From: Treponemataceae bacterium
GTDB taxonomy: Bacteria > Spirochaetota > Spirochaetia > Treponematales > Rectinemataceae
Length of the DNA: 64,000 bases
Assembly (NCBI GenBank): GCA_963677895.2
Contig: CAXXGJ010000017.1
Coordinates: 128,001-192,000, forward strand
Direction of reading: 5' to 3'
A program made the translations under genes and the position numbers. The notes below the pieces were generated by a model. The model was not told where the DNA came from. It worked only from the letters and a program-made list of their open reading frames with translations, and made no database searches. Of the stretch, positions 1-64,000 are shown piece by piece. Within the stretch, counting starts at the first letter, position 1; every line of letters starts with the position of its first letter.

Positions 1-141
1 CGGCTCGTCGCTCCGGGCGTTCATCCATTCGCGGTATTCGTCGTCGCCCCGCGTCCTGAATATCTCGTCGGAGGCCGTGAGGTCGAAGAGAGCGCTCGAC
101 GAGACCGCGATGACGATCTTGCTTTCAATAGGATACGGCAT
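1..141 (-). CDS. 5'-nucleotidase (cN-I/PF06189-like), N-terminal part; gene runs off the left edge
   Basis: Manual translation from ATG at 141 gives MPYPIESKIVIAVSSSALFDLTASDEIFRTRGDDEYREWM..., matching the family N-terminus (xIAISSRALFDL). Not in the ORF track. Confidence 0.8.
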   Translation of the reverse strand, partial: MPYPIESKIVIAVSSSALFDLTASDEIFRTRGDDEYREWMNARSDEP

Positions 142-163
142 CAAGCGCTCTCCTTGGACTTGT

Positions 164-1117
164 TCACCTCTTGCCCGAATCGTAAATCTCGCCCGAAGCC
201 TTGGGGCCGACGGATTTTCCGGCGAAGATGATGAGGGCGACGATGGTCAGCACATAAGGAAGCATATAGAAAAATTCAATGGGTGTGCTGGCGAGGAAAC
301 TGATGTCCTTGGCATAGAAGGATAGAGCCGTGGAGAATCCGAAGAAAAGTCCCGCGCCCAAAACACCGAAGGGATTCCACTTGCCGAAGACCAGGGACGC
401 GAGGGCGATGAAGCCTGTTCCATGGATCGACACCAGTGTGTACTGGATATCGGCTGTCAGTACCATGATGCCGCCGGCAAGTCCGCCGAGGGCTCCCGAG
501 GCGAGGACACCGATATAGCGCATACGCTCTACATTGATGCCCATGCTCGCCGCCGCCTGTGGGTTCTCGCCGCAAGAACGCATCCTCAGACCGAAGCGCG
601 TCTTGTAGACGACGAACCATGTCAGGAGAACGATGACCATCGCGAGATAGAAGGTCGGATAGGTATTCTTGAAGAACATTCCGCCGATTACGGGAATTTG
701 AGAGAGTCCCGGGACTGTGAACTTCTGAATTCCGTTGGAGAAGGTTTTCGAGCGCTGCATATGAAAGATGATCTGACAGAGGTACACCGTCAGTCCGCCG
801 GCGAGGATGTTGAGGGCGGTTCCGGAAATAGTCTGATTCGCCTTGAGGTTGATGCTCGCGAAGGCGTGGAGGAGGCTAAAGAGCATGCCGGCCAGAAGCG
901 CCACGAGAAGGCCGATCCAGGGCGCCAGCGGCGTCGAACTTTCCAGGAGAACGGTGACCGTCGCCGCCGCGAAAGCGCCAATCATCATGATGCCCTCGAG
1001 AGCGATATTGACTATCCCTGATCGCTCGCTGAAGAGGCCGCCCAGCGCCGTGATGATGATGGGCGAGGCGAACATCATGGCTATCGGGAACATTTCCAGA
1101 ATTATCTTGAAGCTCAT
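164..1117 (-). CDS. Nucleoside/simple-sugar ABC transporter permease
   Basis: Hydrophobic; ERSGIVNIALEG and FGLRMRSCGENP motifs; co-oriented with a second permease, ATPase and BMP protein. Confidence 0.9.
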   Translation of the reverse strand: MSFKIILEMFPIAMMFASPIIITALGGLFSERSGIVNIALEGIMMIGAFAAATVTVLLESSTPLAPWIGLLVALLAGMLFSLLHAFASINLKANQTISGTALNILAGGLTVYLCQIIFHMQRSKTFSNGIQKFTVPGLSQIPVIGGMFFKNTYPTFYLAMVIVLLTWFVVYKTRFGLRMRSCGENPQAAASMGINVERMRYIGVLASGALGGLAGGIMVLTADIQYTLVSIHGTGFIALASLVFGKWNPFGVLGAGLFFGFSTALSFYAKDISFLASTPIEFFYMLPYVLTIVALIIFAGKSVGPKASGEIYDSGKR

Positions 1118-2211
1118 ACCCTGTCCCCCTCGGCGACAGCCTCATGTTTTTTTCGCGCGATCTTGTCGATGACCATTTTTATCCCGTACTGCATAGCGAC
1201 GAAGAGCACGATGGAGGCCTGGATTATGCCCGCGATCTCGCGCGGGATGCCCTGGACCTGCATGAGGGGCTGGGCTGATTTCAGAGCGCCGAATAGCATG
1301 CCCGCGAGCAGGATGCCGAGCGCCTCGTTGCCTCCTACCAGGGCCACGGCGATTCCGTCGAAGCCATAACCCTCGGCCGCCGAGATGACACGGCCGAAAT
1401 TGAAGGTGCCCGTCGTGATGATCGCTCCGGCCAGTCCCGCGAAGGCGCCCGCTATCATGAGCGAGGACACGATATTGCGGTTCACCTTCATGCCCGCGTA
1501 GCGCGCCGCTTCCTTGTTGAAGCCCACGGCCCTGAGCGAATATCCGAAGGTGGTCTTGTTGATGATGAAGGAGAAGAGTAGCACCGCCAGAAGCACGGGA
1601 ATGAAGCCCCAGTTGAGGCGGGAGCCTCTCGTGATGCTCTCCAGGAATGGCGATTCCAGGAGGGCGCTCTGCGGGAAGAAGGGCGTCTTCACCCTATCGG
1701 TCGAGCCAAAAACGTTGAGGATCATGAAATTGTTGAGGTAGAGGCCCACATAGTTGAGCATGATGGTGACGGTGACTTCGTGTACGTTGAATTTCGCCTT
1801 GAGAATGCCTGGTATGGCTCCCCACAGGGCGCCGGCCATGGCCGCCGAAAGAAGGATCACCGGAACATGGATGAAGGCCGGCGCCTTGATGTAGAGCGCG
1901 GCGGCGCTCGCCGCCATCGAGCCTATCATCAGCTGTCCTTCGGCGCCGATGCTGAAAAGCCCTGTGCGCGAGGCGAAGGCGAAGGACAGGCCGGTCAGGA
2001 TGATCGGCATCGACTGGACGATAAACTCGCCGATGTATCTTGTGTTGATCGGATTGCCGTTGACGATGTCGATGCCCGAGATTCCCTTTATGAGGGCGGT
2101 GAACATCGACAGCACCGACCGGCCGGTCAGCATCACGATTATGGAACCCAGAAGGAATCCCAGGAAAATTGCTATCAGCGGCAACACTAACTTTTCGCTG
2201 CGCTTGGTCAT
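1114..2211 (-). CDS. Nucleoside/simple-sugar ABC transporter permease
   Basis: GLFSIGAEGQ, EVTVTIMLNY and GFDGIAVAL motifs; ATGA overlaps with both neighbours. Confidence 0.9.
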   Translation of the reverse strand: MTKRSEKLVLPLIAIFLGFLLGSIIVMLTGRSVLSMFTALIKGISGIDIVNGNPINTRYIGEFIVQSMPIILTGLSFAFASRTGLFSIGAEGQLMIGSMAASAAALYIKAPAFIHVPVILLSAAMAGALWGAIPGILKAKFNVHEVTVTIMLNYVGLYLNNFMILNVFGSTDRVKTPFFPQSALLESPFLESITRGSRLNWGFIPVLLAVLLFSFIINKTTFGYSLRAVGFNKEAARYAGMKVNRNIVSSLMIAGAFAGLAGAIITTGTFNFGRVISAAEGYGFDGIAVALVGGNEALGILLAGMLFGALKSAQPLMQVQGIPREIAGIIQASIVLFVAMQYGIKMVIDKIARKKHEAVAEGDRV

Positions 2212-3764
2212 GCCTGCCCCCGAACCGCTTCTTTCTGCGAGCTATGCTCAGTTTTGCGCAATGAACCGGACATCATGAGTCCCAGCTCATTTTCATCGGC
2301 CGTCTTCGCGTCGACCGTTCCCACGATCTCGCCACGTGAGATGACGGCGATCCTGTCCGAAACGTCCATAATCTCGTCCAACTCCAGAGAGACGAGGAGA
2401 ACCGCCTTGCCCTTGTCACGCTCGGCCACGATCCGTTTGTGGATGTACTCGATCGCGCCCACGTCCAGGCCCCGCGTCGGCTGGGCGATCACGAACACAT
2501 CGGGAGAATGGTCGATCTCGCGAGCGACGATGGCCTTCTGCTGGTTGCCGCCCGACATCGAGCGGGCCGGCGTGTCGCCGCCCTCCCCCGATCGTACGTC
2601 GAATTCCTTTATAAGCCTGTCCGCGTTCAGCCGTATCGCCTTCTTGTCGAGGATGCCCCAATGCGCGAAGGGTTTTTCATGGTAATTGTGTAGGACGAAA
2701 TTCTCGCCGAGGCTGAAATCGAGGACGAGCCCGTGGAGCTGTCTGTCCTCGGGAATATGGCCGATGCCCAGATCGGTCTTCTGTTTTATTGAAAGGTGCG
2801 TTATGTCCTTATCATGTAGATAGATATGGCCAGATTCGACCTTCGCGAGGCCGGTGATGGCCTGCACGAGCTCTGTCTGGCCATTCCCGTCTATGCCGCA
2901 GATGCCGAGTATCTCGCCTCCGCGGAGTTCGAAGGACAGGTTCTTTACGCCGGGCAGGCCCCTATTGTTCCGCACGTTCAGGTTTTCGACCCTGAGGAAG
3001 ACATCGCCCGGTTTCGCGGCATCCTTGGCGACATGGAAGTTGACCTCGCGGCCGACCATCATCTCCGCCATCCGCTCTTCGCTCGTGTTCTCGACCTTCA
3101 CCGTATCGACGAGCCTGCCGCGCCTGAGGACGGTGCAGACGTCGGCGACTTCCTTGATTTCCTTCAGTTTGTGGCTGATTAGGATGATGGTCTTCCCCTC
3201 GTGGACGAGGCGGCGCATGATCTGCATCAGCTCCTTGATTTCCTGCGGGGTGAGCACCGCTGTCGGCTCGTCGAATATGAGGATGTCGGCGTCGCGGTAC
3301 AGCATTTTCAGGATTTCAACCCGCTGTTGCATGCCGACGGAGATGTCTTCGATTTTTGCCTTCGGGTCGACGGACAATCCATATAGTTTGGAAATGGACT
3401 CGACCTTGCTTTCGGCTTGCCTGATATCGACGATCGGTCCCCTGTGCGGTTCCATGCCGAGGATGATGTTTTCCGTAACCGTGAAATTGTGGACGAGCTT
3501 GAAGTGCTGATGGACCATTCCGATGCCCAGCTCCGTGGCGGCGTTCGGATCGTTGATAGTCACTTCCTTGCCATTTATCCGTATCGTGCCTGAATCAGGC
3601 CGGTAGAGTCCAAACAGGATACTCATCAACGTGGATTTTCCGGCGCCATTCTCCCCGAGAAGGGCATGAATGCTCCGCTCTTCCACCTGGAGAGTCACAT
3701 CGTCATTGGCTTTGATGCCGGGGAAATTCTTGGTGATATTAAGCATCTCGACGATATATCCCAC
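2208..3764 (-). CDS. ABC transporter ATP-binding protein with two NBDs (CUT2 type)
   Basis: Walker A GENGAGKST, LIFDEPT, SGGNQQK; GTG start at 3764 with GAGGGGG RBS. Confidence 0.92.
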   Translation of the reverse strand: MGYIVEMLNITKNFPGIKANDDVTLQVEERSIHALLGENGAGKSTLMSILFGLYRPDSGTIRINGKEVTINDPNAATELGIGMVHQHFKLVHNFTVTENIILGMEPHRGPIVDIRQAESKVESISKLYGLSVDPKAKIEDISVGMQQRVEILKMLYRDADILIFDEPTAVLTPQEIKELMQIMRRLVHEGKTIILISHKLKEIKEVADVCTVLRRGRLVDTVKVENTSEERMAEMMVGREVNFHVAKDAAKPGDVFLRVENLNVRNNRGLPGVKNLSFELRGGEILGICGIDGNGQTELVQAITGLAKVESGHIYLHDKDITHLSIKQKTDLGIGHIPEDRQLHGLVLDFSLGENFVLHNYHEKPFAHWGILDKKAIRLNADRLIKEFDVRSGEGGDTPARSMSGGNQQKAIVAREIDHSPDVFVIAQPTRGLDVGAIEYIHKRIVAERDKGKAVLLVSLELDEIMDVSDRIAVISRGEIVGTVDAKTADENELGLMMSGSLRKTEHSSQKEAVRGQA

Positions 3765-3862
3765 CGCTCGCCCCCTCGAAAAATTGTAATAGGGAATAAT
3801 AGCACAACAGCGTAATTCCTGACTATGAGCAAAATGGCCGGACGGAAAAATCCTCACGGAAC

Positions 3863-3901
3863 AAAAAAAGGGCTGGCCGAGAATCGCTTCTCGGCCAGCC
3901 C
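3863..3901 (-). terminator. Intrinsic terminator or stabilising hairpin between the BMP gene and the ATPase gene
   Basis: Perfect 14-bp stem GGGCTGGCCGAGAA/TTCTCGGCCAGCCC with a 4-nt loop, followed by T7 on the minus strand. Confidence 0.85.
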
Positions 3902-3943
3902 CAAAAGCCTGTCCGCTACCAGGCGCAGGCTTGCGAAAAATCC

Positions 3944-4999
3944 TTACTTTGCGGGAACTTCGGAAACCTTGAGGGCGCCGGAGGCAATCTTGGCTTCGAA
4001 TCCTTCCACCGCTTTGACGATATCGCTGGAAAGGTTGGGGTTCTTGTCGGGGAGGCCAACGCCCTGGTTGGCGACATTGAATACCAAGGTCTGTCCGCCG
4101 GGGAATTTTCCGGCCATCGTCAGCTTGCAGACTTCGTAGGCGGCTACGTCAACGCGTTTCATCATCGAGGTGAGAACCGCGGACTTGTTGCCGTAGAGAC
4201 CGTCGGCATACTGGTCTTTATCGACGCCGATGCCCCATTTCTCCTCGCCCTTCTGCTGGCGCTCCTTGGCTTCCTTGATCATGCCGTTGCCCGTTCCGCC
4301 CGCGGCGTGGAAGATTATGAAAGCGCCTTTGTTGAACTGTTTCTGGGCAATAGCCTGTCCCTTGTCGGGGGCGGCGAAATCGCCCGCGTAGTCGACGAGA
4401 ATCGTGAACTTTCCGCCATCGGCCACGAGTGACATATCGGCCTGGCGTTTCCAGGATTTGTATTCGGGAAGAGCGGCCTGAATTCCCTGCTCAAAACCGG
4501 CCTGGAATTTCTCGATGAGATAGAACTGCATTCCGCCAAGGAAACCGACGATGTTCTGTCCGGCCGCTTTGGCTTTGAGAGCCGTCGCCACGCCGACGAG
4601 GAAGGAACCTTCATGCTCGGCGAAGGAAGCGCTTACGACGTTTGGCTTCGGGACCGCGGAGTCGATGATGAGGAACTTGCGCGTGGGATAGTTGGTCGCC
4701 ACGTCGGTGATGGCTTTCTCGAAGAGGAATCCGGCCGCTATGACGATGTTGACGTTCTCATCGGCAAAAGCGGAGATATTCGGTACATAATCGGCTTCAG
4801 CCGATGACTGCAGGTACTTATAGTTGCTCTTCGGAAGTTTGTTGTCTTTAGCAAAGCGAAGGACGCCTTCCCATGTTCCCTGATTGAACGATTTATCATC
4901 GATGCCGCCGGTATCGGTGACGAAACCAATCTTGAACTGCGCGAAAGCGGGGGCTGCCACGAGAGCAGCAATGAGAAGCACAAACAATGCTTTTTTCAT
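3944..4999 (-). CDS. BMP family ABC substrate-binding protein (probably nucleoside-binding)
   Basis: GGIDDKSFNQ, AAGGTGNG, IGVDKDQ and LTSMMKRVD motifs; N-terminal signal peptide. Confidence 0.92.
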   Translation of the reverse strand: MKKALFVLLIAALVAAPAFAQFKIGFVTDTGGIDDKSFNQGTWEGVLRFAKDNKLPKSNYKYLQSSAEADYVPNISAFADENVNIVIAAGFLFEKAITDVATNYPTRKFLIIDSAVPKPNVVSASFAEHEGSFLVGVATALKAKAAGQNIVGFLGGMQFYLIEKFQAGFEQGIQAALPEYKSWKRQADMSLVADGGKFTILVDYAGDFAAPDKGQAIAQKQFNKGAFIIFHAAGGTGNGMIKEAKERQQKGEEKWGIGVDKDQYADGLYGNKSAVLTSMMKRVDVAAYEVCKLTMAGKFPGGQTLVFNVANQGVGLPDKNPNLSSDIVKAVEGFEAKIASGALKVSEVPAK

Positions 5000-5071
5000 G
5001 CAAAATCCTCCCTTTAAAAACTAAGGAACGCCTCATTTCCGGTCTCAAAGGCCGGAACAAAGCCCTTAACA

Positions 5072-5100
5072 ATAGTAAGGCTGGGAGCGGGGGTTGTCAA
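5072..5100 (-). promoter_or_regulatory. Sigma70-type promoter for the BMP/ABC operon
   Basis: TTGACA-N17-TACTAT on the minus strand. Confidence 0.65.
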
Positions 5101-5136
5101 CGATTTTTTCCTCAGCCCCCGCGTCAATGCCGGATT

Positions 5137-5808
5137 TCAGTAATCGTTTCCGGCGACGATGGAAACTCCCGCCGACGCGCCGATCCTGTCCGCTCCCGCG
5201 TTCAGCATGGCGATGGCGTCAGCCCTGGTCCTGATGCCTCCCGAGGCTTTTATCCTGAGCGCGTCGCCGACGGTCTTGCGCATCAGCACGACATCGTCGA
5301 TGGTGGCGCCCCCCGTGCCGAATCCCGTGCTCGTCTTGACGAAATCGGCGCCCGCGGCCAGAGCCGCCTGGCAGGCTTTCACTTTTTCATCCGCGTTGAG
5401 ATAGCAGGTTTCGATGATCACTTTCACGATGTCGGGTTTCGAGGCCTTCACCACCGCCCTGATGTCCTCTTCGACCGCCTTCCATTCACCGGCCTTGGCT
5501 TTGCCGATATTGATGACCATGTCTATTTCCAGGGCTCCCTGCTTGACGGCCAGGCTCGCCTCGGCAGTCTTAATCTCGGTCGCGTTAGCCCCGAGAGGAA
5601 AGCCGATGACAGTGCAGACGGGGACACCCGATCCGGCCAGTTCGGCGACGCAGAGCGGCACCCAGCCCGGGTTGACGCAGACGCTCGCGAAGCGGTGGGT
5701 TCTGGCTTCGGCGCAGAGTTCGCGTATCGACGTTTCGGTGGCGGTCGCCTTGAGCAGCGTATGATCGATGGTCGCCGCGATATCGGCTGAAGTCCATATC
5801 TTGTCCAT
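5137..5808 (-). CDS. deoC: Deoxyribose-phosphate aldolase
   Basis: [23 protein letters not shown] and KASGGIRT motifs. Confidence 0.96.
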
Positions 5809-5835
5809 ATTCTTTCTCCTTTGGTGGTTTTTCCT

Positions 5836-6486
5836 TTAAATCTCGAATCTGCGCGCCAAGTATTCGCGCCTCGTCGCCACGAGCTCCTCGAGTTCCGCGA
5901 GCATGCGCGTATCGGCCAGCCTGGCGATCGGATAAACATGATTCTCTGTCTCGTTCGTGTAGCGCTGGACGAAGTTTATGTCGGTGACATAGCCAAGGCT
6001 TATCATATTGGAGATTCTGTCGGCCGATTTGAGCACCTTGGCGCGCATGGAACCGAAATCGCGGATCCTCGCGAGGAAATCGATCTTGTTCTCGATGGGG
6101 CGACGCGTCACTTCCAGCACGAGCCTGTAGACGCCCGCCGATTCGTCGTCTATGGAGAGGATGCTGTCCCTGTCGATCTCGGGCACGTCCTCGATGAGGT
6201 CGTGGATAAGCGATGCCTTGAGGAGCACGGAATCGATGTAGCCATAGTCCATCAGAATGGCCATCGTGTCGAGCTGATGCCTGAACATGTTGCCCCCGCT
6301 TCTTCTCAGCTTGCCGATGAGGCCGGTGGCGAGCTGGATATAGGGCGCGAGGTGCATGTTCTTGAGTCTGAGCATCGCGTCCTCATCCATGGGGACGCTT
6401 TCCGAACGCAGCGGGAGACTGGAATTCTGCATGCCGGGAAAATCCTGGGCATCAAACGGAATACCTGACCTCCCGTCCGAATTCAT
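5836..6486 (-). CDS. Stand-alone RelA/SpoT-type HD hydrolase (small alarmone hydrolase/Mesh1-like)
   Basis: RRSG...RH, IHDLIED (HDxxED) and LKSADRISN (cf. VKLADRLHN); no synthetase domain; ATGA overlap with valS stop. Confidence 0.7.
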   Translation of the reverse strand: MNSDGRSGIPFDAQDFPGMQNSSLPLRSESVPMDEDAMLRLKNMHLAPYIQLATGLIGKLRRSGGNMFRHQLDTMAILMDYGYIDSVLLKASLIHDLIEDVPEIDRDSILSIDDESAGVYRLVLEVTRRPIENKIDFLARIRDFGSMRAKVLKSADRISNMISLGYVTDINFVQRYTNETENHVYPIARLADTRMLAELEELVATRREYLARRFEI

Positions 6487-9149
6487 GAGAGCTCCTCGAC
6501 GTAATGCCGAAGTTTCGCCACTTTCGATTCGGCTTCGGCGCCCTTCGTCCTTTCCTGCGCGACGATATCGGCCGGGGCTGAAGCCACGAAGGCCGGATTG
6601 GCCAGCTTGGCCTGGACCTTGGCGGCGAAGGATGACTCCCTCTGGATATCCTTTTCAAGCTTAGCGATGAGCCTTTCCGAATCGACGACGTCCTTGACGT
6701 GGATATGGAGCTCGAATCCCTTGCCCACGAGGGCTACGGCGCCCAGCGGTTTCGGCGTGTCCGGGTCAAGGAAACGGGGCTCGGGGCCGTTGACGAGGAG
6801 GCCGATGAGGGCGGCGCCCTGTCTCATGAACTCCTGGCCGTCGAATCCGGTCTCGAGGCGGATATCGATGGGCATTTTCACTTCGGGCGGAATCTGGAAT
6901 TCGGAGCGCAGCGTGCGCCCGAGGGTGACGAGTTCGCGCAGGCTGTCGAAGCGCGCGGCCAGCTCGGGGTTGAGTCTCGAGCCGTCCCGCTTCGGCCAGG
7001 GCTGCGAAATCAGCCTTCCCTTGGCATTGGGCAGCATTCCGTAGATTTCCTCGGTGAGGAAGGGAAGGAAGGGATGAAGGAGCCTCAGGGATTCCTCGAG
7101 GACCATGAGGAGGACGGTGGTGGCCCTGTCCTTTTCGGCGTCGCCGCCGAATTTCGTGGAGAGCTTGGTGGCTTCGATGTACCAGTCGCAGAAGTCGTCC
7201 CAGAAATAGGAGTAGGCGGCCTGGGCGGCGTCGTTGAAGCGCCATGATTCGAGAGCCTGGGCGGTCTGGGAAGCCGCCTCGTCGAGACGGTGCAGGATCC
7301 ATTTGTCGGTGTCGGAGTAGGTCAGCGATTCGGGCGCGACGAACTCGCGTCCCTCCAGGTTCATGAGGATGTAGCGCGAGGCGTTCCAGACCTTGTTGGC
7401 GAATTTCGAGCCCATCTTGAAGCTGTCGCGGTCGAGGAGGATGTCCTGGCCGGCGGCGCAGTTGTAAGCGAGGGTGAACTTGAGGGCGTCGGCGCCGTAC
7501 TCGTCGACGATTTCGAGGGGATCGATGCCGTTGCCGAGGCTCTTGGACATCTTCCTGCCCTGTTTGTCACGGATGAGGCCGTGGATGAACACTTCGCTGA
7601 AGGGGGCCTTCTCGGTGAACTCCATGCCCGCCATGATCATGCGGGCCACCCAGAAGAAGATTATGTCGTAGCCGGTGACGAGGGCGCTCGTGGGGTAGAA
7701 GCGGCGCAGGTCGGCCGTGTCCTTGGGCCAGCCCAGGGTGCTGAAGGGCCATAGCCAGCTGGAGAACCAGGTGTCGAGGACGTCTTCGTCCTGCCAGATA
7801 TCGTCCGACCCGCACTGCTTGCAGTAGAGAGGATCCTCGCGCTCGACCATGACGGCGCCGCAGTGGCGGCAGTAGAAGGCGGGTATCCTGTGTCCCCACC
7901 AGAGCTGACGCGATATGCACCAGTCTCTGATGTTCTCCATCCAATGCTGGTAGGTATGCTCCCACTTTTTCGGAAAGAAGGTCACATCCCCGTCCCGCCA
8001 GGTCTTGAGCGCTTTTTCGGCGAGGGGTTTCATCCTGACGAACCACTGCTTGGAGAGATATGGCTCGATCGAGGTATGGCAGCGGTAGCAATGACCAACC
8101 GCGTGCGTGATTTTCTCCTCGGATTTGAGGAGGCCCAAAGCTTCGAGGTCCGCGAGCACCAGTTTCCTGGCCTCGGCTACCTTGAGATTGCGGTATTTTT
8201 CAGGGACTTTATTCGAGAGGGTCCCGTCGGGATTGAGGATATTGATGCGTTCGAGGCCGTGCCTATTTCCTACCTCGAAGTCGTTGGGATCGTGGGCGGG
8301 CGTTATCTTGACGAGGCCGGTACCGAAAGCTCTGTCCACGTAAGTGTCGGCGATGAGGGGGATGAGCCGGTCGGTCAGGGGGAGCTTAATCATTTTGCCG
8401 AGGAGGGCGCGATAGCGATCGTCTTCCGGATGAGCCGCGACGGCGGTATCGCCCAAGAGGGTTTCGGGCCTGGTCGTGGCTATCTCGATCCTGCCCGATG
8501 GGCATTCGGGACAGGGTCCGTCGGCCAGTTCGTACCAGATGTGCCACATGGCGCCGTTTTCGTCCTCATGCTCGACCTCATCGTCGGAAAGGGCCGTGCC
8601 GCAGCTCGTGCACCAATTGACGAGGTATTCGCCCTTGTAGAGGAGGTTGCGCTCGTACAGCGTGACGAAAACTTCCCGCACGGCTTTCGAAAGCCCTTCG
8701 TCCAGGGTGAAGCGTTCGCGCGACCAGTCGACGCTCGAGCCTATCTTGGCGAGCTGATTGTTGATGAAAGCCTTATGTTCCTTGGCTACCTTCCAGGTTT
8801 CCTCGACGAAGGCTTCGCGCCCCATGGCGCGCCTGTCCTTGCCTTCCTTGCGGAGCTTTTTCTCGACGACATTCTGCGTGGCAATGCCCGCGTGGTCAGT
8901 GCCCGGCACCCAGAGGGTCGGTCGGCCTGTCATGCGGCGGTAGCGGATCTGGATGTCCTGGAGGCTGTTGTCCAGGGCATGGCCAAGGTGGAGGACGCCG
9001 GTTACGTTGGGGGGAGGGATTACGATGGTGAAAGGCTTCTTGTTCTTGTCACCTTTGGGCAGGAAATGACCTTCGTCTTTCCACATGGCGTAAATCGAGT
9101 CTTCGAAACTCTTTGGATCGTAGGCCTTGGCCAGTTCGATCGCCTTCAT
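6483..9149 (-). CDS. valS: Valine--tRNA ligase
   Basis: PPPNVTGVLHLGH (HIGH), DWCISRQLWWGH, KMSKS; start MKAIELAK with GGAGGGG RBS. Confidence 0.98.
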   Translation of the reverse strand: MKAIELAKAYDPKSFEDSIYAMWKDEGHFLPKGDKNKKPFTIVIPPPNVTGVLHLGHALDNSLQDIQIRYRRMTGRPTLWVPGTDHAGIATQNVVEKKLRKEGKDRRAMGREAFVEETWKVAKEHKAFINNQLAKIGSSVDWSRERFTLDEGLSKAVREVFVTLYERNLLYKGEYLVNWCTSCGTALSDDEVEHEDENGAMWHIWYELADGPCPECPSGRIEIATTRPETLLGDTAVAAHPEDDRYRALLGKMIKLPLTDRLIPLIADTYVDRAFGTGLVKITPAHDPNDFEVGNRHGLERINILNPDGTLSNKVPEKYRNLKVAEARKLVLADLEALGLLKSEEKITHAVGHCYRCHTSIEPYLSKQWFVRMKPLAEKALKTWRDGDVTFFPKKWEHTYQHWMENIRDWCISRQLWWGHRIPAFYCRHCGAVMVEREDPLYCKQCGSDDIWQDEDVLDTWFSSWLWPFSTLGWPKDTADLRRFYPTSALVTGYDIIFFWVARMIMAGMEFTEKAPFSEVFIHGLIRDKQGRKMSKSLGNGIDPLEIVDEYGADALKFTLAYNCAAGQDILLDRDSFKMGSKFANKVWNASRYILMNLEGREFVAPESLTYSDTDKWILHRLDEAASQTAQALESWRFNDAAQAAYSYFWDDFCDWYIEATKLSTKFGGDAEKDRATTVLLMVLEESLRLLHPFLPFLTEEIYGMLPNAKGRLISQPWPKRDGSRLNPELAARFDSLRELVTLGRTLRSEFQIPPEVKMPIDIRLETGFDGQEFMRQGAALIGLLVNGPEPRFLDPDTPKPLGAVALVGKGFELHIHVKDVVDSERLIAKLEKDIQRESSFAAKVQAKLANPAFVASAPADIVAQERTKGAEAESKVAKLRHYVEELS

Positions 9150-9449
9150 GCATCCCCTCCGCGCTGTTGAAAAAGATAGATTCAATGAGCATAGCGAAAA
9201 AGATACTGGAATGGAAGGGGAGAGCTGATTCTGATCAACGGCTGGGCGTTGGGACGGTGGCGCGGCTGGGCGGCGGCCATGATGCCCGCGGTTGCCGCGG
9301 CCGCGATGCCCGAACCCCTCGGACGAATCCCCGCGGGCCTTCTTTTCACAAAGATGGAACTATACGATAATATTCGTAGGAAGAGTCGGCTTCCGTCGGC
9401 AGAATCCGGCCGAAGAGTCTTCCCCAACTATTCCGCGAGGTGGTTTTAC

Positions 9450-11171
9450 ATGGATAATCAGCAGCCTTGGACATGTCTCGATCCCTTCAGGGGAAGGCTT
9501 TTTTCGGGGGAGTGGCCTACCCTGCCCGAACTCTTCGGCATTTCCGTCGAGCGTTTCCCTGACCGTCCCTGCTTTACGGTGTATTCTCCGGACAGAATCA
9601 GCCTCACGTATAGGGAAGCCCACGCGAAAATACGGAGCGTGGCGGCTTACCTGCTATCCATAGGCATTGAGAAGGACGCGAAGGTCGCCTTGACCGGCAA
9701 GAACTCCCCCGAGTGGGCGATCGCCTACCTGGCCATCCTCGAGGCGGGAGCTATCGTCGTCCCCATCGATTACCAGCTGAGTCTTCCGGAAACGACGAAT
9801 CTGATCGCCGCGTCGGACGCGAAAATTCTTTTCGTCGACGAGGAAAAACTGGCCGAGCTCAAGTCCGCCTGCCCTCAGCTCTCGAAAATCCTGGCGCTCT
9901 ACGAAGGCGGAGAGAATTACCTCTATAACCTGGCCTCCCCTTCCGGCGGCAGCCAGGCCCAGGCGCACAAAACCGCCCAGGACGATCTCGCCGCCATCCT
10001 GTACACCTCGGGCACGACGGGAAAACCCAAAGGCGTCATGCTGACGCACAAAAACCTGGTATCGGACTGCATGCTCGCCCAAGCCAATCTCCATATTTAT
10101 CACAGCGACGTCTTCTACGCCCTCCTGCCCATCCACCACTCCTACACGATGCTCTCCGTCTTCATCGAATCTTTTTCCGTGGGAGCCGAAACGGTGTTCG
10201 GGAAACGCATGGTCGTCAAACAGATCCTCAAGGACCTGAAGGATGCCCACGTGACCATGTTCCTCGGCGTGCCCCTCCTTTTCAACAAATTGCTGAACGG
10301 CATCCTGAAAGGCGTCAAGGAAAAAGGTCCCTTCGTTTTCGGCTTGATATCGGCCTTGATGGGGATTTCGGGCGCGACCAAGAAGCTGTTCAAGGTCAAT
10401 CCGGGGAAAAAACTCTTCAATTCCGTGCTGGAAAAGGCGAGTCTTTCCACCATCAGAATCTGCATTTCGGGCGGAGGGCCGCTCGCTCCTTCGGTTTTCA
10501 GGAAATACAACGAACTGGGCATAGATTTCGTGCAGGGCTACGGTCTCACCGAGACTTCGCCCATCCTCACCCTCAATCCCATCGAGCATTATAAGGAAAC
10601 CTCGGTCGGAAAGGTGATTCCCCAGACCGAAATGAAGATCCTGGACCCGAACGAAGATGGGATTGGAGAGATCGTGGTAAAGGGTCCCATGGTCATGAAA
10701 GGGTATTACAAGATGCCCGATGAGACCAGGGAAGTGTTCACCGACGATGGCTGGTTCAAGACGGGAGATTTGGGGTATCTGGACGAGGAAAATTACCTGT
10801 ATCTCACGGGGAGAGCCAAGAACATGATCGTCACGGCAGGCGGCAAGAATGTGTATCCGGAAGAAATCGAAAACCGCTTCCAGCTTTACGAGGAAATCGA
10901 CCAGATTCTCGTGAAGGGATATGTCGACAAGGATGAAGAGGCTTCGGAACTTATAGAAGCGCTCATCTACCCCGATCAGGACTGGCTGAAGAAGCTTCCC
11001 GGCGAGCAGGAAGCGACGCTCCGGGCGGCCGAAACGAGGATGAAAGAGATTGTCGAAGAGGTGAACCAGAAGCTGCTTCCCTACCAGAAAATAAGCAAGG
11101 TCGCCATGCTCCGCGAGCCTCTCGAGATGACCACGACGAAAAAAGTGAAGCGTTTCAGCACGAACGCATAG
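9450..11171 (+). CDS. Long-chain-fatty-acid--CoA ligase (AMP-binding)
   Basis: YTSGTTGKPKG, QGYGLTETSP, WFKTGDLG and GKNVYPEEIE motifs; GAGGTG RBS before ATG 9450. Confidence 0.9.
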   Translation: MDNQQPWTCLDPFRGRLFSGEWPTLPELFGISVERFPDRPCFTVYSPDRISLTYREAHAKIRSVAAYLLSIGIEKDAKVALTGKNSPEWAIAYLAILEAGAIVVPIDYQLSLPETTNLIAASDAKILFVDEEKLAELKSACPQLSKILALYEGGENYLYNLASPSGGSQAQAHKTAQDDLAAILYTSGTTGKPKGVMLTHKNLVSDCMLAQANLHIYHSDVFYALLPIHHSYTMLSVFIESFSVGAETVFGKRMVVKQILKDLKDAHVTMFLGVPLLFNKLLNGILKGVKEKGPFVFGLISALMGISGATKKLFKVNPGKKLFNSVLEKASLSTIRICISGGGPLAPSVFRKYNELGIDFVQGYGLTETSPILTLNPIEHYKETSVGKVIPQTEMKILDPNEDGIGEIVVKGPMVMKGYYKMPDETREVFTDDGWFKTGDLGYLDEENYLYLTGRAKNMIVTAGGKNVYPEEIENRFQLYEEIDQILVKGYVDKDEEASELIEALIYPDQDWLKKLPGEQEATLRAAETRMKEIVEEVNQKLLPYQKISKVAMLREPLEMTTTKKVKRFSTNA

Positions 11172-11173
11172 CC

Positions 11174-12577
11174 ATGGAAGCCAGGTTTTCCATCTTCGGC
11201 GCCGAAGCCGAACCTCTCTCTCTTTTGGCCTGCGCGGTGCGGAAGAATGGGATCAGGGTCTGCGTCATCGGCGGCGGAGGCACAGGTATCGCTCTGGCCT
11301 ATGATCTGGCGCAGCGCGGTTTTTCGGTAACGCTCCTCGAAAAGGGGGAGCTCACGTCGGGCACGACGGGACGCCACCATGGCCAGCTCCACTGTGGAGC
11401 CCGCTATGCCTGGGCCGACAGGAATATCGCTAGGGAATGTTATGCCGAGAGTCTCGTTCTCGCGAGGATAGCGGGAGAATGCGTCGAATACAACGGCGGC
11501 TTTTTCGTCGCCCTGACGGAAGAGGAAAAAGCGCTCGAGGCGACGTTCATCGAGCGCTGTCTGGAAGCCGGAATTTCGGCCAGGTCTTTCGACATAGGGC
11601 GTCTGGCGCGCATGGAACCCAGGCTTTCGGGGGCGGTGAAGGCCGCCGTGGCCGTGCCGGACGGCAGTTTCGACGCGTTCAGGCTGCCTTTAATGTTCGC
11701 GGCTGCGGCGAAAAGGCTGGGGGTGGTTTTCCTGCCCTGGCATGAGGTCGCCGGCTTCGATTTTTCGGGAGGAAGGCTTCGCGCCCTGCTGGCGCGGAAC
11801 CTGGGCACGGGCTCGCGTGCCGCGGAGCTGGCAGGCGGGGGCCGACAGGACGGAACCGGGCAGGCGCAGGAGCCGGGGCAGGGACCTGGGCGCGACATCA
11901 AGATAGAGTGCGATTTCGCGGTGAGCGCGACGGGCGCATGGGCTGGGCAGGTCGGCGGGCTGGCGGGGATTTCCATTCCAATAGTGCCCGCGCCCGGCGC
12001 GATGCTGGCCGTGAAAGGCAGGCTCGTCGATCATGTCATCAGCCGATTGAGGCCGCCCGGCGACGGCGACATATTCCTTCCCCAGCGGGGACTATCCATA
12101 ATCGGTACCACCCAGCGCGTGGTCGATTCCCCTGAAGGGATCCTGCCCGGAGAGGAGGAGATCGACTTCCTCCGCGCCGCGGCGGCCGAAATGATAACCG
12201 ATTTCGCGAAAATGCCTTTTCACGCGGCATGGGCGGCCGCCAGGCCGCTCGCGGGACTGGCTGCAAAACCGCTCGCAGGGCCAGCGGCTGGTTCTACGGC
12301 GGGACCGGCGGCTGGTCCCTCGAACCCCGCGGCTGAAAATGGGTCGGAACCGGAAAGCAGGGAACTCAGCCGCGACTCCGTGGTTCTCGACCATGGCAAG
12401 GATGATGGCCTCGAGGGTTTCCTTAGCGTCATCGGCGGTAAAGCCACCGTGCTCCGCGCCATGGCCGAAAAGACCGCCGATCTCATCTGCGAAAAATCCG
12501 GACTCGTCGCCGAATGCCGGACAAGCCGTTTCAGGCTGCCCTCATGGCGGTCGTACTACCGCGGAGCCGGACGATGA
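11174..12577 (+). CDS. FAD-dependent oxidoreductase, anaerobic glycerol-3-phosphate dehydrogenase GlpA-like
   Basis: VIGGGGTG Rossmann motif, SGTTGRHHGQLHCGARY, IGGKAT; two low-complexity insertions; no C-terminal BFD-type domain visible. Confidence 0.75.
   Translation: MEARFSIFGAEAEPLSLLACAVRKNGIRVCVIGGGGTGIALAYDLAQRGFSVTLLEKGELTSGTTGRHHGQLHCGARYAWADRNIARECYAESLVLARIAGECVEYNGGFFVALTEEEKALEATFIERCLEAGISARSFDIGRLARMEPRLSGAVKAAVAVPDGSFDAFRLPLMFAAAAKRLGVVFLPWHEVAGFDFSGGRLRALLARNLGTGSRAAELAGGGRQDGTGQAQEPGQGPGRDIKIECDFAVSATGAWAGQVGGLAGISIPIVPAPGAMLAVKGRLVDHVISRLRPPGDGDIFLPQRGLSIIGTTQRVVDSPEGILPGEEEIDFLRAAAAEMITDFAKMPFHAAWAAARPLAGLAAKPLAGPAAGSTAGPAAGPSNPAAENGSEPESRELSRDSVVLDHGKDDGLEGFLSVIGGKATVLRAMAEKTADLICEKSGLVAECRTSRFRLPSWRSYYRGAGR
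12245..12316 (+). repeat. Six degenerate 12-nt tandem units in frame in the GlpA-like gene
   Basis: ccgctcgcggga ctggctgcaaaa ccgctcgcaggg ccagcggctggt tctacggcggga ccggcggctggt, encoding PLAG LAAK PLAG PAAG STAG PAAG. Confidence 0.75.
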
Positions 12578-13197
12578 AAATCGATATCGTGCTGAAAAAC
12601 GCAAAAGGCGAATCCATTTATTCCCTCGATATCGAAGCTTCCTCGACGGTGCTCGATCTTCTGGAAACGCTACGCAAAGACAAGGCGCCCGGGCTTTTAT
12701 ACCGACATTCCTGCCATCACGGTTCATGCGGAACCTGCGGCGCCATGATAAACGGCAAACCCCGCCTGATGTGCCTGACAAGGTTGGGCGATCTACGGAC
12801 AAGCAGCCTGCTTATCGAGCCTCTCGCGAAAATGACGGAGATCGAGGGGATCGCGGTCTGGCCGGGACCGCTGTTCGAGAATCTTCCCGACACCGATTAT
12901 CTCAAGGCGACGGAAAACCATGGCGAAGACGACAGCCGCCAGCTTGAAGACTGCATCGAATGCGGGATCTGCGTCGCAGGCTGTCCCGTGGCGAAGGCAT
13001 TCGTGGGGCCGGCGGCCCTCGCGGCGGCCGCTGTCGAAATGAAGAAACACCCCGATCGGGCGGCCGAAATGGACGCGTTGGTCGATAGAGCGGACGGAAC
13101 ATCGGCCTGCGAAAGGGCTTTCGAGTGCAGCAGGCTCTGCCCCCAAGGCGTCGCGCCGGGGCGAAAAATCACCGAGCTTATAAAGAGGGCCAGATAA
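12574..13197 (+). CDS. Succinate dehydrogenase/fumarate reductase iron-sulfur subunit-like protein
   Basis: SCHHGSCGTC...C ([2Fe-2S]), CIECGICVAGCP ([4Fe-4S]), CERAFECSRLCP ([3Fe-4S]-type); ATGA overlap with upstream gene. Confidence 0.8.
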   Translation: MKIDIVLKNAKGESIYSLDIEASSTVLDLLETLRKDKAPGLLYRHSCHHGSCGTCGAMINGKPRLMCLTRLGDLRTSSLLIEPLAKMTEIEGIAVWPGPLFENLPDTDYLKATENHGEDDSRQLEDCIECGICVAGCPVAKAFVGPAALAAAAVEMKKHPDRAAEMDALVDRADGTSACERAFECSRLCPQGVAPGRKITELIKRAR

Positions 13198-13199
13198 CC

Positions 13200-14297
13200 A
13201 TGCTGGAATTCATCTGCTCCAGCTGCGGCCACAGGGAATCCGCCGCCACAAGGATGCCTGCCTGTTCCTGCGGCGGTCTATGGGATCTGGACTTCAAGCC
13301 TCTCCGATTCGAAAGGAAGCTTATCGACAAGGAAACGTGGGGACTGTTCCGCTATAGGGCTTTTCTTCCTCTGGAGGGAGAGATTTGGAGGGATGTCACT
13401 TTGGGTGAAGGTATGACTCCCATCGTGCGCCTGGACAGTTCCGTCCTCCTCAAGATGGACTATTTCATGCCCACCCTTTCCTTCAAGGATCGGGGAGCGG
13501 CGGTATTGATCTCGCAATGCAAGACTATCGGGGTGGAATCTGTAGTGCAGGACTCGAGCGGAAACGCGGGCAACAGCATAGCGGCCTACTGCGGCAAGGC
13601 GGGAATCGACTGCGAGATATTCGTCCCGGAAGGCACTTCGCCCGGGAAAATAGCCATGATACGCGCTCACGGAGCCCTCGTGAATGTGGTGCCCGGCAGC
13701 AGGGACCACTGCGCCGCCGTCTGCCGCGAGAAGGTGAAAAAAGAAGGGAAATACTACGCGAACCACGTCTACAATCCATTTTTTTACGAAGGAACGAAAA
13801 CCTATATCTACGAAGTGTTCGAACAGCTCGGTCGAATTCCCGAAAACCTGTTCATTCCCCTTGGAAACGGGACTCTCTTTCTTGGAGCGATGAAGGCTCT
13901 GGAGGAACTCCTGGCCAGCGAGGCCATTCCGAAGATCCCCCATGTGCTTGCCGTTCAGAGCGAGCGATGCGATCCCATTTTCAGGGCCTGGCGGGAAGGT
14001 CTTCGGGAACCCGCGATCCTCTCTCCTACCCCCACGCTGGCCGAAGGAATCGCGATCGGCGTGCCGATGCGGGGGCGGAAAATACTCGACCTCGCCTACA
14101 GATACGGCGCGGAAATCATCACCGCTCCCGAGGAAGGGATTCTGGAAGCGAGAAATCTACTGGCGCGCGCGGGGATCTACTGCGAGCACACAACGGCGGC
14201 TACCTATGCCGCATATCTCGCGTATTGCGGAGAAAACGGCCCTACCCCCGACAGCTTGATTCCCATGTGCGGAGCCGGACTGAAATCGGATCATTGA
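13200..14297 (+). CDS. Threonine-synthase-like PLP enzyme (fold type II)
   Basis: N-terminal CxxC...CxC, TLGEGMTP, PTLSFKDRG, DSSGNAG, PLGNGTL. Confidence 0.8.
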   Translation: MLEFICSSCGHRESAATRMPACSCGGLWDLDFKPLRFERKLIDKETWGLFRYRAFLPLEGEIWRDVTLGEGMTPIVRLDSSVLLKMDYFMPTLSFKDRGAAVLISQCKTIGVESVVQDSSGNAGNSIAAYCGKAGIDCEIFVPEGTSPGKIAMIRAHGALVNVVPGSRDHCAAVCREKVKKEGKYYANHVYNPFFYEGTKTYIYEVFEQLGRIPENLFIPLGNGTLFLGAMKALEELLASEAIPKIPHVLAVQSERCDPIFRAWREGLREPAILSPTPTLAEGIAIGVPMRGRKILDLAYRYGAEIITAPEEGILEARNLLARAGIYCEHTTAATYAAYLAYCGENGPTPDSLIPMCGAGLKSDH

Positions 14298-14340
14298 CCG
14301 GAACCGAAAAAAGCGAAGTGTCAGGGGTAAGCAAAAATAT

Positions 14341-15600
14341 CTATTCTTTTTTCAACACCGTGACGCAGTTGGTCGCCGCGCTTCCTCCCACGTTGAACGC
14401 CACCGCTATTCCGGGCTGGCCTTTCGCCGGCGCGGCGCCGATCGGTTCGCCCACGAGCTGTTTGTACAGCAGCGCGTGCATGGATACTCCGGTGGCCCCC
14501 ACGGGATGCCCTTTGGCCTTGAGCCCTCCCGAAAGGTTGACGCAGCACTTCTGATCTTCCCTGCCGAAGCGGCCGTCCATATAGTCGAAGCCGGCGCGTC
14601 CGTCCGCGGAAAGTCCCAGGGCTTCGGTGCTGAGCACCTGGTTGATCGTGAAGCAGTCGTGGACCTCGGCGATGTCCACGTCCACGCTTCGGATGCCCGC
14701 TTCGGCGTAAGCCCTGCGCGCCGCTTCCTTGCCCGCGACCAGTTCGTGCATATTGCCGCGCATGGAGATGGGCATGTATTCGTTGGTGTGGCCGATGCCG
14801 GCGATTTTTACCCGCTTTCCGCCTCTCGCCGCGGCGTCTTCCGTTCTCATGATCACGAGGGCCGCAGCCCCGTCGGTGACAAGCGAACAGTCATGGAGGC
14901 GCAGAGGTTCCGCGATGAGTGGATTCTTCTCCGGAGGGAGGTTCAGGATGGCTTCGGTCGTCGTTAGCCCAAGACGATCGGAGGGGCCGCCCTTGCCGAA
15001 ATGCGCGAGCGGATTGTCGAGGCCATTCCGGTAACAGAGCGCCGAAACGGAAGCGAGCATCTTCGCCAGCGTCTGGGAGGAATAGCCGTAATGAGCCATG
15101 TAGCCCTTGGCGTATTCGGCGAAGAGACCGGGGAAGGTCATTCCCATGGCTCCTTCTTCCGGCCAATAGGAACAGGTCGCCAGGGCGTGGGTGACGTCCT
15201 TCGTGCCCAGGAGGTTCATCTTTTCGACGCCGAGGACGAGAGCGATCCGCGCCCTTCCCGCTTCCACAGCGTAGATCGCGTCATAGAGAGCCACCGAGCC
15301 CGAGGCGCAAGCGTCCTCGCAGCGCGTCATGGACTTGAAGCGCAGGCCCTCCGGGTCTATCGCGAGAGCCGCGGCGGCCAGGTGTTCCTGGTTCGCGAAA
15401 AGCCCGGGCGCGCAGCTGCCTACCCAGACCGCGTCCACATCGGCGGCGCTTATGCCGGCGTCGGCTAACGCTCCCCTGCCGGCTTCCGTCATCAATTCGT
15501 AGATGCTCTTGAGGTCGGTGACGACGCCCGTTTCCTTGTCTTTCTTCACCAGATTGCCGAACGCCGTATTATAAGCCCCGATGATGCTAACTTTTGACAT
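14341..15600 (-). CDS. Thiolase, SCP2/SCP-x type (acetyl-CoA acetyltransferase)
   Basis: EDACASGS catalytic Cys, EVHDCF and KGHPVGATG fingerprints. Confidence 0.88.
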   Translation of the reverse strand: MSKVSIIGAYNTAFGNLVKKDKETGVVTDLKSIYELMTEAGRGALADAGISAADVDAVWVGSCAPGLFANQEHLAAAALAIDPEGLRFKSMTRCEDACASGSVALYDAIYAVEAGRARIALVLGVEKMNLLGTKDVTHALATCSYWPEEGAMGMTFPGLFAEYAKGYMAHYGYSSQTLAKMLASVSALCYRNGLDNPLAHFGKGGPSDRLGLTTTEAILNLPPEKNPLIAEPLRLHDCSLVTDGAAALVIMRTEDAAARGGKRVKIAGIGHTNEYMPISMRGNMHELVAGKEAARRAYAEAGIRSVDVDIAEVHDCFTINQVLSTEALGLSADGRAGFDYMDGRFGREDQKCCVNLSGGLKAKGHPVGATGVSMHALLYKQLVGEPIGAAPAKGQPGIAVAFNVGGSAATNCVTVLKKE

Positions 15601-15617
15601 TGCCTCTTCCTCCTTAT

Positions 15618-16397
15618 CTATCGCTTCCCGATTCTTTCCGTGAATAAAGCCAAAATATCCAGGAATTTACCCGGATTTTCCGCGATGACCGAATGCCCGA
15701 CATCCTCGACAATCACAAGCTCGGCGTCAGGATAGGCCTGGGCAGTGTCCTTTGCCATCGTTTCCGTTATTATGAAATCCTCCCTTCCCCATATCACGAG
15801 GACTGGTTCCCTGAAACCGGAAGTCTCGGCCGATACGTCGAAACGCGACAAGGCCTCGGCGTTGCCAATCCAGGCTTTTTCCGCCATGCGCGCGGCATCG
15901 TCGACGAGGGAATCGAAAAAAAGCGGATCCCGCAGCGTCGGCACAGTGGCCGCGAGTGCCTTGGAGAGGATGTTCCTGTCCTTTCGCATCATTTCGACGA
16001 AGGGGTAGCGCTCCCGAGGCGTCAGGAGGCCTTTGGGCGAGGAAGAATCCACGAGGACGAGGGCTTTGACGATCCCCGGATGCCGCAGGGCCAGAGATTG
16101 CGCCACGGCGCCGCCGAGCGAGTGGCCGACAACGATAGGCGATTTCAAGCCTAGCGCTTCGATAAATTCCTGGACGCAGTCGGCGTAAGCATGGAGGTCG
16201 ACATCCCCTGATAGCGCCGAGGAGCGGCCGAAATTCGGCAGGTCCAGCGCGAAGGTCTGGAAACCGGGAATCTCCATGACTTTCGAAAACCAGAGGCTGG
16301 AGCCTGTATTGCCGTGGATATACACGAGAGGTTGGCCGCTGCCGGTCGTGGCGTAGTAAAGATGCATGCCGCCGATAAGAAGCAAGGCGCTCGTCAT
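15618..16397 (-). CDS. Alpha/beta hydrolase
   Basis: HGNTG oxyanion motif, GHSLG nucleophile elbow, VGHS His; start MTSALL with ATGA overlap. Confidence 0.88.
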   Translation of the reverse strand: MTSALLLIGGMHLYYATTGSGQPLVYIHGNTGSSLWFSKVMEIPGFQTFALDLPNFGRSSALSGDVDLHAYADCVQEFIEALGLKSPIVVGHSLGGAVAQSLALRHPGIVKALVLVDSSSPKGLLTPRERYPFVEMMRKDRNILSKALAATVPTLRDPLFFDSLVDDAARMAEKAWIGNAEALSRFDVSAETSGFREPVLVIWGREDFIITETMAKDTAQAYPDAELVIVEDVGHSVIAENPGKFLDILALFTERIGKR

Positions 16398-17194
16398 GTT
16401 TTTTCTCCCATAGTGAAAGCGGCGACCTCGGCCGCCACCAGGGCCGGCCGCTCGATGACGGCCGCGTGGCCCGCCCCCGGCAGCACCTTGAGGATGGAGC
16501 CCGCGATATTTGCCGCTATGATGGAAGCGAATCCTCTGTGTTTCAGTATATCCCGTTCCCCGACGAGCACAAGGGTTCGACAGGTTATGCGATTTAGTTT
16601 TGGCGTCAAGTCTATGGAGAGGAAGGCGCGGCAGAGCCCCGCGAAAGCCTCGAACCATTCTCTCGGCAGCGATGCCACCGAGTCTTCCCTGGTTTTAAGG
16701 ATGCCGGAATTCGCCGCGATATAGTCCGAAGAGTAATTCCACGGCAGGATCGTCCTGTAGAAAACCCTGGCGTCGCAGAGCGCCGCGGCCATCCATGATT
16801 CGACCGTCGCCCTGAGAAGAGCATCCAGCTCGCTCACCCCGTCGATGATCGTCAAAGAAAGGCATTTTTCCGGATGGGCGATGGCAAAAGCCAAAGCCAC
16901 CTCCGCGCCGTAGGAGGTTCCGACAATGTGCGCTTCTTGAATGGACAATCCCTCCATGAGCGCCGCCAGATCTTCGGCGTGGCCTTCGAGGCTGTAGGAA
17001 GAAGTCGGCTTTTCGCTCAACGTCTGACCGCGCATATCGTGGCAGAGCGCGCGGCATTTACCGCCGAGAGCTTCCATGACGGGTTTCCAGTGCCCGATCG
17101 ACATCGCGATGCCGTTGAGAAAGACCAGGGCTGGTCCCTCGGTCCCGAAAAGTTCATAACGGAGTCTCGCGCCGTTGGCGATGAAATCCGGCAT
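16394..17194 (-). CDS. Alpha/beta hydrolase (enol-lactonase-like)
   Basis: LNGIAM, HDMRGQ, GTSYG, AGHA; AGGAGA RBS before ATG 17194. Confidence 0.85.
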   Translation of the reverse strand: MPDFIANGARLRYELFGTEGPALVFLNGIAMSIGHWKPVMEALGGKCRALCHDMRGQTLSEKPTSSYSLEGHAEDLAALMEGLSIQEAHIVGTSYGAEVALAFAIAHPEKCLSLTIIDGVSELDALLRATVESWMAAALCDARVFYRTILPWNYSSDYIAANSGILKTREDSVASLPREWFEAFAGLCRAFLSIDLTPKLNRITCRTLVLVGERDILKHRGFASIIAANIAGSILKVLPGAGHAAVIERPALVAAEVAAFTMGEKT

Positions 17195-17204
17195 ACGGAA
17201 TCTC

Positions 17205-17906
17205 CTAAAGCCCCAGATAGGACTTGAGCACGTATGGATTCGTGCGCAGGCCCTCGGCGCTGTCCTCGATGACAATTTTCCCGTTCTCCAGCACATAGCC
17301 GCGGTCTATGGACCTGAGGCTCTCGCGGACGTTCTGTTCGGTCACGAGAATGGAAACCGATTTCTTCAGCGTCTTGAGCACCTCAAAAACCTCGGCGACG
17401 ATGGATGGCTGAAGGCCGAGCGAGGGTTCGTCGAGTATGAGAAGTTTGGGATCCGACATGAGTGCCCTCGCGATGGCGACCATGCGCTGCTGCCCGCCCG
17501 ACATCGTCCCCGCGAGCTGCCTGCGCCTTTCCTTGAGAATCGGGAACATCGTGAACACTTTGTCGAGATGATCCTTAGTCTTGGCCTTGGCGTGGGGAAT
17601 ATAGGCGGCTCCCAGCAGGAGATTGTCCTCCACCGACATGCCGGGGAATAGTTCCCGTTCCTGAGGAACGAGGGCTACGCCCATCCTGGCCATGATATGC
17701 GTCTCCGTGCCCTCGACGCGTTTGCCTTCCAATTCGATGCCGCCCGCCCAGACTTTATTCATGCCCATGACGGCGTTTATTAGGGTAGTCTTGCCGGCCC
17801 CGTTCGGACCGAAGAGACCCACGGATTCGGCTCCCACTTCCAGGTTCACGCCCTGGATCACCTTCATCCGGCCGTAGCCGCATTCCAGACCTTGTATTTT
17901 AAGCAT
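17205..17906 (-). CDS. livF: Liv-type (HAAT) ABC transporter ATPase
   Basis: [28 protein letters not shown]. Confidence 0.88.
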   Translation of the reverse strand: MLKIQGLECGYGRMKVIQGVNLEVGAESVGLFGPNGAGKTTLINAVMGMNKVWAGGIELEGKRVEGTETHIMARMGVALVPQERELFPGMSVEDNLLLGAAYIPHAKAKTKDHLDKVFTMFPILKERRRQLAGTMSGGQQRMVAIARALMSDPKLLILDEPSLGLQPSIVAEVFEVLKTLKKSVSILVTEQNVRESLRSIDRGYVLENGKIVIEDSAEGLRTNPYVLKSYLGL

Positions 17907-18625
17907 CAGGCGGCTCCTCCGAGATAGGCTTCGATGACGCGGGGATTCCTGGATACTTCCTCGTAAGGACCCTGGGCGATGAGTTCCCCGGCTTCCAGGA
18001 CGATGACGCGGTGCGTCAGCTCGCGAATGACGCCCATGACGTGCTCCACCACACCCACCGCCAATCCGCGCTCCTTGGCGACCTTCTGGACCGTGGCGAT
18101 CAGGTCTTTCGTTTCGTCGGAGTTGAGGCCGGCCATCACCTCGTCGAGGAAAAGCACCTCAGGTTCGTTGGCCAGAGCCCTGGCGATCTCCATCTTCTTC
18201 ACCTCGAGAATCGTGAGACGGCTGGTGTCCCTTTCGATATCCTTGAGGCCGAGTTCGGCGCAGAGGTCTTCGGCCTTGCGTCTGGCCGCCCTGAGCCCGT
18301 TGCCGCGGGCGAAGATCGAACCCACCATGACGTTCTCCACGAGGCTCAAGTTTTCGAGGGGGTGGATGAGCTGGTAGGTTCTCGCTATGCCCATGCGCGC
18401 CCGCTCGTGAGCGGGCGCGTAGGTGATATCCTGCCCTTTGTATTCTATTTTTCCCTCGCTCGGCATGATGATGCCCGAAACGAGGTTGATGAAGGTCGTC
18501 TTTCCGGCGCCGTTCGGCCCTATGATGCCGAGGATTTCGCCCGAATCCATGGAGAAGGACACCTTGTTCACGGCCACGAGACCCAGGAAGCGCCTCGTGA
18601 GGTCGGTAGTCTTGAGCTTAGTCAT
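17906..18625 (-). CDS. livG: Liv-type ABC transporter ATPase
   Basis: [24 protein letters not shown]; start MTKLK overlaps livM stop. Confidence 0.88.
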
Positions 18626-19560
18626 TTTGTCTTCCTTCCGGTTTTGCCCATCGCTTTCCGAGCGACCCCGAGCAGACCCTGGGGCATGCACAGGATTACG
18701 AATATGATCATGATTCCGTACACGACGAGATGGCCATAGGGAATCTTCAGCTTGAGCCACTCCGCGACCAGGCCGAGGAGAAGGCCTCCGAGGATCGGGC
18801 CCACCGTGCTGTGGATGCCTCCGAGCAGGGCCATCGCGAGGGGAAGGAGGGTGAAGTCGGCGCTGAACACGGTGTCGGGCGAGGCGAAGCCGTAAGACAT
18901 CGCGAAAATGCCGCCGATCATACCCTGGATGGCCGATGTCACCACGAAGGTGACGAGGAGCCAGCGGAAAATGTCCACACCGGAAGACCTGGCCGAAATT
19001 TCGTTGTTCCTGATGGCGGTGAGCGCGAAACGGACGCGGCTTTTCTCGAACCAGTATGAAGCGCCTAACGCCACGGCGAGACCGGCGAGGGTGAGAAAAT
19101 AGAGACTGCTGGATTTGCCGCCGAAGATGATGCCTTCCTGGACGACGATGCCCTCGGGACCGCCCGAGAATTCCTTCATGTTCTGTATGATGATGCGGAA
19201 TATCTCGCCCAACGCGAGAGTGACGATCGAGAAGTAGGTATGCCTCAGCCTGAGGATGAGGAAGCCGATAAGGAAGGCCACTATGCCAGAGAAGAGACCG
19301 GCGAAGGGAATCGAAAGCCATCCGGGCATTCCGCCCCTCACGACGCCGAGGATCGAAGCATAGGCTCCCAAGCCCACGAGGCCGGCGATGCCGAACGATA
19401 TCTGCCCCGAGCGCAGGAGCATGTCCCAGGTGATGGCGAGGGCCATATACATCATGACGTTGCGCGCTACCTGAAGCGGGTAGTCTCCCGCGAAAGCGGG
19501 CAATGTCAGCGCGAGCACGGCGGCGATCGCGGCGAAAGTCCGGGCTACGTTGCGGTTCAC
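18622..19560 (-). CDS. livM: Liv-type ABC transporter permease
   Basis: [26 protein letters not shown] motifs. Confidence 0.88.
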
Positions 19561-20480
19561 GACTTCCTCCCTTTCAGGGAACGGCTCAGGATGACGACGA
19601 TGATGAGGACGAAGAACACGATGTCAGCCCATTCGCGGGTTCCGCGGAAGGCGCGCAGGAAACTCTCGGAAATGCCGAGGAGAATGCTCGCGCTCAGGAT
19701 GCCGGGAATGTTGCCTACGCCGGCCATGGCCACGAGGCAGAAACTCTTCATTGTGAAGGGCGATCCGACGCTCGGGAAGATGGCTGATTTCGTGAGGAAA
19801 AGCGCGCCCATCGCGCCGAGGAGGGCTGTGGCTATCGCGAACACGAGGCCGTAGATCCGGTTGACGTCGATGCCGACGATCGCGGCGCCGCGCGGATTCT
19901 GGCCCACAGCGAGAGCGGCCTTGCCGGTCGTCGTCTTCGTGAGGAAGAATGTCAGCCCATAGGTGAAAAGGATGGCGGCGGCGACGAAAACGAAGGACCA
20001 GACGCCGAAGGTGAGTTCGCCGATGTCCATAGAGGCCGAAACGTAGTCGAGCGACATCTTGAAGGTCTGCGAGGTGAAGGCCAGGTTGATGGCCTGGCTG
20101 AAGACGATCGATATGCCGAAGGTGAGGATGAGCTGGTTGAGTTCGGGAGCCTTGAGCGCCCGCCGGATCGTCAATTGGAAGATGACCCAGCCAAAGAGGG
20201 CGGTGACGAGGGCCGTCGGGACGATGGCGAGGAGGGGATCCATGCCCAGAGCCTTGCAGGCGAAATAGGTAGCGTAGGAGGCCATCATCATGAATTCGCC
20301 GTGGGCGAGGTTCACGATGTGGACGATTCCGAGCACGAGTCCCATGGGGATCGCGATCGCCGCGTAGAGCCCCGCGGACTGCAGGCCGTAGATGAGGACG
20401 GTCGGCTTCCACAGGATGATAGCGATCACGGCTACCGTACACAGAGCTAGGAGGATAGCTGTTCGTTTTTTCAGTGCCAT
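19557..20480 (-). CDS. livH: Liv-type ABC transporter permease
   Basis: IVNLAHGEF, TGKAALAVGQN...GID motifs. Confidence 0.88.
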   Translation of the reverse strand: MALKKRTAILLALCTVAVIAIILWKPTVLIYGLQSAGLYAAIAIPMGLVLGIVHIVNLAHGEFMMMASYATYFACKALGMDPLLAIVPTALVTALFGWVIFQLTIRRALKAPELNQLILTFGISIVFSQAINLAFTSQTFKMSLDYVSASMDIGELTFGVWSFVFVAAAILFTYGLTFFLTKTTTGKAALAVGQNPRGAAIVGIDVNRIYGLVFAIATALLGAMGALFLTKSAIFPSVGSPFTMKSFCLVAMAGVGNIPGILSASILLGISESFLRAFRGTREWADIVFFVLIIVVILSRSLKGRKS

Positions 20481-20509
20481 CTTGACTGCCTTTTTACTGG
20501 AATAAAATG

Positions 20510-20560
20510 CCGCGGGGCGGCGCGGGCGATCTTCTGGAGATCGCCCGCGAAACCTCGCGG
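20510..20560. other. Strong intergenic hairpin between the substrate-binding gene and the permease
   Basis: 12-bp stem CGCGGGCGATCT/AGATCGCCCGCG flanked by CCGCGGGG/CCTCGCGG. Confidence 0.65.
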
Positions 20561-20587
20561 TAATACATTAAAAATACGGAACCGTTC

Positions 20588-21802
20588 TCACTTCCACGCG
20601 GGGAAAGGATACACGGGCTCAGAGGTGGCCGCTTCGAAGGGCCAGATCACTTCCTGGAAACCGTTCTGCCACTGCAGGATTTTCTGCCTGGTGATTCCCT
20701 GGTGCTTGATGACGTTGGACGGCTTGAAGGTGATGGTCTCTCCGAGGGCCGAAGCGTACTTCGTCGCCTCGAGAGCCTTGACGAGCGGCGCGGTTTCGGT
20801 GGTGCCGGCGGCCTTGATGCCGTTGGCCAGGATATGGACCGCGTCATAGGCCAGAAGGGCGAAATAAGTGGCCGGTTCTTCCCTGAATTTCTTGACGTAG
20901 GCATCGTAGAATTTCTTGCTCGTGGCGTTGCCTTCGTTCATGGCCGTCGACCACATTCCGTAGAGCATCACGTTGCGCGAAAGCTTGGACGATCCGAAGC
21001 CGATGGGCCATCCGGGGGGCGCTCCGAGATAGATGCCGGGGCTGAACTTCATGGCCTTGGACTGCTCAAGCAGGGGAAGAGCGTCGGCGTCGTAGCCGGC
21101 CCATATGAAGAGGTCTGGTTTGTAGCTCTTGGCAGCTTCGAGGACAGCGGTGTAGTCGCCGCCGCCGAGGGCCGCGCTCTTGAAGGGCGCGCCGTCGATC
21201 GTGAAGCGGCTGGCGCTTCCGCCGAAAAGGGTCTTCGTCGCGGTCCAGGAGGACTGGCCGAAGGCGCCTTCCTCGTAGGCGAGGAAGATCTTCTTAACCT
21301 GGACGTTCGGGTACTTCGCCATGATGGCATTCCAGCCCTCGAGGTAGGAAGCGCCCTGATTGTAATCCCATGGATGCAGATGGAAATAGAAATCGGATTC
21401 GGGCGAGGGACCGAGCGCCTTCTCGACCGTCGAGCTCGCGGCCGCGCCGGTGGACATGACGACCTTGCCGTATTTCTTGAAGACGGGGATCTTGCCGAGT
21501 TCGGCGCCGGAAGCCATGCCGCCAAGAAAAACGTCTACCTTGTCCACGGTGGCCAGCTTCTCGACCTGAGCCGCGGCCTTGTCGGCCTTGCCCTCATCAT
21601 CGGCGACGATGAGTTCGAGTTTCTTGCCGAGAACGCCGCCGGCCGCGTTGATTTCATCGACGGCGATCTGGGCGGCCTTGCTGCCCTGGTTTCCGGTGAT
21701 GTCGGCGAGCATCCAGATACCGCCGATCTTGATGGTGCCCTGCGCGAAAACGCCGCCCGACAAGAGGGCCAGCGCCGCAAGAACCAAAAGGATTCGTTTC
21801 AT
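20588..21802 (-). CDS. Liv-type ABC transporter periplasmic substrate-binding protein
   Basis: Signal peptide, AVDEINAAGGVLGKKLELIVADD, AYDAV. Confidence 0.9.
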   Translation of the reverse strand: MKRILLVLAALALLSGGVFAQGTIKIGGIWMLADITGNQGSKAAQIAVDEINAAGGVLGKKLELIVADDEGKADKAAAQVEKLATVDKVDVFLGGMASGAELGKIPVFKKYGKVVMSTGAAASSTVEKALGPSPESDFYFHLHPWDYNQGASYLEGWNAIMAKYPNVQVKKIFLAYEEGAFGQSSWTATKTLFGGSASRFTIDGAPFKSAALGGGDYTAVLEAAKSYKPDLFIWAGYDADALPLLEQSKAMKFSPGIYLGAPPGWPIGFGSSKLSRNVMLYGMWSTAMNEGNATSKKFYDAYVKKFREEPATYFALLAYDAVHILANGIKAAGTTETAPLVKALEATKYASALGETITFKPSNVIKHQGITRQKILQWQNGFQEVIWPFEAATSEPVYPFPAWK

Positions 21803-21912
21803 TCAAGCCTCCCTGGGACCGCCTAACTCGGCTGCCCCTTTTTCTATCCGGTCCGGAATGCCCGGCCGGCATTGACCAACATAAAGGGCGCGGCGAAGCG
21901 CCCCCGGCGTCT

Positions 21913-22650
21913 TTAGAGCACCAGTCCGCCGTCCACGCGCAGCACCTGGCCCGTGATGAATACCGATTCCTCCGAACAGAGGAAAAGCACGGCGTTGGCG
22001 ATGTCGATAGGCATTGCCAGCCGTCCGAGCGGCGTCTTCGCGATGATGGGCTCGAGGACCTTTTCGGGAACGGACTCGATCATCGGCGTCCTGCAGTAGC
22101 CCGGCGATACAGAGTTGACCCTGATCTTCGCGCCCTTGCGGGCGAATTCCTTGGCCCAGCCCTTGGTCATGGCCACGACGCCGCCCTTGGTGGCGGCGTA
22201 GTTGGACTGGCCGATATTGCCGTCCAGCCCGACGACAGAGGCTATGGAGACGATGGCACCGCTTCCGCCCGCCATCATCTGGGGAGCGACCGCCCGCGTC
22301 ATCTTGAAGACGCCGGTGAGGTTGACGTTGATGACCGCGGCCCAGTCGTCGTCGCTCATCTTCTGGATGAGGGCGTCGCGCGTTATGCCCGCGTTGTTGA
22401 CGAGGGCGTCGATGCGGCCGAATTCGGCCTGGACTTTCTCGACGAAAGCCTGGATCTGCGCGGTGTCGGTGACGTTGAGCACGGCGCCTCTCACATTGCT
22501 CCTGCCGGCTTCGAGTTCGGGGAAGGCCGCGTCGTTGACGTCGACGGCGAAAACCATGGCGGCGCCCTCTTCGGCGAAGCGGTCGACGATCGCGCGGCCT
22601 ATGCCGCGGGCGCCGCCCGTCACTATGCAAACCTTGTCCTTCATTCTCAT
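21913..22650 (-). CDS. fabG: 3-oxoacyl reductase, FabG/PhaB-like SDR
   Basis: TGGARGIG, NNAGITRD, GQSNYAATKGG. Confidence 0.85.
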   Translation of the reverse strand: MRMKDKVCIVTGGARGIGRAIVDRFAEEGAAMVFAVDVNDAAFPELEAGRSNVRGAVLNVTDTAQIQAFVEKVQAEFGRIDALVNNAGITRDALIQKMSDDDWAAVINVNLTGVFKMTRAVAPQMMAGGSGAIVSIASVVGLDGNIGQSNYAATKGGVVAMTKGWAKEFARKGAKIRVNSVSPGYCRTPMIESVPEKVLEPIIAKTPLGRLAMPIDIANAVLFLCSEESVFITGQVLRVDGGLVL

Positions 22651-22697
22651 ATGATTCCTCCCAATACTAACTATTTCTATTCACAGACTTCCTGACC

Positions 22698-22731
22698 GAC
22701 GGAATCGCGACGCCTACGGCGCGGTTCCGTC
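22698..22731. other. Intergenic palindrome (REP-like hairpin)
   Basis: GACGGAATCGCG/CGCGGTTCCGTC 12-bp stem with one G-T pair. Confidence 0.5.
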
Positions 22732-22760
22732 GCGTCAAAGGATAGTGACGCTCAACGTCA

Positions 22761-23774
22761 TTATCCCTTGACGATTCCCCATCGGACGATCGTGCTCGCC
22801 CACACGAAGCCGAGGCCGGCGCCCACGAGGACGATGTTGGCGCCTTCCCTGATCTTCCCCGACTCCAACCCGAGCTTCATGGACAGAAGCTGGTCGTTCT
22901 GTCCTATATGGCCGTAATCCTCGAGATAGGTAGACTGCCCCGCCTCAAGACCGAGTTCCGCGAGAACAGCCTCGTGCGCGCTGCGCTTGAAGTGGAGGAT
23001 GGCGAGATAGTCGATGTCGGATTGATCGAGCCCCGATTTCGCGAGCGCGTCGCGGATGACGCCATAAAAGTTGGGCATCGTCACCTCGCCCAGCTTGGCC
23101 TTGAAGGCCGCCTCGTCGGGCACGACGAAAAAGGGCCTCGCGGCGTCCTCGGGCTTGGGGGGCCAGGCTTTGGAACCCAGCACCGGCACCACGCACATCT
23201 CGGAAAGCGATCCATCGCCCCTGAAAGCGGATGAAAGGATGGCGTTTTTCCCCAAATCCTTCACGAGCACGCAGGCCGAGCCGCCCGATCCGATGTCCAT
23301 CATGAATCGCGTGGGCGGATAGGCGAGGTCGATGAGATCGTTGTTGCGATAGCCCGATACGAGAAGGACGGTCTTGAGGTCGTCCCTGGCGAGCATGAGG
23401 GACTTGGCCACGTCGAGCGCCGCCATCATCGATCCGCACATGGCTTCCATGTCGAAACTCCAGGCGCGGCTGGCGCCCAGCCGGTTGGCGACATTGAGCC
23501 CTGCGAGCCAGCATGGATAATCCTTGTGCTGGGCGCCGCACCAGATGACGAGGTCCAATTCCCGGGCTTCAACGCCAGCTTCGTCGAGCGCATCCACCGC
23601 GGCCTTGTAGCCCATGTCGGAGGTCGTGTTGTCGGGACCGGCCACCGGCTTCCGGTTTACGCCGAATTTTCTGGCTATGACATCTTCCGGTACGCCGCTC
23701 GCCTGGGCCAGATCGGCGGCGGTGGTATAGGTATCGGGTAAAAAAACCCCGATACCGGCGATTCCTATATGCAT
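22761..23774 (-). CDS. 3-oxoacyl-ACP synthase III-like protein, Cys-His-His type
   Basis: MEAMCGS Cys, ILHFKR His, YGHIGQND His in place of Asn, GAGLGFVW; GGAG RBS before ATG 23774. Confidence 0.85.
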   Translation of the reverse strand: MHIGIAGIGVFLPDTYTTAADLAQASGVPEDVIARKFGVNRKPVAGPDNTTSDMGYKAAVDALDEAGVEARELDLVIWCGAQHKDYPCWLAGLNVANRLGASRAWSFDMEAMCGSMMAALDVAKSLMLARDDLKTVLLVSGYRNNDLIDLAYPPTRFMMDIGSGGSACVLVKDLGKNAILSSAFRGDGSLSEMCVVPVLGSKAWPPKPEDAARPFFVVPDEAAFKAKLGEVTMPNFYGVIRDALAKSGLDQSDIDYLAILHFKRSAHEAVLAELGLEAGQSTYLEDYGHIGQNDQLLSMKLGLESGKIREGANIVLVGAGLGFVWASTIVRWGIVKG

Positions 23775-23790
23775 CCCAAACTCCATGAAG

Positions 23791-23808
23791 AGTGAATCAT
23801 CTCTCACT
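23791..23808. promoter_or_regulatory. Putative TetR operator 1
   Basis: AGTGA-ATCATCTC-TCACT inverted repeat directly downstream of a TATGAT -10 element on the minus strand. Confidence 0.6.
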
Positions 23809-23985
23809 ATCATATCCATCGGTTTCCTCAATCCGTCAAGGGCAAATTTGTGATATTTTTAACAATTATGGATCATAGGATTATAAGAAATTTCTATCTT
23901 ATTTTATTATATATATTTATAAAGTTTGAATTACCGATGGCATATCCATGATCCGCGGCCTCCGCTCTTTTTTTCGGAATCGCAC

Positions 23986-24043
23986 TTGCGCGATCCGGCC
24001 AAGCGCCTTATACTATTTTTCAAGATATGAACCATCTCTCATT
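23986..24043 (+). promoter_or_regulatory. tetR promoter and putative TetR operator 2
   Basis: TTGCGC-N17-TATACT (23986-24014), then TATGAACCATCTCTCATT (24026-24043), a near copy of operator 1. Confidence 0.6.
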
Positions 24044-24098
24044 CATATCCGCGCGGAATTTTGATCGAGAGAAACTTCGTAATACCTGGGGAAAAGCG

Positions 24099-25241
24099 AT
24101 GGACAAATCCATATCTGACAAGGAAGAAGCTCCAGGAAGCCGGGATCGGCTCGTTTTCTCGACCATAGAGCTTCTCTCGGAAAAATGGTATGGAACGGTG
24201 TCGGTGGCCGAGATATGCAGGCACGCCGGCCTGTCCAACGGGCTTTTCTATCGTTATTTCCAGAGCAAGGAAGAGATATTCAAACATATCCTCGAACTTG
24301 TCATCGAGAAAATCGCCGAGGCTCTCTCGAACCTTCCCGGCGAAACGCAGCGCGAGAAGCTGGAGCTCTTCGCGAAAAATATTTTTGAGTTCTCGCGCGA
24401 CAACCGCTCCCTCGTGAAGGTTTTCCGCGAAGGGCAATATCGATTTTTCGAATACGAAAGACGCCTGATGGCGGTCTATACCGAGGCTTTAGGCAGGGTT
24501 ACCGGAGGGAAAGTCCCCCTTTCCTCCTATGTATTCGCCCTCGGGGGACTTCGTTTCGCGGCCATCCGTTCGGCCTTCCACGGCATTCCCGCACGCCTTC
24601 CCGTCCTTCAGCGAATACTCGAAGAAGGCATGTTCAGGCAGTACGACTTCGATCCCGCCAAGGTTTTCTCGACATCCATCACGCCGCTTCCCCTCGACGT
24701 GATGCCCGATGCCAGGGAACGGATCCTTCGCGAAGGCAAGACGCTGATCGGGAAGCAGGGATATTTCGAGACGAACATTCACGAGATCACGACGGCGGCC
24801 GGCCTTTCGACGGGCGCCTTCTACACGTACTTCACGAACAAGGAAGCTTTCTTCGCCGAACTCATCCACAGGGTCGGCAGGGAAGTTAGGCGCTTCATAT
24901 CCATCAATCTCGACCCATCGCTCAACAGGCTGGAGCGCGAGCTTCGCGGCCTCTGGCTTTTTATCGTCTACCTGTCGCTGGAAAGATATTGCTATGGCAT
25001 CGTGAGGGAGGCCGAATTCGTCCTGCCCGAAGCCGCCAAGGCATATTACGACGCCTTCGTCGACGGCTACCGGGAACATGACGAGAGCGTCCAGATGATC
25101 GACGAAACGACGGAGATCGAATTCATGCTGGGCGTCGCGCATTATCTGGGAATCGAGGTGATATTCGATCAATCGCCGGAGAACGCCAGAACGGTGATAA
25201 GCGAAATAGGAAAATTCTACCGCTTCGGCTATGGAGGATGA
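24099..25241 (+). CDS. TetR/AcrR family regulator with two tandem TetR modules
   Basis: Two HTH motifs: SVAEICRHAGLSNGLFYRYFQSKEE and NIHEITTAAGLSTGAFYTYFTNKEA. Confidence 0.88.
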   Translation: MDKSISDKEEAPGSRDRLVFSTIELLSEKWYGTVSVAEICRHAGLSNGLFYRYFQSKEEIFKHILELVIEKIAEALSNLPGETQREKLELFAKNIFEFSRDNRSLVKVFREGQYRFFEYERRLMAVYTEALGRVTGGKVPLSSYVFALGGLRFAAIRSAFHGIPARLPVLQRILEEGMFRQYDFDPAKVFSTSITPLPLDVMPDARERILREGKTLIGKQGYFETNIHEITTAAGLSTGAFYTYFTNKEAFFAELIHRVGREVRRFISINLDPSLNRLERELRGLWLFIVYLSLERYCYGIVREAEFVLPEAAKAYYDAFVDGYREHDESVQMIDETTEIEFMLGVAHYLGIEVIFDQSPENARTVISEIGKFYRFGYGG

Positions 25242-25242
25242 T

Positions 25243-26250
25243 ATGGCAGTCGCGCGCATCATAGGCACGGGAATCTACGCACCGGGCGATCCCATCGACA
25301 ACGCGAAACTGAAACGACTGACGGGCATAGAATTCGGCGCGGCGAAGCACGAGGCCAAACTTGGAATCGCGCAACGTCATGTCGCGAGGCTGTCTGGTCT
25401 CGACGAAACCACCGCCGATTTCGCGGAAAAGGCCGCGCGTGCTGCGTTGGCCGACGCGGCGCTCGATCCCATGGAAGTGGGGATGTTCGTCGTGGCGACC
25501 GACACGCCCGAGTATATTTCGCCCGCCACGGGAATTCTGCTCCAGGGCCGCCTGCAGAGGGGCGAGACGGAATCGCGCGCCTTCGACGTGGGAGCTTCCT
25601 GCGCGAGTTTCGTCACGGCGCTGGACATGGCCGCCCGCGCCGTCGCCTCCGACCCCAGCCTGCGCTACGCGCTCGTCGTGGGCGTCTACAACATGCCGGC
25701 CTACATCCGCGACGGCGACGCCTTCGGCTGGTCGATTTTCGCCGACGGCGCGGGCGCCGTCCTTCTCGAGCGCGCCGAAAGCGGCGATTTCGGTTATGTC
25801 GACGGCGTCTTCCGCGCCGACGGCACCCAGTGGAACTACGTCGGCGTCTACGCGGGCGGAACCCGCAAACCCGTCACGAGGGAACTACTCGACGCGGGCA
25901 CCTACGGCCTTGAACTGCTCCAGCGCCTTCCGGGCGACAGAAACGTGAAGCTGTGGCCGCCCCTCGTGCGGCGCCTCCTCGAAAAGGCCGGCGTCGCGCA
26001 GTCCGAAGTCGCCCACTACATCTTCACCCAGATCAACCGGTCGGTCATCGCCGAAGTGATGGGCATCCTCGGCGAGCCCATGGAAAAGACGACGACCATC
26101 ATGGACCGCTTCGGCTACACAGGTTCGGCCTGCGTGCCCATGGCCCTCCACGAGGCGCTCCTGGCCGGAACCGTCCACAGGGGCGATCTCGTCGTCCTCG
26201 TGGCGTCGGGGGCGGGGCTCGCCGTCGGCGCCTCGCTGATCCGTCTATGA
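25243..26250 (+). CDS. 3-oxoacyl-ACP synthase III-like protein with non-canonical active site
   Basis: GASCASF Cys and FADGAGA present; FTQIN replaces HQAN; FGYTGSA replaces GNTSSA; GGAGG RBS. Confidence 0.85.
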   Translation: MAVARIIGTGIYAPGDPIDNAKLKRLTGIEFGAAKHEAKLGIAQRHVARLSGLDETTADFAEKAARAALADAALDPMEVGMFVVATDTPEYISPATGILLQGRLQRGETESRAFDVGASCASFVTALDMAARAVASDPSLRYALVVGVYNMPAYIRDGDAFGWSIFADGAGAVLLERAESGDFGYVDGVFRADGTQWNYVGVYAGGTRKPVTRELLDAGTYGLELLQRLPGDRNVKLWPPLVRRLLEKAGVAQSEVAHYIFTQINRSVIAEVMGILGEPMEKTTTIMDRFGYTGSACVPMALHEALLAGTVHRGDLVVLVASGAGLAVGASLIRL

Positions 26251-26311
26251 AATACCCGCGGCCGGGACATGTCAGGCGGCCGCCTAAACTCTGCCAGTAA
26301 AGGAGCACACC

Positions 26312-27619
26312 ATGAATTGGCTCGATGTCTACAAAAGCAAGCTGATATCCATCGACGAGGCCGTGTCCATGATCCGGAGCGACAACGACATAATCGTCGG
26401 CCAGTGCGCCTCCGAGCCCCAGGGCTGCATGTCGCGCTTCCATATCGTGGGCGACAGAGTGACCGATGTCAGGGTCTTCTCCGTCCTCACCCTGAAGCCC
26501 TACGACTTCTACATGAAGCCCGAGATGAAAGGCCACTTCGAGCTGGCCTCCTGGTTCCACGCCCCGGGATCGCGCGCCGCCCTCAAGGCCGGGACCGGCA
26601 CGGTCACCTACGTCCCCAACATGCTGCACCGCGCGGCCACGGACAGGATCCACGCCCACCGGCCCGAGATATTCTTCGGCACCTGCACCCCCCCCGACAA
26701 GCACGGCTTCGTCTCCCTCTCCCTCGGCATCACCTACGAGAAGGACATGGTCGAAGCGGCGAAGCTCGTCGTGCTCGAGGTGAATCCCCGCCTCCCGCGC
26801 ACCTTCGGCGACACCCAGGTCCATGTTTCGCAGGTCGGCTATTTCGTCGAGTACGACCAGGAAGTGCCCAGCCTTCCAGCCCCCAACCCCGACGCCACCG
26901 ACATGGCTATCGGCGCCCATATCGCGGAGCTCGTCGACGACGGTTCGACCATCCAGCTCGGCATAGGCGGGATTCCCAACGCGGCAGCCCTCGCCCTGCG
27001 CGACAAGAAGGACTTGGGCGTGCATACGGAGATGCTGGTAGATTCCATGATGGAGCTGTACGAGATGGGCGTGGTGACGAACGCCAGGAAGGCGCTCAAA
27101 AAAGGAAAGTTCATCACTACCTTCGCGATGGGTTCGCGCAGGTTCTACGACTGGCTCGACGACAACGTAGCCGTCGAGTTCCAACGCGGTCGCTGGACGA
27201 ACGACCCGTCGATCGTCGCCCAGAATTCGAAGATGGTGTCGATCAACACCTGCATTTCAGTGGATCTCACCGGCCAGGTGGCGAGCGAGAGCATCGGCCC
27301 CAACCAGTATTCGGGCACAGGCGGCCAATCAGACACGGCCACGGGCGCCGTGGCTGGCTTCGACGGTCTCGGGAAAAGCATCATCGCCTGCTACAGCACG
27401 GCGAAAAATGGCACTGTCTCGACCATCGTCCCCATGCTCCCCGAAGGTTCGGCCGTCACCCTGCACCGCAGCCTCGTGGATCATGTCGTCACCGAGAACG
27501 GCATCGCCCGCCTGCGCGGCAGGACGGTGCGCGAAAGGGCCAGGGAGCTTATCGCCATCGCGAAGCCCGAATTCAGGGATGAGCTGACTTCCAAGGCCAA
27601 GGCCTTGGGCTATCTATGA
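26312..27619 (+). CDS. Acetyl-CoA hydrolase/transferase family protein (4-hydroxybutyrate CoA-transferase Cat2-like)
   Basis: TIQLGIGGIP, LGVHTEM, VDLTGQV, SGTGGQ, VVTENGIA. Confidence 0.9.
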   Translation: MNWLDVYKSKLISIDEAVSMIRSDNDIIVGQCASEPQGCMSRFHIVGDRVTDVRVFSVLTLKPYDFYMKPEMKGHFELASWFHAPGSRAALKAGTGTVTYVPNMLHRAATDRIHAHRPEIFFGTCTPPDKHGFVSLSLGITYEKDMVEAAKLVVLEVNPRLPRTFGDTQVHVSQVGYFVEYDQEVPSLPAPNPDATDMAIGAHIAELVDDGSTIQLGIGGIPNAAALALRDKKDLGVHTEMLVDSMMELYEMGVVTNARKALKKGKFITTFAMGSRRFYDWLDDNVAVEFQRGRWTNDPSIVAQNSKMVSINTCISVDLTGQVASESIGPNQYSGTGGQSDTATGAVAGFDGLGKSIIACYSTAKNGTVSTIVPMLPEGSAVTLHRSLVDHVVTENGIARLRGRTVRERARELIAIAKPEFRDELTSKAKALGYL

Positions 27620-28654
27620 TCTGTCGATCCTGATATCGCCCGAGGCCGAGCTGATTTTTACGGGTATGAGGCCGGTACCGAACCTGATGGTCCGCGCGCC
27701 GTTCTGGATGCCTTCGCATTCCACGTCGCCCGAGACCGTGGACCAGCCCACCGTGGCATCGATGTCCCTCGGGCAGAGCAGCGAGATGTCGCCCGATGCC
27801 GTGGTCACCGATACCCTGTTGCACTGATCGTCCATCTCCACCTCGACGGAACCCGATGCCGTCTCGATGGAGATATTTTCCGTGCAGCCCGCGAGGGCTA
27901 TATCGCCGGAGGCCGTCGTCACCTCGATGTCGCCCGAGCAGAGTCTCACGTCGACATCGCCGGAGGCCGTCTGGATCGAAAGATCGCCTACCCTGTCCTC
28001 GACGACGACGTCTCCCGAAAGGGTCCTGACCGAAAGTTGATCCACCGTGCTCGGTATCCCGATTTCGAGGGTTTCAGGCTCACGGGGACCGCCTGTGGCC
28101 ACGATCTCCATGGTCCTGTCGTCGCGATTCATTATTCTGAATGAAGGGGTGTCGTCGCCGTTGGCCTTTACCGAGAGGCCGGAAGTCGAGAGAAGGATTT
28201 TGACGTCGGTCGATTTCGTCCTGCAGATGATCTCCCTCACGTTTCCAATCGGCAGATCCTTGAAACGCAGGGTCCTGCCGCCGTCGCCCCGCTCGCGCTC
28301 GGCGTCCTTGAAGATCGTGGCGACGTTGAAAGCCCTGCGGATCACGTCCCCCAGGTCTTCCCCGTCTATGGTGATGCGCGTCTTGGCTTTGACTCGTTCT
28401 TTTTTATCGTCCGCGCGGTCTTTTTCCTCGGATCCGGTTTTTTGGCAGGTGACGCCCGATTCCTTGCAGAGACATTCGGCGAAGGTCTCGGGCTTTTCGA
28501 GGCCGGCGACGATCTCCTCTTCGCTCATATCGGGATGCTTGAGCGCCAGCTCATCGATATGGTCTTCGATTTCGAGGAGGATGTCCCTCCTCGAGTCCTC
28601 TTCGAAGCCCTCCAGGCCCCGCGAAAGCGCTTCGATGTATTCTTTCCTTGTCAT
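27614..28654 (-). CDS. DUF1700/HAAS N-terminal domain plus DUF4097 beta-repeat protein
   Basis: MTRKEYIEAL...DILLEIEDHI N-terminus; repeated TxSGD motifs; directly downstream of padR. Confidence 0.78.
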   Translation of the reverse strand: MTRKEYIEALSRGLEGFEEDSRRDILLEIEDHIDELALKHPDMSEEEIVAGLEKPETFAECLCKESGVTCQKTGSEEKDRADDKKERVKAKTRITIDGEDLGDVIRRAFNVATIFKDAERERGDGGRTLRFKDLPIGNVREIICRTKSTDVKILLSTSGLSVKANGDDTPSFRIMNRDDRTMEIVATGGPREPETLEIGIPSTVDQLSVRTLSGDVVVEDRVGDLSIQTASGDVDVRLCSGDIEVTTASGDIALAGCTENISIETASGSVEVEMDDQCNRVSVTTASGDISLLCPRDIDATVGWSTVSGDVECEGIQNGARTIRFGTGLIPVKISSASGDIRIDRS

Positions 28655-29007
28655 AGTGCCGTTCCTCTGCCCGAAATGCGCGTGCGGGCCCGATCACTTC
28701 TATCGTATTCCTCCAGCATGGCGGAAAGCAATGCCGAACCCAACCCGGTTATACTGTAATATTTTCGGGGATGTCCCACGTCGGGGGTTTCCCAGCTGGA
28801 CGATATGCTGCCGTCTCTCGTCATCCGCATGAGAAGGGGATAGAGCGTTCCTTCGGATACATCGATGCCTATGGTCTTCAGGCTTTCCATCATCTCGAGC
28901 CCATAGCTGCGCCCGCTGGAGCCCAGGAGCTCCAGTATGCAGAGCTCCAGAAAGCCTTTCCGGAACTGGCTTTTCCATTTTTCAAAAAGCTCGCCAGACA
29001 TATCCAT
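28651..29007 (-). CDS. PadR family transcriptional regulator
   Basis: QFRKGFLELCIL, EGTLYPLLMR, PRKYYSIT. Confidence 0.92.
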   Translation of the reverse strand: MDMSGELFEKWKSQFRKGFLELCILELLGSSGRSYGLEMMESLKTIGIDVSEGTLYPLLMRMTRDGSISSSWETPDVGHPRKYYSITGLGSALLSAMLEEYDRSDRARTRISGRGTAL

Positions 29008-29123
29008 GAGCTTTTCCTTTCAGGGAAGAAAGATAGCGGGACGCGGGCGCTGTCGTCTCGCGGCGATGCGCCTGCCCTACCCCTTCCCTTTGCCTTCCGC
29101 GTCATCGCGGAGGGGCGCTCGGC

Positions 29124-29372
29124 TCAGAACGGCTGATTTTTGCCGAAAGACGTCGCCATGAAGTATTGGACCATCTCCCTGCCCGAGTATATATCGACCC
29201 TTCCGTCCCTGCCATAGACATCGCGCATCGCGTGACGGTCTCCGATCTCCCTGTAGCGATCGGTTTCGCGGACTTTTGGCTCGACACCTGGCTGCAATGC
29301 ACCGGAAACCGCGTGCACCATTCTCTGGAGTGATCGCATCACGCGCTTCACATCCATCAGAATCGCTTCCAT
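29124..29372 (-). CDS. Hypothetical protein (82 aa)
   Basis: AAGGAGAG RBS before ATG; fills the gap upstream of padR in the same orientation. Confidence 0.55.
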   Translation of the reverse strand: MEAILMDVKRVMRSLQRMVHAVSGALQPGVEPKVRETDRYREIGDRHAMRDVYGRDGRVDIYSGREMVQYFMATSFGKNQPF

Positions 29373-29392
29373 GGTTCTCTCCTTTTCAAGAA

Positions 29393-29411
29393 TACCTTGT
29401 ATTGCATAATA
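29393..29411. promoter_or_regulatory. Putative PadR operator
   Basis: Imperfect palindrome TACCTTG-TATTG-CATAATA in the AT-rich region upstream of the ORF82-padR unit. Confidence 0.4.
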
Positions 29412-29529
29412 TAATTGTGTGCCTATTATTTTTCAATAGCTTGGCGCGAATTTTTTATCGAATTGCGCGTTTTTTTTTGCGCGCAGGTCGGCCATTGACC
29501 GCTGCCCTGTCTTTGACAACAATGAAGCC

Positions 29530-30297
29530 GTGTACAGCGATTCGCACCTGCATCTCGTCGATCTCAACGACAGGGGTCCCGATTTTCTCTCGAGCTTTCC
29601 GGTTCCCGACTGGCGCGGCGCCGTAGTCGCCCATGATATCGAGGAATTCGAGAGGTCGGAGACCCTGCGGGCGAGCATTCCCTTCACAGTCGCGGGTTTC
29701 GGCATCCACCCCCAGGCGATACGCTGGGATACGGCGGATTATATGCGGGAGCTCGCGGAGAAGGGAAAGATCGCCTTCATCGGCGAAGCCGGATTCGAGT
29801 TTTTCGGCGACAGGCCCGAATGGATCAGGAACGACGAGAATATCAAAAGACAGCGCGAAGCCTTCGAATTCCAGCTGACCCTCGCGGTCGCCAAGGGACT
29901 TCCCCTTCTCATACATTCCAGGAAGGGATTGGACCTGATAATGGGCTATGGCAGGGAGCTCCGGAAGCTGCCGGCCCTCATCTTCCACGGATGGCCCGGC
30001 CGCATTCAGGACGCGCAGGCCTTCCTGAAAAAAGGCGTTCCGGCCTACTTTTCCTTCGGCATGACCCTGCTCCGGGACGCGAAACACGCCATGGAAACCT
30101 GCGCGGCCATTCCCGAGGACAGGATCCTTTCGGAAACGGACGCCCCCTGGCAGCCGCCCAAAGGCGAGACCTGGACGAGTCCCGGAAAGATCGCGGCGGT
30201 TTCGCGGAGCATCGCGGCGATACGAGGGATCCACACCGAGGCGATGAACCTGCTGCTGCGGAAAAACTTCAATAAAGCCTTCGGCGTCAAGGAATAG
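29530..30297 (+). CDS. tatD: TatD family hydrolase
   Basis: DSHLHL, GIHP, IGEAG, LIHSRK, IFHG, SETDAPW. Confidence 0.88.
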   Translation: MYSDSHLHLVDLNDRGPDFLSSFPVPDWRGAVVAHDIEEFERSETLRASIPFTVAGFGIHPQAIRWDTADYMRELAEKGKIAFIGEAGFEFFGDRPEWIRNDENIKRQREAFEFQLTLAVAKGLPLLIHSRKGLDLIMGYGRELRKLPALIFHGWPGRIQDAQAFLKKGVPAYFSFGMTLLRDAKHAMETCAAIPEDRILSETDAPWQPPKGETWTSPGKIAAVSRSIAAIRGIHTEAMNLLLRKNFNKAFGVKE

Positions 30298-30306
30298 GAA
30301 AACCAC

Positions 30307-31503
30307 ATGTTCAGACCCTTCGAACTGGAACGCTATTTCGCGAAGCATGAATTTTCGGCGCGCTATCTGCTCTGCACTTCCGACTGTGAAAGCATGTCGG
30401 TCAGGGATCTCCTGTCCATGGAGCCCGGGGCCGAGGAAAGCCTGCTCTCGACATGGCTCGGCTACACCGAATCGAGGGGCAATCCGACGCTGAGGAAGGA
30501 AATAGCGGCCCTCTACGATTCCATGGACGAAGATGAGGTCCTGGTCCACGCAGGCGCGGAGGAGGCGATTCTCAATCTTTTCACCGCTCTCGTCCGGCCG
30601 GGACAAACGGTAATCGTCAATACGCCCTGTTACCAATCCCTGAGCGAAGTGCCGCGGGCTCTCGGCGCCCGCGTCGTCCCCTGGCATCTACGTCCGGCCG
30701 AGGGCCGGTGGTTCCTGGACCCCGACGAACTGGCCGAACTGCTGGCTATCCATGCGGGAGGGGGAACCGGAATGGCCCCTATCGTCGTGATGAACATGCC
30801 CCACAACCCGACGGGCGCCCTCCTTACGCGCGGGGAATTCGACCGCGTCGTTTCGCTCTGCGAGAGCCGTGGAGCCATACTCGTCTGTGACGAAGTCTAC
30901 AGGTTCCTGGAAACCGATCCGCGCGATCGCCTGCCCGCCGTCTGCGACACGTATGAAAATGGAATTTCACTCTCAGTGCTTTTCAAAGCCTGGGGCCTGG
31001 CGGGGCTGAGGATAGGATGGATCGCCGCCAAACGCCGCGACATCCTCGATTCAGTGGCCCAGGTCAAGGATTATAATTCCATCTGCGCCTCCGCGCCCTC
31101 GGAAACCTTGGCCGGAGTCGCCCTGCGCCATTCGGGCGAGATCATCGCGCACAGCAGGGATATCTGCGCCAAAAATCTGGCCTCCTTCTCGCGTTTTTTC
31201 GCTAACAGGGAAGATATGTTCGAATGGATTCCGCCCCGCGGCGGTTCGGTCGCTTTTCCGAGGCTGAGGATAGGCGGGGGAAGCGGCAGGTGGGTGAACG
31301 CGGAAAGAAAATGGACCGGCAAGGATTCAGGGATCAGCGCCGCTGTGCTCGCCGAAAGGCTGCTGGAGGAACGGGGAATCCTCATCCTTCCGGGGATCTG
31401 CTACGATTACGATCCCGCCCATTTCCGGATCGGCCTCGGCCGCAGGCAGGTGCCGGAAGCGCTCGCTTTGCTTGACGAGTGGCTCGCGGCGCAAGGATTG
31501 TAG
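30307..31503 (+). CDS. PLP-dependent aminotransferase class I/II (VioD-like group)
   Basis: PFELERYF, SDCES, LGYTESRG, PHNPTG, CDEVY, KAWGLAGLRIGW. Confidence 0.85.
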   Translation: MFRPFELERYFAKHEFSARYLLCTSDCESMSVRDLLSMEPGAEESLLSTWLGYTESRGNPTLRKEIAALYDSMDEDEVLVHAGAEEAILNLFTALVRPGQTVIVNTPCYQSLSEVPRALGARVVPWHLRPAEGRWFLDPDELAELLAIHAGGGTGMAPIVVMNMPHNPTGALLTRGEFDRVVSLCESRGAILVCDEVYRFLETDPRDRLPAVCDTYENGISLSVLFKAWGLAGLRIGWIAAKRRDILDSVAQVKDYNSICASAPSETLAGVALRHSGEIIAHSRDICAKNLASFSRFFANREDMFEWIPPRGGSVAFPRLRIGGGSGRWVNAERKWTGKDSGISAAVLAERLLEERGILILPGICYDYDPAHFRIGLGRRQVPEALALLDEWLAAQGL

Positions 31504-31564
31504 GATCGCTCCGGCCGGCCGCAGCCGCGGACGCCGCAAGTAGCCGCTGTGTACAGACGCGCCC

Positions 31565-32890
31565 TCAATCGCCGAACAGAAATCGCCGCGGGTTTTCCGA
31601 ACAGAAGGCGTTCTTCAACTCGGGGTTGATCGCGCTCCCCGAAAAAATCCTGAAATAGTCGGCGTAGGATCTCACTTTTATCAGATTGACCATGAAGTCG
31701 GAACCGAACATGATCCGCTTTTCGGCCACCTTTCTCTTGGCCGGATCCATGCTTCCCAACGTGACGAGCAGGGAATCGTAATATTCCGGCGCGACGCCGT
31801 TGAAGGAAAAATCCCCGTAGACCCCCGGGAAATCCGTCATGAGGCCGAAAATCGCATCCCGCCACTCGGTGGGCGGCGGCGCCAGGCGATTGGGAATGCT
31901 GTACTGGGCGCCTAGATGGGCAAAGTTCACGATAAGGCGGGGATACTTTTCCAGGGCGGGCCGATAGCGCGCGGGGGAAGTATTGCGCCAGGCTTCCTCG
32001 AGGGGAATCACCCTGAATCCGCCATCGTCGCAATGGACCGTGAGGGGTATTTTTCGTTCTTCCGCGAAGGAATAAAGGATTTCCACCTTCTCCCTTTCGA
32101 CCCCGTCGGCGGGCCAGGGGTCGAAACCGAGGGGAGGATAGAGTTTGATGCCGGCGAAAGGCGAATGCTTTCGCTCGGGATCGCCGGTGAGAATCTCGCC
32201 CATGCTCCCGAAATCCGCCCTCGCCTCCTCCCTGTCCCTCGTATAAAACGACAGCCAGGTATCCAGAAAGCGCGCAAGCGATTCGGGGCTGTGGGTTTTG
32301 GGATTTATCCCGAGGAAGGGCTGGATTTCCAGGAGCCCCTCTGGTCGGGTCAGCCTGTAATCCCTGATGCCGAGCATGACGTCGACGATCTGAGCGTCGA
32401 TGGTCTTCTTGGGGTATTTATCGTAATAGGTGTCGGGTTGATATGGTCCGGGCTCGCCGAAATCCATGAGCAGCGGAGATATGACGAGCCTACCATACTT
32501 CTGGCCGCCCACATCGAGGATACCGTCCCGTACCAGCGGCGTTTCGTCGGCGGATTTGGCGTAAACGCCCGTCAGGTCGTCTTCCATCAGCTTGAATATG
32601 TCCCCCGGCTCGTTTTCCATGACCGACAGCATGTTGCGTATCTTTTCGCCGCCTCGATGGAAGAGCGAGGAAGCCAGGTATTCGAAGGAAGTAAGCTGGC
32701 TGAAAAGGGCTTCGAGCCTCCTCCTCCTCAATGTCTGTATGAGCGCGAGAAAGGAGGGGTGCGAAAGCGTATGGGCATGGCAGTGTATGTCGAAGAAATC
32801 CGGGAGTTCCGCCTTGGCGACAAGGCCCGGTCTTGCTTCGCCGACGTCAGCCTTCGCATGGCCAGCGCCGGCGCCGATCTTTACGCTCAT
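31565..32890 (-). CDS. Amidohydrolase family protein (Amidohydro_2-like)
   Basis: DIHCH, GIKLYPPLG, VHC, NFAHLG, MFGSDF; ATGA overlap with upstream DMT gene. Confidence 0.8.
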   Translation of the reverse strand: MSVKIGAGAGHAKADVGEARPGLVAKAELPDFFDIHCHAHTLSHPSFLALIQTLRRRRLEALFSQLTSFEYLASSLFHRGGEKIRNMLSVMENEPGDIFKLMEDDLTGVYAKSADETPLVRDGILDVGGQKYGRLVISPLLMDFGEPGPYQPDTYYDKYPKKTIDAQIVDVMLGIRDYRLTRPEGLLEIQPFLGINPKTHSPESLARFLDTWLSFYTRDREEARADFGSMGEILTGDPERKHSPFAGIKLYPPLGFDPWPADGVEREKVEILYSFAEERKIPLTVHCDDGGFRVIPLEEAWRNTSPARYRPALEKYPRLIVNFAHLGAQYSIPNRLAPPPTEWRDAIFGLMTDFPGVYGDFSFNGVAPEYYDSLLVTLGSMDPAKRKVAEKRIMFGSDFMVNLIKVRSYADYFRIFSGSAINPELKNAFCSENPRRFLFGD

Positions 32891-33816
32891 TTTCCCGCTT
32901 CCCTCTCCGCCCGGCTCTGTCGATTGGCTGTCCATACCCCTAGTATAATCACGATCGCGCCCAGTGCTTGCATGACTTCGAAGCGTTCCTTGCGTATGGT
33001 CACGCCGGCCACGATGGTTATCACGGTGACGAGATTGGCGAAGACAGCGCTCTGCGAGGCCTTCAGCCTGGTGAGAGTAAAATTGATTAGGAAGAACGCG
33101 ACGATCGACGAGAGGATGCCGAGATAGGCTATGGAATACCATACCGAGGCCATGCGCGAAAGGAGAGAGCCGGGCGCCGCGGGAGACTGAACGAACCATA
33201 GCGACTTTACGAGTACGATGGCGCCGAAGGCGATCGCCCCCGCCCACATCATGGCGAAGGTCCGCTCGAAATCGCTGAAGCTCCGGGAAGCTTTGCGGGA
33301 AAGTACGTTGAACAGCGCGGCGCTCAGCATGGAGCCTATCAGGAAAAAGACCCCTCTCAGGGTACCTTCGCCGTCGGCCGCGCCCGCCCCGGGGCCGGTG
33401 AGTACGACGATGGCGACGCCCAGGATCGAGAGCACGAGGCCGAGGGTCTGCAGGGGCGTCGTCTTTTCCTTGAGCGCGAATATGCTCAGAATGGCGACAA
33501 AGGCCGGCAGGGCGCCGAGGATGATGCCGGCGGTGCTGGTCGACGACTCGCGCACCCCGTAGGTTTCGAAGATGAAATACAGGATGGGCTGGAAAAGACA
33601 GGTCAGGATGAGAATGCCCGGCTTCTTCCCCCTGTAGTCCAGCTTCACCACCTTCGCGGCCACGAGAAGGCTCATGATGAGGGCTGCCAGCAGGAAGCGC
33701 GAGAAAATAAGCTCCATCGGATCGAGCAAGTCGAGGGCGCTCTTGGTGACGAGGAATGAAAAACCGAATATGGTCGACCAGCCGATGCCGGCCGCTATGG
33801 AAACTGTCCGATTCAT
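32887..33816 (-). CDS. DMT/EamA family transporter
   Basis: About 10 hydrophobic helices in two repeats; IFGFSF and YFIFETYG motifs. Confidence 0.88.
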   Translation of the reverse strand: MNRTVSIAAGIGWSTIFGFSFLVTKSALDLLDPMELIFSRFLLAALIMSLLVAAKVVKLDYRGKKPGILILTCLFQPILYFIFETYGVRESSTSTAGIILGALPAFVAILSIFALKEKTTPLQTLGLVLSILGVAIVVLTGPGAGAADGEGTLRGVFFLIGSMLSAALFNVLSRKASRSFSDFERTFAMMWAGAIAFGAIVLVKSLWFVQSPAAPGSLLSRMASVWYSIAYLGILSSIVAFFLINFTLTRLKASQSAVFANLVTVITIVAGVTIRKERFEVMQALGAIVIILGVWTANRQSRAEREAGK

Positions 33817-33823
33817 TGTGGCG

Positions 33824-33852
33824 ACAGTAGCACCGGGGCGATTTCTTGGCAA
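33824..33852 (-). promoter_or_regulatory. Sigma70 promoter, leaderless geometry (DMT gene)
   Basis: TTGCCA-N17-TACTGT-N7-ATG; no SD sequence. Confidence 0.55.
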
Positions 33853-33925
33853 TCGGCGCATGACACTATGACACTATGATGCGCGGCCTTTCCGGCTATG
33901 ATATATTCACGACAGAGGTGGAGCG

Positions 33926-34348
33926 ATGGAAAACAACGTGGAAGCTTTCTGGGCGGACTTCGAAAGGGAAACCGGCGAAAAAGTGCTCGCCAGGACCATG
34001 GGGCAGTTCTTCTCTTCGTCCAAGGATCGGGGCGACTGGGGCCTTCTCGTCCTCTCCCCCACGGGGATACGTTTCCGCAGGACGCCGGGCGAAAACTGGT
34101 TTGCCTCGATGTTCAGGACTTCCTCTCCTCCCGTATCGACGAAAAGCGTGGAGGATCTCGTCATTTCCTATGCTTCAATCTCCGGGGTCACGAATCCGCC
34201 CAAGAAATTCCTGGATTTCCTGTTTGGAAGCCCCTTTCTTCTCATGGTGGTTTCCTACGAGAAGGACGGGCAAAGCCGGGAGGCTCGTTTCGCGGTAGAT
34301 CCCAAGAGCGATTTCTGCAAGCGGCTGAAGACTTTCATCCAAGACTGA
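33926..34348 (+). CDS. Hypothetical protein
   Basis: GAGGTGGAG RBS; typical codon usage; fits between the flanking genes. Confidence 0.7.
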   Translation: MENNVEAFWADFERETGEKVLARTMGQFFSSSKDRGDWGLLVLSPTGIRFRRTPGENWFASMFRTSSPPVSTKSVEDLVISYASISGVTNPPKKFLDFLFGSPFLLMVVSYEKDGQSREARFAVDPKSDFCKRLKTFIQD

Positions 34349-34356
34349 AAAAACGT

Positions 34357-35037
34357 TCAGACCAGCTGGTAAGGCAATCCCGCGGCGCCGAGATGAGGCG
34401 CGCACCACTTCGCCCCGGCCTTCAGCAGCGTTTCCTCGGAAAAGCTCGTCGTAAGCCCCAGGCAGGCGGCGCCGGCGCTGACGCCGGCCAGGATGCCGTT
34501 CACCGCGTCCTCGACCACGAGGCACCTGCCGATATCCACGCCGATCCTGGAAGCCGCTAGCAAGTAGATGTCGGGAAAGGGCTTTTTCCTCTCGATGTCG
34601 GAACCGGTCACCACGGCGTCGAAAAAATCGGTGTCGATGCCGAGAACGCGCAGGTTTATCTTCACCTTGGCGAGATCGGCCGCCGAGGCCAGGGCTATTT
34701 TGAGCCCCATCTCCCTGCAGGCGTGGAGATACTCAGGGGCGCCGGGCAGGACCTTTACGTATTCGGAAGCGAGCTCGCCGTAAATCTCGTAGGTCCAGGT
34801 CTTAGCGGCGGGAAGATCGACGGAAAGCCCCATCTCGCCGGCGGGGCCGCCTATGAAACGGTCCTCGCCGGCTCCAACGTATGGATAGAAAATGTTTCGA
34901 GGCGCTTCGACGCCATAACGCTGCCTGAACATCTTCATGGCCGATTGCGCGATGAGTTCCTCCGAATCCACGAGGACTCCGTCCATGTCGAAAAGTACCG
35001 CGTCGAACTTTTCGGCAGTAAAGCCGCAACCTTCCAT
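34357..35037 (-). CDS. HAD family phosphatase (beta-phosphoglucomutase-like)
   Basis: FDMDGVLVDS, KKPFPDIY, VVEDAVNG; GAGGAG RBS. Confidence 0.9.
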   Translation of the reverse strand: MEGCGFTAEKFDAVLFDMDGVLVDSEELIAQSAMKMFRQRYGVEAPRNIFYPYVGAGEDRFIGGPAGEMGLSVDLPAAKTWTYEIYGELASEYVKVLPGAPEYLHACREMGLKIALASAADLAKVKINLRVLGIDTDFFDAVVTGSDIERKKPFPDIYLLAASRIGVDIGRCLVVEDAVNGILAGVSAGAACLGLTTSFSEETLLKAGAKWCAPHLGAAGLPYQLV

Positions 35038-35159
35038 TCTGACTCCTCGCAAAGCTTCCAATTCGGGCTGACTGTAGCATATCGTCCCGCCGCGCTTCCA
35101 GCCTTCCAGCCTTCCAACCTGGATTGCCCTTTTCGCGCCAAACCGCTATCTTTCCACCG

Positions 35160-36260
35160 ATGACAGACATCGCCGCCACCATGGAGAGCGCGCGCATACC
35201 TTTCAGGGAATTCGGCCTCACCGCCATCGATTCCTACTGCGGCTTCACCATGGACAGACCGATAAAATTTTTCCTCGTCGAAGGCAGCATTGTCGATCTC
35301 GCGAAAAACTTCGAAACCCTAAGTTACCCCGCCCTGCCCTATGCCGACGCGAGCCTCGACGCCGCCGCGGCGGGCTACGAGGCGCGTTTTCTCTGCGTCG
35401 ACGACATCGACAGGAAAAATGTCGGCGCCCTGGGCATGAGCGCTTTCCGGAGAAATCCTCTCGACGGCCACTACTTTGATCCACATGGAATTTATGCCGA
35501 CCTGAAGAACCGCCAATTCAAAGTGGAACGGGTAGACGGGGAAAACGTACTTTTTGAGACGGCCGCATTCCTGTCGCGCCTTCATCCGGCGCCGGAGACG
35601 ACGATCGGGGCGCTTCCCCTCCCCGGCGCGGCTTCGGCCTTCTGGCAGAGGGACCTTCTCTCGCTCATCCTGCAGGGACCTAACTCGGCCGCGGCCTTCG
35701 AACTCCTCAGGGAGAGCGGCTTCGTAAAGACCTACTGGCCCGACCTGGACGCCCTCCTCCTCGTCGATCACGCCAAGGACTGCCACCCCGAAGGCGGGGG
35801 ATGGTCCCACACGATGGAGGCGCTGGGCTACCGAAAATCCCTGGACCTGACCCTTTCCCTCGCCCTTCTCCTTCACGACATCGGCAAACCCCGTTCCGAA
35901 TCGAGCGAAGGGCATCGATTCGACAAGCATGCGGAAATAGGCGCCAGAATAGCGGCCCGTTTTCTCCGGTCGCTGGGTTTTGACGAAAAAATCATACGCG
36001 ACGCATGCTTCATGATTCGCTGGCACATGCTGCCAGCCGGCCTGCCCCGCATTCCCCTCTCGACGGTGAGCGACATCATACTCGACAGCCGTTTCGTGGA
36101 TCTTCTGGAGCTTTTCCGCTGCGACGAGTTTTCCTCGTTCAAAGGGCCTGACGGATACTATGCCTCATGCGCGGCCTACAAGGCTTTCATGAGGAACCAC
36201 AAAAATCCGTACCGGGATCAGGATGGCAGAAAAAAGGCTCAGATCTTTTCCAGGCTGTGA
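35160..36260 (+). CDS. HD-domain protein related to CCA-adding/poly(A) polymerase, with a degenerate nucleotidyltransferase head
   Basis: HPEG...SHT, LLHDIGKP, HAEIGA, WHM; N-terminus lacks recognisable DxD and RRD motifs. Confidence 0.7.
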   Translation: MTDIAATMESARIPFREFGLTAIDSYCGFTMDRPIKFFLVEGSIVDLAKNFETLSYPALPYADASLDAAAAGYEARFLCVDDIDRKNVGALGMSAFRRNPLDGHYFDPHGIYADLKNRQFKVERVDGENVLFETAAFLSRLHPAPETTIGALPLPGAASAFWQRDLLSLILQGPNSAAAFELLRESGFVKTYWPDLDALLLVDHAKDCHPEGGGWSHTMEALGYRKSLDLTLSLALLLHDIGKPRSESSEGHRFDKHAEIGARIAARFLRSLGFDEKIIRDACFMIRWHMLPAGLPRIPLSTVSDIILDSRFVDLLELFRCDEFSSFKGPDGYYASCAAYKAFMRNHKNPYRDQDGRKKAQIFSRL

Positions 36261-37456
36261 TGATATTCCAGAACCCATTTGGGCGCATGGAACTGCCTGA
36301 AATCATCGTAATTCGCTATCAGGACATCCACGATCGACTGATCGACGGGCATCGTCCGTAGCGTCTCGAAGGCTTCCTTGGGCGCCACCGGGTCCCTGTA
36401 CGGCCTTTCGCCCACCAGCGCCTCGAAGACGTCCACCACGGCGATGATGCGCGATTCCTCAGGGATTTCCTTGGCCATTAGCCCTTCGGGATAACCGGAG
36501 CCGTCCATGCGTTCATGATGGTAGAGAACGATGGTACTGAGATGCGCGAGTTCCCTGAAGTTCTTCAGTATCCTGGCCGAGATGATCGGATGGGCCGCCA
36601 CCGCCTGCTGCTCCGGCTTCGTGAGAGGTCCGGCCTTCAGAAGCAGGCTGGAAGGAATGCTTATCTTGCCGATATCGTGAAGCAGGGCCGCCGTGTAGAG
36701 ATTGCGGAGCCGCCTTCCCTTGTAGCCCATTTTCATCCCCAGATACATGGTGAGGACGGCCACGCGCCGCGAATGGTTGGCTGAAAACTGTTCGGTCTGT
36801 TCAAAGAGAAAAATTATGGACTCAAGTCCCTTCGTTTCGTAGAAGATCAGGTTCTTGCGCCAGAGCCAGACGGAAACCGAATAGCCGACGGCCATGGTCA
36901 AGATGATGACAAGAAGATAATCCCGCCAGTCGAGAAGGGGTTTCTCGAAGTCCGCCTTGAGCGAATACATGAGATCATGCCCCTTGGCCGGGGCGATCAC
37001 CAGTTTGTTTTCGGATTGGAGAGCATCGAGGAGACCCTGCGCGTTCATCGTGACGACACCCTTCCAACCGGGGAGAGGGTTGAAGCCGAAATCGTCTTTC
37101 AGCGCGAATGAAAGGTTCAGACTCGTATCGGTGCTGCTTATGTCGAAATCGTCCACGGGAGGGCTGCCCCGCTGGAGCCTTATCTCATTGACGAAGGGAT
37201 AGATTTCGAGCGCGTCGTCCAGGAGAGCCTGCGCGTCGGGGATCCTATTCCTCTCCACCAGGTTGCGGACTTCGCTCCACGAGAAATACCCGTCGTTGAG
37301 GGCTGAAGCCTGAATCTGGACCATCGCCTTGAGGCCGATCTGGGTGGTCCTGAACTGCGTATCCCTCTGCGAAACCTTGATCGCGGTTATCATGGCTATG
37401 GACATGATAAAAAGAAGAAGGATAAAGGCAACTGTTTTAAATGCATAACGTTTCAT
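36239..37456 (-). CDS. Membrane-bound HD-GYP domain protein (probable c-di-GMP phosphodiesterase)
   Basis: Two TM segments flanking a sensor region; HSRRV, LHDIGK, HHERMDGSGYP, RPYR. Confidence 0.9.
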   Translation of the reverse strand: MKRYAFKTVAFILLLFIMSIAMITAIKVSQRDTQFRTTQIGLKAMVQIQASALNDGYFSWSEVRNLVERNRIPDAQALLDDALEIYPFVNEIRLQRGSPPVDDFDISSTDTSLNLSFALKDDFGFNPLPGWKGVVTMNAQGLLDALQSENKLVIAPAKGHDLMYSLKADFEKPLLDWRDYLLVIILTMAVGYSVSVWLWRKNLIFYETKGLESIIFLFEQTEQFSANHSRRVAVLTMYLGMKMGYKGRRLRNLYTAALLHDIGKISIPSSLLLKAGPLTKPEQQAVAAHPIISARILKNFRELAHLSTIVLYHHERMDGSGYPEGLMAKEIPEESRIIAVVDVFEALVGERPYRDPVAPKEAFETLRTMPVDQSIVDVLIANYDDFRQFHAPKWVLEYHHSLEKI

Positions 37457-37502
37457 AATAGAAAGAATAATATCGGAAAACCAGGAAGAGTTCAAGAATG
37501 GA

Positions 37503-37721
37503 TCACGTGGTCCGTTTACGGTAGTCGGCCACCAGGGAAAGAGCGTCCTCTTCCTGTTCATCCGGTACGACAACGCTGACTCCCTTTATGGTCGTGGAAA
37601 AGAGCGGGTTCATGTTGAGCATATTGTCCGACATTATCAAGGCGTCTATTCCGCCCGATTTCAGAATGCTGAGCACGACAAGAGCATCGTCCTGAAAGGT
37701 CGATGTGAAAATAGTCTTCAT
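37503..37721 (-). CDS. DUF2007-like small protein
   Basis: SILKSGGIDA...GVSVVVPDEQEEDA pattern; ATGA overlap with pepP stop. Confidence 0.7.
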   Translation of the reverse strand: MKTIFTSTFQDDALVVLSILKSGGIDALIMSDNMLNMNPLFSTTIKGVSVVVPDEQEEDALSLVADYRKRTT

Positions 37722-39112
37722 ATGCCCCTCCTCGCTTTTTCGATGGCCTCAAGGCTCTTGTCCAGGTCCGGTCCCAGCCGTCGGGAGGCTCGTTCCATGA
37801 CAAGCCAGTCCTCTTCGATACGCATTCCGCCGCCGCCGCGCCATTTGCGCAGTTCGGCATAATTGATGAATGTTTCATGGAGACCTTCGGCCTCCCATTT
37901 GTCGATAAGGCCGGGAATGAAGTAGATGCCCGGCTCCACCGAATGGACCATGCCGGGCTTGAGCTTTTTCGCCAGCCTCAAGGAACTCAGACCGAACTGT
38001 TCGCTTCGCCTCGTGTCGGAATAGCCGACATTGTCCTCGCCCAGTCCCTCCATGTCGTGCACGTCGAGGCCGATCATGTGGCCGAGGCCGTGGGGGAAGA
38101 AAAGAGCGTGGGCGCCCGCGGCGACGGCTTCCTCCGGGTCGCCTCTCATTATCCCGAGCTGGACGAAGCCCCGCGCCAAGGCCAGGCTGGCGGCCCTGTG
38201 AGCGTCCGCGAAGGGCAATCCCGGCTTCAGGATTCGCGTAGCGTCCGCGAACATGGATAACAGCACCCGATAGACAGCCGCTTTTTGGAAAGGGAAGGTA
38301 CCGCCGACGGGAAAGCTCGTCGTGAGGTCGCCCGCGTAGCCCGAGGGCAGCTCGACTCCAGCATCGAGGAGGAACATATCGCCTTCGCGGCAGATGGAAT
38401 TTCTTTCGTGGTTATGGAGGACTTCTCCATGCACCGTTCCGATCGTGCCGAAGCTGAGCGCGCAGCCGCGCCGCGCGGCCGCGTATTGGAACAGCGCGGC
38501 GGCTTCCGTCTCGGTCCAGCCGGGACGCAGTTGCGTCAAAAGCATCGTATGGATCTCGGCGCTGACGGCGGTGGCTTTCTCCAGCTCCGCCACTTCCCTC
38601 TCTTCCTTTATTTCCCTCAGAGATAAGATCGCCTGGATGAGCTCGGGGCTGGCGCTGTCGCGGATGATGTCAGCGGGGATTTCGAGGATTCCCGCCACGC
38701 GGCGAATGGTCTCTTCCCTGGAGAAGGGAGGATAATGGATGGAAGGCGCCGACAGACCGGACAGATACCGCCCCGCAAGCGAAAGCGGCATGACGCAGTC
38801 GATTCCGGAAAGGGCCGCCAGTTCGGCGACCCCGCGCTTCGGTCCCGTCCATATCATATCGTCCATGGATACATCGTCTCCGAAGAGAATCGCGCTTCCG
38901 TCGGCGATATCGATGAGGGCCGTCATCGCGGGTTCGTTAAGGCCGATAAAATAGAGCCAGTTCGAATCCTGCCTGAAAGGATAGCAGTTGTCGGGGTAAT
39001 TTATGGGGCTTTCGGAATGGGAAGCGAGGAGGACAGATCCGCCGGCGCCGCGGTCGCGCAGCGAGGCCGCGAGTTTTCTTCGTCTAGAATCATATACGGA
39101 GCTTTCAAACAT
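37718..39112 (-). CDS. pepP: Xaa-Pro aminopeptidase
   Basis: FRQDSN, LHN, LDAG...GDLT, HGLGHMIGLDVHD, EPGIYF, RIEED. Confidence 0.92.
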   Translation of the reverse strand: MFESSVYDSRRRKLAASLRDRGAGGSVLLASHSESPINYPDNCYPFRQDSNWLYFIGLNEPAMTALIDIADGSAILFGDDVSMDDMIWTGPKRGVAELAALSGIDCVMPLSLAGRYLSGLSAPSIHYPPFSREETIRRVAGILEIPADIIRDSASPELIQAILSLREIKEEREVAELEKATAVSAEIHTMLLTQLRPGWTETEAAALFQYAAARRGCALSFGTIGTVHGEVLHNHERNSICREGDMFLLDAGVELPSGYAGDLTTSFPVGGTFPFQKAAVYRVLLSMFADATRILKPGLPFADAHRAASLALARGFVQLGIMRGDPEEAVAAGAHALFFPHGLGHMIGLDVHDMEGLGEDNVGYSDTRRSEQFGLSSLRLAKKLKPGMVHSVEPGIYFIPGLIDKWEAEGLHETFINYAELRKWRGGGGMRIEEDWLVMERASRRLGPDLDKSLEAIEKARRGI

Positions 39113-39118
39113 GAGGCC

Positions 39119-39147
39119 ATACTAAGCTCCGCCGATGCTTTGGTCAA
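39119..39147 (-). promoter_or_regulatory. Sigma70 promoter, leaderless geometry (pepP)
   Basis: TTGACC-N17-TAGTAT-N6-ATG. Confidence 0.65.
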
Positions 39148-39244
39148 CAAAGGACTCTCACGCCGCCCGGTCCTTTCCTATGGAAGGGGAAATTCTCTGT
39201 ATCCGTAAATGGCGAAACATCCAGCTTCGGATATGGTAATTATA

Positions 39245-39595
39245 ATGAACTATGTCCAGGAATGCCTCGCCATGAATCTCAGGACAAGACGGGCTGTCAT
39301 GAATCTGTCCCAGGAGGCGCTCGCCGAACAGGCAGGCCTTTCCCCTGGATTCATCGCCAACCTCGAGACGGGACGCAGCTGGCCCTCGGCCACGTCCCTG
39401 CTCAAACTCAGCATGGCATTGAAGATGGAGCCCTCCAAGCTCCTCGTCGACCCCCAAAAAGACGAGATAGGCTATACGAAGGAAGAACTCCTCATGATGT
39501 TCGAGCGGGTCAAAAACAACTTCCTGAAAGAACTGCCCTCCGGCTATTCCGCCCCGCGGCAGTTATTGGGCGAGAATAGCGCCAAGCATCGCTAA
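39245..39595 (+). CDS. XRE family HTH transcriptional regulator
   Basis: LSQEALAEQAGLSPGFIANLETGRSWPS; start could alternatively be 39209 or 39233. Confidence 0.85.
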   Translation: MNYVQECLAMNLRTRRAVMNLSQEALAEQAGLSPGFIANLETGRSWPSATSLLKLSMALKMEPSKLLVDPQKDEIGYTKEELLMMFERVKNNFLKELPSGYSAPRQLLGENSAKHR

Positions 39596-40944
39596 AGCCC
39601 CAACTTTTCCATCGCTTTCCGATTCCCCTCGGCTTTTTCAGCGTTCAACGTATTCATCCTAAGAAAAACCCATACGCCGATGACAAGAAGGACGGCCGGG
39701 ATCAAGGCTGTATGAAGCCGAATGCCCAACTGAGCCTTGGGAGCGCGGGGACTCTGGGCGAAACCCGTCAGACTGTGGGCTATCCAGAATGACACAGCCT
39801 GTACCGCGTAGGCGAGCCTTCCGGCGAACGCCCTGAAGCCGATATAGACACCGTCGTCCCGCTTTTTCGTCGTCACGACGATCTCGTCGATCACATCGGC
39901 CATGGCAGGCGTCATCAGCATCCAGAAGCCGCCGAAGGAAATACCCCAGGCGAACATCGCGGCCACGAATCCGTTGTGGCTGGTCACGAACATGAGAGGG
40001 ACGCAGAAAACGGCGAGCCCAAGAGCCGAGAGAGCGAGCAGTGTCTGATTGGATTTTATGCGCTTCTTGATCCCCAGCCACAGGGGAATGCCCGCCAGGG
40101 CGCCGGCGAGCATGCCGGCGAAAATGAGGGTCGTGCTCCTGCCGCCCAGAAGATAGTCACCCACGTAGTGGATTGAGGCTGTCATGGAAATCGTGGCCGA
40201 CTGGTAGAAAAAATACAGCAGTATGAAAGCGAGGAAATTGCGGCATGAAAACGCCGCCTTCAGCTGGGTTTTCAGCGAGGCTTTTTCCTTTCGGGCGGCT
40301 TCCTGGGCAAGATAGCGGGCTATCATGTCGGGCGTTTCGCGCACGCCGGGCAGGAGAAGGAGGGCCGCCGCGACGCTCACGGCGGCGAAGATGAAGGCAT
40401 TCCCGAGGTAGGTCGCGGGTTGGCCATAGCGTACGAAGAAGGTGGGCAGGACCGCGCCTCCGGCCACGCCCACTACGCCGATGAGGGTGGCTATCCCGGC
40501 GGCTTTCGCCCTCGGGGCTTCCTCCCTGAACTTGTCGGGGAAGAGGGATTGATAGTTGACTTCCCAGGTGGAGTAGAGGGCGTCATAGAGACAGATGGAA
40601 AGGAGGAGCCAGAGGAAGGTTATGCCGACGGGAGCGGCGGGCGGGGCGAAGATAAGGACGAAGGCCAGCGCGCAGGACAAGGATCCGGCGACGATCCAGG
40701 GAAAACGGCGGCCATGACGGCCGGTGAATCGCGTGGGCCGGGAAGTAAGGAAGCCGATCAAGGGATCGTTCAGGGCATTCCAGGCTGAATAGAGAACGAT
40801 CGCCAAGGCCACGAGGCCGGCGGGAAGCCCGATTTCCGTCTCATAGTATTTGAAAACAAGGGAAGCGAAGGCGCCCGTCAGGAATTCAGCGAGAAATTTC
40901 CCTGTTCCGTAGGATGCCATAAGGGGGATCGTGTTTTTGGCCAT
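39592..40944 (-). CDS. MFS transporter, GPH (MelB-like) family
   Basis: WNALNDPLIG...GRHGRRFPW, ADVIDE...DGVYIG. Confidence 0.88.
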   Translation of the reverse strand: MAKNTIPLMASYGTGKFLAEFLTGAFASLVFKYYETEIGLPAGLVALAIVLYSAWNALNDPLIGFLTSRPTRFTGRHGRRFPWIVAGSLSCALAFVLIFAPPAAPVGITFLWLLLSICLYDALYSTWEVNYQSLFPDKFREEAPRAKAAGIATLIGVVGVAGGAVLPTFFVRYGQPATYLGNAFIFAAVSVAAALLLLPGVRETPDMIARYLAQEAARKEKASLKTQLKAAFSCRNFLAFILLYFFYQSATISMTASIHYVGDYLLGGRSTTLIFAGMLAGALAGIPLWLGIKKRIKSNQTLLALSALGLAVFCVPLMFVTSHNGFVAAMFAWGISFGGFWMLMTPAMADVIDEIVVTTKKRDDGVYIGFRAFAGRLAYAVQAVSFWIAHSLTGFAQSPRAPKAQLGIRLHTALIPAVLLVIGVWVFLRMNTLNAEKAEGNRKAMEKLGL

Positions 40945-40950
40945 GGGCGA

Positions 40951-41044
40951 ATACTACCTTCAGCCTCTGGGGAAATCAACAAGAACCTTGAGGAAGGGGC
41001 CGGATATGATCAAGGTTGACAGTCGGAAGGATAGTTTCTAGTAT
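40951..41044. promoter_or_regulatory. Back-to-back sigma70 promoters, both with leaderless geometry
   Basis: Minus strand: TTGATT-N17-TAGTAT-N6-ATG(40944). Plus strand: TTGACA-N17-TAGTAT-N6-ATG(41051). Confidence 0.65.
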
Positions 41045-41050
41045 TGGACG

Positions 41051-42571
41051 ATGATACAGAGGCCCTTCTCGATTCGCGTCCTCGCCGTTCTTTTTTCGGC
41101 GGTCTGGATGGCGCTGCCGCCCATGGCGAACCATCTTTTTGCCCAAACCCCCAAGCCCGCAACCCTTTCAGCCTATACCCTGCCCGCGTCCATTTCGACC
41201 TACACCCTGGACAATGGCATGGACGTCATCCTCCTGCCCCTTCCCGAAAGCGCCGCGGTTTCATTGGGCATCGTGTTCAGGGGCGGAGCCGAAGCCCAGA
41301 CGAAAAAAAACGCGGGCTTGTTTCACCTGCTTGAAAAAGTGCTGTTCAGAGGTTCGGCGATCGCTCCGGGCGAACCCGAACCGGCGGGAGCGATGGATTC
41401 CCTCGGCGCCATGGCAATCGAGGGAGGCGCCCAGGCCGATCGCTTCGGCCTCACTTTTCTTCTTCCCCCCGAGATGCTCGGCCAGGGCCTGGACACGATC
41501 GCCTACCTCTTTTCGGGCTTGCGGCTGGAGACGGTTTTTTCCGACGCGCTTACGCTCGAGAAAGCGAGGAGTTCCAGCCTGGCCGATATGGAACAGGCTT
41601 TTTCGGACCCGAAAGCCATCTTTGAGGCGGCCATGGCTAAAAAACTCTTCTCGGCCGCGCCTTGGCGCTTCGATATTCTGGGGACGGACGCCATCGTCAA
41701 CGCGGCGACCGAGGATGAACTCAAGGGAATCGCGGCCGCCTGGCTCGTGCCCAACAACGCGGCTCTCGTCATAGCCGGCAACTTCGCGGCGGAAACGCTG
41801 CGGCCCATGATAGAAAAAGCCTTTTCCTCCTGGAAAAAGACATCCGATCCCTGGAAGACGGCGCTTACCGCCCTGCCGAAACCCGGGGTCACTCGCCCCA
41901 CCCTCATGGTCTATGCCGATCCTTCCGTTCCCGCCGGGGAAGCGCTCATCGAAATGCGCTACCGCGCTCCGGACGCGGGATCCAGCCGTTCCGCGGCCGC
42001 CGAATTCTGGGCGGAAATGGCTTCCCAGCCGGGATCGAGGCTCGTCCAGGCCATCGCCAAAGGCATGCCCAAGTGGTCCTCTCCCTCAGCCATCGGCGCC
42101 AAGTATCAGCTTTCGAGAAACGCCTCGTGGTTCTCCGTATCGACGAGAATGCTTCTCGACGCGAAGGGAAACGCGGCTGAAAGCGTCTTCACTTTCAAGG
42201 AGATCGTGCGCGGTTCTGAAATGTATGCCATGAAAACCAACACCGGCTATTTCACCTCGAAGGAATACGAACGGGCAAGGGAAGCGCTCGCGGAAAAACG
42301 GAACGATATGTTCACCGATCCACAGGAAGCCGGTTCAGCCATCGCCGATGGATGGATTCTGGGAGGAAACGCCTGGATGCAGACCTGGTCGGATCGTATA
42401 GGCTCTATAACAAGCAAGGATATCACGGCCTTCGCCGACGAATACTTCATGAAAAACCTGGAAGTGGTGGCGATCCATCTCGAGCCCAAGGACTACGCGG
42501 CCAGGAAAAAAAGTTTCGACGCTTTCGGGTTCGAGATCATTACGGCGCAAAAAGCCTTCTGGTGGAAATAG
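41051..42571 (+). CDS. M16 (insulinase) family protein, exported, probably catalytically inactive
   Basis: TLDNGMDV, GLFHLLEKVLFRGS (HxxEH changed to HxxEK), PNNAALVIAG; N-terminal signal/TM segment. Confidence 0.8.
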   Translation: MIQRPFSIRVLAVLFSAVWMALPPMANHLFAQTPKPATLSAYTLPASISTYTLDNGMDVILLPLPESAAVSLGIVFRGGAEAQTKKNAGLFHLLEKVLFRGSAIAPGEPEPAGAMDSLGAMAIEGGAQADRFGLTFLLPPEMLGQGLDTIAYLFSGLRLETVFSDALTLEKARSSSLADMEQAFSDPKAIFEAAMAKKLFSAAPWRFDILGTDAIVNAATEDELKGIAAAWLVPNNAALVIAGNFAAETLRPMIEKAFSSWKKTSDPWKTALTALPKPGVTRPTLMVYADPSVPAGEALIEMRYRAPDAGSSRSAAAEFWAEMASQPGSRLVQAIAKGMPKWSSPSAIGAKYQLSRNASWFSVSTRMLLDAKGNAAESVFTFKEIVRGSEMYAMKTNTGYFTSKEYERAREALAEKRNDMFTDPQEAGSAIADGWILGGNAWMQTWSDRIGSITSKDITAFADEYFMKNLEVVAIHLEPKDYAARKKSFDAFGFEIITAQKAFWWK

Positions 42572-42613
42572 ACTCTACGGACGGGGCAAAAGCGCGGGCT
42601 GGAAAAGGCGCCC

Positions 42614-44932
42614 TCATTCTTCTTCGATGGAGATAATGCTCGGCAGCCCTTTGAGCGCCTTGGAGACTTTCTTCAGATTCTCCCTCGTGTCGGTTTCCAT
42701 GGTGAAAAAACCCGAAAAGGTTCCATCGCCGCGTTCACCCAGCTTGCCCTCGCGCAGGCGGCCCGCGAATTTCCTCACCGCGTTCTCGATTTCCGAAAAA
42801 ATGCCCGGCTCCATCTTCGTCGAGACCCTGAATCTCGCTATGCAGTACGAGGCGTCTTCCCAGCGCACTTCGATTTTCCGCTGCGCGAAGTCCGCCACGG
42901 CGTTTATCGACTTGCAGTCCGCCCGGTGGATGATGATGCCCCTGCCCCTCGAGACGTAGCCCACGATGGCGTCCCCCGTAACCGGCATGCAGCAGCCGGC
43001 GATGCGTATCATCATATTCCTCGCGCCGTTTATCGACAGGCCTACGTGGTCGCTCCTGAGTTCCTGTTGGGGCTTGTAGGTGCGGAACTCCACTTCGGTC
43101 CGGCCATGTTCGGCGCCAGCGATGGCGGCCGAGGCGAAGGTTTTCTCGGCGAGCAGCTTCGCCTCTTCTTGCTGCGCGGCTTCCCTCGATTTTTCGTCGG
43201 AGGGCTTCTTGCCGACGACGATGCTCTTGTCGATGGCCAGGGCTTGGCCGCTCTGGACCAGGATAGCCCTGATCTTCGATCGAGCCTTGGACGTGTGGGC
43301 GAGCTTGAGCCAATTCAGATTGGGCTTGGCGAGCGGCGAGGTGATGATTTCGACGATTTGCGTATTCTTGAGTTCGGCGTCGAGGGGAATGATGGCGCCG
43401 TCAGCTCTTGCGCCCAGGCAGTGAGACCCTACGTCCGTATGGATGGCGAAGGCGAAATCTATGGCTGTCGCTCCCGAGGGCAGCTCTATGACCTCGCCCC
43501 GGGGGGTGAAGACGAAAATTGAATCCTTCAGGAGTTCCCGTTTTATCTCATCGAGGTATTCGGCTCCCTGGGAGACGAATTCGTTCCACTGCTTCAGCCT
43601 GTTGATGATGGGAAGGTCCTCGAGCCGGGGACGTTCGGTGGTGGATCCCTTTTTATAAAGCCAATGGGAGGCGACGCCGAACTCCGCGATGGCGTGCATG
43701 TAGCGCGTGCGGATCTGGACCTCGAGGAGCTGGCCGTCGTAGCACATCACCGTCGTGTGCAGGCTTCTGTAGCCGTTGGCCTTCGGCATGGCGATATAGT
43801 CCTTGAATCGGCCGTCTATGGGCTTCCAGAGCCTGTGGACGAGACCGAGCAGGGCATAGCAGTCGTTGTCGCTTTCACAGATGAGCCTCAAACCCAGCAG
43901 ATCGTAGAGCTCTTCGGCCGGCTTGCCCTTTCTGCGCATCTTCTGGTAGATCGAATAGAAATGCTTGGCGCGGGAGCCTACCTCGACGCTGATGCCTTCC
44001 TTCAGGGAAGCCCTGCGGATTTCCTCGCTCACCCTGGCGAGGAATTTTTCTCTCGTTCCTTTCTTGGCGGACACGATTTCCTTTATCTGGTCGAAGACTT
44101 CCCTGTTGAGCACCTTGAGGGAGAGATCCTCCAGTTCGTCCTTGAGCCAGGAAATGCCGAGCCTGTCGGCGAGAGGGGCGAAAATATCGAGGGTTTCGGC
44201 CGCGATGGTCTTCTGTCTGTCTTCTGGCAGCGATTTCAGGGTGCGCATGCTGTCCAGTTTGTCGGCGAGCTTGACGATGATGACGCGGATGTCGCCCGTC
44301 ATGGCGAAGAGCATTTTCCGCATCGTCTCGGCCGCCTGCACGGTCTTGTTCTTGGCGCGGACGGTGGAAAGCCTCGCCACTCCCGCGACGATTTTGGCCG
44401 TGTCTTCCCCGAACTCCGCCGTTATAACGGGGTCGGGGACGGCTCCCAGAGCCTTTCTGTGCGCTTCCTTCTGGCGATCCTCGAGTTTCTGCTCCTGGTG
44501 TCCGGGTTTTCCTTTACGCACCGGCGAGGCTTCCGAACCGGCCGCTTTGCCTGCTTCAGGCCCGGTTCCCGGTTCCGTCGCACGGTCGACGCTCTTGCCG
44601 GCGGCATGGTCAGGGCTCTTGCCGGCGGCATGGCCCGATGATGATGATGAGGATGAGGCGGCTGATCCGTCATTTTTCGGAAAATAACCGGAGGTTCGAT
44701 GTTCGGTGATGTCGTGGACGAGGCCGGCGATCACCGAATCCAAATCCATGCCCATGTCGAGAAGGGTGGAAGCGACGCGGAAGTCATGTTCCCACGCTGG
44801 CTCGCCGGAAGCGCGCAGCGACGCTCCATGCTTTTCCTTGGCCCAGCCGATGGCCTTGGAGACGAGGGCGGCCCCTTCATCGCCAAAGCTGCCGCGGACT
44901 TTCTCCTGAAACTGAACGATCTTCTCATCCAT
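42614..44932 (-). CDS. relA: Long RelA/SpoT homologue, (p)ppGpp synthetase/hydrolase
   Basis: VKLADKL, APLADRLGI, KDYIAMPKANGYRSLHT, EVQIRT, TGS domain (DFAFAIHT), CCxP ZFD, ACT domain; start MDEKIV. Confidence 0.93.
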   Translation of the reverse strand: MDEKIVQFQEKVRGSFGDEGAALVSKAIGWAKEKHGASLRASGEPAWEHDFRVASTLLDMGMDLDSVIAGLVHDITEHRTSGYFPKNDGSAASSSSSSSGHAAGKSPDHAAGKSVDRATEPGTGPEAGKAAGSEASPVRKGKPGHQEQKLEDRQKEAHRKALGAVPDPVITAEFGEDTAKIVAGVARLSTVRAKNKTVQAAETMRKMLFAMTGDIRVIIVKLADKLDSMRTLKSLPEDRQKTIAAETLDIFAPLADRLGISWLKDELEDLSLKVLNREVFDQIKEIVSAKKGTREKFLARVSEEIRRASLKEGISVEVGSRAKHFYSIYQKMRRKGKPAEELYDLLGLRLICESDNDCYALLGLVHRLWKPIDGRFKDYIAMPKANGYRSLHTTVMCYDGQLLEVQIRTRYMHAIAEFGVASHWLYKKGSTTERPRLEDLPIINRLKQWNEFVSQGAEYLDEIKRELLKDSIFVFTPRGEVIELPSGATAIDFAFAIHTDVGSHCLGARADGAIIPLDAELKNTQIVEIITSPLAKPNLNWLKLAHTSKARSKIRAILVQSGQALAIDKSIVVGKKPSDEKSREAAQQEEAKLLAEKTFASAAIAGAEHGRTEVEFRTYKPQQELRSDHVGLSINGARNMMIRIAGCCMPVTGDAIVGYVSRGRGIIIHRADCKSINAVADFAQRKIEVRWEDASYCIARFRVSTKMEPGIFSEIENAVRKFAGRLREGKLGERGDGTFSGFFTMETDTRENLKKVSKALKGLPSIISIEEE
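44591..44656. repeat. 24-nt-period direct repeat plus (GAT)n tract within the Rel insertion
   Basis: GCTCTTGCCGGCGGCATGG at 44591 and 44615 (HAAGKS twice), then gatgatgatgatgaggatga (poly-Ser on the minus strand). Confidence 0.8.
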
Positions 44933-44946
44933 CGTCGACGCTCCAC

Positions 44947-45807
44947 TCAGGGTTTTCTGGCTCCCGTGATCCTGTCCAGGCCCGCGAGATCCCTCCATAC
45001 TCTTATATCGACAAAACCTTCGCTCCTGAACATAACACGGAGGGATTCGGATTGCAAAGCGTCGGTTTCTATTAAAAGAAACCCGCCGGGGGCAAGGAAT
45101 GCGCCAGCCTGGCGAACGAGGCGGGAGACGATATCGAGGCCGTCGGGGCCGCCGTCCAGCGCCAGCGCGGGCTCCTTCCACCCCTGAGAGAGCAGGGCGG
45201 CCGTCTCCCCGGTCGGCACGTAAGGAGGATTGGCCGTTATGATGTCGAAAGGACCTTCGAGGCCCGCAAGGAGATCGGCGAGAAGAAGAGGTAGTTTTTT
45301 TTCAAGAAGCCGGGACGCGTTCGCGCGGGCGACGTCGAGGGCATCGGCCGAGATATCCGACGCGCTCACCGACCAGGCCGGCTTTTCGGCGGCGATGCTG
45401 ATGGCTACGGCCCCCGATCCAGTGCAGAGATCGTGGAGGCGAAGCGCATGGCCGTCCGGCTCCATGGCGTCGCCCACTTCGAGGGCCGCGGACACGAGGG
45501 TCTCGGTATCGGGTCTCGGCGCCAGAACCCTCCGGTCGACGAGAAAATCCCGGCCGAAAAATTCTTTCATGCCGACGATATAGGCGACGCTTTCGCCGGC
45601 GAGACGGCGAGCCCAGCCCTCCTCGAATGAGGGAGGGATGTCGCCAGGGGCGATCGTTTCAGGATACTTCATCAGAAGCTGGGTTCTTGGAATGCCCAGA
45701 CAGCGGGCGAGAATCAGGGAGACATCGAGAAAAGCCGTATCGTCGGAGCCGTTTTGCCGCCGACGCAGTTCGGCCGCCTTCGCGGCGAGAAATTCCCTAT
45801 AGGTCAT
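44947..45807 (-). CDS. prmC: Release factor glutamine methyltransferase
   Basis: PRPDTETLV, DLCTGSG, NPPY; downstream of prfA. Confidence 0.95.
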   Translation of the reverse strand: MTYREFLAAKAAELRRRQNGSDDTAFLDVSLILARCLGIPRTQLLMKYPETIAPGDIPPSFEEGWARRLAGESVAYIVGMKEFFGRDFLVDRRVLAPRPDTETLVSAALEVGDAMEPDGHALRLHDLCTGSGAVAISIAAEKPAWSVSASDISADALDVARANASRLLEKKLPLLLADLLAGLEGPFDIITANPPYVPTGETAALLSQGWKEPALALDGGPDGLDIVSRLVRQAGAFLAPGGFLLIETDALQSESLRVMFRSEGFVDIRVWRDLAGLDRITGARKP

Positions 45808-45843
45808 CGCAGAAGGCGGTCGACCGCCCACGTTTTTTTGGCA

Positions 45844-46911
45844 TTAGGCGCCGCCCTCGAGGGCTTTCCTTCGCGCGTCGGCCACGAGGGCATCGACGAG
45901 TTCCCCGATGTCGCCTTCCATAATCAGGTCGAGCTTGTACAGCGTCAGATCGATGCGATGGTCGGTGAGCCTATTCTGCGGGAAATTATAGGTGCGGATG
46001 CGTTCGGAACGGTCGCCTGTACCCACCTGGCTCTTACGGTCGGCCGAACGTTCGGCCTGCAGCTTGGCGTCCTCCAGCTCGAAAAGCCTGGCACGGAGGA
46101 TGCGCATGGCCTTGGCCTTGTTCTTTATCTGGCTTTTCTCGTCCTGGCAGTGGACGACGAGCCCCGAGGGAAGGTGGGTGATGCGCACCGCCGAGTCGGT
46201 GGTGTTGACGCTCTGCCCGCCGGGGCCGCCTGAACGCATGACATCGATACGCAGATCTTCCTGCTTAATGTCGATCTCGGTCTCTTCCATCTCGGGGAGC
46301 ACGGCCACCGTCACGGCGCTCGTGTGGATTCGCCCGGAGTTCTCCGTGGAGGGAACCCTCTGGACCCTGTGCACGCCGGATTCCCAACGCAGCTTTTCGT
46401 AGACGGACTCGCCGTTCACCGAAAAGATTATTTCCTTGAAACCGCCCAGCTCCGTCTCGCTCGCGCTCATCACTTCGATGCGCCAGCTCTGGGAATCGGA
46501 ATAGTGGGAATACATCCGGAAGAGGTCGGCGACAAAGAGCGCGGCCTCGTCGCCGCCGGTGCCCGCCCTGATTTCCATGATCACCGACTTGTCGGCGAGA
46601 GGATCGCGCGGCGCGAGAAGGTCGCTGAGCGCTATTTCCAGTTCCTTCCGCCTGGCTTCCAGAAGATCGAATTCCTCCTGGGCCATGGAGCGCAGCTCGG
46701 GATCGGATTCGCCCTTGAGCATCGCCGTAGCGTCGGAGAGCCCCGCGAGGACCCCCTCGAACTTGGCCGCCATCTCGTCGATCGCGGAAAGACGGGATCT
46801 CTCCCTCATGATATCTCTATATTTCGTCTGATCCTTGAGGATCGCCGGATCTGAGACCATCGTATCGAGTTCGTGCAGGCGCTCGCGGATGCCTTGTATT
46901 CTGTCTATCAC
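45844..46911 (-). CDS. prfA: Peptide chain release factor 1
   Basis: GTGGDEA, VQRVPST (PxT), GGQ, RTYNFPQ; GTG start. Confidence 0.97.
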   Translation of the reverse strand: MIDRIQGIRERLHELDTMVSDPAILKDQTKYRDIMRERSRLSAIDEMAAKFEGVLAGLSDATAMLKGESDPELRSMAQEEFDLLEARRKELEIALSDLLAPRDPLADKSVIMEIRAGTGGDEAALFVADLFRMYSHYSDSQSWRIEVMSASETELGGFKEIIFSVNGESVYEKLRWESGVHRVQRVPSTENSGRIHTSAVTVAVLPEMEETEIDIKQEDLRIDVMRSGGPGGQSVNTTDSAVRITHLPSGLVVHCQDEKSQIKNKAKAMRILRARLFELEDAKLQAERSADRKSQVGTGDRSERIRTYNFPQNRLTDHRIDLTLYKLDLIMEGDIGELVDALVADARRKALEGGA

Positions 46912-47002
46912 GAATCCATCGTAACCTGCATCGGGCTTTCGCTTCAAGAAGCCGTAAGGCCTCCTTGTGTTTCGGAAAGCGGATGTATATCATTCCGCCA
47001 TT

Positions 47003-48274
47003 ATGCTGGAATACAAATTCATCAAGGACAACCTTGAAGCCGTCAAGAAAAACATAGCCGACCGTTACATGAGCGCCGACGCCGATCTCGTCGTCGCGCT
47101 TTTCGACGAGAAGAGCGCCCTGCTGCGAAAGGTCGAGGATCTGCGCAAGCTGCGCAACGATAACGCCCTCTCCATGAAGGGGAAGCTCGATCCCGCCACC
47201 CGGGCGGCACGCATCGAGGAAGGCAAGCAGCTCAAGGAAAAAATCGCCGAAAGCGAGGCAAGCTTCGCCGACATCGAAGCCCGGCTAGCCCTCGAAGGCG
47301 CTAAAATACCCAACATGGCCCATCCGGAAGCCCCCCGCGGCAAGGAAGACAAGGACAACCTCGAGATAAAGCGCGTGGGCGAGCCCACGAAGTTCGATTT
47401 CGAGCCCAAGGACCATGTCCAACTGGGAGCCGACCTCGACCTCATCGATTTCGACACCGCCACCAGGGTATCGGGCACCAAGTTCTACTATCTCAAGAAC
47501 GAAGCCGTCCTCCTCGAAATGGCCCTGGTCCGCTACACCCTCGACATCCTGCGCAAAAAGGGCTTTACCCTTTTCCAGACTCCGGACATAGCCAGGACGG
47601 AAATACTCGAAGGCATCGGCTTCAACCCCCGCGGCGCCGAATCCAACATCTACACGATCGAAGGCGAAGGCACCTGCCTCATAGGCACGGCCGAAATAAC
47701 CCTCGGCGGCTACTATTCGGGCACCATCATCGACAAGGAAAAACTGCCCCTCAAACTCGCGGGCGTCTCGCACTGCTTCAGGCGCGAGGCGGGTTCGGCG
47801 GGCCAGTTCTCGAAAGGGCTGTACCGCGTTCATCAGTTCACCAAGGTGGAAATGTTCGCCTACACCCTGCCCGAGGAATCCGACGCCACGCACGAATACT
47901 TGAGGTCCATTGAGGAAGAGATATTCTCCGGCCTCGGCATCCCCTTCCGTGTGGTCGACACCTGCACCGGCGACCTGGGCGCCCCCGCCTACCGCAAGTG
48001 GGACCTAGAAGCCTGGATGCCCGGCCGCAACGGCGGCGAATGGGGCGAAGTCACCTCCACCTCCAACTGCACCGATTTCCAGGCCCGCCGCCTCAACATC
48101 AAGTACAAGGACGATGACGGCAAGAACAAATATGTCCACATGCTCAACGGCACGGCCATAGCCTGCTCGCGCGGCATCATCGCCGTCATGGAAAACTTCC
48201 AGCGCGCCGACGGATCTATCGCAATTCCGCCCGCTCTCGTGCCGTACTGCGGATTTGACGAGATCAGGCGATAA
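47003..48274 (+). CDS. serS: Serine--tRNA ligase
   Basis: GTAE, CFRREAG, GLYRVHQF, EVTSTSNCTDFQARR, LNGT. Confidence 0.98.
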   Translation: MLEYKFIKDNLEAVKKNIADRYMSADADLVVALFDEKSALLRKVEDLRKLRNDNALSMKGKLDPATRAARIEEGKQLKEKIAESEASFADIEARLALEGAKIPNMAHPEAPRGKEDKDNLEIKRVGEPTKFDFEPKDHVQLGADLDLIDFDTATRVSGTKFYYLKNEAVLLEMALVRYTLDILRKKGFTLFQTPDIARTEILEGIGFNPRGAESNIYTIEGEGTCLIGTAEITLGGYYSGTIIDKEKLPLKLAGVSHCFRREAGSAGQFSKGLYRVHQFTKVEMFAYTLPEESDATHEYLRSIEEEIFSGLGIPFRVVDTCTGDLGAPAYRKWDLEAWMPGRNGGEWGEVTSTSNCTDFQARRLNIKYKDDDGKNKYVHMLNGTAIACSRGIIAVMENFQRADGSIAIPPALVPYCGFDEIRR

Positions 48275-48334
48275 AAAACAGGGATCGACGCTCCACAGGC
48301 CCGCAAGGCCGAGGACTGTCGATCCCTGTTTTTT
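48273..48334. terminator. Bidirectional intrinsic terminator after serS
   Basis: 17-bp inverted repeat AAAAAACAGGGATCGAC/GTCGATCCCTGTTTTTT between convergent genes. Confidence 0.85.
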
Positions 48335-48404
48335 CGAAGGCGGGCCCCATGCCTGAAGGCGACGCTTTATCAGCGTGCTCTGGCTGGCTGCCGTGAAAAG
48401 CGAT

Positions 48405-48941
48405 CTACCGAACCGCTATCGAATAATAATCTTCAAAATCATTGGACTGCACGAAGAACACGAGCACAGCGTTATCGGTTTCGATGGGTCTCATTTCCCA
48501 GACATCGTGCTTGCCTGGCTTATTGAAGGCCTGCTGCGAGGAGAAGACGGTTTTCCTCATCGTTCCGTATGGCGGAATGACCATTGGCCCCATGGAAGAG
48601 TAGGAATTTCCGTAGTTCTGTCCCTCTATGAAGGGATAGTAGGATCCGCCGTTATACTGCAATGTGGACTTGTTCCAGAATATGCGGACCGTGCTGTCCG
48701 TATTGTTGCGGATGGTGACGCTGAAGCTCGATATTCGCTTGGTCCCATACGCCTTTCCATGACTATTACCAGGTCCGAAATTTTCCCACGAAGGCTGCAC
48801 CGATATAGTCACCGGGCTGATGTTTCGCGGCGTCTGGCTCACCGCGACGAAAACGGGGGGCCGTATCATAAGCGAAAAGCTGGTACAGGAAAATGCCAAC
48901 ATGCTCATGGCGATGACTGCCAGTAGTAAAATCTTTTTCAT
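48405..48941 (-). CDS. Hypothetical lipoprotein
   Basis: MKKILLLAVIAMSMLAFSC lipobox; GAGGAGA RBS. Confidence 0.75.
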   Translation of the reverse strand: MKKILLLAVIAMSMLAFSCTSFSLMIRPPVFVAVSQTPRNISPVTISVQPSWENFGPGNSHGKAYGTKRISSFSVTIRNNTDSTVRIFWNKSTLQYNGGSYYPFIEGQNYGNSYSSMGPMVIPPYGTMRKTVFSSQQAFNKPGKHDVWEMRPIETDNAVLVFFVQSNDFEDYYSIAVR

Positions 48942-49065
48942 CGTTTCTCCTCGAAACCGGAAAATAAGAAAATTTATATTTCTTTTTCTATAAATAAGAT
49001 ACTCAATTTCGTTCCCTTGGTCCAACATAGTCATTATTTTATGTACTATAGGTAAGGAGCTAACA

Positions 49066-49284
49066 ATGAGTTCACGGAGCATTTTCGGCATCATACTTCT
49101 GGTTGTGGGGATTCTCGTATTTGCGGTCGGCTTGAACGCGTCCAATTCCATGACCGATCAAGTGAGCAATGCCTTGACCGGGCGTTTTACGGAAAACACG
49201 ACATGGTATATGATCGGAGGCATCGCGGCCGCCCTGGCCGGACTCCTCATGCTGGTATCAGGATTCCGGAGCCGTCGTTCCTGA
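49066..49284 (+). CDS. DUF3185-like small membrane protein
   Basis: Two TM helices around SxxDQVSNALTGRFTENTTWY; AAGGAG RBS. Confidence 0.78.
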   Translation: MSSRSIFGIILLVVGILVFAVGLNASNSMTDQVSNALTGRFTENTTWYMIGGIAAALAGLLMLVSGFRSRRS

Positions 49285-49459
49285 TTCCGTTCGATGGGAT
49301 TAGGCCGAGGAGACGACAGTTCATTCCTCAGCCTTCGGATTCCTCTTACCCGATCAGGGCTTTGGCGATAGGGCTGGCCCAGCTTACATAGCCTCTGGCT
49401 AAATCTATCTCATCCACGCCTACGATGCCTGCCCTCGAGCCCGAAGAACCATTCCGGGG

Positions 49460-50224
49460 CTAGAACGCCCTCGCCGGCCTGATATAGCCTGTACGGCCCA
49501 ATCCGGAAACCACGATTCCGCTCTTGAAGTTTAGGCAATTGGGTAAGTCGTCCGCGGGCTGGGTTGAACTCCAATATAAGGCGTTTTGAAAAGCGCCGAG
49601 GTCGTTCATATGCAGGCGCTCGAGCATGAGGAGAAGCTCCCCCGTGGAGGGCAGGAACCAATCGTCGTATCCGTTCAGCGAGAACGACCAGCATTGTACT
49701 GCGGCGCGCATGCCGGCGACTGATAAAAGGTAATAGGTGTTCGTCTCCCCTGCTCCCACTTCGGCGCTGGTGGCATCGCCGGTAGGACGGCCGTACAGTT
49801 CGGTGCCAATATCAGCCGGAGCGGCCTCGAGGTAACGCCAGCCTTCGGTATTGATACCCTTGTCGTAGAAGATCAGGCCACCCGCCGGCCCCGCGTCGCC
49901 CACGGACAGAGGCCTCCACTGGGCATACAGGACGACGTTTTCGGCGGGCATGACGAAGCTGGTCCCGATGGCGCGATCGGCTCCCGAGCCGTCGGGCTTG
50001 GTGTTCCATCGATCGAAGACGTACCCTGCCTTGGAGAGATCCCCCTCATTGCCGAGCACCGCCGCCTTCGTCCCGACGGTGTAGACATTGCCGTCTGATG
50101 GAACCGCCCCTCCAATATTCCCGTTACCGTCGTAAATGATCGAATACATGACGACGGGGTTCCCGCAGCTGCCGAGGCAGAACGCGATACAACAAAGAAT
50201 CGCGACGATAGGTTTGGCTCGCAT
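49460..50224 (-). CDS. Lipoprotein with an InlB B-repeat and a DUF1566-like C-terminal domain
   Basis: LGSC lipobox; YDGNG...GYVFDRWNTKPDGSG...LYAQW; GPAGGLIFYDKG, DDWFLPS, YWSST. Confidence 0.78.
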   Translation of the reverse strand: MRAKPIVAILCCIAFCLGSCGNPVVMYSIIYDGNGNIGGAVPSDGNVYTVGTKAAVLGNEGDLSKAGYVFDRWNTKPDGSGADRAIGTSFVMPAENVVLYAQWRPLSVGDAGPAGGLIFYDKGINTEGWRYLEAAPADIGTELYGRPTGDATSAEVGAGETNTYYLLSVAGMRAAVQCWSFSLNGYDDWFLPSTGELLLMLERLHMNDLGAFQNALYWSSTQPADDLPNCLNFKSGIVVSGLGRTGYIRPARAF

Positions 50225-50323
50225 AACTTTCCTCTTCGATTCGATAGTTTTGGAATTGTTATTAAACGTTCGTACTGTAGGGCTGGAAGGAGATTTTGTC
50301 AAACGGGAATTCGCCGGAAACGC

Positions 50324-50905
50324 CTAGGGAAGACCAGGAAAAGCGATGTCAAGGACGCTGAGCCGCCGCTCCCCAGCGGGAAGCCTCACCGTTGCCACCT
50401 CGCCCACACGCTTGCCGATCAGCGCCTTGGCGATAGGACTCGCCCAGCTGACATAGCCCCGGTCAGGGTCGCTTTCGTCGGCGCCCACAATACGGTAAAT
50501 AGCCGCCTCAGTCTCCATGCCGTGCTTAACACCGACTCCCGAGGGCCGCGCGGCGCCGACTTCCTCACGCACCTTCACGACCAGGCCGAAGACGACGCGC
50601 TCGGCGCTCGCCGGCAGTTCGACGACAGAGAGGACAGCCTTCATTCGAGAGAGATAGGTAATTTGCCTGTCAATAATTGAAATCCGCCTCAAGAATTCGG
50701 CTTTCGCCGCCGGATCGGCGGCCGACAGGGCGCTTGCCGCCTTCGGCCTCTCCTCTTCGACGAGTTTTCGAAGCTCGTCGGCCATCCGCATGGCGCCTTC
50801 GAGAGTCATGTAATTCCGAGCGCCGGCCGGGAGCGGAAGGGGGATCTCATGCATGCCGTCGGTTTCATCCGAGCCCGCATCCTCGTCGACAAAGGCTCTG
50901 CTCAT
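50324..50905 (-). CDS. GreA/GreB family transcription elongation factor
   Basis: MSRAFVDE, NYMT, YRIVGADE, VSWASPIAKALIGK. Confidence 0.85.
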   Translation of the reverse strand: MSRAFVDEDAGSDETDGMHEIPLPLPAGARNYMTLEGAMRMADELRKLVEEERPKAASALSAADPAAKAEFLRRISIIDRQITYLSRMKAVLSVVELPASAERVVFGLVVKVREEVGAARPSGVGVKHGMETEAAIYRIVGADESDPDRGYVSWASPIAKALIGKRVGEVATVRLPAGERRLSVLDIAFPGLP

Positions 50906-50920
50906 GAAGAGGCGCCTTCC

Positions 50921-51790
50921 TCAGGGCCGTCTGGTGCGGTGCGTGGCTTCCATCGTCCTCTCGAGGGCTTCGATGGCCGATTCCACATCGCCGGAGACGA
51001 TAAGTCTATAGAGGATATCCACGACGGTGAGCTGGCTGAGGCGCGATGTCTCGGCGCCTCGCCTGTAGACTCTTTCCGAAGCGGGAACGATGAGGGGAAT
51101 GTCAGCGAAACCCCGGAGCTTGTTGGCGCCTTCCATGGTCAGCGTGATGACGCAGGCTCTCTTCGCCTTAGCCTGCCTCGCCACCTCGAGCATGGATTCG
51201 GTTTCCCCCGAATAGGAAACGATGAAGGCGACCTGCGTATCCTTGAGAGAACAGGCCGCCGTTATCTGCGCGTGAGCGTCGTGCGTGTAGGAAGCCGGTA
51301 TGCCAATTCTCAAAAGCTTTAGATGAAAATCCGAGGTCACGATTCCCGACGCGCCGATACCGAACAGCATGGTCAGCGAAGCCTCCCTGATCCTGGTGGC
51401 CGCGAGCTCCAGCATCTCCGGATTGAGCGTGCGGGACAGGTCGCCCAGGCTCTGTCTCGCGAAGTCTATCACTTCGCGCATCGCTCTTTCTGCCGGCGGC
51501 TTCGATTCAAGATCCAGGTCGGGCAGGTATTTTTCCTCTTCGTCCCGGAAGACGTCCTTGGCCAGCCAGAGCTTGAACTCGTTGTAGCCGTCGGCGCCGA
51601 TGCGTTTGCAGAATCGCACCACCGCGGCGCTGCTGGAAGAGGAATGGCGGGACAGCTCGACAACGTTGAAATGGAGGGCTTTATGAGGCTGATCCAAAAC
51701 GTAGAGCGCGATCTTCCTCTCGGCTTCCGACATACCGGGAAGCATGCCTCGGATAATGTCCAAGGCGCCCGATTTCACGTTTTCGCTCAT
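50921..51790 (-). CDS. MurR/RpiR family transcriptional regulator
   Basis: N-terminal HTH (AVVRFCKRIG), SIS domain (FGIGASG, SYSGET); adjacent to murQ. Confidence 0.92.
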   Translation of the reverse strand: MSENVKSGALDIIRGMLPGMSEAERKIALYVLDQPHKALHFNVVELSRHSSSSSAAVVRFCKRIGADGYNEFKLWLAKDVFRDEEEKYLPDLDLESKPPAERAMREVIDFARQSLGDLSRTLNPEMLELAATRIREASLTMLFGIGASGIVTSDFHLKLLRIGIPASYTHDAHAQITAACSLKDTQVAFIVSYSGETESMLEVARQAKAKRACVITLTMEGANKLRGFADIPLIVPASERVYRRGAETSRLSQLTVVDILYRLIVSGDVESAIEALERTMEATHRTRRP

Positions 51791-51794
51791 CGCC

Positions 51795-52736
51795 TCACCT
51801 CCCCTGCCTGGCCTGGTCCGCGTGAAGCTTCATCGCTTCCGAGATGCGGCCGCCGCCGTTCGCCGCGAGGTTCACGGCTTCATCCCTGCCGATCCCCAGC
51901 AGGGTCATGAGAATCGCGATCTTGGGCTTCCTTCCTGAGCTTTCAAAAGCCTGTTCGGCATCCTCCCGGGAGCAGCCGGTGGCTTGGCGAATGAGGCGTT
52001 TCGATCTTTCCACCAGTTTTCTGTTGACGGGAGCGAGATCGACCATGAGATTTCTGTAGACCTTTCCCAGACGTATCATGCTGGCCGTCGTCAGCATGTT
52101 GAGGACAAGCTTCTGGGCCGTGCCCGCCTTCATCCTCGTGGAACCGGTGATGACCTCGGGCCCAACGTCGAGAAGTATCCTGTAGTCGGCGCTCTCAAAA
52201 GTCCTGGATTCCCTGTTGCAGCTAATGGCCCCGACCTTGGCGCCCAGACTCCTGGCATAGCCCATGGCCCCGAGAACATAGGGAGCTGATCCCGACGCGG
52301 TAATGCCCACCAGAACGTCGTTCTTCGAAAAACCGATTTCGCGCAGAGCGGCCTCTCCGGCCGCGGGATCGTCTTCCGCGCCTTCCACGGATCGTCTGAG
52401 GGCCACGTCTCCGCCGGCGATCAGTCCGAGCACCATGGTCGAAGGAACGCCGAAAGTCGGCGGGCATTCGGAAGCGTCCAGGACGCCAAGTCTTCCCGAT
52501 GTGCCGGCGCCTATATAGACCAGGCGGCCGGAATTCCGGAAAGCGGTCACGATAGCCTCCACGAGGGCGGCTATTTCCGGGAGCGCCCTTTCCACCGCAG
52601 TCGGCACCGTCTTGTCTTCATCGTTGATGATCGCCAGGATCTCGTTGACCGGTAGAGCGTCGATATTCATCGAGCGGTCGTTGCGTGACTCCGTTGTCGC
52701 GTGTTCCAGAGGATCATCACTATGCCGTATATCCAT
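51795..52736 (-). CDS. murQ: N-acetylmuramic acid 6-phosphate etherase
   Basis: TESRN, GAGTSGRLGVLDASECPPTF, EGAED, GPEVITGSTRMKAGTAQK. Confidence 0.96.
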   Translation of the reverse strand: MDIRHSDDPLEHATTESRNDRSMNIDALPVNEILAIINDEDKTVPTAVERALPEIAALVEAIVTAFRNSGRLVYIGAGTSGRLGVLDASECPPTFGVPSTMVLGLIAGGDVALRRSVEGAEDDPAAGEAALREIGFSKNDVLVGITASGSAPYVLGAMGYARSLGAKVGAISCNRESRTFESADYRILLDVGPEVITGSTRMKAGTAQKLVLNMLTTASMIRLGKVYRNLMVDLAPVNRKLVERSKRLIRQATGCSREDAEQAFESSGRKPKIAILMTLLGIGRDEAVNLAANGGGRISEAMKLHADQARQGR

Positions 52737-52751
52737 CACCTCATCCTTTAC

Positions 52752-52805
52752 GAAATTATATTTCAATATACATTGATCTTTGGCTTTGTAAAGAAAATAA
52801 TTTTC
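52752..52805. promoter_or_regulatory. Two palindromic putative MurR operators upstream of murQ
   Basis: GAAAT-TAT-ATTTC (52752-52764) and GAAAA-TAA-TTTTC (52793-52805). Confidence 0.55.
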
Positions 52806-52870
52806 AAATCCGTTATATATCATAAAAGACGAGGAATGGCCATAAGGGAAGGTGTTTCATGTAAGTGAAT

Positions 52871-52898
52871 TGAAAAGCCCGGCGACGCGGGCTTTTCA
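52871..52898 (-). terminator. Intrinsic terminator after the yraN unit
   Basis: TGAAAAGCCCG/CGGGCTTTTCA inverted repeat. Confidence 0.7.
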
Positions 52899-52912
52899 GG
52901 AAGTGCCAATGC

Positions 52913-53389
52913 TCAGATCTTGGTGATGTAGGAGGAAATTTCCCTTCTCCAGGGCTGTTTTTCCCCTTCTTTTTCCCAGCGGATCCTGCGTTTCACGATA
53001 AAAGCGCCGTCGTTTCCGCTCTTGAAGCCGACGACGCCGAAGCATCCGGCGCCCAGGTACACCAGCTTCTCTCCGGCCTCGAGGGGTTCGGCAGCGGTTA
53101 CGCGCTCAAGCGCGCAGTCAAAATGAACCGGTTCGCCGGAATCCCTGTCTCCTATGGCGCCGGCTAAATCGAAAATGGGTTTCCCGCAGATCGCGCAATT
53201 CTTGACCGGAAGGGGTTTCTTGGGCTCTTCCTTGCGGACGCCCAGGGTGGAAGCGTCGCGCTGGCCGCGATTGGGTTGCCCTGGCTGCGTTCGCAGGTGC
53301 CCGCCATGCCTTGGCGGACCCGACTTCTGGGAAGGTCGCTTCCCCCCCTCGCCGGGCTGACCGGGATTCTTAGCGTTATTATTCATCAT
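52913..53389 (-). CDS. Hypothetical protein with a probable Zn site
   Basis: CAICGKPI...VHFDC; disordered basic N-terminus. Confidence 0.7.
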   Translation of the reverse strand: MMNNNAKNPGQPGEGGKRPSQKSGPPRHGGHLRTQPGQPNRGQRDASTLGVRKEEPKKPLPVKNCAICGKPIFDLAGAIGDRDSGEPVHFDCALERVTAAEPLEAGEKLVYLGAGCFGVVGFKSGNDGAFIVKRRIRWEKEGEKQPWRREISSYITKI

Positions 53390-53606
53390 TACCCTTCTTT
53401 TTCAGCGTACTTGTCAGGAAATTGGCGATCCGCGTAACCGCGCCGTCGACGTAGGTGTCGTCATCCAATTTATGACGCATCTCATGAAGCTTGTAAATGT
53501 CCTGACGCGTGGAGCCGGCGAGCAGACGATCCGTCGCGTGGCTGTCCCCGGGATTGGAACCTGCCCATGAGAGCGGATCCCTGCCGGTTATTTCGTTTTT
53601 ATTCAT
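53379..53606 (-). CDS. Hypothetical protein (75 aa)
   Basis: ATGA overlap with the yraN stop; overlaps the next start. Confidence 0.6.
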   Translation of the reverse strand: MNKNEITGRDPLSWAGSNPGDSHATDRLLAGSTRQDIYKLHEMRHKLDDDTYVDGAVTRIANFLTSTLKKKGNDE

Positions 53607-53971
53607 ACCGTCTCGTCGAACGCTCCTTCGTAACGCATGGGCTCTCTGCCTGGAGAGAGAAGGAAAACATCGTATCGAATTTTCTTCCCACTATATTGTC
53701 GATACTTTGAGAGGAAAATTTTAGAGGTTTCGATAATTCTCCCGGTTTTCCCTCTGTCGATGGCGTCGCGGAGCTCCATGGAACCGTTCCGGTTCCAGCG
53801 CTTCACCTCCACGAAGGCGACGAGTTCCCCTTTCGCGGCGATGAGATCTATTTCGCCCCGGCCCGCCCTGAAATTACGCGCGAGAATCGTCCAGCCGTCC
53901 CCTTCGAGAAGGGCGTTTACGCGATCCTCGCCCGCTCGGCCCATAGCGCAGGAAGAATCTTTGCCGTCCAT
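53603..53971 (-). CDS. YraN family protein (UPF0102)
   Basis: GRAGED, RNFR, GEIDLIA, FVEVK, IRYDV. Confidence 0.9.
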   Translation of the reverse strand: MDGKDSSCAMGRAGEDRVNALLEGDGWTILARNFRAGRGEIDLIAAKGELVAFVEVKRWNRNGSMELRDAIDRGKTGRIIETSKIFLSKYRQYSGKKIRYDVFLLSPGREPMRYEGAFDETV

Positions 53972-54014
53972 GTCATATATACGGGCGGGTACCGGCGCGG
54001 CGATTCAGAAAAGC

Positions 54015-54042
54015 AAAAAAAACCCGGCAGACGCCGGGTTTT
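54015..54042 (-). terminator. Intrinsic terminator after rplS
   Basis: CCCGGC-N4-GCCGGG stem with T8 on the minus strand. Confidence 0.8.
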
Positions 54043-54091
54043 CTGCGGAAAGTCGGCCTGAAGACGAGTCTTCAGACACCGATGATCAGGC

Positions 54092-54460
54092 CTATTCGGC
54101 CTTCTCGACCTTCTTGGAAATGATAAGTTCCTTGACCTTGGATTTCTTGCCGACCTTGGTGCGGATGTAGTAGAGCTTGGCCCTTCTCACCTTGCCGCGG
54201 CGGAGCACTTCCACGTTTTCGACGCGCGGTGAATTGAGCGGAAAAACTCGCTCCACGCCGACGCCGTAGGAAGTCTTGCGGACCGTGAAGGTTTTGGCGA
54301 CGCCGCCGTTCTTGATCGCAATGACGAGGCCTTCGTATGCCTGAACACGCTCTGTCTTGCCTTCCACGATTTTAAAGCTCACGCGAACGGTGTCACCCAC
54401 GTTGAACGCGGGGAGCTCACTCTTGATCTGTTCGGCTTGAATGGACTGTACCAGGTTCAT
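54092..54460 (-). CDS. rplS: 50S ribosomal protein L19
   Basis: [27 protein letters not shown]. Confidence 0.98.
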
Positions 54461-55187
54461 GCCATCCCCCTTCATCGATTACTTCACGCAATAATCCGCC
54501 CACTTCTTTGGGCAGTTTGTCATCGGACAAAAGCTCGGGGCGGTAGGCCAGCGTCTTCGCGATGCTCGCCTTTAACCTCCACCGTGCGATTTGTGCATGG
54601 TTCCCCGACAAAACAACGTCGGGGACTCGCATAGTAGCATAATTCGCGGGGCGTGTATACTGGGGATACTCGAGTAGACCCTTCGAGAAACTCTCTTCGT
54701 CGAGCGATTCCCCCGAAATAACGCCTGGCTTGAGCCGGTAAATCGCGTCGACGAGAACCATGGCCGCGATCTCTCCGCTCGACAGAACATAGTCGCCTAT
54801 GGAGATTTCATCGGTCACCCTGGTGTCGATGACGCGCTGATCCACGCCTTCGTAGCGGCCGCAGAGGATCACGAGATGTTCCTCGCGCGAAAGCTCGGCG
54901 GCCAGCTTCTGGTTGAAGAGCCTTCCCGAAGGAGTGACGAAGACGGTGCGCACGGTGGGCGAGCCGACGGCTTCCAGCGCCCTGTCGAGGGGCTCGGGCT
55001 TCATCAGCATGCCGGCCCCGCCGCCGAACACCTCATCGTCGCATTTATGGTGCTTGTCGGTGGCGTAATCCCTGAAATTCACGAGCGAATACTCGATCAG
55101 CCCGCTCGCGACCGCGCGCTTCATGATCGAGGCGTCGAAATAGGCTTGCACAATCTCGGGAAAGATGGTCAGGATGGTGAACTTCAT
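54417..55187 (-). CDS. trmD: tRNA (guanine37-N1)-methyltransferase
   Basis: [36 protein letters not shown]; 3' end overlaps rplS by 44 nt. Confidence 0.97.
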
Positions 55188-55810
55188 TCCAGAAGCCATC
55201 CCGCGAGGAGTTCCATGGATCCGGCTTCGCAGTCCACCTCGCCGATGAACTCGTTCCTGAAGGGAACGAGCACCTGGGAGCCCAGGGCCGGGGGCTTGTC
55301 CTCGCCGGAGGTTATGGCCGAGGAGGCGCCGGAGGCGGGGCCGGAAACGGGGCCGGGGGCGCAGCCGGAGGCGGCTTTTCTAGCGAGCACCTTCACCTCG
55401 AGAAGAGGGTCGGCTCCGCCGTCCAGGACGCCCATGATCTCTCCGACGGCAAGGCCGTCCAGCATAAGCTTCATGCCGATGAGATCGTGGATATACCATT
55501 CGTTGCTTTTAAGAGGACTCACGCGATCTCTGGGAAGGTAGAGCTCCAGGCCGGTCAGGGCGCGCGCTTTCTCGGGCGTATCGTAGCCTTCGAAAACGAA
55601 GCTCAAGCCCCAGTCGCCCGACTCGGCGGATTGGATTTTCATCATTTTCGCCAATTCAGGTTTTTTTTCGGGAGCCGCGAGAATTGTCGTGAGACCTTTA
55701 AGATGACTATATTCGCCGGAATAGCTGTGCAGCTTCAGGAATCCATTGAGACCCCGCGGGGCCCCAAGCTTGGCGACGGCCAAAAGTTCCTTGTCGGCGA
55801 CTTTATTCAT
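55184..55810 (-). CDS. rimM: Ribosome maturation factor RimM, with a low-complexity insertion
   Basis: GAPRGLNG, YIHDLIG, LVPF; position between khpA and trmD. Confidence 0.92.
   Translation of the reverse strand: MNKVADKELLAVAKLGAPRGLNGFLKLHSYSGEYSHLKGLTTILAAPEKKPELAKMMKIQSAESGDWGLSFVFEGYDTPEKARALTGLELYLPRDRVSPLKSNEWYIHDLIGMKLMLDGLAVGEIMGVLDGGADPLLEVKVLARKAASGCAPGPVSGPASGASSAITSGEDKPPALGSQVLVPFRNEFIGEVDCEAGSMELLAGWLLE
55304..55375. repeat. Six degenerate 12-nt tandem units in frame in rimM
   Basis: gccggaggttat ggccgaggaggc gccggaggcggg gccggaaacggg gccgggggcgca gccggaggcggc, encoding AASG CAPG PVSG PASG ASSA ITSG on the minus strand. Confidence 0.8.
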
Positions 55811-55819
55811 GGGAGGCGT

Positions 55820-56053
55820 TCAGTCCAGAATCTCCAGGATCACACGCTTGGACTGTGCTGAAGCGCAGGCTGAGAGGATCGTCCGGATGGCTCTGGCGAT
55901 CCGGCCGTTCTTGCCGATCACCTTGCCGATGTCGGCGTCGGCGACCTTGAGTTCAAGAATCGTCGATTTCTCGCCTTCGATAACCTTGATGTCTACGGCA
56001 TCGGGTTCGTCGACGAGGGATTTTACAATATATTCTACTAAATCGCGTTCCAC
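55820..56053 (-). CDS. khpA: KH-domain RNA-binding protein
   Basis: DIGKVIGKNGRIARAIRT; position after rpsP. Confidence 0.93.
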   Translation of the reverse strand: MERDLVEYIVKSLVDEPDAVDIKVIEGEKSTILELKVADADIGKVIGKNGRIARAIRTILSACASAQSKRVILEILD

Positions 56054-56118
56054 TTCGTACTCCTTGGCAAAAAAAAGCGCCGGTCGGCTGTATGGGCCGA
56101 AGAATCGGCCCTCACCGC

Positions 56119-56370
56119 CTATTTGACCTGGATATTTTTCTTGTTGAGCAGGGAGCGAACGGTATCCGAAGGCTGGGCGCCGCGCGCAAGCCAGAATTTC
56201 GCCTTTTCCTCATCTATTCGAATCTGCTTTTCTTCGATTTCGATGGGATGATAGAGGCCGATTTCATCGATGGTTCTGCTGTCGCGGGGCGACCTAGCGT
56301 CCATGATGACTATTCGATAAAAAGGACGGGCTTTCGCTCCGAATTTCTTGAGCCTTATCTTAACGCTCAC
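56119..56370 (-). CDS. rpsP: 30S ribosomal protein S16
   Basis: [22 protein letters not shown] start with AGGAGG RBS. Confidence 0.98.
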
Positions 56371-56460
56371 GGATTCCTCCTGAACTTTATGGAAAATTGG
56401 ACCCTGCTTGAGACACACGTACCCCCGGCTCAGGATCCGAATCGGGGATTAGCGCTCTGA

Positions 56461-56489
56461 TTTATAACCCAATGCCGGCATAAAGTCAA
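56461..56489 (-). promoter_or_regulatory. Proximal rpsP operon promoter
   Basis: TTGACT-N17-TATAAA. Confidence 0.55.
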
Positions 56490-56596
56490 CTCACCGCGGG
56501 GAAGGTCTCAGGAACCGAGGCATTCCCTTATGGTCAGCTTTCTCGCGCCGCGAGCCGGAAGGGCGGCGGCCAGAAGCGGAAACCATTCCCGGGCAT

Positions 56597-56737
56597 AAAA
56601 AACCCGCGGGAAGGATACTGAATAGAGTATGAATCCCACGGGGTTTCGCCCGTTGCTTATCACCGCTCCATATGGAGGGGTTTTAGCCCGGAGCCTGTCG
56701 CAGGCGGCTTCTCAGGCGACCCCTCGATATTTCTTGT
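56597..56737 (-). ncRNA. Candidate ~140-nt structured RNA (sRNA or attenuator/riboswitch); family not recognised
   Basis: Promoter TTGACA-N17-TATGGT (56772-56744); several stems; ends in hairpin CCCGTGGGA/TCCCGCGGG plus T6; no credible ORF. Confidence 0.55.
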
Positions 56738-56892
56738 ACTGAAACCATAGGCCGTCGGGGGAAGGCTGTCAATATTTTTTCGCTCTGGGCTATGGTGACA
56801 GTCCCTATCATTTTGTGATATTATCATACTGGTTGTTGGACACAGTAGGAATTCCGGAACTTATCGTTGTGCAGACAGACTACAGGAGTAAT

Positions 56893-57585
56893 ATGGAACT
56901 TGAAAAGAGTGTCGATTTCGACTTTTTCATCAGATTTGCGGAAGGATTGCAGAAGTTCCTCGGCGACAAGTGCGAGATCGTCATCCATGATTTTCGAAAA
57001 GGTTTCGAGCACACCATAGTGCACATCATCAATGGGCAGCTGAGCGGACGCGATGTGGGCGGCCCTCCCCGCGGAGGCATGATCTCCAATTCCGGGAAGG
57101 ACATAGAACCTTTCAAGGAGAGCAGGATCTACTTCTACAATGGCACCAACGAGACGAAGGGGCAGATATTCAAATCCTGCACCACCCTCATATGCGACGA
57201 GAACAGGAAGATCATCGGGTCGGTCTGCCTCAATCTCGAAATGTCCGATTTCATACTCGCGCAGAACGCGTTGCAGAATTTCGTCCGCTACAACAATCCA
57301 GACATCTCCACGCTCAAGGAGGAAGATGTGGCCTTCGAGAATGTGGATGATGTTATGCGCTATTATATGGAACAGTGCGAACAGGTCGTTGGCAAGCCAA
57401 TGTCGCTGATGAGCAAAAAAGAGAAGATAAAGGCGCTGGAGTATCTCGACAGCAAAGGTGTTTTTAAAATCACGAAAGCCAGCGTGCTTCTATGTCAAGC
57501 CTTCCATGTTTCGAAATTCACGCTCTACAGCTACCTGGAAGAGGCGAAGGGACTTCGGGAGCCAGCTGATTTGGAAAACTTGTAA
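56893..57585 (+). CDS. YheO/DauR-like regulator (PAS_6 plus HTH_22)
   Basis: CEIVIHDF, INGQLSGRDVG, IGSVCLN, LDSKGVF, VSKFTLYSYL; AGGAG RBS. Confidence 0.9.
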   Translation: MELEKSVDFDFFIRFAEGLQKFLGDKCEIVIHDFRKGFEHTIVHIINGQLSGRDVGGPPRGGMISNSGKDIEPFKESRIYFYNGTNETKGQIFKSCTTLICDENRKIIGSVCLNLEMSDFILAQNALQNFVRYNNPDISTLKEEDVAFENVDDVMRYYMEQCEQVVGKPMSLMSKKEKIKALEYLDSKGVFKITKASVLLCQAFHVSKFTLYSYLEEAKGLREPADLENL

Positions 57586-57603
57586 GGTTAAGTACCAGCG
57601 CAT

Positions 57604-57639
57604 AACGGGTTCTGACAAACGTCAGAACCCGTTTTTTTT
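57604..57639 (+). terminator. Intrinsic terminator after the YheO-like gene
   Basis: 13-bp stem AACGGGTTCTGAC/GTCAGAACCCGTT ending in a T8 tract. Confidence 0.88.
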
Positions 57640-57716
57640 GCCGTTATCCATTTCGGACATGATTGGAGGTATAGGTGAAATGTGGAAGTTTTTACGCAAA
57701 TATTTTAAAAAAAGCA

Positions 57717-57790
57717 TTGCCAGATTTAAAGAGTGCATCTATACTCTCAATATAACATACAGTTAGTATGACTAAATTACTGAATGTATG
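57717..57790 (+). promoter_or_regulatory. Catabolic operon promoter and putative operator
   Basis: TTGCCA-N17-TATACT (57717-57745), then inverted repeat CATACAGTTAGTA-N9-TACTGAATGTATG (11/13 match). Confidence 0.55.
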
Positions 57791-57942
57791 AAGTAGAAGG
57801 AAAATCCAATGCCCATAAAGAGCGCGTCGGCATAAACCGTGTCGCACCCGCTCCGGGAGGGCGCGACAAAAAGGAAAAGGGGGCAACTGTGGGTGACACA
57901 GCGAGCGCGATACAAAAAAAAGAATCGGGGTGTGGCACAACC

Positions 57943-59064
57943 GTGAAAATCGAACGAGTCGAATATATACCGGTGCGGATCGCGAAACGCGGCGCCAAAA
58001 ACGGACTCGGTTGGAAAACGGCGCTGGGCAACAATCCCTACGGCGATGCCGTCATCGTCATTCTTCACGTCGAAGGCGGCAACTTCGGCCTGGGAGAAGT
58101 GTCGTCCATCTGGGACGGCGGCGCCGGCAACCTCGTGGCGGGATTCGGGGAAAGAATAGCCGATTCCATAATCGGGTTGGATGTCTTTTCGGTCTCCGAG
58201 GCGATCGCCCGGATGGACAAGGCGATGGCCTGGAGCAAAAACGCCCTCTGCCTGAAGGCCGGCATCGAGATGGCGATGTATGACCTGATCGGCAAGCTCA
58301 AGGAGATGCCGGTGTATCAACTGCTCGGCGGTAAGCGCCGGGAGCGCATCCCCCTTTCCCATTCGGTCTCGATGGGCACAGTCGATGAACAAGTCGCCCA
58401 AGTGACCGAGCATGTAGCCTGCGGTTTCAGGACGGTGAAAGTGAAGGTCGGCATCGATTTTGAGCGCGACCTGGCGGCCGTGCGCGCCATACGCGAGCAC
58501 TTTGGTCCTGAACTTGGTATCCGCGTGGACGCGAACATGGGATGGCGCGATCAAAAAATGCTCCTCAATGTCGCCTATCAGCTTTCAGCGCTGGGGGTGC
58601 TCTCGATAGAGCAGCCCTTCGCGCCCCACGAGCTTGAGAAACTCGCTTTCATACGCAGGCACAGCCCGATTCCCATCATGCTCGACGAGAGCGTCTGGGA
58701 TCCCGTGGATGCCTTGAAAGCGATCGAAGCCGGCGCGGGGGATATCTTCAACGTTTATGTCAGCGAGTCCGGCGGGCTCAATAAGTCGATGCAGATAGCG
58801 AATCTCTGCGAGACGGCGGGAGTGGGCTTCTGCATCGGCAGCATGCCGGAATTCGGCATCGGGACCGCTGCGGAGCTTCACTTGGGCATCGCCGCGCCGC
58901 GCATCGATCATCCCAGCGACGTGATCGGCAATCTTTATTTCGTTGACGATGTCATAGCAGAAGTTTTGCCGGTAAACGAAGGCTTCGCCTATGCCGTCGA
59001 AGGCCCCGGCCTCGGGGTCAGCCTCGATTGGGACAAGGTGGAGAAATACCGCACCGACAAATAG
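57943..59064 (+). CDS. Enolase superfamily enzyme (mandelate racemase/muconate-lactonising subgroup)
   Basis: GLGE, KxK (KVKVG), metal ligands VDAN/IEQP/LDES, GPGLG; GTG start at 57943 (57889 also possible). Confidence 0.88.
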   Translation: MKIERVEYIPVRIAKRGAKNGLGWKTALGNNPYGDAVIVILHVEGGNFGLGEVSSIWDGGAGNLVAGFGERIADSIIGLDVFSVSEAIARMDKAMAWSKNALCLKAGIEMAMYDLIGKLKEMPVYQLLGGKRRERIPLSHSVSMGTVDEQVAQVTEHVACGFRTVKVKVGIDFERDLAAVRAIREHFGPELGIRVDANMGWRDQKMLLNVAYQLSALGVLSIEQPFAPHELEKLAFIRRHSPIPIMLDESVWDPVDALKAIEAGAGDIFNVYVSESGGLNKSMQIANLCETAGVGFCIGSMPEFGIGTAAELHLGIAAPRIDHPSDVIGNLYFVDDVIAEVLPVNEGFAYAVEGPGLGVSLDWDKVEKYRTDK

Positions 59065-59116
59065 AGAGTGGCCGGTGAGGCACCCTTAGGGCAGCCAAAG
59101 AGGAAAGAAAATCTAT

Positions 59117-59617
59117 ATGGACATCTATGAAAGGCTTGTGCAACTTTTGGTCGAATTGCCGCCGCACACATCTCCGAACGGAAGCTACACGCTGATGGCG
59201 GAGTTCGGCGGGCATTACTTGTATACCTCCGGAACCGGCTGCGCCTCGGGTGGAAAACCCCTCGTCGTGGGCAGGTTGGGAGAAGAAGTCTCGATCGCGG
59301 ACGGGCAGCGCGCGGCGCGTCAGTGCGTGCTGAATGTACTCTCCAACGCGAACGCCTACCTTGGGGACCTGAATCGCATACGTCGTGTGGTGAAAACCAC
59401 GGTCTTCATCGCCTGCGGGGAAGCCTTTGGTGACCAGAGCGTCGTGGCCGAGGGCGCTTCCGAACTTCTCTGCGCGCTGTTCGGCGCGGAGGGACGGGGA
59501 GTGCGCAGCGCCATCGGCGTGAGCTCTCTTCCAAAAAGCCAGGCGGTGGAGATCGAGATGATTTTCGAGTTGAAGGAAATTGGAAAGGAGCGACCGGATG
59601 ATGATCCACTGGAATGA
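59117..59617 (+). CDS. RidA/YjgF/UK114 family protein (Rid1-like)
   Basis: LYTSG, GRLG, GASELL...FG, RSAIGVSSLP, VEIE. Confidence 0.88.
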   Translation: MDIYERLVQLLVELPPHTSPNGSYTLMAEFGGHYLYTSGTGCASGGKPLVVGRLGEEVSIADGQRAARQCVLNVLSNANAYLGDLNRIRRVVKTTVFIACGEAFGDQSVVAEGASELLCALFGAEGRGVRSAIGVSSLPKSQAVEIEMIFELKEIGKERPDDDPLE

Positions 59618-60359
59618 GTTGAGCAAGGATCAATTCGAGCGGTACCGCGATACGGCGACCGTCGCCATCAACTTCGCCTCCACCGAACAGCACTCGAGGC
59701 ACCTCCCGGTGGGCACCGACGCTATCCTCGGCAAGGCGGTGCTGGAAGAGGCGGCCCGGCTGGCCACTTCCCCCATGCTCATCCTGTCGCAGGCCTGTTA
59801 CGGCTATTCTCCCCACCACCGTTTCGCGCCGGGTTATGTCACCATCTCGCAGAACACACTGATCTCCTACGCACGGGACATATGCAAAAGCGTCTACGAG
59901 AATGGTTTCAAAAGAATGTTCCTGGTCAACTCCCACGGCGGCAACCAGGTCTATCTCTCCGCCGTCATCAACGAGATCGGCGAGGAATATGGCGAGAAGT
60001 TTTCCCTCATGGAATTGCGGTACTGGGATGTCGCGGGCCCTCGCATCATGGAGATACGCGATTCGGCGTTGGGTGGCATGGGGCACGCCTGCGAATTCGA
60101 AACCTCGATGATGATGCATCTGCGGCCAGACCTGGTGCAGGCGGATAAAATCGCCGAATGCCCTCCAGTGCCAGGGGACCCATGGTTCCAGATGGATCTG
60201 CTGGGGTTCAAGAAATACCTCAAGTTCTCCAATTTCAATACCTACAACCCCGACGGCCACGTCGGACAGCCGCATCTGGCGACCGCCGAAAAAGGCAGAC
60301 TGTTCTTCGAGGCGGTCACCGAGGAACTGGCGAAATTCTTTGACTATTTCCATGTCTGA
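59598..60359 (+). CDS. Creatininase/MftE family amidohydrolase
   Basis: STEQHSRHLPVGTD, SPHH, NSHGGN, HACEFETS. Confidence 0.9.
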   Translation: MMIHWNELSKDQFERYRDTATVAINFASTEQHSRHLPVGTDAILGKAVLEEAARLATSPMLILSQACYGYSPHHRFAPGYVTISQNTLISYARDICKSVYENGFKRMFLVNSHGGNQVYLSAVINEIGEEYGEKFSLMELRYWDVAGPRIMEIRDSALGGMGHACEFETSMMMHLRPDLVQADKIAECPPVPGDPWFQMDLLGFKKYLKFSNFNTYNPDGHVGQPHLATAEKGRLFFEAVTEELAKFFDYFHV

Positions 60360-60398
60360 AAAACGATGACGAGGCGCTGAATTCGAAGGAGTGTTTGA

Positions 60399-60590
60399 AT
60401 GCCTAAATACAAGATCGAAATAAATAGGGCATGGTGCAAAGCCTGCGGGATCTGTATCGATTTTTGCCCCAAGAAAGTCCTGGGCCCCGATGAGAACGGC
60501 AAGGCTTCGGTGGTGAGTCCGGACGATTGCACGGGCTGCTCCATGTGTGAGCGCCGCTGTCCCGATTACGCAATCAAAGTGGAAGGATGA
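60399..60590 (+). CDS. 2x[4Fe-4S] ferredoxin (oxidoreductase delta subunit)
   Basis: CKACGICIDFCP and CTGCSMCERRCP. Confidence 0.92.
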   Translation: MPKYKIEINRAWCKACGICIDFCPKKVLGPDENGKASVVSPDDCTGCSMCERRCPDYAIKVEG

Positions 60591-60594
60591 GAAG

Positions 60595-61737
60595 ATGGCA
60601 GAACAGCAAGTAAAGCTTTTACAGGGGAACGAAGCCTGCGCGATGGCGGCGCTCGACGCCGGGGTCAGGTTTTTCGCCGGATACCCCATCACTCCCGCGA
60701 CGGAAATCGCCGAGATTCTCGCGAAGGAATTGCCTAAGCTGGGCGGCATTTTCATACAGATGGAAGACGAAATCGCCAGCATGGGGGCCATCATCGGCGC
60801 CTCCATCGGCGGTATGAAAAGCCTCACCGCGACGAGCGGCCCCGGTTTCACGCTGATGCAGGAGAATTTAGGATACGCGGCGATGGTGCAGGTGCCCTGC
60901 GTCATCGTGGACGTCCAGCGCGGAGGGCCCAGCACGGGAATGCCCACGCTTCCATCCCAAATGGATGTGATGCAGGCCCGCTGGGGAACGCATGGCGATC
61001 ACCCGATCGTCGTCCTCTGCCCGTCGACTGTGTACGAGTACTACATCCTGACGATCAAGGCCATCAACTTTTCCGAAATGCTGAGAACGCCGGTCATCCT
61101 TCTGGCCGACGCGATCGTGGGACATCTACGCGAGAAGGTGATTATCCCCGATAGTTCCCAAATCGAACTGGTCGAACGGAAGCGAGCCGCCCTGCCGGCA
61201 AAGGACTTCCTGCCCTTCAAGCCGGATGATGACGATGTGCCGCCCTTCATGCCCTACGGTATCGGTTACCGGTATCACATGACCAGCAACAACTACGATG
61301 AGGGCGGATACCCCGCCACCAACGATTCACAGGTAGCGGTCAAACTGCTCACACGTCTGCATCGCAAAGTCGAGAAGCGTCGCGGCGAAATAATCATGAC
61401 GGAAGAAATCATGATGGACGACGCCGAAATCGCGCTGTTCGCCTATGGATGCACGGCCCGCTCGGCGCACAGCGCGGTCGAGACGGCGCGCCAGCAGGGC
61501 ATAAAGCTGGGCCTGATAAAGGCGCTCACGCTCTGGCCCTTCCCGCGGGAAGTAGTGGAAAAATACGGGGACAAAGTAAAAGCGATCATCGTCGCCGAAA
61601 TGAACATGGGGCAGCTCGTCGGCGAAGTAGAGCGCGCGCTGAAAGACAAAAAGGCGGCCGTGCGCCAGGTGAACAGGTTTGACGGGAAAATGATAACGCC
61701 CGACCAGATTCTCGATGCCGTAAAAGAGGTGAGGTAA
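60595..61737 (+). CDS. 2-oxoacid:ferredoxin oxidoreductase alpha subunit
   Basis: QGNEA, GYPITPATE, QMEDE, TATSGPG, QRGGPSTG. Confidence 0.93.
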   Translation: MAEQQVKLLQGNEACAMAALDAGVRFFAGYPITPATEIAEILAKELPKLGGIFIQMEDEIASMGAIIGASIGGMKSLTATSGPGFTLMQENLGYAAMVQVPCVIVDVQRGGPSTGMPTLPSQMDVMQARWGTHGDHPIVVLCPSTVYEYYILTIKAINFSEMLRTPVILLADAIVGHLREKVIIPDSSQIELVERKRAALPAKDFLPFKPDDDDVPPFMPYGIGYRYHMTSNNYDEGGYPATNDSQVAVKLLTRLHRKVEKRRGEIIMTEEIMMDDAEIALFAYGCTARSAHSAVETARQQGIKLGLIKALTLWPFPREVVEKYGDKVKAIIVAEMNMGQLVGEVERALKDKKAAVRQVNRFDGKMITPDQILDAVKEVR

Positions 61738-62556
61738 ATGTCAGCACATGTTCAGGACTATCTGAGAACGAACAAGATGCCTCATATCTGGTGCCCCGGA
61801 TGCGGCACCGGCATCGTGCTCGGGGCGGTGGTGAGGGCTATCGCCACCATGGGATACAAGCGCGACGAGGTCATGGTCATCACCGGGATCGGATGCTCGG
61901 CGAGGACGAACGCCATCATCGATTTCAATACCTTCCAGACAACCCACGGAAGGGCTCTCAGCTTCGCCACCGGATTCAAGCTCGCCAGGCCCGAGATGAA
62001 GGTAATCGTGATAACCGGCGATGGCGACGGCGCCGGAATAGGGGGAAATCACCTGATCCAGACCTGCCGCCGGAATATCGACATCACGACGATACTGATC
62101 AACAACAGCATCTACGGCATGACAGGCGGCCAGTATTCCCCGCTGACCCCGATGGGAAAATACGCCACGACGTCGCCCTACGGAATGATGGAGCAATCTT
62201 TCGATGTCTGCAAGCTCGCCGAAGGCGCCGGGGCGAGCTATGTGGCCAGGAGCACCGCGTACCACGTGACGCTGCTGGAGCAGCTCATCACTAAGGCGAT
62301 GGCGCACGAAGGTTTTTCCTTTGTGGAAGCCGTGTCCCAGTGCCCGATCGGCTTCGGGCGCCGCAACAAGATGAAAACGCCCACCGCGATGCTCGAGTGG
62401 CAGCGCGACAATGCCGTGAACGTAAAGGCGGCCGCGGCCATGAGCCCCGAAGCGCTGGAGGGCAAATTTACGATAGGCGAGTTCGTGAACAAAAACGTTC
62501 CCGAATTGGTGAAGGCATACGCGGAGCTGAACAAAAACTGCGGCGCGAGAGGATAG
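61738..62556 (+). CDS. 2-oxoacid:ferredoxin oxidoreductase beta subunit
   Basis: WCPGCG, GIGCS, HGRA, GDGD...NN TPP motif, YGMTGGQ. Confidence 0.93.
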   Translation: MSAHVQDYLRTNKMPHIWCPGCGTGIVLGAVVRAIATMGYKRDEVMVITGIGCSARTNAIIDFNTFQTTHGRALSFATGFKLARPEMKVIVITGDGDGAGIGGNHLIQTCRRNIDITTILINNSIYGMTGGQYSPLTPMGKYATTSPYGMMEQSFDVCKLAEGAGASYVARSTAYHVTLLEQLITKAMAHEGFSFVEAVSQCPIGFGRRNKMKTPTAMLEWQRDNAVNVKAAAAMSPEALEGKFTIGEFVNKNVPELVKAYAELNKNCGARG

Positions 62557-62560
62557 GGCG

Positions 62561-63097
62561 ATGGAACGAAAAGAAATAGTCATAAGCGGCTCGGGCGGAC
62601 AGGGCGTCGTTCTGGGCGGTATTATCCTGGCCGAAGCCGCCGCGATCTACGACGACCTCAATGCCACGCATAATCAATCGTATGGGCCGGAGGCGAGAGG
62701 CGGAGCCAGCAAGTCGGAAGTGATTATCAGCGAAGGCGCGATTCATTTCCCCGAAATCGAAAACCCGGACATCCTCGTGGCGCTGACCCAGGAAGCGATC
62801 AGGAAGTATGGGAATACCATAAAATCACAGGGAATACTCATCGTGGATTCCAAGGTCAAGGTCGATGAAGATCTCAAAAGAAAGGCGAAAACCTTCAGCC
62901 TCCCGATAGTGGAAACGGCGATCAGCAAAGTCGGCAACGAGGTGACCGTCAATATGGTGACGTTGGGCGCTCTCGTCGCCATCACCAAGATCGTAAGCAG
63001 GGAATCCATCGAGAAGGCGGTGCTCAATCGAATTCCAAAAGGGACGGAAAACCTGAACAGGAAAGCGTTGGCGGAAGGTTTCGCGCTGGCGGAATAA
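62561..63097 (+). CDS. 2-oxoacid:ferredoxin oxidoreductase gamma subunit
   Basis: GSGGQG, SYGPEARGG, NMVTLG. Confidence 0.92.
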   Translation: MERKEIVISGSGGQGVVLGGIILAEAAAIYDDLNATHNQSYGPEARGGASKSEVIISEGAIHFPEIENPDILVALTQEAIRKYGNTIKSQGILIVDSKVKVDEDLKRKAKTFSLPIVETAISKVGNEVTVNMVTLGALVAITKIVSRESIEKAVLNRIPKGTENLNRKALAEGFALAE

Positions 63098-63137
63098 GCC
63101 AGGAAAATTTGCGCTGGTGAGCAAAGGGAGAATGGTC

Positions 63138-64000
63138 ATGGCAGTCAAAACAAAGGCCGAGTATATCGAGTCGTTGAGAAAACTGAAGCCGACGGTTTAT
63201 ATGTTCGGCGAGAAGGTCGAGAATTTTGTGGACAATCCCAGGATCAGGGCGGGGATCGAGGCGACGGGGGAAACCTATGCGGTCGCCGAGAGCCCTGAAC
63301 ATCGCGGTTCGATGATAACGAAGAGTCCCCTGATCGGGGAGGACATCAACCGCTTCACTCTGCCTCCCGGATCGCGGGAAGACTTGGTGGCGAGAGTGAA
63401 AAACAACCGGATGCTCGGCGGCAGGGTCGGGACCTGCTTCCAGCGCTGCACGGGCCTGGACTGCATCAGCGCCCTCTCCATCGTCACCTACAACATCGAC
63501 CAAAAGTATAAAACTCAGTATAACGCCAGGTTTCTGGAGTTCCTGAAATATGTCCAGAAGAACGATCTCACCTGCAACGCCGGCGTGACCGACGTAAAAG
63601 GCGATCGTTCCCTAGGGCCTTTCGAGCAGGCGGATAAGGACCAGTATTTGCGCGTGGTCGAAGAAAAGGAGGACGGCATCGTCGTGCGCGGTGCCAAGGC
63701 GCATCAGACCGGCTCCCTCTCTTCGCATGAGATCATCGTGCTGCCGACGCGCGCGATGAAAAAAGAAGACAAGGACTACGCCATCGCTTTCGCGCTTCCC
63801 GTGGATACACCCGGAATCATCCACGTCGTCGGAAGGTCCACCCTCGATATGCGCGAGCTTCAGGGCTGCGACCGGGGGAATACGAAATACTCCAAATATT
63901 GCCCCACGGTGATTTTCAATGATGTGTTCGTCCCCTGGAGCCGGGTGTTCATGTACGGCGAGACGGAGTTCGCCGGAGAGCTGGTGATGCGCTTCTCATC
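63138..64000 (+). CDS. 4-hydroxybutyryl-CoA dehydratase (AbfD)-like protein, HpaB fold; partial, runs off the right edge
   Basis: Manual translation: MAVKTKAEYIESLRKLKPTVYMFGEKV...GTCFQRCTGLDC...TDVKGDRS...VRGAKAHQTG; CFQRC Fe-S ligands; GGGAG RBS. Not in the ORF track. Confidence 0.85.
   Translation, partial: MAVKTKAEYIESLRKLKPTVYMFGEKVENFVDNPRIRAGIEATGETYAVAESPEHRGSMITKSPLIGEDINRFTLPPGSREDLVARVKNNRMLGGRVGTCFQRCTGLDCISALSIVTYNIDQKYKTQYNARFLEFLKYVQKNDLTCNAGVTDVKGDRSLGPFEQADKDQYLRVVEEKEDGIVVRGAKAHQTGSLSSHEIIVLPTRAMKKEDKDYAIAFALPVDTPGIIHVVGRSTLDMRELQGCDRGNTKYSKYCPTVIFNDVFVPWSRVFMYGETEFAGELVMRFS

Follow-up and report, generated by a model that had tools for sequence, protein, structure and literature searches.

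A two-module operon around a variant AbfD-clade enzyme in an anaerobic spirochaete suggests an undescribed catabolic route

An anaerobic spirochaete carries, at the end of the 64-kb stretch of DNA analysed here (the window), the first part of a 14-gene breakdown operon built around a variant member of the AbfD clade of radical dehydratases (Table 1). Comparison of gene content across genomes indicates that the operon joins two separable modules; its likely role is to break down a nitrogen compound resembling a sugar acid as far as acetyl-CoA, through an undescribed route. That this two-module anaerobic catabolic architecture handles some non-canonical, substituted acyl-CoA is, in our judgement from sequence comparisons, an evenly balanced proposition.

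Table 1 Features of the operon in the window (positions 1–64,000) and beyond it (contig C17 of the window's genome, G000)
Feature	Position	Strand	Basis
YheO/DauR-type regulator (PAS_6 + HTH_22)	56893..57585	+	Pfam; homologues 5' of the MLE module in L003-L006, L008
Intrinsic terminator after yheO	57604..57641	+	13-pair stem and T-run
Sigma70-type promoter of the operon	57717..57745	+	Consensus scan; -35/-10 alignment
Imperfect inverted-repeat motif, candidate YheO operator	57755..57787	.	Alignment of homologous loci
In-frame fusion of an 18-codon abgT remnant with the start of MLE	57889..57942	+	DNA alignments with L003, L199, L119
MLE-subgroup enolase-superfamily enzyme	57943..59064	+	Pfam/NCBIfam, PDB alignments
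Region of second deletion junction	59065..59116	+	Comparison with undeleted relatives; contig joins
Rid-family protein, 3D01/PA0814 type	59117..59617	+	Pfam; PDB 3D01, 9BK9
Creatininase-family hydrolase	59601..60359	+	Pfam PF02633
OFOR delta subunit, two [4Fe-4S] motifs	60399..60590	+	Pfam/NCBIfam
OFOR alpha subunit	60595..61737	+	NF006412 544/411
OFOR beta subunit, GCSAR motif	61738..62556	+	Best PDB match 8YS5
OFOR gamma subunit	62561..63097	+	Pfam/NCBIfam
Variant AbfD-clade FAD/[4Fe-4S] enzyme, 5' part	63138..64000	+	Whole gene is G000:C17:191138-192574
Thiolase (Thl), beyond window	C17 192603-193784	+ (same strand)	
3-Hydroxyacyl-CoA dehydrogenase (Hbd), beyond window	C17 193805-194689	+ (same strand)	
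Crotonase (Crt), beyond window	C17 194723-195499	+ (same strand)	
LarA group 22 (LarA22), beyond window	C17 195531-196823	+ (same strand)	NF052515 492/400 (group cut-off passed)
YfcC-type transporter, beyond window	C17 196872-198317	+ (same strand)	Hairpin next

All genes were judged real, and checks of open reading frames, strands and families in the window by Pfam, NCBIfam and PDB comparisons agreed with the initial annotation, which had also anticipated that the operon runs on; it extends ~6.3 kb further, with five more genes 3' of the AbfD-like gene. Intergenic gaps from the Rid gene to the last gene measure −17 to 52 nt. Separate termination of the upstream regulator gene, proposed earlier, is supported by a hairpin at 57604-57633 with a T-run (folding z = −6.3, equalled by 0/200 shuffles), and the stem recurs in L119, L199 and L003. 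As for the single promoter claimed, the consensus score of the sigma70-like site is by itself within chance (7 sites found versus 4.3 expected), whereas its −35 and −10 boxes align in 7/7 sequences compared and are kept, with the following 33-nt motif, in homologous loci of spirochaetes and Firmicutes. This motif just behind the −10 box is a candidate YheO operator. The alignment-derived pattern has one match in G000, matches at the corresponding position in L003, L004, L005, L008, L119, L120, L199 and L227, and has no match in L006 and L009; these matches are no independent test, because the pattern was built from the same loci.

The AbfD-like protein shares its fold (model TM 0.95 and 464 bits to 1U8V; 45–46% identity) with AbfD, the 4-hydroxybutyryl-CoA dehydratase/vinylacetyl-CoA delta-isomerase of Clostridium aminobutyricum (1U8V) and Nitrosopumilus maritimus (6VJR), and thiolase, Hbd and crotonase-family genes likewise lie next to its gene. 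The canonical [4Fe-4S] ligands C99, C103, C299 and H292 are kept as C100, C104, C297 and H290, together with T190 (T191 here), R90 and K300. In contrast to AbfD, E257 is replaced by C255, Y296 by H294, E455 by S442, S456 by D443 and A460 by G447. Residues T190, E257, Y296 and E455 are among those named as important for 4-hydroxybutyryl-CoA dehydration (bioRxiv 10.1101/2020.02.05.935528). Only the Thr of these four is kept, with Cys, His and Ser at the E257, Y296 and E455 positions in 120/120 closest homologues. Since three of the four important non-ligand residues are missing, plain 4-hydroxybutyryl-CoA is a doubtful substrate, and so is its dehydration as originally proposed for this enzyme.

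In a tree made by quick search with a midpoint root, the window protein falls outside the canonical AbfD clade, and the canonical, sister and variant groups each occupy one side of a branch with SH-aLRT support of 99–100 (variant clade, 99). The variant and canonical consensus sequences differ at 33 positions, many of them in 251-256 and 432-456, with two Glu lost and Lys253, His294 and Lys432 gained. Databases label variant-clade proteins as 4-hydroxybutyryl-CoA dehydratase; members of the clade come from Syntrophobacter fumaroxidans and Thermanaerosceptrum fracticalcis, among others. Genomic partners also differ: an OFOR lies ≤1.4 kb away in 27/42 variant-clade loci and a SucCD-like ligase in 7/42, never both together (counts that contain near-duplicates and close kin), which suggests two alternative ways to one acyl-CoA. 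The ligase stands beside 9/14 sister-clade genes, whereas neither partner was found near canonical AbfD (0/44 loci; 27/46 canonical controls had ≤1.5 kb of flank, 26 of them from the spirochaete phylum sample). Ldh_2 is directly beside variant AbfD in 9/50 loci, and other recurrent neighbours are SerA-like, UxaA, IlvD, DHDPS, Hyi, LarA and TRAP/TTT genes, which together point to hydroxy-acids and sugar-acids.

The OFOR of the operon has the subunit layout and the YPITP and GCSxR motifs of four-subunit 2-oxoglutarate:ferredoxin oxidoreductases (OorDABC type, 8YS5; 6N2N). Its beta subunit has as best PDB match a protein named 2-oxoglutarate ferredoxin oxidoreductase subunit, and its GCSAR Arg aligns with that of GCSSR in 6N2N. 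The Arg after GCS in OFOR beta binds the distal carboxylate. Unlike the 2-oxoglutarate enzymes, the operon's subunits do not reach the specific cut-offs (alpha 391/579 on the 2-oxoglutarate synthase model, beta 311/364), and a separate, housekeeping-type KorDABG paralogue, 49–58% identical, adjoins methylmalonyl-CoA genes in G000.

The MLE-type enzyme has the capping and barrel fold (pLDDT 91.6; TM 0.92 to 3DGB), K166-x-K168 at beta-2 and the metal ligands D196/E223/D248 in common with the enolase-superfamily MLE subgroup (MLE 3DGB, dipeptide epimerases and cis-3-hydroxy-L-proline dehydratase), but it carries Tyr272 for the beta-6 Lys and Asp326 for the beta-8 Glu of MLE; N-x-Y-x-x-E is kept in 120/120 homologues. 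Identity to the solved members listed is at most about 31%, and every NCBIfam cut-off is missed (MLE 188/335, dipeptide epimerase 149/500, hydroxyproline dehydratase 137/500), so a link to hydroxyproline dehydratase, once suggested, is not borne out. The Rid protein combines the YjgF fold (Pfam) with the active-site Arg recognized earlier in RSAIG, which aligns with the Arg of 3D01 (E 2e-26), PA0814 and 9BK9 and is kept in 3/3 orthologues aligned. For the hydrolase, assignment to the creatininase family stands by Pfam and by the metal-binding motifs EQH..D, H and E of the wider family, but creatininase proper does not fit, with 109/235 bits (MftE 94/172, IolN 73/245) and SHGGN at the GHYEN position (HYEN motif).

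The upstream module comprises YheO, AbgT, the Tyr-type MLE enzyme, an amidohydrolase pair, Rid and the creatininase-family hydrolase; Firmicutes carry it too, under the same promoter/operator motif. The downstream module (OFOR, AbfD-like, Thl/Hbd/Crt and LarA22) stands without it in another genome; L236 reads GntR-AbfD*-Thl-Hbd-Crt-OFOR-2-hydroxyacid dehydrogenase-LarA22 and has no MLE match. Variant AbfD was found in 0/5 Firmicutes genomes with the upstream module, two of which have canonical AbfD, and among the loci seen the modules thus appear joined only in those of Rectinemataceae type. Among 68 other genomes of the window's family that were searched, 3 hold the full operon, and gene order is identical in three other genomes and two metagenome contigs as far as the contigs reach. 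The families therefore do co-occur elsewhere, but as two separable modules and not as the single one-route unit first envisaged. Beside the upstream module, Ruminococcaceae carry an OFOR and a close homologue of glutaconate CoA-transferase (1POI, E 9e-105), and in Microbispora the MLE module sits with a KdaD-like dehydratase (2Q18, E 3.5e-61), an aldehyde dehydrogenase and a sugar ABC transporter.

Compared with its relatives, the window holds a short form of the operon: abgT, the pair of amidohydrolase genes and the gene for an M42 peptidase have been cleanly deleted, and yfcC has been gained; the gene set behind the earlier route was therefore incomplete. At the first junction, near 57930, DNA alignment with L003, L199 and L119 places a loss of ~1.57 kb (abgT), with an extra 75-nt leader deletion near 57875. 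The second, near 59105, removed the amidohydrolase pair and the peptidase gene (~2.8 kb). In runs X1 and X2, contigs cross the first junction without differences and bridge the second; X2, X4 and X5 reveal the undeleted end through a loose end at 59104. The ATG at 57784, opening the longest reading frame over MLE, was rejected as its start in favour of the GTG at 57943, in frame with the abgT remnant, and P0121 has the identical fused N-terminus. A second lineage has the same junctions, and pN/pS between the two deleted lineages is 0.02–0.22 (MLE, Rid and creatininase-family genes, 0.09–0.22), indicating purifying selection. No yfcC lies 3' of larA22 in L199/L200, L120 or L202, and searches of G449 and G450 gave no match.

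Searches of four genomes found no acyl-CoA dehydrogenase (PF00441; 0/4), so flux likely runs to acetyl-CoA. Because Thl, Hbd and Crt also follow and a housekeeping-type KorDABG exists separately, the most economical reading is 2-oxo acid to acyl-CoA to enoyl-CoA to acetyl-CoA, which retains the outline of the initial annotation's route and drops its plain 4-hydroxybutyryl- and 4-aminobutyryl-CoA. In the long form, AbgT would import a conjugate to be trimmed by the amidohydrolase pair and M42 peptidase; in the short form, the free compound would enter via YfcC. The MLE-type enzyme, the creatininase-family hydrolase and Rid would then turn a nitrogen-bearing sugar-acid or amino-acid derivative into a 2-oxo acid: the beta-2 Lys may abstract an alpha-proton and so drive formation of an enamine by beta-elimination or ring opening, the hydrolase may open a lactam-like ring, and Rid may hydrolyse the imine. 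OFOR would decarboxylate the 2-oxo acid to a 4-hydroxyacyl-CoA bearing an additional polar group. Its predicted dehydration by the remodelled AbfD-clade enzyme would give a 2-enoyl-CoA, which would then be oxidized to acetyl-CoA. YheO would sense the substrate and bind the motif behind the −10 box.

Tentatively, the most likely acyl-CoA would be 4-hydroxyglutaryl-CoA, that is, 2-hydroxyglutarate activated at C5, from 2-hydroxy-5-oxoadipate; it would pass through glutaconyl-CoA to 3-hydroxy- and 3-oxoglutaryl-CoA, followed by CO2 loss and thiolysis. An anionic substituent is favoured because the clade lost two Glu and gained Lys253, His294 and Lys432 while the OFOR beta Arg is kept, because the Ruminococcaceae module lies beside the glutaconate CoA-transferase homologue and OFOR, and because a LarA22 paralogue in G000 sits in a glucarate/galactarate cluster and published group-22 contexts are sugar-acid. 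Glutamate fermentation by the 2-hydroxyglutarate pathway (Gct, HgdAB, Gcd) would share glutaconyl-CoA and acetyl-CoA with this reading, and the homologue beside the upstream module in Ruminococcaceae is a close relative of Gct; here, however, activation would be at C5 instead of C1, and the operon has no HgdAB-type genes. Several observations weigh against this overall reading. GC[AS]AW, without Arg, occurs in 16/29 OFOR beta rows listed beside the clade (rows in which duplicates and relatives of the window itself are counted), the Microbispora genes point to a C5 pentonate-type product, and His294 and Asp443 may be no more than substitutes for Tyr296 and Glu455. The one carboxyltransferase found in G000 is inside a methylmalonyl-CoA cluster, with no second and no dedicated glutaconyl-CoA decarboxylase seen there. 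The operon lacks its own 2-hydroxyacid dehydrogenase, and LarA22 may lack its cofactor, since LarC was not found in 4/4 genomes and LarE not over cut-off in G000 (genomes 92–97% complete).

If His294 and Asp443 do stand in for Tyr296 and Glu455, the reaction could be canonical after all, OFOR converting 5-hydroxy-2-oxopentanoate to plain 4-hydroxybutyryl-CoA as the initial annotation had it. We consider this rather unlikely. It would use Crt, Hbd and Thl without an extra decarboxylation or an acyl-CoA dehydrogenase, suits the intact fold, Fe–S ligands and T191 and the C5 backbone implied by Microbispora, and 2,5-dihydroxypentanoate would suit the L236 2-hydroxyacid dehydrogenase and LarA22; yet it must accommodate the 33 consensus differences and the 0/44 canonical loci with either partner, and it leaves Ldh_2 beside SucCD-type loci without a role. 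A C5 backbone would also serve 2-keto-3-deoxypentonate, decarboxylated to 3,4-dihydroxybutyryl-CoA, from which variant AbfD would form acetoacetyl-CoA (enol) or, with OFOR ferredoxin, reduce crotonase-made 4-hydroxycrotonyl-CoA. Tyr296 and Glu257 are tied to chemistry at C3, so that their loss fits a change there, and the Microbispora KdaD-like dehydratase and sugar transporter and the IlvD, UxaA and DHDPS neighbours agree. We nevertheless find this improbable: direct acetoacetyl-CoA formation leaves Crt and Hbd jobless, no butyryl-CoA dehydrogenase was found in these genomes, and SucCD-type ligases are known mainly to act on dicarboxylates. Although Microbispora resembles a Weimberg-type route (KdaD and ketoglutarate semialdehyde dehydrogenase), G000 would use OFOR and CoA esters instead, and neither gene gave a tblastn hit there.

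Each module occurs without its partner and four upstream genes were lost while the rest stayed, as expected if the modules merely share a promoter and serve different substrates, or if the upstream remainder has a side role only; the conserved order in the other genomes and contigs, the purifying selection on the MLE, Rid and creatininase-family genes and the OFOR beside the Ruminococcaceae module make such a patchwork similarly improbable. Nitrogen might alternatively be the leaving group, with 5-amino-, ureido- or guanidino-2-oxopentanoate giving a 4-N-substituted butyryl-CoA and variant AbfD acting as an amine lyase, as BbuA does on gamma-butyrobetainyl-CoA. Rid, the creatininase-family hydrolase, AbgT, M42 and YfcC all indicate a nitrogen compound, and altered catalytic residues would suit a new leaving group. 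Against this stand the mostly hydroxy-acid and sugar-acid neighbours outside the window's lineage, the Lys and His gains, which would disfavour a cationic group, and the expected cyclization of free 4-aminobutyryl-CoA to a lactam; we regard it, including the 4-aminobutyryl-CoA first offered, as very unlikely.

Because the 4-hydroxybutyryl-CoA dehydratase gene is used to diagnose butyrate formation and archaeal-type carbon fixation, many anaerobe genomes may contain misread members of this large clade, whose catalytic residues are altered; S. fumaroxidans and T. fracticalcis are named protein sources. Returning to a carboxylated substrate, we put forward, as a speculative extension, that this widespread, mis-annotated FAD/[4Fe-4S] radical clade might dehydrate a carboxylated 4-hydroxyacyl-CoA, made by activating 2-hydroxyglutarate at the distal carboxyl, to glutaconyl-CoA without the ATP-driven activator on which the classical 2-hydroxyglutarate pathway depends. 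It would be the hub of an undescribed anaerobic sugar-diacid/2-hydroxy-diacid route, joined here to a Tyr-type MLE/creatininase/Rid module, likewise undescribed, that would remove nitrogen from an amino-sugar-acid lactam. The natural deletion separates core from accessory genes, and the operon offers a probable direction for the flux, a few candidate substrates and, for ligand screening, a regulator with its candidate operator. If the substrate does differ from that of AbfD, both the radical chemistry and the fermentation route would be new.

The operon runs past the window, as the initial annotation had expected, with five further genes found downstream (table); it comprises 13 genes behind one promoter, with intergenic gaps of -17 to 52 nt. 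All genes previously named were recovered in place and on the strand given, and the separate termination of the regulator was borne out by a terminator 3' of yheO much stronger than shuffled sequences (z -6.3). We distinguish an upstream module (YheO, AbgT, an MLE-type enzyme, an amidohydrolase pair, Rid and a creatininase-family enzyme) from a downstream module (OFOR, AbfD-like enzyme, Thl/Hbd/Crt and LarA group 22, LarA22). On its left the operon region is bounded by an ordinary ribosomal and housekeeping cluster.

Coordinates of features in and around the operon (G000, the window's genome; C17, its contig; the window is C17:128001-192000)
Feature	Coordinates	Strand	Remark
rpsP, KH-domain protein, rimM, trmD, rplS, YraN-like	window 53379-56418	-	names presumed from translations
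Single G000 match of the promoter-proximal pattern	57755-57787		
ATG rejected as MLE start	57784		
Position at which MLE homologues begin	57943		
Deleted and undeleted forms of the operon	window 57500-60400		runs X2, X4, X5
Thiolase, 3-hydroxyacyl-CoA dehydrogenase, crotonase, LarA group 22, YfcC-type transporter	C17:192603-198317		followed by a hairpin
109-residue ORF	L001:14658-14987 (G000:C17:198657-198986)		low-GC stretch directly after yfcC
LarA group 22-like gene at L237	L237:4524-5846		

The AbfD-like protein matches 1U8V with 464 bits and a model TM of 0.95, and it conserves the cluster ligands and T190. E257, Y296, E455 and A460 are replaced by Cys, His, Ser and Gly, with an Asp one residue after the Ser, in every one of the 120 top homologues, which are 73-98% identical. 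A preprint (10.1101/2020.02.05.935528) attributes an important role in dehydratase activity to T190, E257, Y296 and E455. In a tree of 114 rows, built by a quick method after leaving out part of the canonical rows and any row shorter than 400 residues, the canonical, sister and variant groups were resolved with SH-aLRT support of 99-100. The sister clade (part of L161-L198, plus L204 and L205) carries His at position 296 and Ser-Asn at 455-456, retains Ala460, often has Lys for Arg90, and is a second uncharacterized variant. An acyl-CoA dehydrogenase identity for the AbfD-like protein is disfavoured, with no ETF gene within the operon and Gly447 at what we take to be the position of the catalytic Glu in those enzymes. 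Within a phylum sample, 59 of 401 genomes carried an AbfD-type match, exceeding 70% identity only in G000 and G258.

Gene neighbourhoods differed among the three clades. We classed 117 loci after dropping five duplicates and counted neighbours where the upstream sequence was 400 nt or longer; an OFOR lay within 1.4 kb in 27 of 42 variant, 1 of 14 sister and 0 of 44 canonical loci, and SucCD-like genes in 7, 9 and 0, respectively, the two never together at variant loci. Near-identical pairs and five loci from the window's own kin are among those counted, and flanks of 1.5 kb are common in the canonical controls, so the numbers describe a pattern rather than a statistic. Further neighbours of variant AbfD genes are Ldh_2, DHDPS, Hyi, TRAP and TTT genes. 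The downstream module can occur without the upstream module: a search of 331 genomes from the class to which genome G473 belongs gave one with such a locus, L236. It encodes GntR, variant AbfD (79%), Thl, Hbd, Crt, OFOR (58-76%) and a 2-hydroxyacid dehydrogenase, followed by the beginning of larA22; no MLE match was obtained in that genome. The same OFOR type occurs with UxaA, SerA-like and IlvD genes at L209, and with LarA22 and IlvD at L142.

When GTDB contigs were scanned using the MLE alignment, 80 loci were retained, seven at 69-94% MLE identity and 73 at 40-50%; the nearest named relative (94%) is a Rectinemataceae MAG. The close loci have AbgT, MLE, the amidohydrolase pair and then, where the contig reaches, Rid and the creatininase-family gene, with abgT present in six (the seventh, L007, starts inside MLE), yheO matched upstream in five, and an M42 peptidase additionally in the spirochaete loci. 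The MLE is present (E <= 1e-60) in 4 of 69 genomes from the window's family, and the three besides G000 carry the long operon through larA22. Variant AbfD is absent from all five Firmicutes genomes that carry the upstream module. In Ruminococcaceae this module adjoins an OFOR and a close homologue of glutaconate CoA-transferase; in Microbispora its neighbours are a sugar ABC system, a KdaD-like dehydratase and an aldehyde dehydrogenase. Among plasmids no member exceeded 49%, and two class-level searches covered only four genomes each. The amidohydrolase pair is likely one enzyme, since the first gene has many homologues of ~530 residues with two matched stretches; an Atlas look-up of the amidohydrolase returned a family-level answer only, as did the fold searches of the MLE and the AbfD-like enzyme. 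Distant pairs (L228-L230), ordered as in G469, are transcribed divergently from genes whose translations suggest aminotransferase, Gfo/Idh/MocA and sugar-isomerase-like products, a hint that the pair acts in amino-sugar metabolism.

The 73 more distant loci, in which Tyr likewise replaces the beta-6 Lys, have mixed contexts that indicate no substrate. Members sharing the N-x-Y-x-x-E motif (L010-L082) occur in Latescibacterota, Alphaproteobacteria and Rokubacteria, in some cases near polar amino-acid ABC transporters and a creatininase-family gene; L063 resembles ectoine-degradation clusters.

The -35 and -10 boxes, together with a motif that follows immediately, are alignable across the seven spirochaete and Firmicutes sequences compared. 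A pattern taken from the motif has a single match in G000, occurs at the same place in eight other loci and misses L006 and L009; its simplest reading is a putative YheO operator. The leaders of L003-L006 had no Rfam match to a known RNA element at gathering score.

The window holds a short form of the operon, from which abgT, M42 and the two amidohydrolase genes are missing. The joins are clean, leaving 18 abgT codons in frame with MLE, whose homologues rule out an upstream ATG as its start. The joins are real: in two runs from two studies, X1 (possibly the window's own source) and X2, contigs cross both of them with no difference, and X2, X4 and X5 show the undeleted end; with the same three joins on metagenome contig L119, an assembly artefact is excluded. 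One sample or more apparently harbours both forms, as X2 contains the bridging contig together with the undeleted loose end. Nor had the lost genes moved: tblastn against G000 found no AbgT or amidohydrolase match and only a 27% paralogue of M42. Across the ten genes covered by L119, comparison with the window gave pS of 0.13-0.29 and pN/pS of 0.02-0.22, like intact-versus-intact pairs, and decay of the short form was not observed. The transporter gene yfcC has lower GC3 and is missing after larA22 in L199/L200, L120 and L202; L119 ends before its position and is uninformative here. The ORF after yfcC, which resembles a transposase fragment, may mark how yfcC arrived.

The operon thiolase and crotonase are the sole copies found in G000, and no acyl-CoA dehydrogenase domain (PF00441) was found in G000 and three relatives; butyrate formation is thus disfavoured and oxidation of an enoyl-CoA likely. 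These observations fit a route in which a nitrogen compound would pass through a 2-oxo acid, an acyl-CoA and an enoyl-CoA to acetyl-CoA. That the operon OFOR is a plain 2-oxoglutarate enzyme is made less likely by a second KorDABG-like set in G000 adjoining methylmalonyl-CoA genes; the beta subunit of the operon OFOR retains the Arg of 2-oxoglutarate enzymes, presumed to bind the distal carboxylate there. Most OFORs adjoining the variant clade have Trp at that position, and a beta subfamily with GC[AS]AW for GCSxR (L121-L197) partners most variant AbfD genes.

We regard a substituted, non-canonical ester as the AbfD-like enzyme's substrate as an evenly balanced proposition. The acyl-CoA would be accessible through the OFOR or a SucCD-like ligase, beside 2-hydroxyacid dehydrogenases, and two Glu have disappeared from the pocket while Lys and His have been added, at positions relative to the substrate that we infer; on these grounds the best candidate, held tentatively, is 4-hydroxyglutaryl-CoA. 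Plain 4-hydroxybutyryl-CoA seems improbable, and pentonate, patchwork and amine-lyase readings more so. LarA group 22 is uncharacterized and has sugar-acid neighbours according to PMC7583248 and its supplement Tables S1 and S3, and term searches of the main texts of PMC11770544 and PMC12611868 gave no mention of it. A LarA22 paralogue in G000 lies among glucarate and galactarate dehydratase genes. Three group 22-like genes, from L237 and the whole G000 genome, came with no larC or larE match, which suggests a cofactor-independent role or cofactor uptake.

Literature searching, thin for subscription journals, found nothing on this gene set or AbfD clade, in agreement with the initial annotation, which knew of no described pathway with that set. 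From the short form we infer that the importer, amidohydrolase and peptidase would be accessory, with MLE, Rid and the creatininase-family enzyme as the core. The operon is real and unites known enzyme families, centred on a variant radical enzyme, in an undescribed combination.
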